A DNA stretch of 64,000 nucleotides from Octopus vulgaris. Taxonomy: Eukaryota. The DNA is taken from the NCBI GenBank assembly GCA_951406725.2, contig OX597816.1, positions 177,010,001-177,074,000 of the forward strand. The letters are read 5' to 3'. A model generated the notes under the pieces. It was not told where the DNA came from, did no database searches, and saw only the letters and a program-made list of their open reading frames with translations. Shown here piece after piece: positions 1-64,000 of the stretch (position 1 is the first letter of the stretch; each line of letters begins with the position of its first letter). A program made the translations under genes and the position numbers.

Positions 1-285
1 TCAAGTGTTGGGCTTCACAGAGGCAATAACAAATGACCGAAACCTTTGGCAATATGCCATGCTTGAGTAGAAGACCCATCAAGCCAAGTGAAATCATAGT
101 TCTGTCAGATGTCACACAACTGGTGCCTGTGCTGGTAACATGTAAAAGCACCCATTATATTCTTGGAGTGGTCGGTGATAGGAAGGGCATCCAACTGTAG
201 AAATCATGTCAAATCAGACTGATGCTTGGTGCAGCCCCTCAGCTTACCAGCCCTGGTCAAACCATCCAACCATGCCAGCATGGGT

Positions 286-341
<56 letters not shown>
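1..341 (+). mobile_element. (GAT)n-tailed SINE/LINE-tail family D
   Basis: ggaagggcatccaactgtagaaa...ccaaccatgccagcatgg plus (GAT)n; related at 15400-15615, 27668-27790, 43585-43740 and 57970-58018. Confidence 0.65.
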
Positions 342-743
342 ATAGGAGTGGCTGTGTGGTAAGTAGCTTGCTAACCAGCCACATGGTTCCGGGTTCAGTC
401 CCACTGCGTGGCATCTTGGTAAAGTGTCTTCTGCTATAGCCCCGGGCCGACCAATGCCTGTGAGTGGATTTGGTAGACGGAAACTGAAAGAAGCCTGTCG
501 TATATATGTATATATATATATGTGTGTGTGTGAGTGTGTGTCTGTGTTTGTCCCCCTAGCATTGCTTGACAACCAACGCTGGTATGCTTACGTCCCCGTC
601 ACTTAGCGGTTCAGCAAAAGAGACCGATAGAATAAGTACTGGGCTTACAAAGAATATGTCCCGGGGTCGATTTACTCGACTAAAGGTGGTGCTCCAGCAT
701 GGCCGCAGTCAAATGACTGAAACAAGTAAAAGAGTAAAAGAGT
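342..743 (+). mobile_element. SINE family A (tRNA-like head, internal (TA)n(TG)n)
   Basis: ggagtggctgtgtggtaag...ggttcagtccc (Pol III A/B-box-like) ... ccagcatggccgcagtcaaatgactgaaacaagtaaaagagt; about 20 copies or fragments in the window. Confidence 0.9.
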
Positions 744-1328
744 ATATACATATATATGCTTATATATGTATGTCATAAATATGTATATATACATAAATAT
801 ATATCATCATCATCATCTGTTTTCCAAACTGGCATGCGTTGGACTATCTATCTATCCATGTGGGTGTGTGTGTGTGTACAAACAGTGTTATACAATAGTT
901 TCTGTACCAAATTTCAGTCACATGGCATAAGTCAACATGAACCAAAAAGAGAAGGCACTTGCTTAAAGTGTCGCACAGTGGGAAGGGATCAAGCCCAAAG
1001 CCATACAACCATTAATCGGAATCAGCTCTTCATTAACCCTTTAGCAATCAGATCCCTTTCTCAAATGTAATGCTTGTTTATTCACATTATTTTGAATTAA
1101 TCATGCATTGTCTTATAACTTCAAGATAACTGGTGTGTTTGTATATTTTAGAATGGCATTGTCAGATAAGTGTGAGACGTTGGATCTGATCAGTTTGAAC
1201 ATAAAACAGGTAGAATGGGTTGGATATGGCCAGATTAAATGCTAACAGGCTAAGGACATGTTGTATTGAAAACATGTCTGTAATAGTTTTCAAATGTTTT
1301 CTGACAAGTTTATTAAATTTTCAACATA

Positions 1329-1547
1329 TGAGGAGGTGCTGAAAAGCTCCTGGCTTTAAGGGTGTCGTGAAAAGCCTGATTGGAGGCCCAACCTTCTGAG
1401 TCCTTTTACAGGGCTTAGAAAAACTGAATGACTGCTGCAATAAGTGTGTGAATCTCAGGGAGGAATATGTTTAATAAAATCATAATTAACTGATTCTTCT
1501 GTATTTTCTTTTACCTAAAGCCGGGAACTTTACAGCACCCGCTTGTA
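1329..1547. mobile_element. Mariner-type MITE
   Basis: TIRs gaggaggtgctgaaaagctcctggcttt / aaagccgggaactttacagcacccgcttg with TA flanks; related copies at about 6357-6505 and 31600-31791. Confidence 0.7.
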
Positions 1548-2885
1548 TTCAATACTATCTGAAAATGAAAAGCAACATGATATAAAGAAAGACAAGCTTA
1601 TTGAGCTAAATTTCTAGCTGAATAGATTCAATAGCTATAACCATTATTTTTTTTGTTTTTCAATCCTCTGTTACACAATTTTATTTTCCTATTACTGTTA
1701 TTTAATACAATTTAACAATTTAAGAATCCCACACTGTTCCATGCTTCTATATACTAAAAAATAGCAGTCAAATCTCCCACAGATCAAACATCATCTTAAA
1801 AATCAGGACAAAGCCCATGTAATCCTTGATACTCTTAAAAGGACAAAAGAATCCTTGCTAGCATGGATCTAATCATCAGTCTGCTTGCAAAACATTGAGC
1901 TGCACAGAACAGTAGCAGCAGGAGCAATAACAACAACATCAGCAAAAAACACTGTTCAAACCTTACAGTGATCTTATAGAAGAGATAAATGATCAATAAT
2001 GTGAATTTGTGATTCAGGTTTCAATCCTCATGAGTAGCAAATGCTCTTCTCTTACTTGAAAAAAACTGTCAATATCATGCAGGGTAAAGGGTAAAGACCC
2101 CTTCGGTCATTAACGACCATGGGATTGCACCTAGAAAATTCCCCTCTGAAGCACATGTCCAGGCATGGTTGTTTGTGGAAGACCAGCAGTCACCCATGCA
2201 TACTAGCCTCCCCTCTCCATGCATACCAGCCTCCCATCTCCATGCATACCAGCCTCCCCTTCTCCATGCCACTGATGTGATCCAAGGGAAAGGTAAAGGG
2301 GCCAATACTGCTTGGCACCAGTGCCACAGCTGAGTGAACTGGAGCAATGTAAAATATAGTGTCCTGCTCAAGGACACAACATACAGCCAAGTCCAGGAAC
2401 TGAGCTCACTATCTCATGATCATGAGCCCAACACTTTAACCACTAATCCATGCACCTTCATTAAGAATCATGCAATCAAACATGAAATATCATGCAATCA
2501 TGAAAAAGGCATTGATATCACATTTCTCCAATCCTATCCTACAATGAGACATCTTTAATAATTGTAATATTTAAATATTGTATAATGTAATACTGTTTAT
2601 AAAATTCAGGGCAGTCAATATACAGTACATATCAGTAATACATTGGCATCAATTATATTGACTGCCTTTTCTTTTTCGCTGCAAAATTTGACAGTGTACC
2701 TCAGCAAAGGAAAGCAATACTGCACAAAAGAATTTGATTTAAATGCAACTTCTTTTTATTGAAGTGTCATGGGGGAAAAAATCTACAATGAATTTATAAG
2801 AGTTAACAGAATCTATAAATAGGTTACATACAATGTATTTCCTACTACATATACACACACATATGTGTATGTGCATGTATATATA

Positions 2886-2944
<59 letters not shown>

Positions 2945-2946
<2 letters not shown>

Positions 2947-3346
2947 TCTTTACTCTTTTACTTGTTTCAGTCATTTGACTGTGGCCATGCTGGAGCACTG
3001 CCTTTTAGTCGAGCAAATCGACCCCGGGACTTATTCTTTGTAAGCCCAGTACTTACTCTATCGGTCTCTTTTGCCGAACTGCTAAGTGACGGGGACGTAA
3101 ACACACCAGCATTGGTTGTCAAGCAATGCTAGGGGGACAAACACAGACACACAAACACACACACGCATATATATATATACATATATACGACGGGCTTCTT
3201 TCAGTTTACGTCTACCAAATCCACTCACAAGGCTTTGGTCGGCCCGAGGCTATAGTAGAAGACACTTGCCCAAGATGCCACGCAGTGGGACTGAACCCGG
3301 AACCATGTGATTGGTAAACAAGCTACTTATCACACAGCCACTCCTG
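2945..3346 (-). mobile_element. SINE family A
   Basis: Full-length reverse copy. Confidence 0.9.
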
Positions 3347-3348
3347 GG

Positions 3349-3386
<38 letters not shown>

Positions 3387-3849
3387 AGGCGCAATGGCCC
3401 AGTGGTTAGGGCAGCAGTCTCGTGGTTGTAGGATCGCGAAAACACCTAAAAGCTCCACGAGGCTCCAGCAGGGGGTGGTGATCCCTGCTGTACTCTTTCA
3501 CCACTCTTTCTCCAATTCTTTCTTCTGTTGGCCTGCTCGCTTAGCGAACGCATTGTGACCAGCGATGTGTAACTACATCTGATGGACTGGTCGGTCACGT
3601 GATCACGTGATATATATATATATATATATAATATATATATATATGTATGTACGTCTAAAATACCCTAAGGAACTGAAAATCTAATACATTAATAAATCAT
3701 GAGCCATGGTATTTTTGTGAGAGAGAAATGTGTGTATAGTCCTTTACATTAGTTTGTGTTTCTGTGTGTATGATTGTTCTTTTTTCCTCCTTTCACTACC
3801 TATAAGTGTTTGAATACTTCTATAGGGGATATATAGATATAGATATATG

Positions 3850-4072
3850 TTCAACAATATAAGGAATGGCCCTGATAGGCCATTCGACTCACTAGAAAGA
3901 GCAGCCAAACTCAAACTGCTAAATAGTTGTAATTCTGAAATTGAAAGAGAAATAAAAACATTTGCCCTTTTCCTCTTTCAATTTCAGAATTACAACTATT
4001 AAGTGGTTTGAGTTTGGCTGCTCTTTCTAGTGAGTCGAATGGCCTATCAGGGCCATTCCTTATATTGTTGAA
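3850..4072. repeat. Hairpin/palindrome, arms 3850-3949 / 3973-4072
   Basis: 100-bp arms with about 3 mismatches; 23-nt loop. Confidence 0.95.
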
Positions 4073-4825
4073 TGTATATTATATAGTCTTTGACTATCTT
4101 TACTCTCTCACTAGACCGCTGGTAGCGGAGAATTTTTTTGCTACCCTTATATTTATTAATTAATGATATAGATATATGTATATAAACATATACATATAAT
4201 TAACAATATCATTTTATCCCTAATAGTGGTTTGGAATTTAACTGTCCTCTCTAGCATGCAGGTAGTCCTATGATGGATACCTCTTATGTGTTTAAATGTA
4301 CGCTGTATATATATAAACATATACATGTATATATACTGTAGATTTTACATATATAAACAAACAAACAAATAAACATCCATCCATCCATACTAGCAGTAAT
4401 ACCCATCGTTGATCTACTCATTTTTGGGAGGCACATTCAAAGTGTTATTATATATAGAGATTTACTCCTCCTGTATGTGTGTATTTCATAAGAAAAAAAC
4501 ATAATAATTGAAGTAGAGAAAAGATCAATTTCATACACGAACTTCTGTTTGTTTATTATATGACAATAATAATAAGTGAGTTGTATATATCAATACAATA
4601 ATGGCAGTTATATAATACACAAGGCTTTGGGTCGGCAGGAAACTGAAAGAGAATTGCCCAACGTGCCGCAGATTGGGACTAAACTCAAGGCAACATGAGA
4701 TACATTTTGGATAATATACTCCTTGATACAATATACTTAACAAAAAGATGAGATGTTTACAGTGAGATGACCTCTGATCGTGATATTTACTCGAGCAACG
4801 CAACAACTAACAATGCTACACCATT

Positions 4826-5520
4826 CAGGGTGTTCCAGAATTACTGATATGTTTCAGTGAAATTGATCAGAATTTTAAAAAAGTGACAGAATTTTATGCT
4901 TATTACCAAAACAAATAGATTTATAAATCTTACGTCAAACTTTTATTGAAAATTTTCAACATGTCTGTATCCTTGCATACTTCAAATCTCTCCCTGAAGC
5001 ATTGTGAAACACATTTTGAAGCATTTCAGGAGTTAGCTCCTGCACTGCTAACTGAATGTGTTCTTTAACCCTTTAGCATTCAGATTATTCTATAAAATGT
5101 AAAGCTTATGTATTCACACCATGTAAAATTAATCTTGCATCATTTCATGGCTTTGAGATTTCAATGATGTGATTCTTTATTTTTAAAATGACACAATAAG
5201 GTAGCTATGAATGACCATACCTGACTATTCTGAACATAAAATAGGTAGAATATTTTAGCCGGATATGGCCGGTTTCAATACTAAAGGGTTGTTAAGCTCA
5301 GCTCTATCTTGGGGATGGAGGTAAAGAAAATGAATCCAGCCAAAATGAATAAAAGCTGTCCTGGACATATAAGAGGGGCCCAACAGGAATGAAAATCAAA
5401 TTATAAACAAAATTCAAAATTTATACACTTTTAACACATATCAAGCATGATTAACATAGAGTGAGTTTTAAAAAATGCATCCGATTTTACTGAAATCATC
5501 ATTAATTCTGGGACAACCTG
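4826..5520. mobile_element. Tc1-like MITE containing a nested TTAA MITE (about 5066-5292)
   Basis: TIRs cagggtgttccagaatta...tttcagtgaaat / attttactgaaatcatcattaattctgggacaacctg-ta; nested ttaaccctttagcatt...ctaaagggtt. Confidence 0.6.
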
Positions 5521-6514
5521 TATTTACTCGTCTGACTAAATGGGGGAGGAAACACAGGGGTGGGGACTAATTGCAGGTGGTGAGTGTACCTCTCGGAAGT
5601 GGTCATGTGGTCAAACTCAAACGGCTGTGAGTCACAACAGCAGTTTGTTTTTTGTTGTACGAACATTTTGCATTATATAGTTCAGACATGGATGACATAG
5701 AAAGCAGACATGCTGCCGGGCCTTGCTGTGTTGCGCAGGATTGGAAACGTGAAACATCAACAGGACACTTCTGGAGAATGGATGAATGGGTTTGTTGTGC
5801 CTTTACCTAGCTGCACACACATGCACATGGCCTGGTGGTTTGCAGGATGCTAACATGAAGCATCAACATGGCGCCGACAAAAATGTTAATGTTCTTCTCA
5901 TTTCCTCTGCCAAATTGGACAAAAAGGTTTTCCTGAAATATTATACGCTGCTTATAATGCATAAGTAGTGTCAATATTTTATTGTTGGAAAATGGCCTAA
6001 AACAAAGATAAGACCTAGTGCAGTATACTCAAATCTGATTAATCTGCATTTTTGGGGGGTCTACAATCGGCATCAGAGATTTTTTTTAATCAACTGCAAT
6101 TTGAGGAGCCTGATTAATGTTTGTTGCAAATTTGGAGGAATGCCAAAATGCTTTGAAAATGCATTTTATCTGCCCCTGGGCCCACATTAGGCAAGAAGTT
6201 GAAAATATTTTGGCCCATGACTCTCCATGGACCCTATGTAATCCATGTGTAAAATTTCATAAAAATCGGTTGGGTAGATCTTGAGTTTTAATGACATGAC
6301 AAATACACAGACATACATCCTGTGTTTTATATATATATATATATATAGATATACATACAAGGGGGAACTGAAAGTTCCTGGCTTTGGGTAAAAGAAAATA
6401 CAAGAGGATCAGTTAATTATGATTTTATTCAACATGTTCCCCTCCCAGATTCACACACTTATTACAGCAGTCCTTCAGTTTTTCTAAGCCTTGTAAAAGA
6501 ACTCGATACATTTG

Positions 6515-6602
<88 letters not shown>

Positions 6603-7232
6603 GTGACTCCAGGTCATCAGCATCACTCGGGCTCATTATAGATTTCGTCATTGGGATTCATCACAGATTTTGCATAAGACAAATGCCTGCTTGAAGACTT
6701 TCACGTTTTCCTGCAATATTTCTAGCCCTAAACGGCATATTTTCTTTTTATATCTAGCACTATTTCTTTCTCCATTTCTAAGTTAAGGGTAGAAATAATC
6801 CTGCAAAACACAACTGGTATTTACACACAGATGCACGGAATAAAAGCAATCAAACAACGACAACGGAGTGCACAACAAACACCAGCAATGTCAGTTAGTC
6901 TTTTACACCTGGCAGGTTCATTCATATTCGACCAAGTTAAATCTTAATCTCTATAGAAATTTATTGCTTCAAGAACATGTTGAATTTGAATTGCTTTTAA
7001 TTTTTACAATTATAGATAACAACACAAGCTGTAACTTCTGAGCCTGAGTCAGGCATGTGTGAATGATGTCAAGAGAACATCTGCTGCAGATGATATTTTT
7101 TGACACAGGGCATCTCTAAGACAACCACCAGGCTCAATAAAATGAGCCTGAGTTATTGGCTGCAATTGCATACTTGAAGTCAGTGGTGGCAGAAATTAAA
7201 TCAGCTTGCAAACACACATTCACTTTACTAAA

Positions 7233-8678
7233 TTTTTATTTTATTAAGTTTCAGCTCACGAGCTGTGGCCATGCTGGGGCACCGCCAATCGGTGTTGCTA
7301 CATGATTATACTTCACGAATGCCTTTTAGCAATTGACATTTGGTGCATGAGAGAGTTCGATGCAGCTGCCCTCATCTGCACCTCCAGCTGAGAAGTTGGT
7401 TCATCTGGGATACCTGACAAGAAGAGATCCAGGTTTATTTTAAAGACATCTGCATCCATCCCATGCAGGTCTCTCAGGTCCTTCGGGAGGATATTGAAGA
7501 ACTGTGGACCTCTGAAGCCCAGGCTATCACAGTATCTTGTCCTACATCTTGATGGCAAATTTGGAGTCCTTGGCACTATGCAGTGACGCCCAGTTCTAGT
7601 ATTTGTGTAACTCTCGATGCCAAAGTTTGGGACAAGTCCTTCCAGGATCTTCCAGATGTATATTATGGCATATCTTTCTCGCCTATGCTCTAAGGAATAG
7701 AGTCTTACTCTCTTGAGTCTTTCCCAATAGCTTATATGCTGCACAGAGGCTATCTTTTTCATGTAGCTTCGTTGGATCGCCCCCTCAAGTTCTGTGATTA
7801 ACTTGACACTGGATGGTGACCAATAGTCAAAGTGGCTTAGGACAAGTGTCCTCCAGAGGACCATCATTTTTCCTGGTCTCTTGTTCTAAAAGCTCTAAGA
7901 ATCCATCCGGTCAGCCGCCTACATTTCATTGCCAATTTAGCAACCTGCACCTGAAAGTTTGCATCATTACTTATGTAAATACCCAGGTCTCGCACTGATT
8001 GTACCTCCGGGATTGCAATCCCTCCAGGTCCAGTGTATTTATTGGGTAATGCATTTAGTTTTGCATGCTGATAGCATAAAGCTTGAAACTTTTCAGCATT
8101 GAACTGCATGCTATTCTTTTCAGCCCACTTGTATATTTCTTCCAGGTCACATTGCAGGTGCTTAGTGTCTTCAGGGTTCTGTATTACTTGTGAAACTGTT
8201 GTATCATCTACATAACTTGTGATCATGGCTCTCTACGTGGCTTGAGGGCATGTCTGAGAGGGCCATTATTAACAGTAGTGGTCCCAAAACAGTGCCTTGC
8301 GAAACACCACTCACTATTTGCGTGTTAATGGAAGTGGCCCCATTGGCTACTACCACCTGGCTTCTATCCTTCAGAAAGTCATGAAGCCATTCTCCCAATT
8401 TTCCAACTATGCCAAGATCACGCAATTTGTGACACATCATTCCATGATCGATTTTATCAAAGGCCTTTGCAAAGTCGAGATATATCACTTCCACATTTGA
8501 GTGGTTGAGTAGTCATTTCAGCACTCAGTCGTAGTGTTGTAGGAGCTGAGTTAGGCAGCTTCTTCCTGGTCGGAAACCATGTTGGGTGTCAGGTAGCAAG
8601 TCATTTTCTTCAAGGAAGTGTGAGGTCAGAGAGATAGGTCTGTAGTTCTTGGCCTCCGCTCTGCTACCTCCTTGATGA
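7233..8678 (-). mobile_element. 5'-truncated CR1-type LINE (frameshifted RT)
   Basis: ORF pieces YLDFAKAFDKIDHG, SGVSQGTVLGPLL, SYVDDT and YWERLKRVRLYSLEHRRERY; 3' tail hairpin followed by an A-rich end. Confidence 0.9.
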
Positions 8679-9252
8679 ATATATATATATAATAATTATT
8701 TGAGGGAATATTATTCCTAACTTACAGGGAAAAATTCAATTTAGAAAAACTAAATCAAATTACACAAAATATAATATACATCTATAAAAATTAGAAAAAA
8801 CCACCTTTTATCAATTCAAAGTGAACAATTAAATTACACCATCTAAAAAATTATTATTTTGCAATATACTTAATCATCGGTATATTATTACTCTCTTTTA
8901 CTCTCTTTTACTTGTTTCAGTCATTTGATTGCGGCCATGCTGGAGCACCGCCTGTTATTTTAATTTTAATATTTATATTATATGTAATTTTCTAGATAGT
9001 GTAATTTAATTGTTCATTTTGAATTGATAAAAGGTGATTTTTTCTAATTTATGTATATATATATATATATATATATAGATAGATATAGAAATATAATAAA
9101 AGGCTCCCAAATAAGAAAGCTTAGTGCTTACCAGCATGCCCTATGTTGCCAGGTATATTTTGCGTCTGCGCAGAGGTTTGAAAAGTTAAGATATACAAAT
9201 TGTTAGACTGACATGTGTTCTAACACTCTGTGCATCTAGAATTAGGAAGGCG

Positions 9253-9330
9253 TCCCGCTGACGAACCTTGCCTTGGCAAACATATTCTGTCTGTGTTGCT
9301 AGAAAGAGGTAGAAACTGATCAGTCCGGGA
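9253..9330 (+). ncRNA. Type I hammerhead ribozyme motif
   Basis: tcccg-CTGACGA-acct...aggt(a)-GAAA-ctgatcag-TC-cggga: 5-bp stem I, palindromic stem III ACTGATCAGT, GUC site; one extra A at the base of stem II. Confidence 0.75.
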
Positions 9331-9529
9331 TATATCGTTAATGGTAAATGTTTTTGATTTTCATTCTCTCCATGAATTTATCCCTCTTTGTGTCTCTAGC
9401 ACTAAGCTTCCTTATTTGGAGGCCTTTTATTATATTTCTATATGAATAATATTTTGTCTAATGACTAATTCGTCTTTTGTGCTAGGCCACTGGTAATAAT
9501 AACCTATGTTATTACCCTTTTTGATTATG

Positions 9530-9579
<50 letters not shown>

Positions 9580-9589
9580 TATATATATA

Positions 9590-10560
9590 TATAAGTAAAT
9601 AGAGATATATACATATATGGCTTACTTTTCTGTTAAGGTAAATTCAACAAAAAAGAACTCTGCCCAGTGAGAGATAAATATTGTTTAATGTACACAGTAT
9701 AGAGTTATGAGCTACTAATAGTTTCATACATAGGAAATGTTACCTAGGGAGGTTTTAATAATGTACATTGTGTCTCCTTGCAATCTTGAGGCTCTGAGCC
9801 CATGGCCTATACAAGTTACAAATGAGGACAATAGAAGATGGGAAATTAAGAGAAAAATGATGAGAGGAAGGTGGATACAAAAAGTGGAAGGGTGAAAAAA
9901 TGAAAAAAGAAAGAATATGTCTCCTTTGACTGTAAAGCCATAGTTGGTGTAGAATCTATGGCAGGGATCTAATATCTGCAATACAGCTGTTGAAGGTGGA
10001 GCGTGGTGACCTGCAATTCACCAAAAGAAACTTGTTCATATGTTAGCATTTGCTGAAAATTTATGATGTGGAATTCAATAGTGCAGTGGAATTCTTAGAT
10101 TTAAAAAGGATATGCGATCTTTCAGCGTAAATTGAATTTACATGGATTTTTCTATGATTCTCCACTTGAAGATCCATATATGGCTAACCAACTTAGTGGC
10201 TTTACTTTTGTCCATGTGCTGGAAAGAAGATAGATGGTAGCCTGGTGTAATTCTTCCTTTTGACTAGATTATCATTGTAGCATTGCTGTGACTTCAGCTT
10301 CATATATGATGGAGCTTATCATGTATGCCTGGTTGAGTTGGCAAGATCCATGGTCTCAACAGTTACGACTAGGAGTGGGCTCTTGATGGCATTTAAATGT
10401 AATGATGCTCTTCCTACTGGGACAGCAGTCATATGACAATTCAGTTGAGATTCTGTTAAAGAACTTTCTGTATTTATGATTTTCTGGGACATGCTTACTA
10501 ACATTAGTTTTAATATTTAGGGAAAAAGGGGTAGGGGCAAACCAAATTATTTTCTCGGGT
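9590..10560 (-). mobile_element. Penelope-like element remnant (GIY-YIG C-terminal region plus pLTR)
   Basis: Minus-strand fragments SSIIYEAEVT and YHLSSFQHMDKSKATKLVSHIWIFKWRIIEKS (about 10140-10320) resemble PLE endonuclease motifs; followed by a hammerhead and (TA)n. Confidence 0.65.
9709..9794 (-). ncRNA. Degenerate type I hammerhead motif
   Basis: Reverse complement gagc-CTCAAGA(core G5>C)-ttgcaagga...tcctatgtat-GAAA-ctattag-TA-gctc; lies downstream of a GIY-YIG remnant on the same strand. Confidence 0.6.
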
Positions 10561-10592
10561 ATATATTTATGTTATTATATATTATTATTAGG

Positions 10593-10634
<42 letters not shown>

Positions 10635-10719
10635 TAATTGAAAATGATAAACAACATGATACAAAGAAAGACATGCTTGAGCTAAACCTATAACTGAAAA
10701 AATTCAATAGCAATAATCA

Positions 10720-10764
<45 letters not shown>

Positions 10765-10800
10765 TTTATACATATGTATACATCATATATATATATATAC

Positions 10801-10859
<59 letters not shown>

Positions 10860-10957
10860 AAAATAGCCTTTCTTTCTTATATTACATTTCTTAAATTATA
10901 TTAATGCTTTTAATTGTTGTTATGTAGAATTCTTTTGTTATTCTTTATTCTTTTGTT

Positions 10958-11001
10958 ATCCACTGATGTCACCAAAAGTTGAATAGAGAAATGTCTTGGA
11001 T
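10958..11001 (+). ncRNA. Strongly decayed hammerhead-like motif
   Basis: atcca-CTGATGt...GAAAtGTC-ttggat inside a (TA)n-flanked module; stem II is poor. Confidence 0.3.
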
Positions 11002-11149
11002 TATATTTTGTCTCAGCATTCTTTTTGTAGGTGTGTGTGTGTATTAGAAATATCTTATTAATTCACCTTGAATTTCGCTAATTTTGGATCACCTTGAAAA
11101 TGTGTTAACGTGTATTTTTGGAAATATCAATTTCAATGATATTTTGATA

Positions 11150-11573
11150 TCTTTTACTCTTTTTTACTCTTTTACTTGTTTCAGTCATTTGACTGTGTCC
11201 ATGCTGGAGCACTGCCTTTAGTCGAGCAAATTGACCCTAGGACTTATTCTTTGTAAGCCTAGTACTTATTCTATCGGTCACTTTTTCCAAACCACTAAGT
11301 TACGAGGACGTAAACACACCAGCATTGGTCGTCAAGCAATGTTGTGGGGACAAACACAGACACACAAACATATACACACACACATACATATATAATATAT
11401 ACATATATACAATAGGCTTCTTTCAGTTTCCATCTACCAAATCCACTCACAAGGATTTGGTTGGCCTGAAGCTATAATAGAAGATACTTGCCCAAGATGC
11501 CATGTAGTGGGACTGAACCCGAAACCATGTGGTTGGTAAGCAAGCTACTTACCAAACAGCCACCCCTAAGCCT
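11150..11573 (-). mobile_element. SINE family A
   Basis: Full-length reverse copy. Confidence 0.88.
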
Positions 11574-11789
11574 ATCTCTATATATATAAAACTGAGAATG
11601 TGTGTGTGTCTGTCTGTCTGTGTGTTTCCCTAAAACTTGAGAACTACACAACCAATTTCATTCAAATTTTACATATGCCTTGCTTAGGGTCCGGGGAGTG
11701 TCTTTAACTTTTTGCCTAGGGCGAGCCCACAGCAATATCATATCTTCTCCACTATTTCAGTATTACATGTTAAAAGTGAAACAAAAACA

Positions 11790-12266
11790 TACAGCATCTC
11801 GAAAGAGTCCAGAAGCTGGCTACCCGCATGGTTCTTGGTCTCAAGAATTTGTCTTATGAAGAAAGGCTGAAGACGCTCGACCTTTATTCTCTAGAAAAAC
11901 GATGCTGCCGTGGTGATCTCATTCTTGCTCACAACATCATAAGCGGAAAGTGTAACCTCTCCAAAGAGCTGTTCTTCACTCCTGCTCCAGAGCGTCGGCT
12001 GCGGGGTCACTCCGAAAAGCTCTATCTGCGACGATTTCATCTCAATCGAAGGAGAGGGGCTTTCTCCATCCAAGTTGCGGTTACATGGAATAAGCTGCCG
12101 GACGAGATAGTGAAGATGCCGACGACCGCTAGGTTCAAAGTCTCTCTTGACCAGAAATGGCCTGAACTCTTTACATGAACACCACTCTGACATAACTCCA
12201 TGTTCCCCTACATGGCCTTGCTTTTTGCTTTTTGAGCCAAAAAATTAACTAACTAACTAACTAACT
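11790..12266 (+). mobile_element. CR1-type LINE 3' fragment
   Basis: LERVQKLATRMVLGLKNLSYEERLKTLDLYSLEKRCCRGDLI...RGHSEKL; ends in an (AACT)n tail. Confidence 0.88.
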
Positions 12267-12291
12267 ATCTCTCTATTGTATGTATATGGAC

Positions 12292-12331
<40 letters not shown>

Positions 12332-12335
<4 letters not shown>

Positions 12336-13285
12336 CAAAATATAAAGTTATATCTTGAGATCGTTAGTGACAACAACCCTCAAAATATATAACAGACTGG
12401 AATAGTAGTGCTCAAATGAGCTGTATACACTTTTTAATCCGAGGGGAGGCAATGCGAGCAGCAACTACAAGAGCACTACAAAATCCACAGAAAGATCAAA
12501 CACATACATATATTCATATATTCATTTATATCTACAGAACAGACATAAAGCCCGACGTTTAGAAATATATAGTAATATATAAATATATAAACATCATATA
12601 AAAATATATTGTACGCATAAGATCCACTCGACATTCCATAAGAAATTTAGGAATAAAAATTGCAATAAAAGTTAGAGGTAATGAAAATAATTGAAAAAAA
12701 TATAGTAAATATAGTAAGTAGTAATCAAATATATTTTATTTTATTAAAATGGTAATTAAATCGTAATATAACAATTAAAAGAAAAAATAGCAATTAGTAT
12801 AAAATGTATCAAGGACTTGAACTCGAATATGTGGCTTTGCAAGAATGGGAGAAATTAAAAGATGAAAAATTTAATTGTGTGCAGAAGTGAATTAGTCCAG
12901 ATGGAGCTGTGCGCATACCATTTACTATAGCTGCTAGATTGAATTATATGCTTATAAAGTAGCATTTATTATCTATGAGAATTTTTGGGAGTACGTAATG
13001 TCTGGTCTTTCGCATGTAGCAGGTATGTAATTGTGCATTTGTTTCCGTGTACTATGTGTTGTATGTAAAAAACATCCTGACGAGGGAAGTGTCACTTTTA
13101 AATATATGATATGTTTCATATTGATTGGTGCATCTCCGAAACGGCCCGTAGATGAACTTTTATGTATATTTGTAATTTGTATATTTATCTTCTATGTATT
13201 TTTCTCTGGAATTTTAATTTGTCTTTTTAATATGTTATTGTATGTTTTATTACCCCAAATTTTTAATTTAACAAATTTATACCAA
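12332..13285 (+). mobile_element. Decayed Penelope-like element 3' end
   Basis: Starts at a (TA)n tract; weak ALQEWEKLKDEKFNCVQK*I similarity to the PLE endonuclease 'IWKLKD..IKW' region; hammerhead at 13073. Confidence 0.45.
13073..13154 (+). ncRNA. Type I hammerhead ribozyme motif (Penelope pLTR-like)
   Basis: catc-CTGACGA-ggg...tcc-GAAA-cg(gcc)cg-TA-gatg: stem I catc/gatg, intact core, G-C pair at the base of stem II, GUA cleavage triplet. Confidence 0.8.
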
Positions 13286-13551
13286 ACTAGCACCATGACC
13301 CAGCAACGCCGGGTCATAATGTTAGTATATCTATAATACAATAAAAACAATAGTTGCCTTTACAGGGTGAATTCTACAATAAAGATGTGATTTTCTATAT
13401 GTATTTTTAGTTGTCAACTACTTGGAATCTCTCAAAATTCTTCTAAATGATATTTGGATCTTCTTGCCATACATGGTGAATTACCTTGGATGCTTGGATG
13501 TGTATTCTAATTACATTTACTGGTGTCTGATTGTTGGATAGAGCTAATCAA

Positions 13552-14170
13552 ATCCTACTCTCTTTCTCTCTTCTCTCCCCTCTTTCCCTCTTCTCTCTTT
13601 CTCTCTTCTCTCCTACTCTCTTTCTCTCCCCTCTTTCCCTCTTCTCTCTTACTCTCTTTCTCTCTTCCCAATTTCTCTCTTCTCTCTTATTCTCTTTCAC
13701 TCTCTCTTTCTCTCTTACTCTCTTTCTCTCCCCTCTTTCTCTCTTACTCTCTTTCTCTCCCCTCTTTCCCTCTTCTCTCTTACTCTCTTCCCACTTTCTC
13801 TCTTCTCTCTTATTCTCTTTCTCTTTCACCCTCTCTTTCTCTCTTCTCTCCTCCTCTCTCTCCTCACATACCCACCTTCTCCTCCCCCCATAAGCCCACC
13901 CACCCCTACACATCCCTACTCCACCTTCCCTATCCTTCACATTCCCCCATCCTATCCCACACACCCTCTCCCACATACCCCAACTCTACCCCCACCCTCT
14001 GCCTACCCACAAACCCCAACTCTACCTCAACCCTCAGTCAAACCAACACCCGTGCTTTCCCCTTCTCTCGCCTCCGCCACCTCCCAACAACATCACACCA
14101 CACCACACCACACTATACAACATTACACATCACATCACAACACCCAACCCCCACACCCATCCCCAAATTT
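13552..14170. repeat. Polypyrimidine (CT-rich) then CA-rich low-complexity tract
   Basis: About 310 nt of almost pure C/T with repeated units ctcttactctctttctctcccctcttt. Confidence 0.9.
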
Positions 14171-14408
14171 TCACACCTACACATACATACACGTACACGT
14201 CCAGACCACCAGTCCTCTTTCACACGCACATACATATACTCTTATACACACACGCACCTTCATGTTGGGGGTCCTCTTCACTTTGTTATCTCCCCTACTT
14301 TCCTTCTCATGTGTGACCCTTCTGTCTGAGTCAGTCGCCATGATAGATCGTTAGCTACTACACACATTTTTTTTTGCTCCTTGTTTCTCTCCTTGATTTT
14401 CTGTGTAC

Positions 14409-14444
14409 CTTTCTGTAAAAGAGCGTAGGCTCGAAACGTAAAAG
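14409..14444 (+). ncRNA. Hammerhead-like motif with variant core
   Basis: cttt-ctgtaaaa-gagc gtag gctc-GAAAC-GTA-aaag: stems I and II are perfect, but the CUGANGA box is non-canonical. Confidence 0.4.
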
Positions 14445-14547
14445 ACTTTTTCTATTCCTGAGCATTATACTAATACATCTGTTTGTTTCGTACACCACCT
14501 GACTTCGTCTTTTGTCTTTTTTCGTAAACTCTCCCTATATATATACA

Positions 14548-14612
<65 letters not shown>

Positions 14613-16401
14613 ATATGTATACTTACTCTTTTACTCTTTTATTCTTTTACTTGTTTCAGTCATTTGACTGTGGCCATGCTGGAGCACCGCCTTTAGTCGA
14701 GCAAATCGACCCCGGGACTTATTCTTTGCAAGCCCAGAACTTATTCTATCGGTCACTTTTGCCGAACCGCTATCTTTTATTTTTTAACTTGTTTCAGTCA
14801 TTAGAATGGGACCATGCTGGAGCATTGCCTTCAAGAATTTTTTTGTCAAATGAATCAAGCGCAGCACTTATCTCTCTGACCGAACCAACTACCATCCCAT
14901 TACACTCATTTACAGCATCTGAAAAGTAAAGAGGACAACTTTTAGTAACCACCATCTATTTCTCATTTTTTTTATCAATAGTTTCTTGTCAGACTGCATT
15001 TGCTGGTGCAGCCCTCATTGGCTGACACTCTGTCAACTCTGATGTGTTAGGTTGGCCCCTCAGCTAGTTTCTGAGATGTTAAGAAAGTTACTAATTGTAC
15101 AACTAAAAGACTGACAGATACTCCCACCTGGACAAGTTGTCATTCTACCACAAGGTTAATCATCCCCTCTAATTGCAGTTGTTACTCACTTCCAGGTGAG
15201 TGAACTGGAGTAACATGAAATGAGGTGCCTTGCCCAAGGAGACAAGGCACTGCCTTGCCCAAGGAGACAAGGCACTGCCTCACTTGGGAACTAAGCCTAT
15301 GACCTTATGGTTGTGAATCTGGAGGTGTCTCACAACTGCAAGAGACTGAGGTTGGATCTATAGCTTATACTGGAGGGGGTACCTATATATGAATGAATGA
15401 GTGAGGCCGTTGCCAGTACCGTCTGACTGGTCCCCATGCTGGTGGAACATAAAAGCACCCACTACACTCTCAGAGTGGTTGGCGTTAGGAAGGGCTTCCA
15501 GCTATTGAAACTCTGCCAGATCAGATTGGAGCCTGGTGCAGCCATCTGATTCACCAGTCCTCAGTCAAACTGTCCAACCCATGCTAGCATGGAAAGCGGA
15601 CGTTAAACGATGATAAGCACACCAGTTCACAAAAAGAGAGTGGTAATAGGAAGTGCATCCAGTTACAAAACCCAACTTCAAAATAGGGAACCATGATGTG
15701 TATAATACACTGTCATGGACCTTGCAAAGCTAACCTTCTCTTTAACAAGGAAAACAGCTTTAAAACATTTGTTATGCACATGCATACACACACACACAAA
15801 CCTACAAAACAAACACATGTGTATGTACATATATATGAAGATGATTTTGGAAGTAAATGTTTGAATGTGTGTATAGGGCATGTTAATGTGTGAATGTGTC
15901 TGCTCATAACAGTCACTACATATTGACCTACAGTATAATCACACATGTATACGTGTTTGTACAAAACAGAAAATGAAAATAAAAGTATTTCATCCTTATT
16001 GTGGTTGGCTCTATCTCTTATCTTAGACGTTCAGACAGTTGCTAAGTTGTAGGTGGTGATGTTTATATAGGTGGTATCCGCACAGCAACCGAGAGCAACG
16101 TTTTCTCTTAGCAAGTATGTGTCTGCATCATAATTAGTGTTTTTCAAACAGATTTTTCCTCCATGTTTTCACGAGAAGGTGGAGTCTACTGAGCTACATT
16201 TATCACTGAACTAATATATCACTGTCATAAACTGTAACAGAAATGTGCAATACAAGTGGAATGCAGGCATGCTTTTCTGAATGTGCGTATATGTGTGTGC
16301 TTGTGCATGTATGTACATATAAATATTTGTAGATAAATAGACGTTTTGCAATTTGTAATATACAACTGACTTGACAGTCAAACATACACATATGAATGTA
16401 A

Positions 16402-16445
<44 letters not shown>

Positions 16446-17164
16446 TCCCAATGAGTACATATAAATATCTGTCTGACCATGTGCATCTGTATTAAGATTT
16501 CTCTTTTTCTCTCATATATATGTGTCTGTGTGTTTTAGATTCATCTAAAGTTGCAAGGAAACCCAGAGAACTACAAACCCCATCTTTCTGTTCCATACCA
16601 CTCTTAATATAGCACTACAGAAACCTGGGAGGTCCATATGTTGTACATGGATGTAGATATGCAGACACATCACTCACCAAAGTACAAGAGATACATACAC
16701 TTCTTGTGAAATTAGAACTGTGACAGTCTATACTAAGTCAAAACTAGCTGACCTAAGTTTACTCTCTCCATAAACACCACAATCACAGTCTATAAGAAAT
16801 GTTTGTGCCCACTGAAAAAACTTGGAATAGCAATCTGGCCTAAATTATTGACCCTTATTACATGTTACTGGGAAAGAATTAACAACAGAGGCATTGACTT
16901 AATGGAGGTAACAACATGGATATGAACTTTATAAGGCTAGATGACATGCAGACACACAGCCTAGAGAGTAAGGCTCATGATCATAAGGTTGTGAGATCAA
17001 TTCCTAGTGGTGAATTGTGTTCTTGAGCAAGACACTTTATTTCATGTTGCTCCAGTCCACTCAGCTGGCGAAAATGAGTAGTATCTGTATTTCAAAGGGC
17101 CGGCCATGTCACATTCTGTGTCACGCTGAATCTCCCTGAGAACTATGTTATGGGTATGCATAGT

Positions 17165-17810
17165 GTAAGTCACTGTGCCTGTACATTCATCGATCTAGAA
17201 AAGACCTTTTATAGAATACTACTCCCTGCAAAGGTGCTAAGAAAACTAGGTGCGGATGAATAGCTTGTGAGAGCCATGCCCACCATACACAGAAATGTTG
17301 TCAGTAAAGTCAGAATTAGTACTGAGTTCAGTGATGAATCTAGTATGCAGAGACATCAGAGCTTAGTTCCCAGTTCTCTCACTAGACTGTGTCTCTGTAG
17401 AAATCCCTATATGCCAAGTTTTCATAGATGAATCTGTCGAAGAATTTGAAAAGAAGTTCTAAACAGAATTGAGAAGCATTAAACTAAATCAAGTAAAGGC
17501 AAAAGTAAAGACACAGGAAAGAAGACAGGACTTTACTAATTCTAGGAAGGCTGTCATGTTCAATATGCAGAGAAGGATTAGTTAAAAACTCTGTACCTTG
17601 TACTACGTGTAAACTATGGGTGCCTAAGAGGTATATGCAGGCTGATAGAGAAGAAATACTTCTTATCAAGTACATGTACAGGAGTATTTAACAGTACGAC
17701 TAAATATGAGATAACTTCTTTAAAATGCTCAGAAGGTTTCTTAGAAATAATTGATAGTTTATATTACCTAGGTGACCTAATAACCAGTAGAAGTGAGTGT
17801 TCCAAAGTAA
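17165..17810 (+). mobile_element. Decayed LINE RT fragment (RTE-like)
   Basis: ttcatcgatctagaaaagaccttt reads FIDLEKTF (cf. FVDLEKAFD); ttacctaggtgacctaata resembles the YLGD motif. Confidence 0.55.
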
Positions 17811-17903
17811 AATCAGTTGATCAAAAATATTGGGGAATATAGTCAATGCAGATTGGAATGGATCTAATAAAGCTGATATATATCCACAGCTTTCACTAGC
17901 ATT

Positions 17904-18323
17904 TTAACCCTTTAGCATTTAAGCCGGCCATATCCGGCCAAAAGTATTCTGCCTGTTTTATGTTCAAACTGGTCAGATCTGGTCTCTCACACCAACCCTA
18001 CAATATCGTTTTAAAAATCAACAGCTACCTCATCAAAATCTCATAGCTACAAGATAATGCATGATTAGTTCAAAACAACGTGGATAAAAAAGAATTAATT
18101 TTGGCAGAATAATGCGAACACTAAAGGGTTAAACTGGCCATATATGTTTTATGTACAGATTGACCATATTCGGCCTCTCACACCTACCCTAAAATGTCAT
18201 ATTAAAAATAAACAAGAACATCATCGAAATCTCAACACAGAAAGATAATGCACAAGTAATTCAAAACAGTGTGAATAAATAAGTTTTACATTTGACAGAA
18301 AAATCTGAATGCTAAAGGGTTAA
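17904..18323. mobile_element. Two adjacent piggyBac-like (TTAA) MITEs
   Basis: ttaaccctttagcattt...ctaaagggttaa, followed directly by a second copy ending aatgctaaagggttaa; family also at about 1034-1252, 52070-52274 and 55200-55660. Confidence 0.75.
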
Positions 18324-20046
18324 AGATCCATTCCAGTCTGATTGATCAGTATTGTCCAATTAATCATATTGGAGTTCTCTGATTTTAAGCAACTCTAGTG
18401 GAAGTTTTTGTCTACTAATTGTTTGGATAATCTTAGTTGATTGAAGTTACTCAACTCACTATATTACTTATGTGAGACAGTATTTATATTTAGTGTGAAA
18501 CACTCATCTGGGGTAATTTTTCTCAGATCTGAATAGTACAACTGTTGATGGCTAGCATGTTGTTCCTTAATTGATAAGGTGAATGGAGTATCACTGGTCT
18601 TCATCTACTTTCTATATCTTGCATGTGAAGTTCTAAGCACCATACCATGGCAAACTGTTTCAGAGAACAGGCTAAAAGTGACATGAAGTGGCGGGTCTTA
18701 ATATGGTATCACTAAATGAATGACTTCCACAATGAAGCTGCTAGTCAAAGAAAAAAACGTTGCAGACATATTGTAAGAATTTTGTGTTTACAACCAAGGC
18801 AAACCACCTAGTAGGAAGAAATTGGCAGTGGTCAAAAATGGAGAGGTATTAACTCTACCCAAGACATGTCCTATGATCAACACACCAAGAAATAGCTCTT
18901 CAGAAGAATGTCTGCAGCACAGGTTAACAATTTCATCAAAGTGAAAGTAAAAAGTGTGCTACAGGTGACTTGTCAGGAAAGAGTGTGGTAGAGAAAACTT
19001 AAAGGGTTTACTAATAGGGAAATATGAACCAAAAATCAATAAACATACAGGGAATCAGTCTTAGTGAATAATTTAATTGCATGCCAATGATCCTTTATAA
19101 CCCAATGCAAAACGCGTGAAAACATGCCATTCTTATAGTCATTTCACTTTAAGGAAGGGGCTGAGATAGCTTTGAAATGTTAATGGACTAATAGAATTAT
19201 AAATGCTAATATAAAGCAAGAAGAAATGGAGAAGACAGGAGAGAGGGAAAGAGGAAGAGTAATGTCAAAATACCCAGAGAAAATGAGCTGTCATGAACAT
19301 GATATTTGTACCCTAGTATGCAAATCATGTGATTAGATTCCCAGAGTAAAAGAGTTATATACCATAATAGAAATGAGACTTTATTCTTGATGACTGATTT
19401 ATTTTTGAGAAGAAATCAAAAGTAACATTTTAAATACCTTTACCTGTCTATTAAATTCACAATGGAAACCCCGTGAAAAAGAATTAATATTTTTAGATAT
19501 TTTCATAAATGTAATACTGAATTACAGCAAATATATTGAACTTTAATTCACATCATGTATCACACCTTAAAAGGAACATTCCATGATGCATTGCAAGATG
19601 AATGTGTCTGATAGGGGTCGCTTTAGAATTACAGCAAATTTAACTAAATGAACTTAGAAGCTTTCTAAACCATCAAAATTAGCTCTTGCTCTTAACAGAT
19701 GATGGGATTAAAAAAGTAAGGGAACTGGATATATCTCAACTTAGAACGCCTAGACAAAAAACTGAGACGTTATGTTAAGGCATTTGTCAACACTTACGAT
19801 AAAACATATTTGCTTCCATTAAGATACACTTACAAAGTCTGTTTATTCAAAACGGAAAAAAAAAAGCTTAATTATCAACTAATGAACCTTGAAAAATACT
19901 TTACAAAGGCCAAATTCATATCAGAAAATGATTTTTCATAAAAAACTTTTAGAGAGGCCATGCAATAGAGATATCTTCAATTATTTGGAAACTATTCCTG
20001 AGACAAAGCTTAAGATTGGATAATCTTTCAAAATAAATGTTAGCAT

Positions 20047-20177
20047 AGGTGCAGGATTGGCTGTGTTGTAAGTAGCTTGTTTACCAACCACATGGTTCCG
20101 GGTTCAGTACCACTGACCAAAGCCTTGTGAGTGGATTTGGTAGACGGAAACAGAAAGAAGCCCGTCATATATATGTG

Positions 20178-20212
<35 letters not shown>

Positions 20213-20430
20213 AAGTTTGTGTGTCTGTGTTTGTCCCCCTAGCATTGCTTGACAACCGATGCTGGTGTGTTTACGTCGCCGTCACTTAGCGGTTCGGCAA
20301 AAGAGACCGATAGAATAAGTACAGGGCTTACAAAAGAATAAGTCCCGGGGTCGAGTTGCTCGACTAAAGGCGGTGCTCCAGCATGGCCGCAGTCAAATGA
20401 CTGAAACAAATAAAAGAGTAAAAAAGAGTA
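20047..20430 (+). mobile_element. SINE family A
   Basis: Copy with a small internal deletion. Confidence 0.88.
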
Positions 20431-20926
20431 TGATGCATGTTGTATAATCTGCCCCACTTTTAAAGAAAATGATATCAGACAAATTGAAAATTCCATGAGA
20501 ATGAGTCCAAATACATAAATACCAAATAAGGAAAATCCCAATGAGTGAATATTTAGAAATTTGTGAGAACAGCAAATTCAAAAACAGCTTTCTATAAATA
20601 TTCAAAGGAATATTTACAATATCAGAAAGGCAGAAAGAAGTTTTAAAATATTTTTTACTAATAAATTTTCTCCAAAACAAGCACATGACAACTGTTCTTA
20701 GTGGCACAAAAGCTTTACTTCATAAGAAATTTATAAACATACACACATTAAAATTGTGATGAGTTTAAACAAATAAAAATGCTATATTTCAACTTAACTG
20801 TATTTCAAATGGTTTTAATTTGACTGATTGTAATTTTTTTTTTTTTTTTTTTTTTACTAAATAGTGTTTTGCTTCCTTCAGTATCCTGCTTATGTCACTA
20901 AGTTCTTTCCTTTGACTATTGTTATT

Positions 20927-20964
<38 letters not shown>

Positions 20965-21657
20965 GAGAGAGAGAACGAATGTGTGTGTGAATTCATGTAT
21001 TCATGTTTGTATGCAATGCTTGATATTATACCGAAAACGTTGATTTATAACCTATATGACATATCCCTACAAAGACACAAACTCCCTGTTGCTTGGTGCC
21101 ATAATAAAGCCCACCAGCAGACTGAATAAAATGGCTGATGTTATGAATAGTATCCAACCATAAAACTTCACATACACTCATTTGCATATAATGTATGTCA
21201 AGGATCATAGTTATTTCAATAAGATCTTAACAAATATTCCTGTATAAGATTAGAGGAAAAGGGGTCTACAAGCCAGATTCAATGCAGACTGCTCAAGTTG
21301 CTGATCAATAAAGACGTACCCTGTTACAAGAAAAACAACAACTTGTGTCTTTTTCTTTTGTATCTTGGCTGCATTTGTTTAGGGCTTCAATATGTTTTAT
21401 ATGATTTATAAAGCTTTTAAGTAGGCATACCATACTGCTGCTTAACCCTGGGTCAGTCCTGATAAGCAGATTTAGGATCAAAGGCATTCCAGCTTTGATC
21501 ATCCATTTTTATATGCAAAGTATTGCTAAGAGACGACATTACCTAATGCATCCTTCCTCCATGCCTATAAGACATGTTTTGAGGGAGATTTGGCTGCTAT
21601 TTATTTCTTGCAGATTGAGCAACTGCATAGAGCCCATCTTGTTGACTTGTAAGATAT

Positions 21658-22059
21658 ACTCTCTTTTTACTCTTTTTTACTCGTTTCAGTCATTTGACTG
21701 CGGCCATGCTGGAGCACCGCCTTTAGTTGAGCAACTAGACCCAAGGACTTATTCTTTGTAAGCCCAGTACTTATTCTATCGGTCTCTTTTGCCGAACCGC
21801 TAAGTGACGGGGACGTAAACACACCAGTATCGGTTGTCAAGCAATGCTAGGGGGACAAACACAGACACACGAACACACACATACATATATATATACATAT
21901 ATACGACAGGCTTCTTTCAGTTTCCGTCTACCAAATCCACTCACAAGGCTTTGGTCGGCCCGGGGCTATAGCAGAAGACACTTGCCCAAGATGCCACGCA
22001 GTGGGACTGAACCCGGAACCATGCGGTTGGTTAGCAAGCTACTTACCACACAGCCACTC
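21658..22059 (-). mobile_element. SINE family A
   Basis: Full-length reverse copy. Confidence 0.9.
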
Positions 22060-23149
22060 ATAGGCCGTTATGATCTCACACACACACACACACTTACCAT
22101 TCATGGACACAAACTAACCAATAGGGAAATGACCCTTTAATCAGTTAGGATATTTTCCATATAGTTCTGGCATAAACACAGGTGTGTGAAAATAAATGCT
22201 TTGATAATAATATTACATACAAAGGTGCAAGACATATGTCCTCCAAACCACATCTCAGGTAAAGACTTAAGCTTAGTGTCTTTGTTATGCAACTGAGCAA
22301 CTGGATCCGTGAAAGAGAGAGAGAGAGAGAGAGAGAACAGGTATGCTGAAAGGATTAAGGCTAATCATAAAAGGAATGTTGATATCATGGCATGTAATAA
22401 GTTTTAATATCTTATTTCGTCAATTAATTCATAATTTATTTTACGACAATTTGTAATTTATTTCATGAATAATTTTTACTGATATATATCTCCAGTATTC
22501 TAAATGTGCTATAAGAATGTTTGCTACCTCCAACCTTTCTAATTTACTCATTAAATGCTAATATTGTTATTACTAGATCAACCATAGATCTATGCAGTAG
22601 ATATCTCTATTGCATGGCCTCTCTAAAAGTTTTTATGAAAAATCATTTTCTGATATGAATTTGGCCTTTGTGAAGTATTTTTCAAGGTTCATTAGTTGAT
22701 AATTAAGCTTTTTTTTTCGTTTTGAATAAACAGACTTTGTAAGTGTATCTTAATGGAAGCAAATATGTTTTATCGTAAGTGTTGACATAATGTCGTCTCT
22801 TAGCAATACCATAGAATTATTACAAACTAAGAATTTTGACAAAAGGTACATATCAGTGAAACAACTGAGAAAAGTTGACCAAAAATTAGACCATTGAAAC
22901 ACATGCATTGTAGAATAGTCACTTTGTAATTACTTCTTCATGTGTCAATATTTTAATTACATCATTGTGACCTGGTTACTGATACAGTTTAATACATTTA
23001 TTTTATACTGAAGGTGACATGAAGGCTAAATTTACATTGGCTACATATAAACTGAATAACATAATTTCAGAGTACATGCTGAACTGTGTCAATGACCAGC
23101 TCACAGAGGTGTGATGAAAATTTTGACAGTGGAGCAAAAGAACTTTTGA

Positions 23150-23599
23150 CACCCTTTAGCATTTAAACAGGACATCTGGTCCAAATATTTTACTTATTTA
23201 ATATTTATTTCTTTACTACCCACAAGGGGCTAAACATAGAGGGGACAAACAAGGACAGACAAAGGGATTAAGTCGATTCCATCGACCCCAGTGCATAACT
23301 GGTACTTAATTTATCGACCCTGAAAGGATGAAAGGCAAAGTCAACCTCAGCGGAGTTTGAACTCAGAACATAACGGCAGACGAAATACGGCTACGCATTT
23401 TGCCCGGCGTGCTACCGTTTCTGCCAGCTCGCCACCTTACTTATTTAATATTCAAACTGGCTAGATCCAGCCTCTCACACCTACCCTACAATGCCATTCT
23501 AAAACTGAAGCCTTGTATCATCAAAATCTTGAAGCTATAAGAGAATGTGAATAGATAAGCATTACGTTTGACAGTGTAATCTGAATGCTAAAGGGTTAA
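23150..23599. mobile_element. TTAA MITE with nested SINE (about 23204-23437, minus)
   Basis: accctttagcattt...aatgctaaagggttaa; the SINE is flanked by the apparent duplication ttacttatttaatatt. Confidence 0.75.
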
Positions 23600-25957
23600 G
23601 AAAGGAAGAGTTAACACAACAGTACATGTGTTCTTAAATGGCTAAAATGACTTTACCATGAAGTAACTAGGTCAGTTTCAACACACAATCTCAGATCAAG
23701 TAACCAAATGCATACAAAGCTGAAATAAGTCATTGAAAAATAACTCATCTAAAGAATCAAATTAACACTAAAAAGATAATTATTCCTTCAGTAACATTTT
23801 TTTTGATTATTCCTATAAAATATTTCTTTTTGATAGCTTTCTACAAATTGAAGCAATCTCTTTCTCTTTCTGTCACAGGAACAGGATATCCCAAATATTG
23901 TGTTCATTATGAAAACATTTTGAAGTGCACCATTGGTGGCAAAAGTGAAAATTAAGCCATTTATATAGTCCAAAAAAGAGAGAGGTAGGTGTAAGAGAAG
24001 CTGAGTGATAAGAAGAACAAATAGAAAGGAAATGTTTAAATGAAGCCCATACTCCATTAACATGTGGCCATGAATTTAATTTAACAAATAAAAAGTCTAT
24101 AACCAAGAACAGTATCATGTAATTCAGTTCTGAAAGATATCATTAGTAGGCTTCACATGCTGTTCCATCGATCCTTAGAGAACATCTCATCTCATAAATA
24201 AAACATTAATTAAACCATAATGGCTGTATGGTTATGAAATTAACTTTGCAGCCACATGCTTCTAGATTCAACCTCACTATGTGACATCTTGGGTAAGTAT
24301 CTTCAACCATAGCTAGAAACTGTATAGAAGCCTTCTATATACATATGTATATATGTTTATATTGTTTGCTATATATCTGTAAAGGATGTAAACATCGGTG
24401 AAGAACACTGGTATTTTTACAAATGAAGTTCAGTGGGTTACAGATGCTTCAATTCTCAATATTTGTCATTGAAAAAAAATAAAAACATCAATCAATGATC
24501 AGATTAATGAACATCTGTAATCAATGATGCTCTTGTTCACAAATTGCAATATGAAATCAATACTATATTTTCTGGCATATACTGGAATTTTTCAGACTGA
24601 AATTTACAACCCCAAAAAAGGAAGGTCAACTTATACATCAAAACAACTTCAGAGCACCAAAGATTCTATGTGAAATGCTGTAGGATTTAGAAAGATAGTG
24701 ACAATGTTTGAATGTTTACACATGTTCGCACTATGTATACAGTAAAACATAAAATGGATAAATAAATGCTGAATAATGAAAAGATATAGAGATCTGTAAA
24801 GTATTTATGTAGGTGAAAAGTGAAAACAACTCCACCACTTTTTATTCCAGTCAAATTTATCCATTCTAAAAAGAAATCTATGTTAGACAACTCGTTAATG
24901 AAATCATTATGCAGTCAAGGCAAAGTACAAGAATTAAAAGTAATATTTAAAAGTAAATTGCATTTATATGGGATTACAGAGATTAAACTGAATGTTGTAC
25001 TATGTTTAATTGGGGTAGATGAGAAGATATAAAAAATAAATTAATCTTAATTACAAGACAAATTTCCAGGCTTGCAAATAGTTAAAATCCAATGGAAAGA
25101 AATAACTCCTAACTAAAAGTGTAATGAACTTTTAATTAGGGATGAAAGTAAAAACATTTTTTTTTCAAAGAAACAAAAAAGACAAAAGTGGCAAGTTTTA
25201 GAATCTACTCCTTATTGATGACAACATGACTAGGAAGAAGAATGAAGGAAGTTACCTAATAGGGGTTATTTTTTATATTTTATATAGCATCTTATGAACA
25301 ACAGTATCATAAGCTACAAGATTCCAATTGGCTAATCAACATTTAAAAAAAATATTGACATGAGATTGTCAATCCAACTTTAGTATAACAAATATTTCAT
25401 TCTAAAACTCTTATCAGTTTTCTTGCCAGTGTTAACATCTTCAGTAACACACACACACATTATTAACCATTAAATATAGTGCCAAGAAACCCTAAAAGAA
25501 CTCACACGTGATCAGGTGACTGACCTGGCTATCAGATGTTGTTACACATCGCTGGTCACAATGTGCATTTGCATTGTTTTAGCCTTCAAATGATGTCACC
25601 CCTGCTGACTGGGCAACATTCCCCACCAATTAAAAGGGGGACTGGAGCAATGAGAAGTGAAGTGTTTTGCTCAAGAACACAATGTGCTACCAAATCTAGG
25701 AAGTGCACTAGGCTATGCACTTTCATAAAAAAAAAAAGACCTCTATACAATGGAAATAGACATTTCTGAGACATACTTGGTTATTATTGGTTGTGCAGAA
25801 TCCTTGGAGAATTAACATCGAAATTAGAAATACAGTGTGATGTCTGTAACTTTTAAGTAAAAAGGGTAATACCATGCATGCATATGTGCATGCACTCACA
25901 CACTTATGTTCACATGCATGCATTTACATGCACATGCACGCAGAAGATTATACTTAC

Positions 25958-26048
25958 ATTGCAACAATGAATGCTGACAGATATAAAATGGGATTGGTAA
26001 CATCCTTACTCGGAAGGAGTATTTACATTCTCCTCCACAAGTGAAACA
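25958..26048 (-). CDS. Possible exon (Cys-containing if read in phase 0)
   Basis: Good splice signals ttctttatctag| and |gtaagta; 91 nt. Only phase 0 is open: CFTCGGECKYSFRVRMLPIPFYICQHSLLQ. Confidence 0.25.
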
Positions 26049-26840
26049 CTAGATAAAGAAATCCACAATACTCAGAATAAAAAAAAAACACTAATCAACA
26101 ATTAATATTCTAATGAACTAATAAACCAAACCACAGAGCACTATAGGAATGAATGCGTTAAACACCGCACCTATTATAGATACAGAAACCATACAAAGGG
26201 TATTGTGTGAATGAAATACATACTAATTAGATGAACATGTTATCACAAACCTTGTAAAACAAAACACTTTATAATGAACAATAAATTAACACACGTAATT
26301 AACTACAAAAACAAGGGCATCAAAAACTTTTTAATTAATAAGAAACCACATGTAAACTCATATATAAACTACAAATGAGTAATGTAATTTATAAATTTGA
26401 TTACAAATGGGAAACATATATACATATTCATATCATCATCATTTATACACCTGTCATTTTTTTCCCCCCATGCTAGCATGAGTTGGATGAGACTTAACGA
26501 GGCAGCAATCTGTGGCTGGATGCCCTTCTTGCCATATTAGTTTCTTTCAAGTAAAGTATTTATATTCCAATGGTTTTTTTCACACACTGATACCACTATG
26601 CAATGAGAAATTGATTCTTATAACCAATGTTATGAAAACCCATACTGAATTTAATTATTTATTCCCAGCTTAGAGTCTTCTCAAGTGTATGGAATTTACT
26701 CATAGGGCACTGGGATTTTACTGAATTTTCTGCTGATTTTAGAACAATCTAGTGGATTTGGAAAACTGTATTAAAGTTGGAGTGTATAAAAACCAGTTTA
26801 TACTCCCACACTCCATGCACTCTCCCCTGAGGGCAATATA

Positions 26841-26905
<65 letters not shown>

Positions 26906-27218
26906 ATCATAACAAGGGGTCAGCTTTAATGCATTACAGCGTGCTGCTAGAAATAGACATTAAAGTCTTTTTTACTACCTTAAAATCTTCGAGAATAATA
27001 CACTTATTGTAGGTAAGTAAAAGAAAGATAATTAATCAAACTTAGTTAACTGTAGATGCGTTTCAAACTCAAAGTAAAAATAATTTTACTTACTGTCTCA
27101 CCTTGTTATAATAATGTATATAATTATAAAATAATTTGTAAAATTTACTTTAAAGGTTTTTATTTTTTGCACTGGCTACCTGGTAAAATCATTATTGATT
27201 TTACCCTTTATTATATAT

Positions 27219-27615
27219 ACTAGCAGTATCGCCCGGCGTTGCTCGGGTTTGTAAGGGAAATAACTATATAAGCATTTTTAGAAATGTAAAGTATAATAGC
27301 CATCTCAATATGGCTAACCACAAAGAGGGGGGTGTTACTGTAGCTTTTTACATGTTCTGAGATTTAATAATAAATTTTTAGAGAGTTACTTCCCTTATAT
27401 ATGCCAAAAATGCATTAAAAATGGGAAAAATTGATGGTAAAGTTTTTTTAAAATTGTAGACTCATCGTAGACGCGCGCTAATACCCAGAAGGGCTCGACA
27501 TGAATCACGACTATAAGATACTCGGTTTTGGTTACACTGCACCGCAAAATGTGGGAGTAGTTAGGAATCTAAATCATAGGAGACAGACAGCACACAACCT
27601 TACTTTTATATATAA
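27219..27615 (-). mobile_element. DINE-1/Helentron-like non-autonomous element
   Basis: One end is actag plus hairpin gcccggcgttgctcgggt; the other is agacagacagcacacaac...ttttatatata. Confidence 0.6.
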
Positions 27616-27618
27616 AGA

Positions 27619-27670
<52 letters not shown>

Positions 27671-28885
27671 TCATCATCATCATTGTTTAATGTCCGCTTT
27701 CCATGCTAGCATGGGTTGGGGTCTGTGAAGCCAGAAGGCTGCACCAGGCCCAGTCTGATCTGGCAGTGTTTCTACAGCTGGATGCCCTTGATGGCTCATT
27801 AAAAACTCATAAACCAGAGCACAACATGTATCACATCTAACCACAAATAGTTAGAATACATTACAAAATTTTTTTTTAAAATTCTTATCAAAATGAAACT
27901 ACAGAAGCTTGTAAATACCACAGAACGTACTTCAGGCAATCTATGTAATATACAAAGTTCAATGTAAACATGTAAGTTGTAAGCTTTATTATGCAAACAC
28001 TGGATTCACAAGTATGACACTTTCTCATTAACTAATCCTGTATTTGCAATAAGGAGCCATTGCAAATGAATGAAACAAAAAAGCTCATTAGTTGAAAGCA
28101 CTACTATCTTATACAGACTTTCACAAAAAAATGAGATTATCTTTGGGAACTTTATTGAGAGTAAAATTATAAGCCAAAAATCAATGCACATATACATGTA
28201 AAATAAACCACAAAATATAACAGGAGTCAACTGTTGAACAATACTAAATCTCATAATGATGATTTTGTCAGATGTAGTATTACTCCTGCATATGATGCTT
28301 TGTGACCAACTGCAAAACCCAAGCAACACACAACTGTTGTCATCATTTCATTCAGATAACAAAGTTGAGAATATCTTGAAATGTTCATAGACTTAGGAAC
28401 ACTATTGTTGCAAACCAAATATAAAGGCCCAACAAAGAAATAAGAAAAATCTTTAATAAAAAAAATCCCTTTTGTTGCCATGTTTCCGTTAAAATACACA
28501 ACCTTTGTTGCAAATAATTTTTAAAATTATGAAGGAATTAGTGAAATAACTATCATTATTAAGCTGGTCTTTGAAACAAGTTAACATGAAATTCTGATGG
28601 AAGATTTTAATTTAGAACACGAGTTTGTGTTATCAAACCAGGGTCAGTCTCAGGTGACTTGGTATCAACAGGGTAAAACTTAAACATAATTGTGTCTTCA
28701 GAAAAAACAAAGAAGCTATTTCTTATTTACACAAATTCATATTCATGGAATACTTAGCTACTTACATCCAGGGGATTAAATATAAATACATTATTAGAAT
28801 AAATTGAATCTTTACAACATACATCATTAAGAAAACAATAATTTCTGAATTTGACGCTAGTACTAATTACCTGTATATATATACA

Positions 28886-29091
28886 TTCTTGTATTTGTTT
28901 CAGTCATTTTGACTGTGACCATGCTGGAGCACTACCTTTTAGTCAAACAAATCAACCCCAGGATTTATTCTTTGTAAGCCTAGTACTTATTCTATTAGTA
29001 TCTTTTGCCGAACTGCTAAGTTACAGGGACATAAACACACCAATATCGGTTGTCAAGCGATAGTGGGGGGATAAACAGACACACACACATA

Positions 29092-29125
<34 letters not shown>

Positions 29126-29335
29126 GTTTAGCATCCGTTTTCCATGCTAGCATGGGTTGGTACATATATATATATATATATATGACAGGATTCTTTCAGT
29201 TTCCATCTACCAAATCCATCCGCAAGGATTTGGTCGGCCTGAGGCGACAGTAGAAGACACTTGCCCAAGGTGCCACGCAGTGAGACTGAACCTGGAACTA
29301 TGTGGTTGGTAAGCAAGCTACTTACCATACAGCCA

Positions 29336-29338
<3 letters not shown>
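28886..29338 (-). mobile_element. SINE family A with inserted (CAT)n-tailed fragment
   Basis: Reverse copy; insert at about 29092-29160. Confidence 0.85.
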
Positions 29339-29364
<26 letters not shown>

Positions 29365-29374
<10 letters not shown>

Positions 29375-29750
29375 CTGAAGTTGTCTGTGTATGGCAGGTT
29401 TGGTAGCCTTCAACTAACACTATCTCCTCCAAGACCCTGTGGTGCAAGTTGACCAAAATTGAGAGTATGATAGAAGAAGGCTTGCTCTTCCTTCCGTAGA
29501 AGATAAAATTCAAATTGGACCTTGTTAAGACCAAAAATTATTTACATCAAAAAGGTGCTTTTTTCTATGAAAATACCTATCTTTTACGATTTTTTTACTG
29601 CTGTGTCGCCATTTTCGGTGTATTTCAACCAGAAAAATGTTCACTTAAAGAGAATAACAAGGTACATAATGCAAAATTTTTACTTTTCAAAAATTCCAAT
29701 TCTAAAGGGTCGAAACAAATATCCAAGCAATGCCAGGCGATACTGTTAGT
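29365..29750 (+). mobile_element. DINE-1/Helentron-like element
   Basis: Starts tatataaagctgaagttgtctgtgt; ends ccaagcaatgccaggcgatactgttagt. Confidence 0.55.
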
Positions 29751-31006
29751 ATATATATATATGTATGTATCAAAATAAGCAGCAAGGATATCAAGAGGTA
29801 ATGCAGTACGATTGTTTCCCGTAACTCCATTTAATTGAACAATGCAACCATTACATCAATTTAAATGCATAGTAATCCTCAGCTGCACAAAGACATAGAA
29901 TTTAATTAAATTAGAACAGATGGACACATTTTTATAATTTTACCTAAAATCTCCAAGAAGTTTAGGAAATAGATAAAGAACATGCTGCCTTCACTTCTGG
30001 AAGGCATCATTTAAATTGATGTAATGGTTGCATTGTTCAATTAAATGGAGTTGTGTGAAACGATGGGTATCCTTGTTGCTTATTTTGATTCTAATCACCT
30101 TATTTTGAAATTGTATAGATAATACTGTACTAAATTCTGGTGCCTCAACTTAGGTACCATATTCATCTGAATCTAAACTTTTGCTGAACTCACATCCTTA
30201 AAAATGTTTCAGCCCGAAGGCTGTGGCCATGCTGGGGCACCACCGCTAATATATATATATGTGTGTGTGTGTGTGTGTATGTGTGTGTGTGTGTGTGTGT
30301 GTTTATATATATATTAATCTGATATATCAAGTTACTCTTTACAATTATGGATTTATTTTTTACAATTTTACAGTAAGTTCTGTATTCATTAAGTTTTCAA
30401 GATCATTAAAGCACAAGCCAAAACTAGTAATAATTATACAATAGGACAATAAATGTCAGAATTGGTAGAACTTTGGACAAAATACCTTGCAGTATATAAT
30501 TACAGGGTGTAACACAGGGTGGGAGGCAAAGAAGGAGCAGTCACTCCAGGGTGTAGGCGTATAAAGGAGTGAAAACTTTTCTCATACTCATTGTACCTGT
30601 TAATTAAGGTGGGGAGCTAAAATTGTCCTTACCTTCTGGCAACAAGAACTCTTACTACAACACAGCGTAATTATGTCTTTTATGTTCTGAGTTTAATTCC
30701 AGGTGAAGTCAACTTTGCTTTTCTTCCTTCTCAGGTGATAAAATAAGAACCAGTTAAATCATCTACATCTCTTTCCTCTGATTTTTGATCTTGCTAAAAA
30801 GCATTTATATATCAACTACAATTTCCCGTAAATGGTCATTTATTTCCCCTATTCTTTAGCTAACTCTACACTGTGTGGTATCAGATCCATGAAAATAAGC
30901 TTTAATAATAAGTCTTGGAATTCTATCACTAGACCATTCCATTGTGGTAACTTTAAGGACATATTTATTTATCCAATCTAAAAACAAGAGGTATTTACTT
31001 TTTAAA

Positions 31007-31380
31007 TACTCTTTTACTTGTTTCAGTCATTTGACTGCGACCATGCTGGAGCACCGCCTTTTAATCGAGCAACTCGACCCTGGGACTTATTCTTTTGTAA
31101 CCCCAGTACTTATTCTATCGGCCTCTTTTGCCGAATCGCTAAGTAACGGGGACATAAACACACCAGCATCGGTTGTCAAGCAATGTTAGGGGGACAAACA
31201 CAGACACACGCATATATATATATTCATATATACGACGACTTCCTTCAGTTTCCGTCTACCAAATCCACTCACAAGGCTTTGGTCGGCCTGAGGCTATAGT
31301 AGAAGACACTTGCCCAAGGTGCCACGCAGTGGGACTGAACCCGGAACCATGTGGTTGGTAAACAAGCTACTTACCACACA
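31007..31380 (-). mobile_element. SINE family A
   Basis: Near full-length reverse copy. Confidence 0.88.
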
Positions 31381-31599
31381 AATGCTAATAATATTCATCC
31401 ATTTCTCTCTCTCTATCATTTTTTTCTCACACAAACTTGCTTCTTCACTTAATACATAGACATATGAAAAGACAACAGGCCTCTCTAACAAACATGTGTT
31501 AGCATGGAAAATTATAGAAAAACATGAGTAAAATATATATTGTATTACTATCAGTAATATATAGTAATATATATCAGTAATATGTAGTAATATATATTG

Positions 31600-31788
31600 G
31601 TGTAAGTGTTGAAAAGTTCCTTGCTTTTCGGTCAATTATGACTTTATTCAACATATTCCCCTCTCAAATTCACACACTTACTGCATCAGTTCTTCATTTT
31701 TCTAAGCTCTGTAAAAGATCTCAGAAGGTTAGACCTCCAACCAGGCCTTTCATGATACCTTTTAAGCCCAAAACTTTTCAGCACACCC

Positions 31789-31791
<3 letters not shown>
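31600..31791. mobile_element. Mariner-type MITE (same family as 1329)
   Basis: gtgttgaaaagttccttgcttt ... aaaacttttcagcacacccttg, with shared internal sequence. Confidence 0.65.
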
Positions 31792-31832
<41 letters not shown>

Positions 31833-32058
31833 TCAAGCATGTAAATAATAAAGGTAGATTACTGAATTGGTATGTTACAAGAAGTATGTAGGTGTACTGT
31901 AGAGTTTTTAAAATATAAGTTAAGGCTTTAGAAAATCCATACTAATGGATGGGCATCTTGAAAAATATGTTATTTACAATTTTGTTTGTACATAAATATG
32001 ATTAATAAAACAATAAACAATGCCACTGGAAATATAATAAATACACACACAAACACGA

Positions 32059-32092
<34 letters not shown>

Positions 32093-33461
32093 ATACCTTC
32101 CCCCTCTCTCTCTAGTTCCTTCCCTAATTCTTCAATCCATCTACTCCCTACCTCTCTCTGTTCCTCCCACGTGACCGGTGCATGATCTTTCTTTCTTGGC
32201 TTGACCACCGCTCACACAACACCTTATTTTCCTGTCTCCTGACTTCCATCTATGTTTGTTGCCTTCCACTTGTCCTAAGGCTTGACCTAACTTCTCCTTT
32301 CACTTGAAAGATACCTATTGTTATTCTTGTTCTTTGTATTTGTAATCATTTTCTCTGTTTTCTCGTTTCCTTTTCTTTTTTTGGTCTTTGTTGTTGCACA
32401 TATTCACCTGCTTTCTTCTAAAAATTTAATGCCCTTACCTTAGATTTTTGGGGTTTACCAATTTTGAATGGTCTCAAGTGTAACAGGCTGAAACTGTAGT
32501 GATAATTGGAAGCTTGACTGACAAATAGAAAGCAATAAATGTTCTGTCAGCTTTTCCTGTCCGTTTTTGTATTGTCTATCTGTCCGTATGTTTTCATTGT
32601 CGTCTGTTACATTCTTGTTCTGCTTTTTGGATTTATATATATTTATATATCTATATATGGTTTTGAGTTCAGTCCATTTGCATATATATATATATTACTG
32701 ATAGTAATATAATATATATGTGCTTGTATTATGCACATATACAAACAAGAAACTTTAAGTTGTAATAGAAAGGATCATCATATTTGAACATATAAATTGG
32801 ACATGGGCGATCGTTGTATTCTTTCTTGTCTTGAGATTCACAGCCAAATGGCTGGGTGGATTTACATGAAAAATGGTACACATATGGAGACGAGTGCATA
32901 GATTGGAATGTGCTTTGTATTTTTGTCCTAGCCCCCATACTTACCGAGAAAATCGATTAAAACTTTTCTAATGGAATTCCCCTGTTTGTTCCGCTATTAA
33001 AACAACCAGTTGCTTACATATACCATTTCACTAGCAACAAGGGGAGTAGAGGATGACAGTCAACCAAAACTTTCGCTATGCTGTCTCTCTTCTTTCACCT
33101 TTTTGTGGGGTTAATAATCTTAATCTTTAGTTACAGCTTCTTATTCAAACTACATAATAGGCAGAATTGTCGGATTAAGACAGTTGGGTGTCTTGAGGGA
33201 GATTTGGTTGCTGTTTCTACTAGGTCTACTTACCATGTAGAGGTCTGAACTCAATTTTCATTCACATATTTGCATTTCAAAAATTTAACATAATCTTTTC
33301 CATAAATCAACTGTCGTAAAAATTTTATCTCACATTTTTTATGTATGTGTGTGTACCTTAAAAGATGTCAATCATCATGATACACACCTTCACTCACTCA
33401 CTCTATCTCTCTTTTTCACCCTCTTTCTCTCTGACATACACATGTGCAAGCACACATGTTT

Positions 33462-33494
<33 letters not shown>

Positions 33495-33904
33495 CATTTC
33501 ATATATCTTCTTTCAATTTCTGCTCTCTGCAAATAAAAATTTTTATGGATACAACTGCTTACAAAAACAGGGATTAATGTATAATTTCTTTCTATGTTCA
33601 TAATTAGATCAATGTTTTAATGATTAGACATTAAATAGAATAGCCCTCAGAAACAGACTACGTACAAATTCGTTCTTCACAACTCCTGAAGCTGTTTTCT
33701 GACAAGTGGGGCGGGAGTCAGGAAATGTTCATACAGCTGGAGGCTCCGAACAAAACAGGGGACCCAAAATGATAAGGCTGAGAAACGCTGTTATAGATTA
33801 TGCCTAACTGAACACGATCACAGGGAAAGTTTCAACTGATAAAATTCAATTTATTCACATATTCTCAAAGTTCTCTGTATACTCAAAATAGCTATATATA
33901 TATA

Positions 33905-33965
<61 letters not shown>

Positions 33966-33966
33966 G

Positions 33967-34038
<72 letters not shown>

Positions 34039-34580
34039 CGTATATATATATAAATTCATTCAGCATTAAGCAACATATATACATATATCTGTAAATACAC
34101 ACACATTATTTTAAAGATTATGCAACTGAATGCTTAAAGAATAGTATACTTCTATTAATATATCTATAAATGATATATTTTGTTACATTTATTATGGTGT
34201 AAAATTTAAGATGATAATAGTGATTTCTGAGAAAATAAGAATTAAAGTTCTTTATTATAATAAATTTGATAGCCTATTGATCAAATCAATATAAATATTG
34301 ACTTTGACATCATACCCCCAGGGAAATATAAAATAATCCTTTGTTAGTAGACAAGATTAAATTATTGTGCTACTGGGCAACAAGTTTGCCTCTTGAATTA
34401 AATAAGGCAGGCTGTATAAGTCATATGACTTGCTAGAAATAACAGCCAAATCTCCCTCACTTCATCCCGTGTGATCTTAATAAAGATATATCAGACAATG
34501 TACGCCACTAAATGATATGGCCATGGCTAGAACACCTTCAACCCTTCTGTTACCACATTGCTATAGAAATACATTGCCTA

Positions 34581-34983
34581 TACTCTTTTACTTGTTTCAG
34601 TCATTTGACTACGGCCATACTGGAGCACCGCCTTTAATCGAGCAACTCGACCCCGGGACTTATTCTTTGTAAGCCCAGTACTTATTCTATCGGTTTCTTT
34701 TGCCGAACCGCTAAGTGACGGGGACATAAACACACCAGCATCGGTTGTCAAGCAATGCTAGGGGGACAAACACAGACACACAAATATACACACACATACA
34801 TATATATATTCATATATCCGACAGGCTTCTTTCAGTTTCCGTCTACCAAATCCACTCACAAGGCTTTGGTCGGCCCGAGGCTATAGTAGAAGACACTTGC
34901 CCAAGATGCCACGCAGTGGGACTGAACCTGGAACCATGTGATTGGTAAACAAGCTACTTACCACACAGCCACTCCTGCGCCTA
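34581..34983 (-). mobile_element. SINE family A nested in a TTAA MITE
   Basis: Full-length reverse copy flanked by the gcctat repeat. Confidence 0.88.
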
Positions 34984-35265
34984 TGTTTCAATTAATTTTT
35001 AAAATAATGGATAACTTACAAAAACTTTTACATGATTAAGCTCGTGTTTTGAATGTAAATCAACATGAATTTTTGATGGAAGGTTTTAATTTTGAACATG
35101 TTAAAAAAAGTTACATTGTAGAACCAATGATGGGTTTTCAGACAGCTTAGCATCAAAAGAGTTAACGATAAGTCTTGATTGTGGCAAATCTATGCCTTAG
35201 CTATCATTTCCCACTTTACAGCCTAAGAAAGGTAAGAGACTGGGTCTTGAGCCTGGCGTATAGTG

Positions 35266-35302
<37 letters not shown>

Positions 35303-35637
35303 AGCATGTGTGTGTGTGTGTGTGTGTGAGAGAGCATGTGTGTGTGTGTGTGTGTGTACATGTGGAAAGGGGTATCTAAGAAGGTTTTAAAATGATAATA
35401 GATTATAAGAAATGTTCTTACATAAGTTCAAAACAATTCATAATCTAATCATACTAATTACTTCAACAGTAAGATATACATAAATTTCATATGCATTCAG
35501 GAATCAGGTTACAAATAAATGTGTACATTATGTATATGAGTGAGTATGTGTGTTTGTATTTGTCTCTCCCTCTGTAGCTTGATTGTTTATGACAACAAAA
35601 CTTTGTAGTTTGGGTAAAAAGGAGACCTATACAAAAA

Positions 35638-35747
35638 ATACAAGGGCTGATTTGATTAATTAAAACATTTCAACGCAGCTACCCAACACAGTTGCAGTAA
35701 AAGAGTAAATATATATACATATATACTGGTTTCACATAAATACATGT

Positions 35748-35784
<37 letters not shown>

Positions 35785-36125
35785 GCAGAATCTTGTCCCA
35801 GTTTTAACAATGAATACTCCAGTTACTCATTCCGTTGATCTACCTACTCATTGCATTTGATTCTTTGGACATAAACCTCAAATAGAATCAGAATGACACG
35901 ATAAGAGAGATGGGCTTCTAGAAAACCTGTCTATACTCCGGTATATAGATATATAAACAATTTGATGGACTGAAAGATGGCTAGATATCTATCTAGCCAT
36001 CTTTCAGAATGGTATATATATATATATATATATACCATTCTCTCTTAATGCTGAATGAATGATGAAAGAATGCTCTATACATGTTACAGTGGATATGGTT
36101 CTTTTTATTGAAACTGAAGTCAGGG

Positions 36126-36177
<52 letters not shown>

Positions 36178-36928
36178 TTCTCACTTTCTCCTCATCCATC
36201 ACCCTCTTGTACTGTCTTATATTCCTCCCCACCACTACAAAACTCAATACCACTATAAAATGGTCGAAACTCTTCAGCCAGGAACTTAGTTTGATTTGAA
36301 AACCCCACTAGAATGGGAGAAAGCGCTAATACATGATCTAAGTTATATGATGTATAAAAATTGTAATATACAAATAAATATCTGTAAATATAAAACCATC
36401 CGATTTTCTGAGTACCTCATTTCTTCTAATATAAAATACCTGTACATTATCTCCAAACCTCCCAATATATATATATATATATATATATATAACAATGATA
36501 AATCTCAGAGCGAATTATAAACAGTAGCAGCAACACATTGTGACGTATATTTGCCATTTGAATATGGCTAACCCCTAAGGGTGGATGCTACTGTAGTTTG
36601 TAGCCCCAGGAGGACACCTCCTCCAGCTGGCTATAGACACACTTTCTGTGCCCTATCAGTATTTGCGAAAGGAAGCCATGTTTATATCTATCTATCTATA
36701 TATATATATATATATATATTATTATTATATTTGTATCTATCTATTTATCTATCTATATATATATCTATATACCGGAGTATAGACAGGTTTTCTAGAAGCC
36801 CATCTCTCTTATCGTGTCATTCTGATTCTATTTGAGGTTTATGTCCAAAGAATCAAATGCAATGAGTAGGTAGATCAACGGAATGAGTAACTGGAGTATT
36901 CATTGTTAAAACTGGGACAAGATTCTGC

Positions 36929-36975
<47 letters not shown>

Positions 36976-37085
36976 ACATGTATTTATGTGAAACCAGTAT
37001 ATATGTATATATATTTACTCTTTTACTGCAACTGTGTTGGGTAGCTGCGTTGAAATGTTTTAATTAATCAAATCAGCCCTTGTAT
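35638..37085. repeat. Inverted repeat, arms 35638-35955 / 36758-37085
   Basis: About 320-bp arms, identical by eye except for (TG)n length. Confidence 0.95.
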
Positions 37086-37088
37086 AAA

Positions 37089-37126
37089 CTGTCCGACGAA
37101 CGGGAACATGAAATTCCGAGTAACAG
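37089..37126 (+). ncRNA. Degenerate type I hammerhead motif
   Basis: ctgt-CCGACGA(core U4>C)-acg ggaa cat-GAAA-ttccgag-TA-acag: stem I ctgt/acag, GNRA loop on stem II. Confidence 0.6.
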
Positions 37127-37571
37127 CTTTTGTTAAATTTCTGCTGCTTTTAAATAAAGTATCTATCTATCTATCTATCTATCTATCTACATATATATAG
37201 GTGTGTGTGTGTGTGTGTGTGTGTTTATATCTTTTATCTTTACTTGTTTCAGCCACTAGACTGTGGGTATGCTGGGGTACCCTCTTCAATTTTAGTTGAA
37301 TGAATTGACCCCCCAGTACTTCATTTTCTTTTAAGAAGTGGTACTTATCCTGTCAGTCTCTTTTGCTGAACTGCTAAGTTACAGAGACACAAACACAACA
37401 ACACTGGTTGTCTAGAGGTGATGGGAGAGGGGGATAAACACAAGCAAACATACATAAATAAACACACACACACACACATGTACAATGTGGTAGGACTGAA
37501 TGCAGAACATGGAACCAATCTATCTGTCTACCTAGTTATATACTGATTTATATAAACACTTTGATACACGG

Positions 37572-37619
<48 letters not shown>

Positions 37620-37621
<2 letters not shown>

Positions 37622-37839
37622 TCTTTTACTCTTTACTCTTTTACTTGTTTCAGTCATCTGACCGCGGCCATGCTGGAGCACGACCTTTAATCGAGCAACT
37701 CGACCCCGGGACTTATTCTTTTTGTAAGCCCAGTACTTATTCTATCGGTCTCTTTTTGCCGAACCGCTAAGTAACGGGGACATAAACACACCAGCATCGG
37801 TTGTCAAGCAATGCTAGGGGGACAAACACAGACACACAA

Positions 37840-37874
<35 letters not shown>

Positions 37875-38045
37875 CATATATACGACAGGCTTCTTTCAGT
37901 TTCCATCTACCAAATCCACTCACAAGGCATTGGTCGGCCCGGGGCTATAGTAGAAGACACTTGCCCAAAGTGCCACGCAGTGGGACTGAAAATGGAACCA
38001 TGTGGTTGGTTAGCAAGCTACTTACCACACAGCCACTCCTGCGCC

Positions 38046-38047
<2 letters not shown>
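37620..38047 (-). mobile_element. SINE family A
   Basis: Full-length reverse copy between (TA)n tracts. Confidence 0.9.
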
Positions 38048-38087
<40 letters not shown>

Positions 38088-38539
38088 TTATGTTAACATA
38101 CATATGCATAATTGTATGTACACACATATATCATATTGTTTATTTATTTAGGAGCTATATGTAAGTTCAATCCTCACCTGGTTATGATGAAGTTGTCAGG
38201 GCACACATATTATTTGTGGTTAGCTGCTTCAGTAATCGGCTTCACTTATTTACTTAGTGGTCTTCTAAACTTCACTGATCTGAACAGAATCAGTGTTTAT
38301 AGAACCAACTGACACACACACATGCACGCACACATGTTTATTGAGATACACAGACACACAGATAAACATACAGACAGAGACATGTACATAAAACACAGAA
38401 CCATATTCATAAAGTCCACAAAAGTATATCTATGGTTTAAGACAAAATGTGTGTGCAGTTATTTTCATATATATTATTCAATAGCTGTAGATAACTGTCT
38501 GCATATATGTAAGTACATGTACACAAATACATATTCCGA

Positions 38540-38651
38540 TGTATACACACACACACATATATATATATACATATATATATATACACATACATATATACGC
38601 ATACATATACATATATATATGTGTATATATATGTATATATATATGTATGTG

Positions 38652-38682
<31 letters not shown>

Positions 38683-38834
38683 GTATATATAAATGTATAT
38701 ATATGTATCTACATATGTATGTGCATATATATATATGTATATATTTATCTACATGTGTGTATATATATATCTACATATATATGTGTGTGTGTGTATGTAT
38801 GTATACATCGGAATATGTATTTGTGTACATGTAC

Positions 38835-38917
<83 letters not shown>

Positions 38918-38954
38918 TATATATACATATATACACATACATATATACACATAG

Positions 38955-38999
<45 letters not shown>

Positions 39000-39072
39000 C
39001 ATACATATATATATACACACATATATATATATACACATACATATATAAATATATACACATACATACACGCAC

Positions 39073-39119
<47 letters not shown>

Positions 39120-39312
39120 TACATATATACATACTTACATATACATCCATATGTACATACACGCACATAAGTACATATACATACTTACATATACATACAT
39201 ACACATATATATATACGCATACGTACATATCTGTCTGTTTATCAACTACTATTCATACACATACATACAAAGACCTATATATGCACAAAGTGCATATTCA
39301 TTCAAACACATT

Positions 39313-39350
<38 letters not shown>
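38540..39350. repeat. Complex (TA)n/(CA)n/(TACA)n low-complexity tract
   Basis: Direct inspection. Confidence 0.95.
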
Positions 39351-39351
<1 letters not shown>

Positions 39352-39712
39352 GCATACTCTGATTCTAGCTGGTTTTGACAGTAAGCATTTCATTCTTTGC
39401 TCAACTCAGCTCATTAATAAATTAACATGTAGGCTGATTAAGAATTTCACAGTCATAGGTGCCCTGGCCTCTGAATTACAAATACTATCCATTTGACAGG
39501 CTTCTCTACTGTTTCCATCAGCCCAATTTCACTCAGGCTTTGGTTAACCTGAGGATATGGTAAATGAGTGTTTCCTAAAATATCACATAGTGGAAATGAG
39601 CATGGGACCCCAGAATTGTGAAATGAACTTGTTAACCTTCCAGCCATGCTTGTGCCCACACATATATATAAACATACACACATATATGTATGTGTGTATG
39701 TATGTGAGCATT

Positions 39713-39760
<48 letters not shown>

Positions 39761-39763
<3 letters not shown>

Positions 39764-40039
39764 TTTTACTCTTTTACTTGTTTCAGTCATTTGACTGCGG
39801 CCATGCTGGAGCACCGCCTTTAGTCGAGCAACTCAACCCCGGGACTTATTCTTTGTAATCCCAGCATCGGTTGTCAAGCAAAGCTATGGGGACAAACACA
39901 GACACACAAACACATACACACATATATATATATATACACATATATACGACAGGCTTCTTTCAGTTTCCGTCTACCAAATCCACTCACAAGGCTTTGGTCA
40001 GCCCGAGGCTATAGCAGAAGACACTTGCCCAAGATGCCT
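39761..40039 (-). mobile_element. SINE family A (truncated)
   Basis: Reverse copy lacking the head and with an internal deletion. Confidence 0.85.
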
Positions 40040-40046
40040 GCGTGTG

Positions 40047-40089
<43 letters not shown>

Positions 40090-40146
40090 GTATGGAGCTA
40101 TGTGTATGCATTATGTGTATATATCTGTATGTGTGGGTGTACGTAT

Positions 40147-40182
<36 letters not shown>

Positions 40183-40308
40183 GCTGGAGTATTTTATTTA
40201 TTTTTCTTTTTAAAAGTAAATCATGAAGATACAGCAATGTTTACAGTCATGATGATGATAGGAATGATTATAAAGATAATTAAGAAACCAATAATAATCC
40301 CCTCTAGA

Positions 40309-40309
<1 letters not shown>

Positions 40310-40353
<44 letters not shown>

Positions 40354-40382
40354 TGATGATGACGATGATGATGATGATGATG

Positions 40383-40437
<55 letters not shown>

Positions 40438-40487
40438 TAATAATAATAATGATGATGATGATGATGATGACGATGATGATGATGATG

Positions 40488-40532
<45 letters not shown>

Positions 40533-40555
40533 TGATGATAATAATAATAATAATG

Positions 40556-40592
<37 letters not shown>

Positions 40593-40615
40593 TGATAAAA
40601 ATAATAATACTAATG

Positions 40616-40667
<52 letters not shown>

Positions 40668-40728
40668 TAAAAATAATAATAATGATAATAGTGATAATGA
40701 TGATGATGATGGTGATGATGATGATGAT
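40310..40728. repeat. Compound (AAT)n/(GAT)n microsatellite
   Basis: Direct inspection. Confidence 0.97.
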
Positions 40729-41607
40729 ATGTTTACCATCCCAAAATTATGGTAAATATTTTACCAGGGTTCGTAAGAACATTGAACTTATAATATTTTC
40801 ATTCTAAACATTTGGGACCACCATTTTTATCAAAATATCTGAACCAAGAAATAATTGACTCCAGCAGATATTTATTCTATGTATCAAAGCACTGCAATAC
40901 AATTTACTGGGAAGGATACTTATATATATATATATATGACACACCCATACATATATATATATATATATAATTTATACATATATGTATGTATATATTATAC
41001 AAGTATAGACATATATACATACACACACATACATATATATATATATATTAAATTTATATATATATGTGTGTGTGTATCTTACAAGTATAGACATATATAC
41101 CTTTATATATATATGTATATATATATATACATGTGCATATATATGGAAGTCAATATATTATGCTGCTTGTGTGTGTGTATGAAAATAAGGTTTATGTAGC
41201 ATGTATATGTGTAACAGCTGTAATTGGCATAAAGTAAATGCGGTGTTCTTGTCAGAAAGAAAAGTACATTGCAAACTTCCCATGTTAACATCTGTAATAG
41301 CTACTAACTAAATGTTAGTCCATGTCTGGCTGGTAAGGGAAAAAAAGCTAAGATGAAACAGATGGGAGGGGAAGGGGTCAAGTAAGACAGTGTTCTGTAG
41401 CATAGCAGTGAACAGTTAACATATACAGGGAATAAATGAGATGTCAGGACTCTGATTATGTTATAGCAGGTAAGAGTAGATGAAAAAAAACCCCAAAAAA
41501 ACAACTCCGTAGGTTTAAGGTTTTCATTTCCTCCAGTCCTACAACCACTTGAGACTTGAAAAGGATCTTCATTCGTTTTTTTTTTAATTTTACTTTTGTT
41601 GTTTTAG

Positions 41608-42320
41608 GTACAGGAATGGCTATGTGGTAAGAAGTTCGCTTCTCAATTACATGGTTTTGGGTTCAGTCCCACTGCATGGTACCTTGGGCAAGGCTGAGGA
41701 AAAGTCTAATGAATGAATTTGGTGAACTTGCTTCCCAACCACATGGTTCTGGGTTCAGTCCCACAGCATGGCACCTTGGGCCAGTGTCGTGTGCTATAGC
41801 CTCGTGCCAACCAAAGCCTTGTGAGCAGATTTGATGGATGGGAACTGGAAGAAGCTTGTTGTGTGTGAATGTGTGTGTCTTTGTGTATGTATTTAACCCC
41901 ACTGCCCCTTGACAACTGGTGTTGGTATGTTTACATCCTTGTAAATTAATGGTCAAGCAAAAGAGCTTGATAAAATAAGAAACAAACTTCACAAAAAATA
42001 ATAAGTCCTGGGATTGATTTGTTCGACTAAAATTCTTCGGGGGGGGGGGGGGGCTCAGCATGGTCACAGTCTAATAACTGAAACAAGTAATAGGAAAAAA
42101 AAGAATGTGTGTGTGTGTGCATGCATGTATGTGTCTTTGTGTTGCCCCACTGACCATTGGTATTGGTTTGTTTATGTACTCATAACTTAGTAGTTCAGCA
42201 AAAGGAAATAATAGAATAAGCACCAGACTTTAAACATGGTTGATTTGTTTGACTACAACACTTCAAGATAGTGTTCCAGTATGGCCACAGTCCAATGACT
42301 GAAATAAGTAAACGATAAAA
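41608..42320 (+). mobile_element. Cluster of diverged SINE A copies
   Basis: Duplicated head followed by two 3' halves. Confidence 0.75.
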
Positions 42321-43782
42321 AGTAGTCTCAGATTAGCCTTGATTGAGCAGGTCAACAACCTGCTGTGTTCCAGCCCCAACTATTTCATAATCTATTCAAA
42401 TGCATTGGACTCAGGATCACATCATTAAATGTGAATTGCTCTCACTTTATTATTTCCTTTTTTTTTTCTTGTAAGATTGTGTGGAGGCTGATGGCTTAGT
42501 GGTTAGGGTGTTGGACTCATGACCATAAGATTGTGGGTTTGATTCCTGGACCAAGTGATGCATGGGTTCTTGAGCAAAACACTTTATTTCATGTTGATCC
42601 GGTTCACTCAGCTGTAGAAATGAATTTAGCCTGGAGAGGGATGGGCTCCACCAGCCATTCTTACCCTAGATATGCTGCATGGCTGCAGCACCTCAACAAC
42701 CTCAAAGGGGCTAAGGGGATTTGTCAATTGTCAAGATCGTGTGATGTGAAGGTGATTGGTTTGTATTTCTAGCAGGTTGATTGACTACATTGAGTTACTT
42801 TCAGTGGTTAATCAACTTGCTTTGTATAACAACAAAAGTTCTCCATTAAAAAAAAAAAAATCTATTTTTGGTTAAAAAAATCAAACTTTCAAATTTAAGG
42901 TTTTAGGATGAGAGTAAAGAAAGCTGTGTCAATAAAATACCAGTCATTTAAGTGAGAGGATGGTGGTTCAAATCCTCTTGCTGCTATGTTGTGCGTATTG
43001 CCAAAGCCTTTAGCTATCAACAGCTCAGTTACTTTAAGTTGCAAGTAGGTGCTGAAAAGTAGCTTAGTTCAATACTATTGCTATCTCTTAAGGGTCAACC
43101 TTAACTGAACAGACTATTTCTAGCAGGTCAAGCAGTCAAGTAAGAGTACCTCAGTATGGCTGCTTGATTTTTTAGAAACAGTAATGTAATCCTTCTCAAA
43201 TCACACCCTGCCATCTTAAATAAAGGACACATTAGATAATGTAATCTTGCATATCCTTAAAAATGATTATGGAATGGTCATAGCTAGATTACCTTTTGTC
43301 AAAGGCCTGCTCAATCAGGTTATTAAAACCATCATTCAGAATGTTATATACCAGATGAAAGATCAAGAGATTTTACCAACAATAGCAATTAACTTTCTAA
43401 TTTACTCAAAACCTCATTGATTGCATTGCTTCCCTAAAGCATCTCTGTTAAACAGATTTAGGAGTTATGTCAGTGCTTCTCAACCCTTTTTTTTTTTTAC
43501 TTATGAACCTCTTTGATTCCTATTTTATTTTACTGGACCCTCATAGCCACTCAGTGTTTTAAAAAATCCTTTTATATTTTTCATCGTTATTGTTTAATGT
43601 CCGTTGTCCATGCTGGCATGGGTGGAATGGTTTGACCAGAGCTAATAGACTCCAGACTCCAGTCTGATTTGGCATGATTTCTGTGGCTGGATGCCCTTCC
43701 TAACCATTTACAGAGTATGCTGCGTGCTTTTATGTGGCACTAAATGGCTGTTTCACATGGTGCTGCCACACGGTTACATTTA

Positions 43783-44012
43783 CGGCGAGCTGGCAGAATC
43801 GTTAGCACGTCGGGTGAAATGCTTAGCGGTATTTCGTCTGCCGTTACGTTGTGAGTTCAAATTCCGCCGAGGTCGACTTTGCCTTTCATCCTTTCGGGGT
43901 CGATAAATTAAGTACCAGTTACGCACTGGGGTCGATATAATCGACTTAATACCTATGTCTGTCCATGTTTGTCCCCTCTATGTTCAGCCCCTTGTGGGTA
44001 ATAAAGAAATAG
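43783..44012 (+). mobile_element. SINE family B
   Basis: ggcgagctggcagaatcgttagcac...gagttcaaattcc...gcctttcatcctttcggggtcgataaattaagtacc; flanked by the duplication ggttacatttac. Confidence 0.85.
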
Positions 44013-45326
44013 GTTACATTTACATGGCACTGCCACCAGAGGGATGGACTTTAACACTTCTGCTGTGGAGTACAGGTCTTCTTGAAGACGGCAAGGTGCC
44101 AGGCATCTCGGTCCTTTGTCATCTTGTCTGAAAGGGTCAGCATCCTGAGGTTTTTCTTCAGTACTTAAATATTATTAGGAATTGCGTATAAATAATAATC
44201 AAAATATTTTGTGTATTGTGGAAGTATAACCAATTTATTGCACATAATTTTTAACAACAAAATCTTGTATGGACACTCAAGAATCATATGGACACCCCCA
44301 AATTCAACTTCAAATTAAACCTAAAGTAACATAGGTTTAATACAAAACAGATTAATAAATTTAAACTAATGAACAAATGCTTTGATGATGTCGAATATAA
44401 ATATTGTTATAAATACAGATTTGTGGCGTATTTTGTTTCATTTGTCTACATGATTAGATTTTCCTTTCATTTTCTTCAAACAAATCTTAATTACTCTGAA
44501 ACATTTAAGATCTTAGTTAAAGATATTTGATTACTTTTGCTATTATCAACCTCTCAACAAGGCAGGTTATCTAAGTACTATCTTTACTTCCACTGGCAAG
44601 TGTGTTTGTGCATGTATATGTGCATATATATATATATACGTATGTGTGTATATGTGTGTATGTATATATATACATACATATACACATATATGTATATATA
44701 TATATATTCATATATATATTACACACACACACACACACATATTCATGTATGTATGTATGAATGTATTAAACTGGCATCATTAAAACCAAGGTCATTACAA
44801 CAGTAGATGTTGAGAAAACTAGTGAGAGTTTTGTGTCAGCAAACGCTAAGTACAAAATGTTCATAAATTAGAATAAATTATTTTGCTGTGAGGAAGAAGA
44901 GAAGCCTAACGTTTAGGTAACATCAATAATACAACATAGAACAGCTTAGTTTATGAAATTTTATTTTTGCTTTTTTTTTAAAAAAAGGGGGTCTAATAGT
45001 ACTCTAATATCTCAACAAAGAACTGCAAGTGGTATGTGGATATGTAAAGGGGAGAGAGCTACTAGTGTAACAAATATCACAATAAACAACTATGAATAGT
45101 GGAAGTTCTTTTTAGATAGTCATATTACAGTAAGAAAGAAACTTACAATCTCAGTGCATTAACCTTCATTAATCAGTGTTAACAAGCCTAATGAAACAAG
45201 TCAAATAGTATCATGAAAGAATCTTCATGATATACATAATATACAACAGTAGCATAAAGTTGAACAAAAATTGAGCACAAAACATTAGAGAAATCCAGCA
45301 AAATGAGACTCAAACTTACAAATGCA

Positions 45327-45690
45327 TAGGTGCAGGAGTGGCTGTGTGGTAAGAAGCTTACTTCCCAACCACATGATTTTGGGTTCAGTCCCACTGCATG
45401 GTGCCTTGGACAAGTGTCTTTTACTATAGCTTCAGGTCAACCAAAGTCTTGTGCATGAATTTGGTAGACGGAAACTGAAAGAAGCCCATTGTATATATGT
45501 GTGTGTGAGTGCTTTTGTATCTGTTTCTCCCCTCCCACCACTTGACAACTGGTATTGGTGTATTTATGTCCCCATAACTTAGTGGTTCAACAAAAAAGAG
45601 CAATAGAATAGATACCAGGTTTTAAAAAAAAAAAGTACTGGGATCAATACATTTGACTAAAAAATTCTTCAGGGTAGTGTCTCAGCAACC
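45327..45690 (+). mobile_element. SINE family A (diverged)
   Basis: Head ggtgcaggagtggctgtgtggtaag and recognisable body. Confidence 0.8.
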
Positions 45691-45746
45691 AAATGGTTAA
45701 TAATTCCTCAACTCACATTAGACCATCATTGTCATTTCTCACTCAC

Positions 45747-45847
45747 AGTAAAAACATTCTTGCAAACTTCAAAAAAGCCCAGTTGAACTACATTCACTAA
45801 GAGACAGATTTCAGTAACGCCAACATAGATACGAAGAAGGTATGCTT
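45747..45847 (-). CDS. Possible downstream exon of the Ig gene (hydrophobic)
   Basis: tag|...|gtgagt, 101 nt, open in phase 1 matching the preceding exon: AYLLRIYVGVTEICLLVNVVQLGFFEVCKNVFT. The polypyrimidine tract is weak. Confidence 0.25.
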
Positions 45848-46270
45848 CTAATTTTATTTGTTGAAAAATAAAAATAGAAGCAACCAAAAAAAAAAAAAGA
45901 AAAGAAAAGAAAAATATATAACCGATCCAAAAAGGCCACACACACACACACTCACACACACAAAAAAGAACTCTAACGACACAACTGAAATTGTTAACCA
46001 ACATAAACTAAAGGCAGCCTCAAACACAACACACCACACACATCAAAAATAAACTCAACTTCAAGAAAATAAACAATGTTTGAATTTTTCCATATGTTCC
46101 CCCCCCCCCTTTTAGAAAGATTCAATTCTTGTTTATTTTCTTCATGTTGTTCAATCATTCTAAATACCAGACACATGTCCAATCACCTCCTGACACACAG
46201 ACACGTGTTTCACTCTTCAGTCTCCCAACACAACTACAGCTCACCCAGAACACTGGTACAACAGTATTTT

Positions 46271-46313
<43 letters not shown>

Positions 46314-46400
46314 CCATACCAAACATCAAAAGTACACAAAAATAGCAACAACATCAATAATAATCTTACAACCTTATTAGACCTATGAAAACTGTGACTA

Positions 46401-46573
46401 TAGGCGCAGGAGTGGCTGTGTGGTAAGTAGCTTGCTAACCAACCACATGGTTCCGGGTTCAGTCCCACTGCGTGACACCTTGGGCAAGTGTCTTCTGCTA
46501 TAGCCCCGGGCCGACCAATGCCTTGTGTGTGGATTTGGTAGACGGAAACTGAAAGAGGCCTGTCGTATATATG

Positions 46574-46606
<33 letters not shown>

Positions 46607-46816
46607 TTGTGTGTCTGTGTTTGTCCCCCTAGCATTGCTTGACAACCGATGCTGTAGTGTTTACGTCCCCGTCACTTAGCGGTTCGGCAAAAGAGACCGA
46701 TAGAATAAGTACTGGGCTTACAAAGAATAAGTCCCGGGGTCGATTTGTTCGACTAAAGGTGGTGCTCCAGCATGGCCGCAGTCAAATGACTGAAACAAGT
46801 AAAAGAGTAAAAGAGA
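46401..46816 (+). mobile_element. SINE family A
   Basis: Full-length copy. Confidence 0.9.
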
Positions 46817-46997
46817 ATATACAAATGCAGAAGACGAACAAATCTCATATTCTGGCTGAGTCCACTTTCTGCGTGTGTGCGTGAGTCTCATTCTCTCAGG
46901 ATTACTATACGAAATTCCGATATGACATAGATCAGTTTAATCATTTAGCTCTGTTTGCCAAGGTTTATAGTGCCAGCAGATCTTATACGTATGAGTG

Positions 46998-47160
46998 GTG
47001 TAGGAGTGGCTGTGTGGTAAGTCGCTTGCTTACCAACCATATGGTTCCAGGTTCAGTCCCACTGCGTGGCACCTTGGGCTTCTACTATAGCCTCGGGCCG
47101 ACCAAAGCCTTGTGAATGGATTTGGTAGACGGAAACTGAAAGAAGCCCGTCGTATATGTG

Positions 47161-47215
<55 letters not shown>

Positions 47216-47456
47216 GTCTGTATGTATATATGTATGTGAGTATATGTTTGTGTGTCTGTGTTTGTCCCCCCAACATCACTTGACAACCGATGCAGGTGTG
47301 TTTATGTCACCATAACTTAGCGGTTCAGCAAAAGAGAATGATAGAATAAGTACTGGGCTTACAAAGAATAAGTCCTGGGGTTGATTTGCTCAACTAAAGG
47401 CGGTGCTTCAGCATGGCCACAGTCAAAGGACTGAAACAAGTAAAGAGTAAAGAGTA
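46998..47456 (+). mobile_element. SINE family A
   Basis: Near full-length copy. Confidence 0.88.
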
Positions 47457-49200
47457 TGTAGGATCAAATTCGATCTATCATTCAACCAACTATGTAGCAT
47501 AAATTTGTTTAATCATGTCTATATGATCAGTCAGGATAGATGGCAGCTGCATACAGCAACCAGTAGTAATAAGCAGAGTTCAAGCATAAGGAGATTACAA
47601 CAGAAGACAAGCTAGCAAATGTGACATTATTACAACAGTAGACTTATTGTAGAATATATTCTTGTGATTTTATATTTAAAGTATACCAGGTTGTGAATTT
47701 AGCAGACTATTTTAAGTACAAAATACCTGTCTGTAAGCCACAACAATTTGTTAGAAGTGAACATCAACAATTTTAACCCCTTCATTACAATGTTCCTATT
47801 GAAAAAACCTGCCTTTATTTCAATTGATTTTGAAAATAATAAAGAGTTTAGTTTCTATTGTAGAACCAGAAGTAGTCTCAGGTAAGGACTAATACATGCA
47901 CGGAATCAAAATCGATGAACATCAAAGGAATTTGTATTTTTGTGGTACCAGTGCCGGTGGCACATAACAAAACCATCCGAACGTGGCCGTAGCCAGTACC
48001 GCATCGACTGGCCTCCGTGCTGTGGGCACGTAACAAACACCATCTGATCGTGACCATGCCAGCCTCGCCTGGCCTCCGTGCCGGTGGCACGTAAAAAACA
48101 CCATCCAAGCATGGCCGTTCGCCAGCTTCGTCTGGCATGGATTGGACTTTTAATTAATATTATTGAGAAAATATGCTCCCCCCAATAGCACTAGATACCA
48201 TGATCTATTCAATATTAAGTAGGTATAGAAATGATAATATTCTGCTTTGATAACATTCTAAATCTAAATTTCAATTGGAAAGTTGTGTCAATATAGAACC
48301 ACTTAGTTTTTTTATATTTAAAAATCACTTAGTCTTTTTTATATTTTAAAAAAATATTTTCACTTCTTATTAGTGTGGAGGTATATGGCTTTGTGGTCAG
48401 TGTGTTGGACTCACGCTTGTAAGATTGTGGTTTTGACTCCTGGACCAGGTGACACATTGTGTTCTTGAGAAAAATACTTCATTTCATGTTGCTCCAGTTG
48501 ATTCAGATGGCAAAAATGAGTAATCCTGCAATGGACTGGCGTCCCATCCAGGTGGGGAACCGGCCCTATGAGTCTATATGACTTGGGAAGGATTTTCACC
48601 CTTTTTTTTGTGGGGGGGGGGGTCACCATAAATACAACTGGGAAACAGATTTACAAAGCATTTTTTTTAAGTACTTGCATCCACATAAACAAATGCACAC
48701 ACCCACACACACCTATTTCTTTTTGCTACCAAACTAATAATTCAGGAAAATTTCCAATTGCTTTGGTGGAGTTTCATATGTTCTTAGTAAAAATAAAAAA
48801 AAGTTTGCAATTTAGTTTTTGATTCTCAGTTGTAACAATTTCTGTATACTTATTTCAATGTGTCTTTATGAAATATGTGAATAACACAAACTATAAACAA
48901 GAAAGGTGCAGCACTGAATATGTCTCTTCAAAGCAAAATGAAACAAGCTTAGAATATGCAAAAACAATTTTTTCTTTTTAAAACAAAATTCAAATACAAA
49001 TAGGCAGAAAAATATAAGAATGAAACAAAGAGATACACAAACACATAGACAGCAACAGTCTGATGAACAACATGACCAAAGGTAACAATAATAGTGTCAG
49101 TAACAAATGTGTACACATCATCAACATCTAATGTTTTCCAGGCTGGTGAGGTAACATAATTAACATATAAAATTGTACCTATTGTAGTAATTATATAATA

Positions 49201-49962
<762 letters not shown>

Positions 49963-50142
49963 ATGCTTGATAATACCATGCTTAATACTTGATAATATTA
50001 GTAAATGTTATTGGAATAAAATGAGAGGTAAGTATATATCTTGGTTAAAGACATGTTTGGACAAGAATGATTAGTTTTTGATGTTATATTTGTCTTGGAG
50101 AGTATCTTTTAGGCAGGCAGTATTGCTTGTTTTCTTCATATG

Positions 50143-50505
50143 TGGAAGCACTCCGTCGGTTACGATGACGAGGGTTCCGGTTGAACCAAATCAACGGAAC
50201 AGCCTGCTCGTGAAATTAACGTGTAAGTGGCTGAGCACTCTACAGACACGTGTACCCTTAACGTAGTTCTTGGGGATATTCAGCGTGACACAGAAATACA
50301 GGTACAACAGAAACAGGAAGTAAGAGTGAGAGAAAGTTGTGGTGAAAGAGTACAGCAGGGATCACCACCATCCCTTGCCGGAGCCTCGTGGAGCTTTTAG
50401 GTGTTTTCGCTCAATAAACACTCACAACGCCCGGTCTGGGAATCGAAACCACGATCCTATGACTGCGAGTCCGCTGCCCTAACCACTGGGCCATTGCACC
50501 TCCAC
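50143..50505 (-). mobile_element. SINE family C
   Basis: Near-identical to 59275-59658. Confidence 0.85.
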
Positions 50506-51171
50506 TCTCTTCATATATAGTAATCTCCATTACATTTAAGTTTAGTGACATAATTATATACAATTGTTGCGAATGTTACCCTTTTAAAATCTTAGAATGA
50601 GTGAAAAAAGAAAGTGTCATCAATACTCAAATAAACATTTGAAATATAAAGTTATTCCATCTATAAATAGTGTGCAACTGTCACTATGTTGAGTATGTGA
50701 AAAAAAAATTATTCTCAAATGAAGCAATGAAACTTTAAAAAATCATCGAACATTTACAAAAAAAAAAAAAAAAATCCATTCTAATAAAGCCAGAAAAGAT
50801 GAGGACTACTTTCATTAAATGAAAAATGATTTTAAAAACTGTCTTACTTTCAAAGGGTTGTTTATCAAACAAACTAAGCAAATTGTGAAGGGGTTGGTTA
50901 TGACTTACAAACTTTCAAAACTAATTATGAAACATGGGGAAACCGTGTCCATGACACTTTTCAGGACTTCCAAGAACAGAGGAAAAAGTTATTTTTAGAC
51001 AAGGTCTTGGTCCAAATGCTTGCTACAGAGTAGGTTCTGGAAAAAGCAATTCTGGACAGGTTGTAGGATTAAACACATTAACTGATTAAATACAGTAACC
51101 TAGTTGTTTGTGTTACTCTCTTGATATTGGTGTTAATGTTGGGTAAAGTAGAGCTAGAGCAACTGTATAAG

Positions 51172-51342
51172 GACAATTACCCCCATAGGACATTCCCCCG
51201 ATGACAACTACCCCAGGACAATTACACCCCTTTTGGTTAATTACCCCCTCTCCAATATATTAAGAAGCTTTAAATCATCACCTGTTGTCCTCAGGGGTAA
51301 TTGTCCTTGGGGCAGTTTTGTCCATGTTGGGTAAATGTCCTA
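51172..51342. mobile_element. Small foldback-like element with repeated ggacaattacccc units
   Basis: Several direct units on the left; inverted ggggtaattgtcc units on the right. Confidence 0.5.
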
Positions 51343-51683
51343 GACTCAGTGCAACAACACTTTTTTGGTGATCCAGGTTGATAAAAGGGCAGAATTCAGT
51401 ATTGCATGATAATGAAATACTAATTAATTAAACAATGATTTGGCTGATTACATTGGTTAGATGTATATACCTATTTCAGTGAGGTGAATTTAGCCACTAT
51501 AATTTAAGTTTTTGCTATTTAGATTCGGCACAGAGGAGGTGGCTAGGTACTAATCACTGGCTTTTGTGACAGTTGCTGAAAAGATTACAAAGAAGAACTG
51601 CTGGATTGTTGTATATACATATTTCATAGCAATATATCATATCATCAGTAATCATGGGGAGGTATTAAAAGTATTCAACTTAC

Positions 51684-51829
51684 GTGTAACAAATAAAAAA
51701 AAATCCTTTAAATATTTTTTTCCTTTTATGTCGATAGCACATGTGTAAGTTCCAGTGTGCTCTGATGTAACTTTCCTTATCCGAAGAGTTGATCTTTGAA
51801 AAACTTTTTTACTTTTTTTTTTTTTGAAC
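51684..51829 (-). CDS. Internal coding exon, C-terminal half of the same Ig domain
   Basis: Acceptor attatcttcag|G and donor C|gtaagt; 146 nt, phase 2 in, which joins the 54868 exon in frame. Encodes (R)FKKKKSKKVFQRSTLRIRKVTSEHTGTYTCAIDIKGKKYLKDFFLFVT, with the LxI...xGxYxC motif. Not in the ORF track. Confidence 0.85.
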
Positions 51830-52549
51830 CTGAAGATAATGAAACAATTCCAGTTAGTATTATGTTAAAATATAAAATAGATAAATTTATAAATGCAGCC
51901 TTAAAGATATTTTAGGGCATAAAAACTTAATATAAAAGAGCAGACTTTCTTATACAAAGTGAATGACCTTGCTTAAAACAAGTGACAGGAAGTCAGTATT
52001 GAGAATTCACTACAAGCACTGAAAAGGTAAGAGAAAGTTCTTGTGTTCATGATAGGCTCTACACTTTGATTAACCTTTCAGCATTTAAATCGGCCATATC
52101 TGACTCAAAACCAACCAAATATGACCTCTCACACTTAACTTTCAAGGTCATTCTCAAAATGAACAATTATATTAACAAAAACTCAAAGCTATGAGATAAT
52201 GCATGATTAATTGAAAACAATAGGAGTAAATAAGCATCATATTTTATAGAGTAATCTGAATGCTAAAGAGTCAATCATTTGTTTCAGTGTGTGAAAGTAA
52301 ATATGATATTTATAACATAAAAATACGCTTAAAACACATTTAGCCCTGCTGCAAAATATTGATACTAAAATTTTCTTCTATAAATACTCAGAAGCTATTT
52401 CAGTTATTCATCAGACAGAAATGTAAAAGTTTTTTTTCTTACATCATTGCATAATGTTTTTTGCAACTATATTGTATTCTCGTTTCTATTTATCAACAGA
52501 GATTAATAGAATAACAGAATAGGATTGATATGAGTAGCTGAAATTCTTA

Positions 52550-53150
52550 AAGTAGTTATAAAATAAATTCTTTCAAATAATTGGAGGGTTGTTTAAAAAT
52601 GGTTGACAGCTTCTGTTACTTAGGTGATTTAATTAGAGTATAGAAGAGAGTTCTAAAAGTATAGAAGCTAGATTAAAAACAGAGAAGTAAAAGTTCAAGG
52701 TACTTCTGTAAGAATGCAGAGCAAAGTATATTATGCTTGAGTTCAAAGTGCAGTATTGCATGGTCGTGAAATATAGACATTAAAGGCAAGTGAGCATGTT
52801 TTAGTGGATTTGTAATGATGAAGATATGCATGAATGATGAGTAAAAAAGAAAGACAATAAGAGCTGAAAGAGAAAAACTGGGTTCAAAAGGAATCAGATA
52901 TAAAATGCTAGAGAAAGACTGAGTTGAAACAGATATGTGATGCAGATGGAGAATGACAGTAGGATAAAATATAGCCAGTGATTTACAGCTGGGATGAATC
53001 TGTGAAAGAGGAATACTGAGGCAGACACAGAAAGACAAAATAGAAGCTAGTCTCAAGAGATGACAAAAGACTGCAAGAAATGCTGAGAAACTGTGTTGGA
53101 GATCTGTTTTTCCTTGCTAGCATGGAAAACTGGAGTTAAATGATGTTTAT
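52550..53150 (+). mobile_element. Highly decayed RTE-type LINE 3' fragment
   Basis: VQSAVLHGRE-like remnant of the 'LHGSETW' motif; ends in gctagcatggaaaactggagttaaatgatg. Confidence 0.5.
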
Positions 53151-53160
53151 GGATGTTTAA

Positions 53161-53392
53161 GGTGGCGAGCTGGCAGATACGTTAGCACGCTGGGTGAAAT
53201 GCGTAGCCGTATTTCGTCTGCCGTTACGTTCTGAGTTCAAATTCCACCGAGGTCGAATTTGCCTTTCATCCTTTCGTGGGTCGATAAATTAAGTACCAGT
53301 TATGCACTGGGGTCGATGTAATCGAATTAATCCATTTGTCTGTCCTTGTTTGTCCCCTCTGTGTTTAGCCCCTTGTGGGTAGTAAAGAAATA
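53161..53392 (+). mobile_element. SINE family B
   Basis: Near-identical to the 43783 copy and to the reverse copy at about 23204-23437. Confidence 0.85.
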
Positions 53393-54867
53393 TATGATGT
53401 TTATGGTGATAGTAACGGTAATGATGACACTGATTATATGAAGCATGTTTATAACTTTGTTACTTTAATGTTCAATGTTTAATTACAGAAATTGAGTTTA
53501 GATGCATGCTGGTTGAATGACTGAAATGAGCTACATTAGCTGTAAGTAGAAGAATATGCAAAACTATAAAAAAAAATTGGAGGGAAAATAGTTTATTGCT
53601 TTCTGTTTGTTAGTCCAACAAAAGGAAGACTTGGACTATAACTTTAAAAACTTTTCCAGGTCAAGGCAACTGAAGTAGTGGAATGAGGTTAGTGCAGCTA
53701 AAATTTGGTCTAAGCAATTGTAGAATATTGGCTTAGAAGAAAATTTGGACATGAAGGAGGTTTCAAAGAGATAGATTTATATTACTGTAGACATGTTTTA
53801 GTATTATTCTGACTTCATCAGTGAGGCATAAATATCAACATATTTGGCTGGAAAAATGAAAATAATATTTTGGCCATTGACTAATTTTCTTTTTTTTTTT
53901 TTTCATTGCATAAACTATATTAATACTAACTTTACTGCTGTTTAACTTGTGGATAGATAGCATCTCTGAATTATTATTTAAATTCTCAGAAAAGTATGTT
54001 TGATTTTAGAACTACTTTTCTGTGATACAGTTACCTGCCGCTGCATAGATAATTTTTGATACAACTAATATCAGGTTTTACCATAACTCTGCAATAAAAA
54101 TTTTATGGCATCTTCAAAATTCACTGAGGTAGATTTTGCCTTTCATCTTTTTGTGGTCTATAAAATCAGTTGGGTACTGGGGCTGATGTCATCAGCTTGC
54201 TCCCTCCTCCAAAATTTCTGGCCTTGTTCCAAAACTTGAAATCAATGACTTACAACTTTTTTTTTGCTTTTGGCAAAGCAATGAAGTGAAAATCTTCATT
54301 AATCATTTTCTACATTGAATTAGTTATTTCCAAAACGTTCATGAATTAAAAAATAATACTGATGAAGGCAAGAGTCTTCTACTAGAACCCCAAGGCCATC
54401 TAAGCCTTGTGAATAAAGTTGGTGAAGGGAAACTGAAAGAAGCCTATGTATGTGTGTGTGTGTTTACATTTGTGCTCTATTAAAGAACCATCTGGCCAGT
54501 TTGAACATACAATAGACAGAAAACTTGACCCTTGATATGGCTGGTTTAAATGGAAAAGGATTAAAAAGGAATATATATATATATATATACACACATATAT
54601 ATATACACATATATACATATATGCATATATGGGTATAGGATGTCACCAGCTGTGTAAACAACATGAAGTACAAAAACCAGTGGTCCTGTCATTGTCACTT
54701 CCACTTCTGTGAAGAAATTATGTGTCTGTTGGCACCTTTGAAGATGTGTAAAATACAAGATTCCTTCCTTGAAAAACAGATAAGGGTTAGGTGATAGGAA
54801 AGGCAACCAGATGCAAAACAAATAATATACTCATCTAACTCATGCTAGTATAGAAAAACAAACTTAC

Positions 54868-55027
54868 CTTTTTTTTCTCTTGCTTATATCTCTTGAATTT
54901 CGTATAAGTGCTCCATTCCTCAACCATCGGAATTTGGCATTTTCATTTTCAATTGGTGATGTACATACTAACTTTACTTTTGTACCTTTAACAACTTTTT
55001 TAATTCTTTTTGTATTTGATGCTTTAT
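54868..55027 (-). CDS. Internal coding exon, N-terminal half of a basic Ig (I-set-like) domain; possibly neuregulin/Vein-like
   Basis: Acceptor ctaacttttacag|AT and donor AAG|gtaagt; 160 nt, phase 1 in, phase 2 out. Encodes KASNTKRIKKVVKGTKVKLVCTSPIENENAKFRWLRNGALIRNSRDISKRKK, with the Ig B-strand Cys and C-strand Trp. Confidence 0.85.
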
Positions 55028-55744
55028 CTGTAAAAGTTAGAAAAATAAAATACAATTCTAATTATTTATCAAAAATCAAGATTTAAAAAAAAAATTAAAA
55101 TAATCTGTTTTATTATGTAATTATAATTACATTATTAATTATTTTGCTTACTTATTGGAAAGGACTAAAATTAGTTCATTAATAAATTCTCTATTTTTTA
55201 ATCCCTTTAGCTTTTAAACCAGCCACACCTGGCCAAAATATTCTACCTGTTTTATGTTTGAACTGGCCAGATTTGGCACATACTCAACATTTGTCATTGT
55301 AAAAATAAATAACTACATCATCAAAATCTCAAAGCTACAAGATAATGAGTGATTAATTCAAAACAATGTGAATAAATCTGTTTTGGCTTGGCTTCTAGAG
55401 TTGGATGCCCTTCCTAACACCAACCACTCCACAGAGTATACTGGGTGCCTTTTGTATGGCAACATCACCAGTGCTTTTTACATGGCTCCTTGGTTTTAGG
55501 ATTTCAATTCTGTTGTGGTGGGCAGGTCTTCCTGAGTACAGCAATGCACCACGTATCTCAGTCCTCTGTCATCTCCTTCATAAGGTTTAGTGGTTTTAGG
55601 TGTGATTAATTCAAAGCAATGTGATAAAATAAGCATTACATTTGAGAGAGTAATTTAAATGTTATGAAGTGGAATAGGATCAAAACCATATTCTACTCAA
55701 ATATGTTGAACAAAGGTGAAGAAACTATAACTTCAGTGCTTTGT

Positions 55745-56248
55745 ACATCTCTCAGAGCTACTCTGACATGCATAAGACCTGGTCATCAAATCTAAGGAGA
55801 GACTTCAAACTTGAAATCTTCAAAGCCACAGTCGAACCAATTCTACTATATGGCTCAGAAACCTGGACGTTATCAAAGAAGCTTGAGAGGCAGTTGGATG
55901 GAACCTACACTCGCCTCCTTATGAGAACTCAAAATCTCTCGTGGAAGCGCCATCCAACCAAAATGCAAATATATGGGAACCTACCACCTGTGTCATCTCT
56001 TGTGAAAGGTTAGAGAGTCCAGTTTGCTGGACATTGTTGTAGAGCTGAAAACGAGGCAATTTCTACTCTTCTCCTCTAGAAGCCATTTACTCGCGATACC
56101 AGAGGGCGCACACTCTCCTACCCTGATGTAATCTCCAGGGATACAGGCATCCAGCAACAGGACCTCCGTAATGCCATGATGGACCGTGAAGTCTGGCGTA
56201 GCATGGTAAATTCCATTGTCTCGACCACGGTCAAACAATGATGATGAA
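55745..56248 (+). mobile_element. RTE-clade LINE 3' fragment
   Basis: FKATVEPILLYGSETWTL...LDGTYTRLLMR...QFAGHCCR...AMMDREVWR with in-frame stops; (TGA)n tail. Confidence 0.85.
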
Positions 56249-56938
56249 GAGCTACTATATGTAGCTCCTGTGATATTAAGTTTTACTGCAATTTTTCCTA
56301 AAACAACTTTAACATCCTTATAGCTGGATTTCAAAGTTTTAACTGCAAAAATAAAGACCCAATAAAAGCCTTCAACACAGTGCTGCCTTAAGGTTTTGGC
56401 ACACTGGGCAGCTGCCACAGGGCCTCACAGGTCGAAGGGCCTAATTCTGATCTATGTATGCTGTGGCCTGCTGTCAATAAATAATATAGAGCCTAATACA
56501 CTGATTTGCATATGGACCTATATAATGCTGTAAAGATGATTCTGCTCCAAGTCAGGATATGGCAGAAGACACTTGACAATCACTCAGTGACAACTGATCA
56601 AAAATTAAAAAAATTTTTCTTTTTAAAAACCCAGTTGTGAATGAACTGTCATTACTACCAAACACGTCAGGGTCAAGCTTGAATGAACTTCTCTACTTAC
56701 TACTAACTGCTTGTGACTCCTGCTCTGTAAGAGCTGGTAATACTCTCTAGGTCACTATACTGATGGCAACCTTAAGCATCAAAATTCGTTTTTTTTCCTA
56801 CGTTGTTGCCTTCAGCTCCACTATTATTATGTTGTTATTGTTATTGTTGCCAAAACCACATCTGGCCAGTTTGAACAAACAATAGACAGAAAACTTGGCT
56901 CTTGATATGGGTGGTTTAAATGGTAAAGGATTAAAAAG

Positions 56939-57009
<71 letters not shown>

Positions 57010-58042
57010 TATATACATGTATGTATATACACATATATACATATATGCATATATGGGTATAGGATGTCACCAGCTGTGTAAACAATATGAAGTACAGAGA
57101 AAAAAATGAAAAACAGGACAAATGACATGGAGAATGACTCTTCATCAGTTGTTGACTGTTTATCTACTCCTCATTTCGAGCATTCAATGACAATATGAAT
57201 CTTTGATGACAGTTGCTCCCATAAATACTAAAATAAAATTTTGGATTTATGGAGGGTCAAAGTTTGGGAACAAAAGCAGGCCAGTGGAGACATACAAGGA
57301 AACCAAACGAAAGCAATAAAAAAAGGTTGTTAGACCAGAACAAGAGGAAACTAGTGAATGCTGAGAGAAATATTTTCTTTGAAAAGAGAAAAGATAGAAG
57401 AGAGAGATAGATAGACAACGCCCAAGTCCTTAGAACGTCATGCAGCTAAAATATATATAAACACATAGACTTGTGCTTTGCCAACTACTCTGTAAAAGAC
57501 ATGATATTAATGACAGATTTGTTAAAGAATAAAGTGAACAGTTATCTAATTATGGAATCCTTAATGTAAATTTTCATTTAAAAACAATTTTGTTAAATAG
57601 AAATAATCCTACATTAAAAAAATTTAATATTTTTCATTTAAATGATCAAGGGAAATTTATAATTATTAAAAGATTGGCATAAAATTATATGAAATATTGT
57701 TCAGATTGAATTTGAGACACAAAACAACCTTAGTGTCTTGCAAAGAGATTCACCCAACTCAAACCAGAAAATTATTTATATCTATTTTGTTAAAAGAATT
57801 CTTTGCCTTTCACTTTAATTTATTTGATTTTAGAATGGGTGAATATGAGAGAATATGAAAATGGAACATATTCTATCAGTCTCTTTTGCAGAACCACTAG
57901 GTTACAGGGATGTAAAAACACTAACACTGGTTGTCAAGCAGTGGTGGGAGATAAACACAGGACAGATATGTCCAACCCATGCTAGCATGGAAAGCGGACG
58001 TTAAATGATGATGATGACAATATATATATATATATATACATA

Positions 58043-58093
<51 letters not shown>

Positions 58094-58099
58094 CATATG

Positions 58100-58130
<31 letters not shown>

Positions 58131-58134
58131 CATA

Positions 58135-58175
<41 letters not shown>

Positions 58176-58181
58176 CATATA

Positions 58182-58227
<46 letters not shown>

Positions 58228-58311
58228 ATTCGAGACAAAACCACTATTTTAAAATCAAACAAGGAAAGACTTAATCAATACATAAAATTTTAATATAAAT
58301 TAAGTAAACCG

Positions 58312-58355
58312 CCACTACAATTGTTTCCTGTCTGCTACTGACATTCTTCAGGTGG
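58312..58355 (-). ncRNA. Minimal type I hammerhead ribozyme motif
   Basis: Reverse complement ccac-CTGAAGA-atgtc agtagca gacag-GAAA-caattg-TA-gtgg: palindromic stem III ACAATTGT; A.G mismatch at the base of stem II. Confidence 0.75.
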
Positions 58356-58526
58356 ATTTTCGATCTTCTAATCAGTATCAAATTATGATTTTTCCCTGTA
58401 ATTTTGGATTCATTCCCTAATATTTATTATTATATATATATATATATATATATACATATGGGATTCTTTCAGTTTCTGTCAAACCAAATCTACTCATAAA
58501 GCTTTGGTTGGCCTGAGGCTATAGTA

Positions 58527-59194
58527 CATGGTGGTCCTCATTATAATTTTTTGTTTTAGCACCCCCCCCCCCACCTCACATGTAATGATTTGGGCCACCA
58601 TATCGAGTAAGCACCTGATAGGACCCTATTTCTTCAAGGGCACTGTAAACCACCAATCTTACTTGGGTATGCTAAGGGAGTGGTTTGTTCCACAGGTCCA
58701 GAGGTTGAATGTTGACCAGAATGATTGTTAGTTTCAACAAGATGGTGCCTGACCCCACTCTGCTATCACTGTCCAGGAATACCCAAATGAAGTTTTGTGT
58801 GATAGATGGATAGGGCGAGGATCACAACAACTTCCAGCACCTGTTGATTGGCCTCCCCAGAAGTCCAGGTCTCATGTCTTCCAATAATACTCTGTGGGGT
58901 ATTATCAAGGAGAGTGTTTCACACGAACGATACCAGAATATCCATCAGTTGAAGGATGCTGTTTGGAGAGCCAAACAATCACCAAAGCACAGCTTTGGAA
59001 AATATACAGAACATGGCGCCACATCATTTTGTGCCATGAAAATGATGGGTCCATACAGACCTTCTCAATGTGTGACAGCATCAATGAAAGTGAATAAATT
59101 AAATCCAGTTTGTGCTTTGAATTACTGCATTACTTGTTCTTCTATTGTTCTCATTACTTTTTGGTAGGGGTAACAAGATTTTTGGACCACTCTG
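58527..59194 (+). mobile_element. Internally deleted Tc1/mariner-superfamily transposon inserted in a SINE
   Basis: Transposase remnant VMIWATISSKHLIGPYFF...FQQDGA*PH...WIGRG...WPPRSP; imperfect TIRs catggtggtcc/ggaccactctg; TA duplication splitting the SINE sequence gctatagTAgaag. Confidence 0.88.
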
Positions 59195-59274
59195 TAGAAG
59201 GCACTTGGCCAAGGTGCCATGCAGTGAGACTGAACCCGGAACTATGTGGTTGGGAAGTGAACCTCTCATTTGAT

Positions 59275-59658
59275 GGAAGCACTCTGTCGGTTATGACGAC
59301 GAGGGTTCCGGTTGATCCGAATCAACGGAACAGCCTGCTCGTGAAATTAACGTGTAAGTGGTTGAGCACTCCACAGACACGTGTACCCTTAACGTAGTTC
59401 TCAGGGATATTCAGCGTGACACAGAGAGTGACAAGGCCGGCCCTTTGAAATACAGGTACAACAGAAACAGGAAGTAAGAGTGAGAGAAAGTTGTGGTGAA
59501 AGAGTACAGCAGGGATCACCACCACCCTCTGCCGGAGCCTCGTGGAGCTTTAGGTGTTTTCGCTCAATAAACACTCACAACGCCCAGTCTGGGAATCGAA
59601 ACCGCGATCCTACGACTGCGAGTCCGCTGCCCTAACCACTGGGCCATTGCGCCTCCAC
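59275..59658 (-). mobile_element. SINE family C
   Basis: tRNA-like head tggaggcgcaatggcccagtggttagggc...gtttcgattcc; related copies at 50143-50505 (minus) and 3383-3610 (plus). Confidence 0.85.
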
Positions 59659-61764
59659 CTCTCATTACAAATGAACAGATATGGATATAGTTTAATTATT
59701 TGTTATATACATAAAGTTGGGCCTTGGTTTGAATAAATACTATATTTGTAAATAAGCTGACATGGATAGGGTCTAATCATCAGCTATAAAGAAAAAGTAA
59801 AGAAAGCAACATTAAGATGTGATAAAGAATCAAAGTAAACAAAAAGCTGCCCCAGAACCCACTTTGAGTAGTGTCAATGAGTCACTGTTCAAAATACGTT
59901 CATATTTGTCAATGTGTCTGAGATATCAAATATATTTTTTTGTATTATTATTATACACAAATTTAGATATTACCAAGGCTCTATCTATGAATAAAATATA
60001 CTTAAAATGTTTAAAATGTCAATATATTTGAATGGTTAGGTTAATATGGTTTATTTAGGTAGCCGGTGAGCATTTTGTAAATGCTAAAACAACATAAAAG
60101 CAAGCAGTGAAGCAGAAAAGGTAAATGTTCTTGTTCTAAGAGAATATGGTTTAGTAGAGAAAGAGAGGGGGGAGATGGGAGAAGGAGGAAAGAGAGTGGG
60201 AGAAAAGTAGAACAGTATTAAAAATCTGTATTTGGGTCAATGAAACATGAAATGTTTCCCTTTGGGGACTATCAAAAATGTTGGGACTGTCATCACAAGA
60301 TGAAGAGCCATAATGCTAAAAGCTGACAGATGTCACTTCTTAGAAGAGCTATAAATTGAACAGTCTACAGTTAGTAAAAGTTAGTTACTATCATAAATCA
60401 AATGAAAATGGGCAGGCCCTTGATTGTTTCAGCTGGGGGTGGGATGTGGGTTATTCTAATAAGTGAAAAAGATAGAATTAGCAGACTTACAGATCTAAAA
60501 TTAAAACTTTAAAAATAAATGAGGTGATTTAGTTCTAAAATTAATTTATATCATAAATATTTTGGAATTCATTAACTAAGAACCAGAGGCACACTTGTCT
60601 AAAACATATTTTAATAGACAGAAATCAGTAGTTCAGTAACTTATTTTTTAAAATTTGATATTACACATGATGAACAATAACCAATAATGTCTATTGGTTA
60701 CAGGTTTCTAATCACTGGTTAATTGCATTTTCAATGTTGAAGAGTAACAAGGAAGTGACTATAATTTGGTGTAGATTAAATAATGTGACTTCGAGCAAAG
60801 AGCACTGGATGTTTGGCTTTTATTACTAATGTTTTTACATCCTTCACCTATGTGTAATTGACAAAGGTTACACACACACACACACACGTATACATCATGA
60901 TCATCATTTTGCACCCCCACCCCCCGCATACATACATCATGAGCGTCATCATTTTGCCTCACTTTTCCATGCTGGCATGGGTTGGATAGTTTGTCAGTAT
61001 CCGAGTTCTTTATTAGGAGTTACTATCTTCTTAATTCAGTGGACCACATTTTGCTTGTACAATGCACTTTTTTTACAAGGTTTCTATGACTGGAAGTTCT
61101 TATCATCAACCACTTCATAAAATATATTGGATGCATTTTTTACATGTATCTATAATCAAAAACCTTGCAAAATGGAACAAAATGTATCACATCTGATAAT
61201 AAACTTAAACTAATAATATACTACAAAAATATTAAAACCTTTTTATCAATAACACAAGCATATAAACCTGAGAAGAAGGTGTTAATGACAATGTAATCTA
61301 TATGTTTAACTGTAAAACTGAAAGGTGTAAACTTGAGGATATCAGCTGTTACACTGGACATACTAGTACAACACTTTGTCATAGGCTCACTGTGAAGTAC
61401 TCACTGCAAGGAGTAATAATAAAACATTATACCACACATCACAAAACAAAATTAGGAAAATATTAGGAGGATAATGAATGCTCTATAAAATTCCTCACAA
61501 AAATACAAGTTTAATCTTGCAAACAACGCACACATCAAAAAAATTATCACACAGCTACTGGCATGAAAACTTAATATTAAAAACTTTGACCACAACAAAA
61601 CAAACCAGCACAAGACTACTGATGTAGAAGCCCAAAAGTCTAAGAACCTTTGGCAGAAACTTCTACATAAATTCCAACAGTATATAAGAAACACATACAT
61701 TAAGTATATTAAATACTGAAAAATGAGATAGCGAAAATCTGGAAATTTTGAATATGAATTTTGA

Positions 61765-62445
61765 AAACTTTATTTTTTCCCAAATAAGCAGTTGAAAACT
61801 AATAAGAGAATATTATAAATCTAAAATAAAGAAGAATTTGAACACAGTTGTGCATTTAATGAAATATGTTTAAAAGAAAAGCTGTTCCCCATATATACAA
61901 ACACAATTTACATGATGTAACAACAAAATTAGGATCTAGTCTTTTACATTCGTAAAATGAGCCCCCTTTAATTTTGCTCAGATTGCTTTCAATTTTGGTG
62001 TATTGGTGCAACTATGAATTTTAATTACGATCAACCAATTAGTATATCTCGTAAATCAAAGAATTTGATGTTACTTGGAATTAGAGTTGGGAAATTTGGG
62101 TAATTTTAGCCAATCAACAGACAGTGAGGCATTAACAGCTTGTTACCATGACAACCACACACTGTATTGAGTTCAACCCACATGTTTTGTTTTTATAAAA
62201 ATTTATATTTATCAATTAGAAAATCTGAGCAAAATTAAAGGGGGCTCATTTTACGAATGTAAAAGACTAGATCCTAATTTTGTTGTTACATCATGTAAAT
62301 TGTGTTTGTATATATGGGGAACAGCTTTTCTTTTAAACATATTTCATTAAATGCACAACTGTGTTCAAATTCTATCTTCTTTATTTTAGATTTATCATAT
62401 TCTCTTATTAGTTTTCAACTGCTTATTTGGGAAAAAATAAAGTTT
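61765..62445. repeat. Inverted repeat, arms 61765-61984 / 62222-62445
   Basis: About 220-bp arms with 1 substitution and one 4-nt indel. Confidence 0.95.
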
Positions 62446-63530
62446 ATTATATATATTTCTTGCAAGTTGTCTTAATATTTTACATATTTTCCATATATAG
62501 CAAATGTTGTTTGCAATGTTTATACAGTTTCTTCATATTATGAAGGTGAATGGAATATGTGAACTTAGTACAGATAATTTGACATTATTTTTGAATTTTG
62601 CATACAAAACATACAAGATACATATATTCTTTTTCTTGGGACAAAGTTTTTGCTGACCAATGCTATTCTTTTCATAGTTTACAAATCCAAGCATGAAAAC
62701 ATTACTCAGCTTTGAAATTTTGGAGTGAGACGCCCCCTTTTCACAAACACACATACACATACATGCACTTATAATATTAATGATGTACACAAATATATGA
62801 CAGGTAATCATAATACTGAAATACGTATAAAGTAAACACATGCAGACAAATATATTAATATTACAAATTAAAAAAAAAAGAAACAATACATACAATCCAA
62901 AAAACCCAGTAAAATGATACATGTTGATTTTATTAGGTATTTCTGTTTATTTAGAAACCCACAATGAAGTGGTCATTTCACAGATGCTAAACTATAAATT
63001 TCACAGGGTACAACCTTAATGTTGACACTGTTCCACTAAACGCAGAAAATTGTCTTGCTATTGGCTATAAATACAGTTTTTTTTTTATTTTTAAACCCCT
63101 GTAACTTTTTCCTCCAATTTTTGTCTCCCCAACATCATACCTTCATAGCAATTAAACTCGAAAACTTCAATATTATAGCTGATTTTCAGATTTTTTACTG
63201 TCTTTTATATTTTGTCAATGAAAAAACTAGATCCCAAAACTACACAAGAATTCCAGAAGAATTTGTTGAACTGCATGCAAATGCAGCAACTGAAGACATA
63301 GAAAATATAAAAGTTGAAATTATTCAGTAAAAGAAAGAAATTGGTAAAAAAAGTGATAAAATATACGAAACTACATAGAAAGTATTCTCAATAAAATGCA
63401 TTAGATACAAGATAATGAATCTAAATAAAAAGAAAATTGCTCTACCCTACAAAAATAAAAAAAATTTTTTAACTGATCAAAACATACACTTAACATCAAC
63501 CAAATCACACTCCTCGGCCTTGGTACCGAC

Positions 63531-63760
63531 TTAACCCTTTCGTTACTAACCCGGCTGAAACCGGCTCTGGCTCTTTAGTACAAATGTCTGGTTTTCAAAA
63601 GTTCTGAATTAAAACCTTCCACCAAACCTTAGTCACAATTTATGTCCCTAACACTAGCTGAATGATAACTAAGTTTATTTTACTTAATTCTTTGTTATAT
63701 TTTAAATAATTGGAAGAAACACTGAACATCTCAAAATAAATTCAGTAAAGAAAGGGTTAA
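63531..63760. mobile_element. piggyBac-like MITE (second family)
   Basis: ttaaccctttcgttacta ... cagtaaagaaagggttaa; decayed relatives at about 28490-28680, 34540-35165 and 47773-47885. Confidence 0.75.
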
Positions 63761-64000
63761 ACCAACAACCAAAACATAACTGAAACAAGGTACAAGCTGA
63801 AATCAAACTACTATCTCAAAACTCTAAAAACCTGAACACACACACACCTATGTATGGCTCAGAAAACAATTTACAAACAAAACAAACCCCTGAGATTCAT
63901 AAATATTCCTACACATTCAATTGGCAAATAAACGGACAGTGTTACTAAAAAATACACACTAGAAATCAATATGATAGGCATCATCTTCACCTTAGATATG

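Follow-up and report, generated by a model that had tools for sequence, protein, structure and literature searches.

At positions 35638–37085 of the window, the 64-kb stretch of Octopus vulgaris DNA that was analyzed as a whole, a segment of low-copy host DNA is followed by a substitution-free inverted copy of itself. The inverted pair is real in the assembly and very young. Judged by its sequence, the locus appears to behave like known local fold-back templated insertions, and the reading we favor, at a probability of roughly 45%, is host fold-back repair of a break in a TA/TATC tract, with the repeat module that abuts the copy already in place. Because mirror copies occur nearby without an adjoining ribozyme, the locus is likely a repair scar of a known kind and not a new ribozyme activity.

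The inverted pair and its support in the assembly

The features of the locus are listed with strand, where one was assigned, and with the basis of each assignment.

35516–35720 (−): decayed copy of the window's common SINE, crossing the left arm's outer end (alignment to window SINEs)
35638–35955 (+): left arm, the template, low-copy host DNA (self-alignment; shallow contig coverage of the corresponding arm sequence in 3 of 4 runs)
35942–35955 (+): TA/TATC-like 14-nt site complementary to the copy start, likely site of a putative priming (sequence)
35970–36041: two abutting small hairpins (folding, z −8.6)
36050–36128 (+): worn hammerhead-like remnant (by eye; descriptor not passed)
36168–36456: fragment of a very high-copy repeat, flanked by TA tracts (contig depth)
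36500–36687: piece of a very high-copy, strongly folded repeat (contig depth, folding)
36683–36757 (+): TA/TATC tract where the copy begins, likely site of a putative break (sequence, tandem-repeat listing)
36758–37085 (−): right arm, inverted copy of 35638–35955 with no substitutions (self-alignment)
37086–37159 (+): module, fragment of a very high-copy repeat, carrying a type I hammerhead-like motif (contig depth, descriptor; no Rfam match)
37160–37189 (+): (TATC)7.5 tract closing the module (tandem-repeat listing)

End-to-end alignment of 35638–35955 with the reverse complement of 36758–37085 gave 318 identities, 0 mismatches and one 10-nt gap, which bears out the near-perfect reverse complement described in the initial annotation. 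The left arm measures 318 nt and the right arm 328 nt, and an 802-nt spacer lies between them. Their sole difference is the 10 nt in a (TG)n/(CA)n tract, which is longer in the right arm.

The direction of copying was assessed from the decayed SINE. The 93 nt outside the left arm scored 42–49 against the window's young SINE copies (the highest score among 300 shuffles was 33), whereas the 93 nt outside the right arm scored 20–22 against the same copies, a level equalled by 96 of 300 shuffles. The portion of the SINE within the left arm is weaker (score 29, equalled by 11 of 300 shuffles). Because the SINE extends beyond the left arm only, the left arm is the original and the right arm the copy, as had been proposed.

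Both junctions lie within TA-type sequence, with microhomology of up to 14 nt at the inner and about 3 nt at the outer junction. At the inner junction, the TA/TATC tract spans 36683–36771, that is, it runs into the copy start, and the 14-mer at 35942–35955 has a single occurrence on its strand in the window; since it is located in simple sequence, 14 nt is an upper bound for the priming homology. At the outer junction, the final 3 nt of the copy, TAT, would be equally assignable to a TA tract preceding the module. No TA tract lies between copy and module, and the two abut inside one TATC-type tract. The right arm ends 3 nt before helix I of the hammerhead-like motif at 37089. The placement given in the initial annotation, in which the copy starts in a TA/TATC tract and stops 3 nt short of a motif followed by (TATC)n, was recovered in full, the motif itself being weak and non-canonical.

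Copy number was assessed with contigs of 4 of 24 listed sequencing runs, aligned to 35960–37500 at 90% identity. The arm was covered in three of the four runs by single mismatch-free contigs over 36775–36907 or 36775–36922, with depths (78, 67 and 7.6) comparable in order of magnitude to those of the other single contigs there. The arm bin 37000–37051 was also low in 3 runs, and run X4 had no arm coverage. Over the module bin 37104–37155 the summed contig depth was 6e4–4e5 in 4/4 runs, and over 36168–36687 it reached up to 1.9e6. Summed depth does not equal copy number, and the contrast between arm and module amounts to three to four orders of magnitude. On this contrast, the module classes as a dispersed repeat, and the arm does not belong to a dispersed TIR family. 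When exact patterns of the module were searched, the metagenome, viral and prokaryote collections gave 0 loci; for the neighboring repeat, the metagenomes likewise gave 0. Both results are uninformative for the octopus genome.

Two long, perfectly matching inverted arms that enclose 802 nt look like a pair of TIRs of a dispersed DNA transposon, or like two copies of a repeat family, and a dispersed TIR family had been named with the initial annotation as one objection to be faced. The arm proved to be low-copy by the depths above, measured in the same runs as those of the module. In addition, the left arm cuts through a SINE, and a repeat-pair search of the 64-kb window found no third copy of the arm. 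The TIR/MITE reading is largely refuted at 90% identity or more for the covered portion of the arm, and we regard it as extremely improbable.

The same contigs bear on whether the copy is an error of assembly or an allele carried only by the assembled animal. Among the 4 runs no contig was found across the outer junction, the inner junction lay in a stretch left out of the alignment as repetitive, and both copy junctions are documented by the assembly alone. In 3/3 arm-covering runs, contigs ran uninterrupted past the arm's inner end, by 32, 16 and 188 letters (X1, X3 and X2). In the sampled animals the copy may be absent or heterozygous, or its TA-rich branch may have been clipped during assembly. 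We nevertheless consider an artefact or private allele improbable, given that the (TG)n lengths of the arms differ, that 802 nt of other sequence lie between them with distinct flanks on both sides, and that similar pairs with 1–8 substitutions are present in the window. The arm depths of 78 and 67 exceed most single contigs (about 31–58 and 32–92) and are not clearly double, and an allele private to one animal would be no less real as an event.

The spacer and the abutting module

Within the spacer, 35970–36041 comprises a hairpin with 18-bp arms and a 2-nt loop plus a perfect 36-nt palindrome centered on TA; the segment has the appearance of a double snap-back within a TA tract, its putative origin. 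The repeat copy at 36168–36456 departs from most of its relatives at 4 to 6 listed sites. Between TA tracts, 36560–36685 folds strongly (z −4.0) and contains, on both strands, hammerhead-like words whose order is not canonical.

In the motif of the module, helix I is formed by 37089–37092 with 37123–37126, the core runs from 37093, GAAA lies at 37110–37113 and GUA at 37120–37122. Another register, with GTAA in place of GAAA, was replaced by this better one. The descriptor gives 4 bp for helix I, 3 bp including one mismatch for helix II, and 4 near-palindromic pairs for helix III. The type I core is described as C3 U4 G5 A6 N7 G8 A9 / G12 A13 A14 A15 / U16 H17 (PMC3088659), and the motif matches it at every position but U4, which here is C and places the motif outside a strictly defined core. 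In the accessible part of the same paper, U4C reduces in vitro activity, yet it is found in an infectious viroid (PMC3088659). The descriptor had been relaxed so as to catch the canonical hammerhead at 9258, and the score of the motif was reached 0–4 times per window in six shuffles. The lowest-energy fold of the module is not a hammerhead (z about 0.7). The Rfam hammerhead search gave 0 matches at gathering score in the window, a weak test because the canonical motifs at 9258 and 13077 were missed too; over 35500–37600, with E up to 10, no hammerhead family was among 41 matches. On its sequence, the 37089 motif is a marginal candidate hammerhead. Elsewhere in the window, canonical type I hammerheads with a palindromic helix III occur at 9258 (+), 13077 (+) and 58351 (−), with no Rfam match at gathering score.

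With tracts on both sides and the depth given above, the module fits a dispersed high-copy unit in a (TA)n-type target. It shares with Penelope-like element hammerheads (PMC4209133, as far as accessible) a hammerhead-like motif with a palindromic helix III, although it departs from the strict type I definition. No Pfam match to Penelope RT or GIY-YIG was obtained among 145 scanned reading frames, of which 143 came from 223 listed (80 were left out, mostly SINE-derived or overlapping); the scan excluded 155 shorter minus-strand frames. Broken LINE-type frames are present at 7316–8512 (−), 11780–12178 (+) and 55720–56013 (+); RVT_1 was matched by Pfam at 7867–8512, and the latter two frames were judged by eye.

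A target-site duplication of the module is indistinguishable, as a TATC-type tract lies on both sides. The inverted segment beside it is low-copy host DNA and not the element-derived inverted 5′ segment of a Penelope insertion. The contig comparison lists no near-fixed difference of this module from its family (one site, 37117, is variable), so the module is possibly as young as the arms. We take related octopus repeats to start directly after a TA tract; 37086 would then be a natural boundary and not a truncation, which we count against a break coupled to insertion of the module.

Local inverted pairs and the origin of the copy

With simple repeats masked, and local defined as a spacer under 3 kb, the window contains 13 two-copy pairs, of which the local ones are 5 inverted and 1 direct and the distant ones 3 inverted and 4 direct. 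Local pairs make up 5/8 of the inverted pairs versus 0.092 expected under random placement (p = 3e-4), and 4/7 without this locus (p about 0.002, by hand). The count omits 3837/3970, 21520/22788 and 38508/38790 through its masking, length and multiplicity filters. Overall, there are about seven local inverted pairs in the window, most of them within one probable intron. The six events other than the present one are as follows.

3837–3952 / 3970–4084: near-palindrome with a 17-nt spacer, 6 substitutions
8769–8853 / 8985–9070: older pair with 8 substitutions; its end lies in a TA tract, 188 nt short of the canonical hammerhead at 9258
19781/22599 chained with 21520/22788: one insertion (22599–22809) chaining inverted copies of 19781–19976 and 21520–21541, with templates 2.6 kb and 1.2 kb upstream, small palindromes at the insertion start, and no TA tract or hammerhead nearby
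29811–29867 / 30008–30064: 4 substitutions
38508–38557 / 38790–38839: 2 substitutions
61765–61984 / 62222–62445: young 220-nt pair, 1 substitution, one 4-nt indel, 237-nt spacer, 3.3 kb or more from any hammerhead match scoring 6 or more

Each of the six carries 1–8 substitutions, which indicates that such pairs persist here as aged DNA. Arm ends within 30 nt of a (TA)5 tract were found in two of the six, against 8.5% of positions. An A-to-G editing scar was looked for in the older pairs of the window and was not seen. In none of the six does an arm end come closer than 100 nt to a hammerhead match scoring 6 or more (range, 188 nt to 7 kb), so the copying process does not require the module. 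This control set is weakened by 8769/8985, which may represent an inverted end of Penelope type and not a copy of host DNA.

For the present locus we infer the following course, in which the module is older than the copy. A break would arise in the TA/TATC tract (36683–36757); TA repeats are reportedly DNA break sites (PMC13645644, PMC12972899). The left broken end would be resected, and its top strand would fold back over an 802-nt loop and pair with about 14 TA-type bases at 35942–35955. Host DNA polymerase would then extend the paired end by about 320 nt, and the extended end would be rejoined via about 3 bases (TAT) to the hammerhead-like repeat that was probably already there.

Several observations favor this course. 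What was inserted is low-copy DNA from close by in reverse complement; the template is intact in its context, and new junctions bound the copy. The putative homology of up to 14 nt at the inner and about 3 nt at the outer junction resembles that of yeast fold-back insertions, for which the accessible text gives 10 bp at the priming site and 0–5 bp at the joined end (PMC11724301). Local inverted pairs occur here without the module, 0/6 of them near a hammerhead; the chained event at 22599–22809 involves neither a TA tract nor a hammerhead; and the spacer carries the snap-back-like double hairpin centered on TA. Against a module already in place, a random break in the tract would often leave a TA tract before the module, and the module lacks listed near-fixed differences from its family. 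The initial annotation had proposed that a ribozyme-bearing element switched template onto neighboring DNA. What stands of that proposal is the inverted copy of neighboring low-copy host DNA and its start at TA/TATC microhomology; the ribozyme-bearing element as copier is not supported, given the distance of the controls from any hammerhead and the marginal motif. The module is confirmed as a high-copy repeat.

The break could instead have come with insertion of the module, a course that is the closest rival of the favored one, although less likely. A Penelope-type endonuclease would have cut the TA/TATC tract and the module would have been reverse transcribed from its right end, while the left reciprocal end was resected, folded back, extended by host polymerase and joined to the short cDNA. 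The copying chemistry would be identical to that of the favored course and the trigger different. Insertion would account for a copy and a module that abut, jointly inside one TATC-type tract, and would suit a module with no listed near-fixed differences. The accessible parts of published work describe a like geometry for L1, in one clone and one tumor (bioRxiv 10.1101/2024.12.14.628481), a purified Penelope-like protein that cuts and extends both strands of AT-rich DNA (PMC11167929), and (TA)n as a preferred target (PMC8557442). However, hammerheads are absent from the ends of the six other local inverted events, no target-site duplication is readable in the microsatellite, and the L1 cases, as far as described, had small hairpins, whereas the loop here is 802 nt.

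In its strong form, the idea in the initial annotation was that the element's own reverse transcriptase made the copy. Having copied the module, the enzyme would have switched, across about 3 bases, to either the nascent minus-strand pre-mRNA or the bottom DNA strand at 35638; from there a stretch of about 320 bases would have been copied, and the product joined to the TA end. The geometry permits this, since the host gene lies on the minus strand, the template strand that such a jump requires, and Penelope elements are described, in the accessible part of one report, as capturing host DNA and showing self-priming palindromes (PMC3846280). The copy, however, carries no substitution or A-to-G skew that would mark an RNA step, control pairs without the module exist, the route presupposes transcription of the intron, and hammerhead cleavage was unnecessary for insertion in vitro (PMC11167929, as far as accessible). 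We consider this route very doubtful.

Fold-back repair, the reading preferred here, was compared with known systems on the basis of those parts of the cited papers that were accessible. Local fold-back templated duplications in yeast (Yu et al. 2024) are mostly 5–34 bp, also 10 to over 150 bp, with a 41-nt loop (PMC11724301). They resemble the present locus in the inverted nearby flank, the loop between template and copy and the longer homology at the priming junction, and differ in that the break was induced there, whereas 318 nt and an 802-nt loop are seen here in an animal genome assembly. In the L1 case, inverted flank copies are ascribed to host repair of the reciprocal end, and the order of flank, inverted copy and retroelement 5′ end is shared, as is TA-type fold-back microhomology; unlike here, the setting is somatic or cultured human cells, with 2-bp homology and small hairpins, whereas the present repeat is a non-coding, candidate Penelope-type remnant whose insertion would be only putatively coupled to the copy (bioRxiv 10.1101/2024.12.14.628481). 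Penelope-like insertions likewise show an inverted segment directly 5′ of a short element piece and a (TA)n target, but there the element itself, as a 5′-truncated copy, is inverted, in contrast to low-copy host DNA here (PMC8557442, PMC3846280). Short-range template switches in apes, explained by a four-point model, are similarly germline inverted copies of a nearby template enriched in AT-rich DNA, with a median of 12 nt and a maximum of 128 nt, as against 318, 220 and 196 nt in this window (PMC7954356). SD-MMEJ snap-back repair (PMC5728401), small inverted triplications (PMC13334657) and local n-jumps (PMC7025897) share with the window hairpin-primed synthesis, of the kind suggested by 35970–36041, and the chaining of templates at 22599–22809; these differ from the present case in size range and setting, and the sequence assigns no enzyme. 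In the literature searched, with subscription journals and preprint supplements outside its scope, no prior report for octopus or Penelope elements was found.

Gene context and wider meaning

Two exons of one gene lie on the minus strand at higher window coordinates than the locus.

51684–51829 (−): exon for the second half of an Ig domain, with a GT donor at its end (Pfam, protein alignment)
54868–55027 (−): exon, first half of the Ig domain, same gene (Pfam, protein alignment)

The exon boundaries are AG and GTAAGT. A 656-aa protein labelled Octopus bimaculoides (P0001) shares 95% identity with the exon at 54868–55027 and 84% with that at 51684–51829. The segment of this homolog that follows was not found in the 64-kb window, and because that exon is absent, the inverted repeat probably lies in the following intron, which would exceed 51 kb. 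By eye, the Ig domain of P0001 is followed by an EGF-like segment and a membrane segment, where Pfam found Ig alone, a layout that we take to be like that of neuregulin/Vein.

When the plus strand of the locus was folded, the full 318-bp stem was predicted, and an intronic transcript would, on this model, form a 318-bp RNA stem. The hammerhead-like motif is antisense relative to the strand of the gene. Octopods belong to the animal group best known for extensive ADAR editing, and the idea that the locus could generate dsRNA gains context because the locus is probably intronic.

Other young dispersed repeats in the window, with 90% identity or more, are 50136–50514 / 59266–59665 and 23203–23439 / 43784–44011 / 53158–53395. 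The locus described here is best regarded as a clean young case of fold-back templated repair, a process already known, and the density and size of local inverted duplications are more interesting than the single locus. At 196–318 nt, these inverted copies exceed the ape germline catalogue, whose maximum in the accessible part of that study is 128 nt (PMC7954356). A broader proposal, which we think unlikely, is that Penelope-type cutting of TA tracts, the most abundant retroelement activity here, routinely leaves long, perfect germline inverted copies of unique host DNA, sometimes written by reverse transcriptase from a nascent host transcript. If true, about 7 local inverted pairs per 64 kb would represent a genome-wide, transposon-driven source of long intronic dsRNA from non-repetitive sequence. 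Whatever the trigger, if the density in this window holds genome-wide, local inverted duplication would be a common octopod source of long dsRNA from unique sequence.
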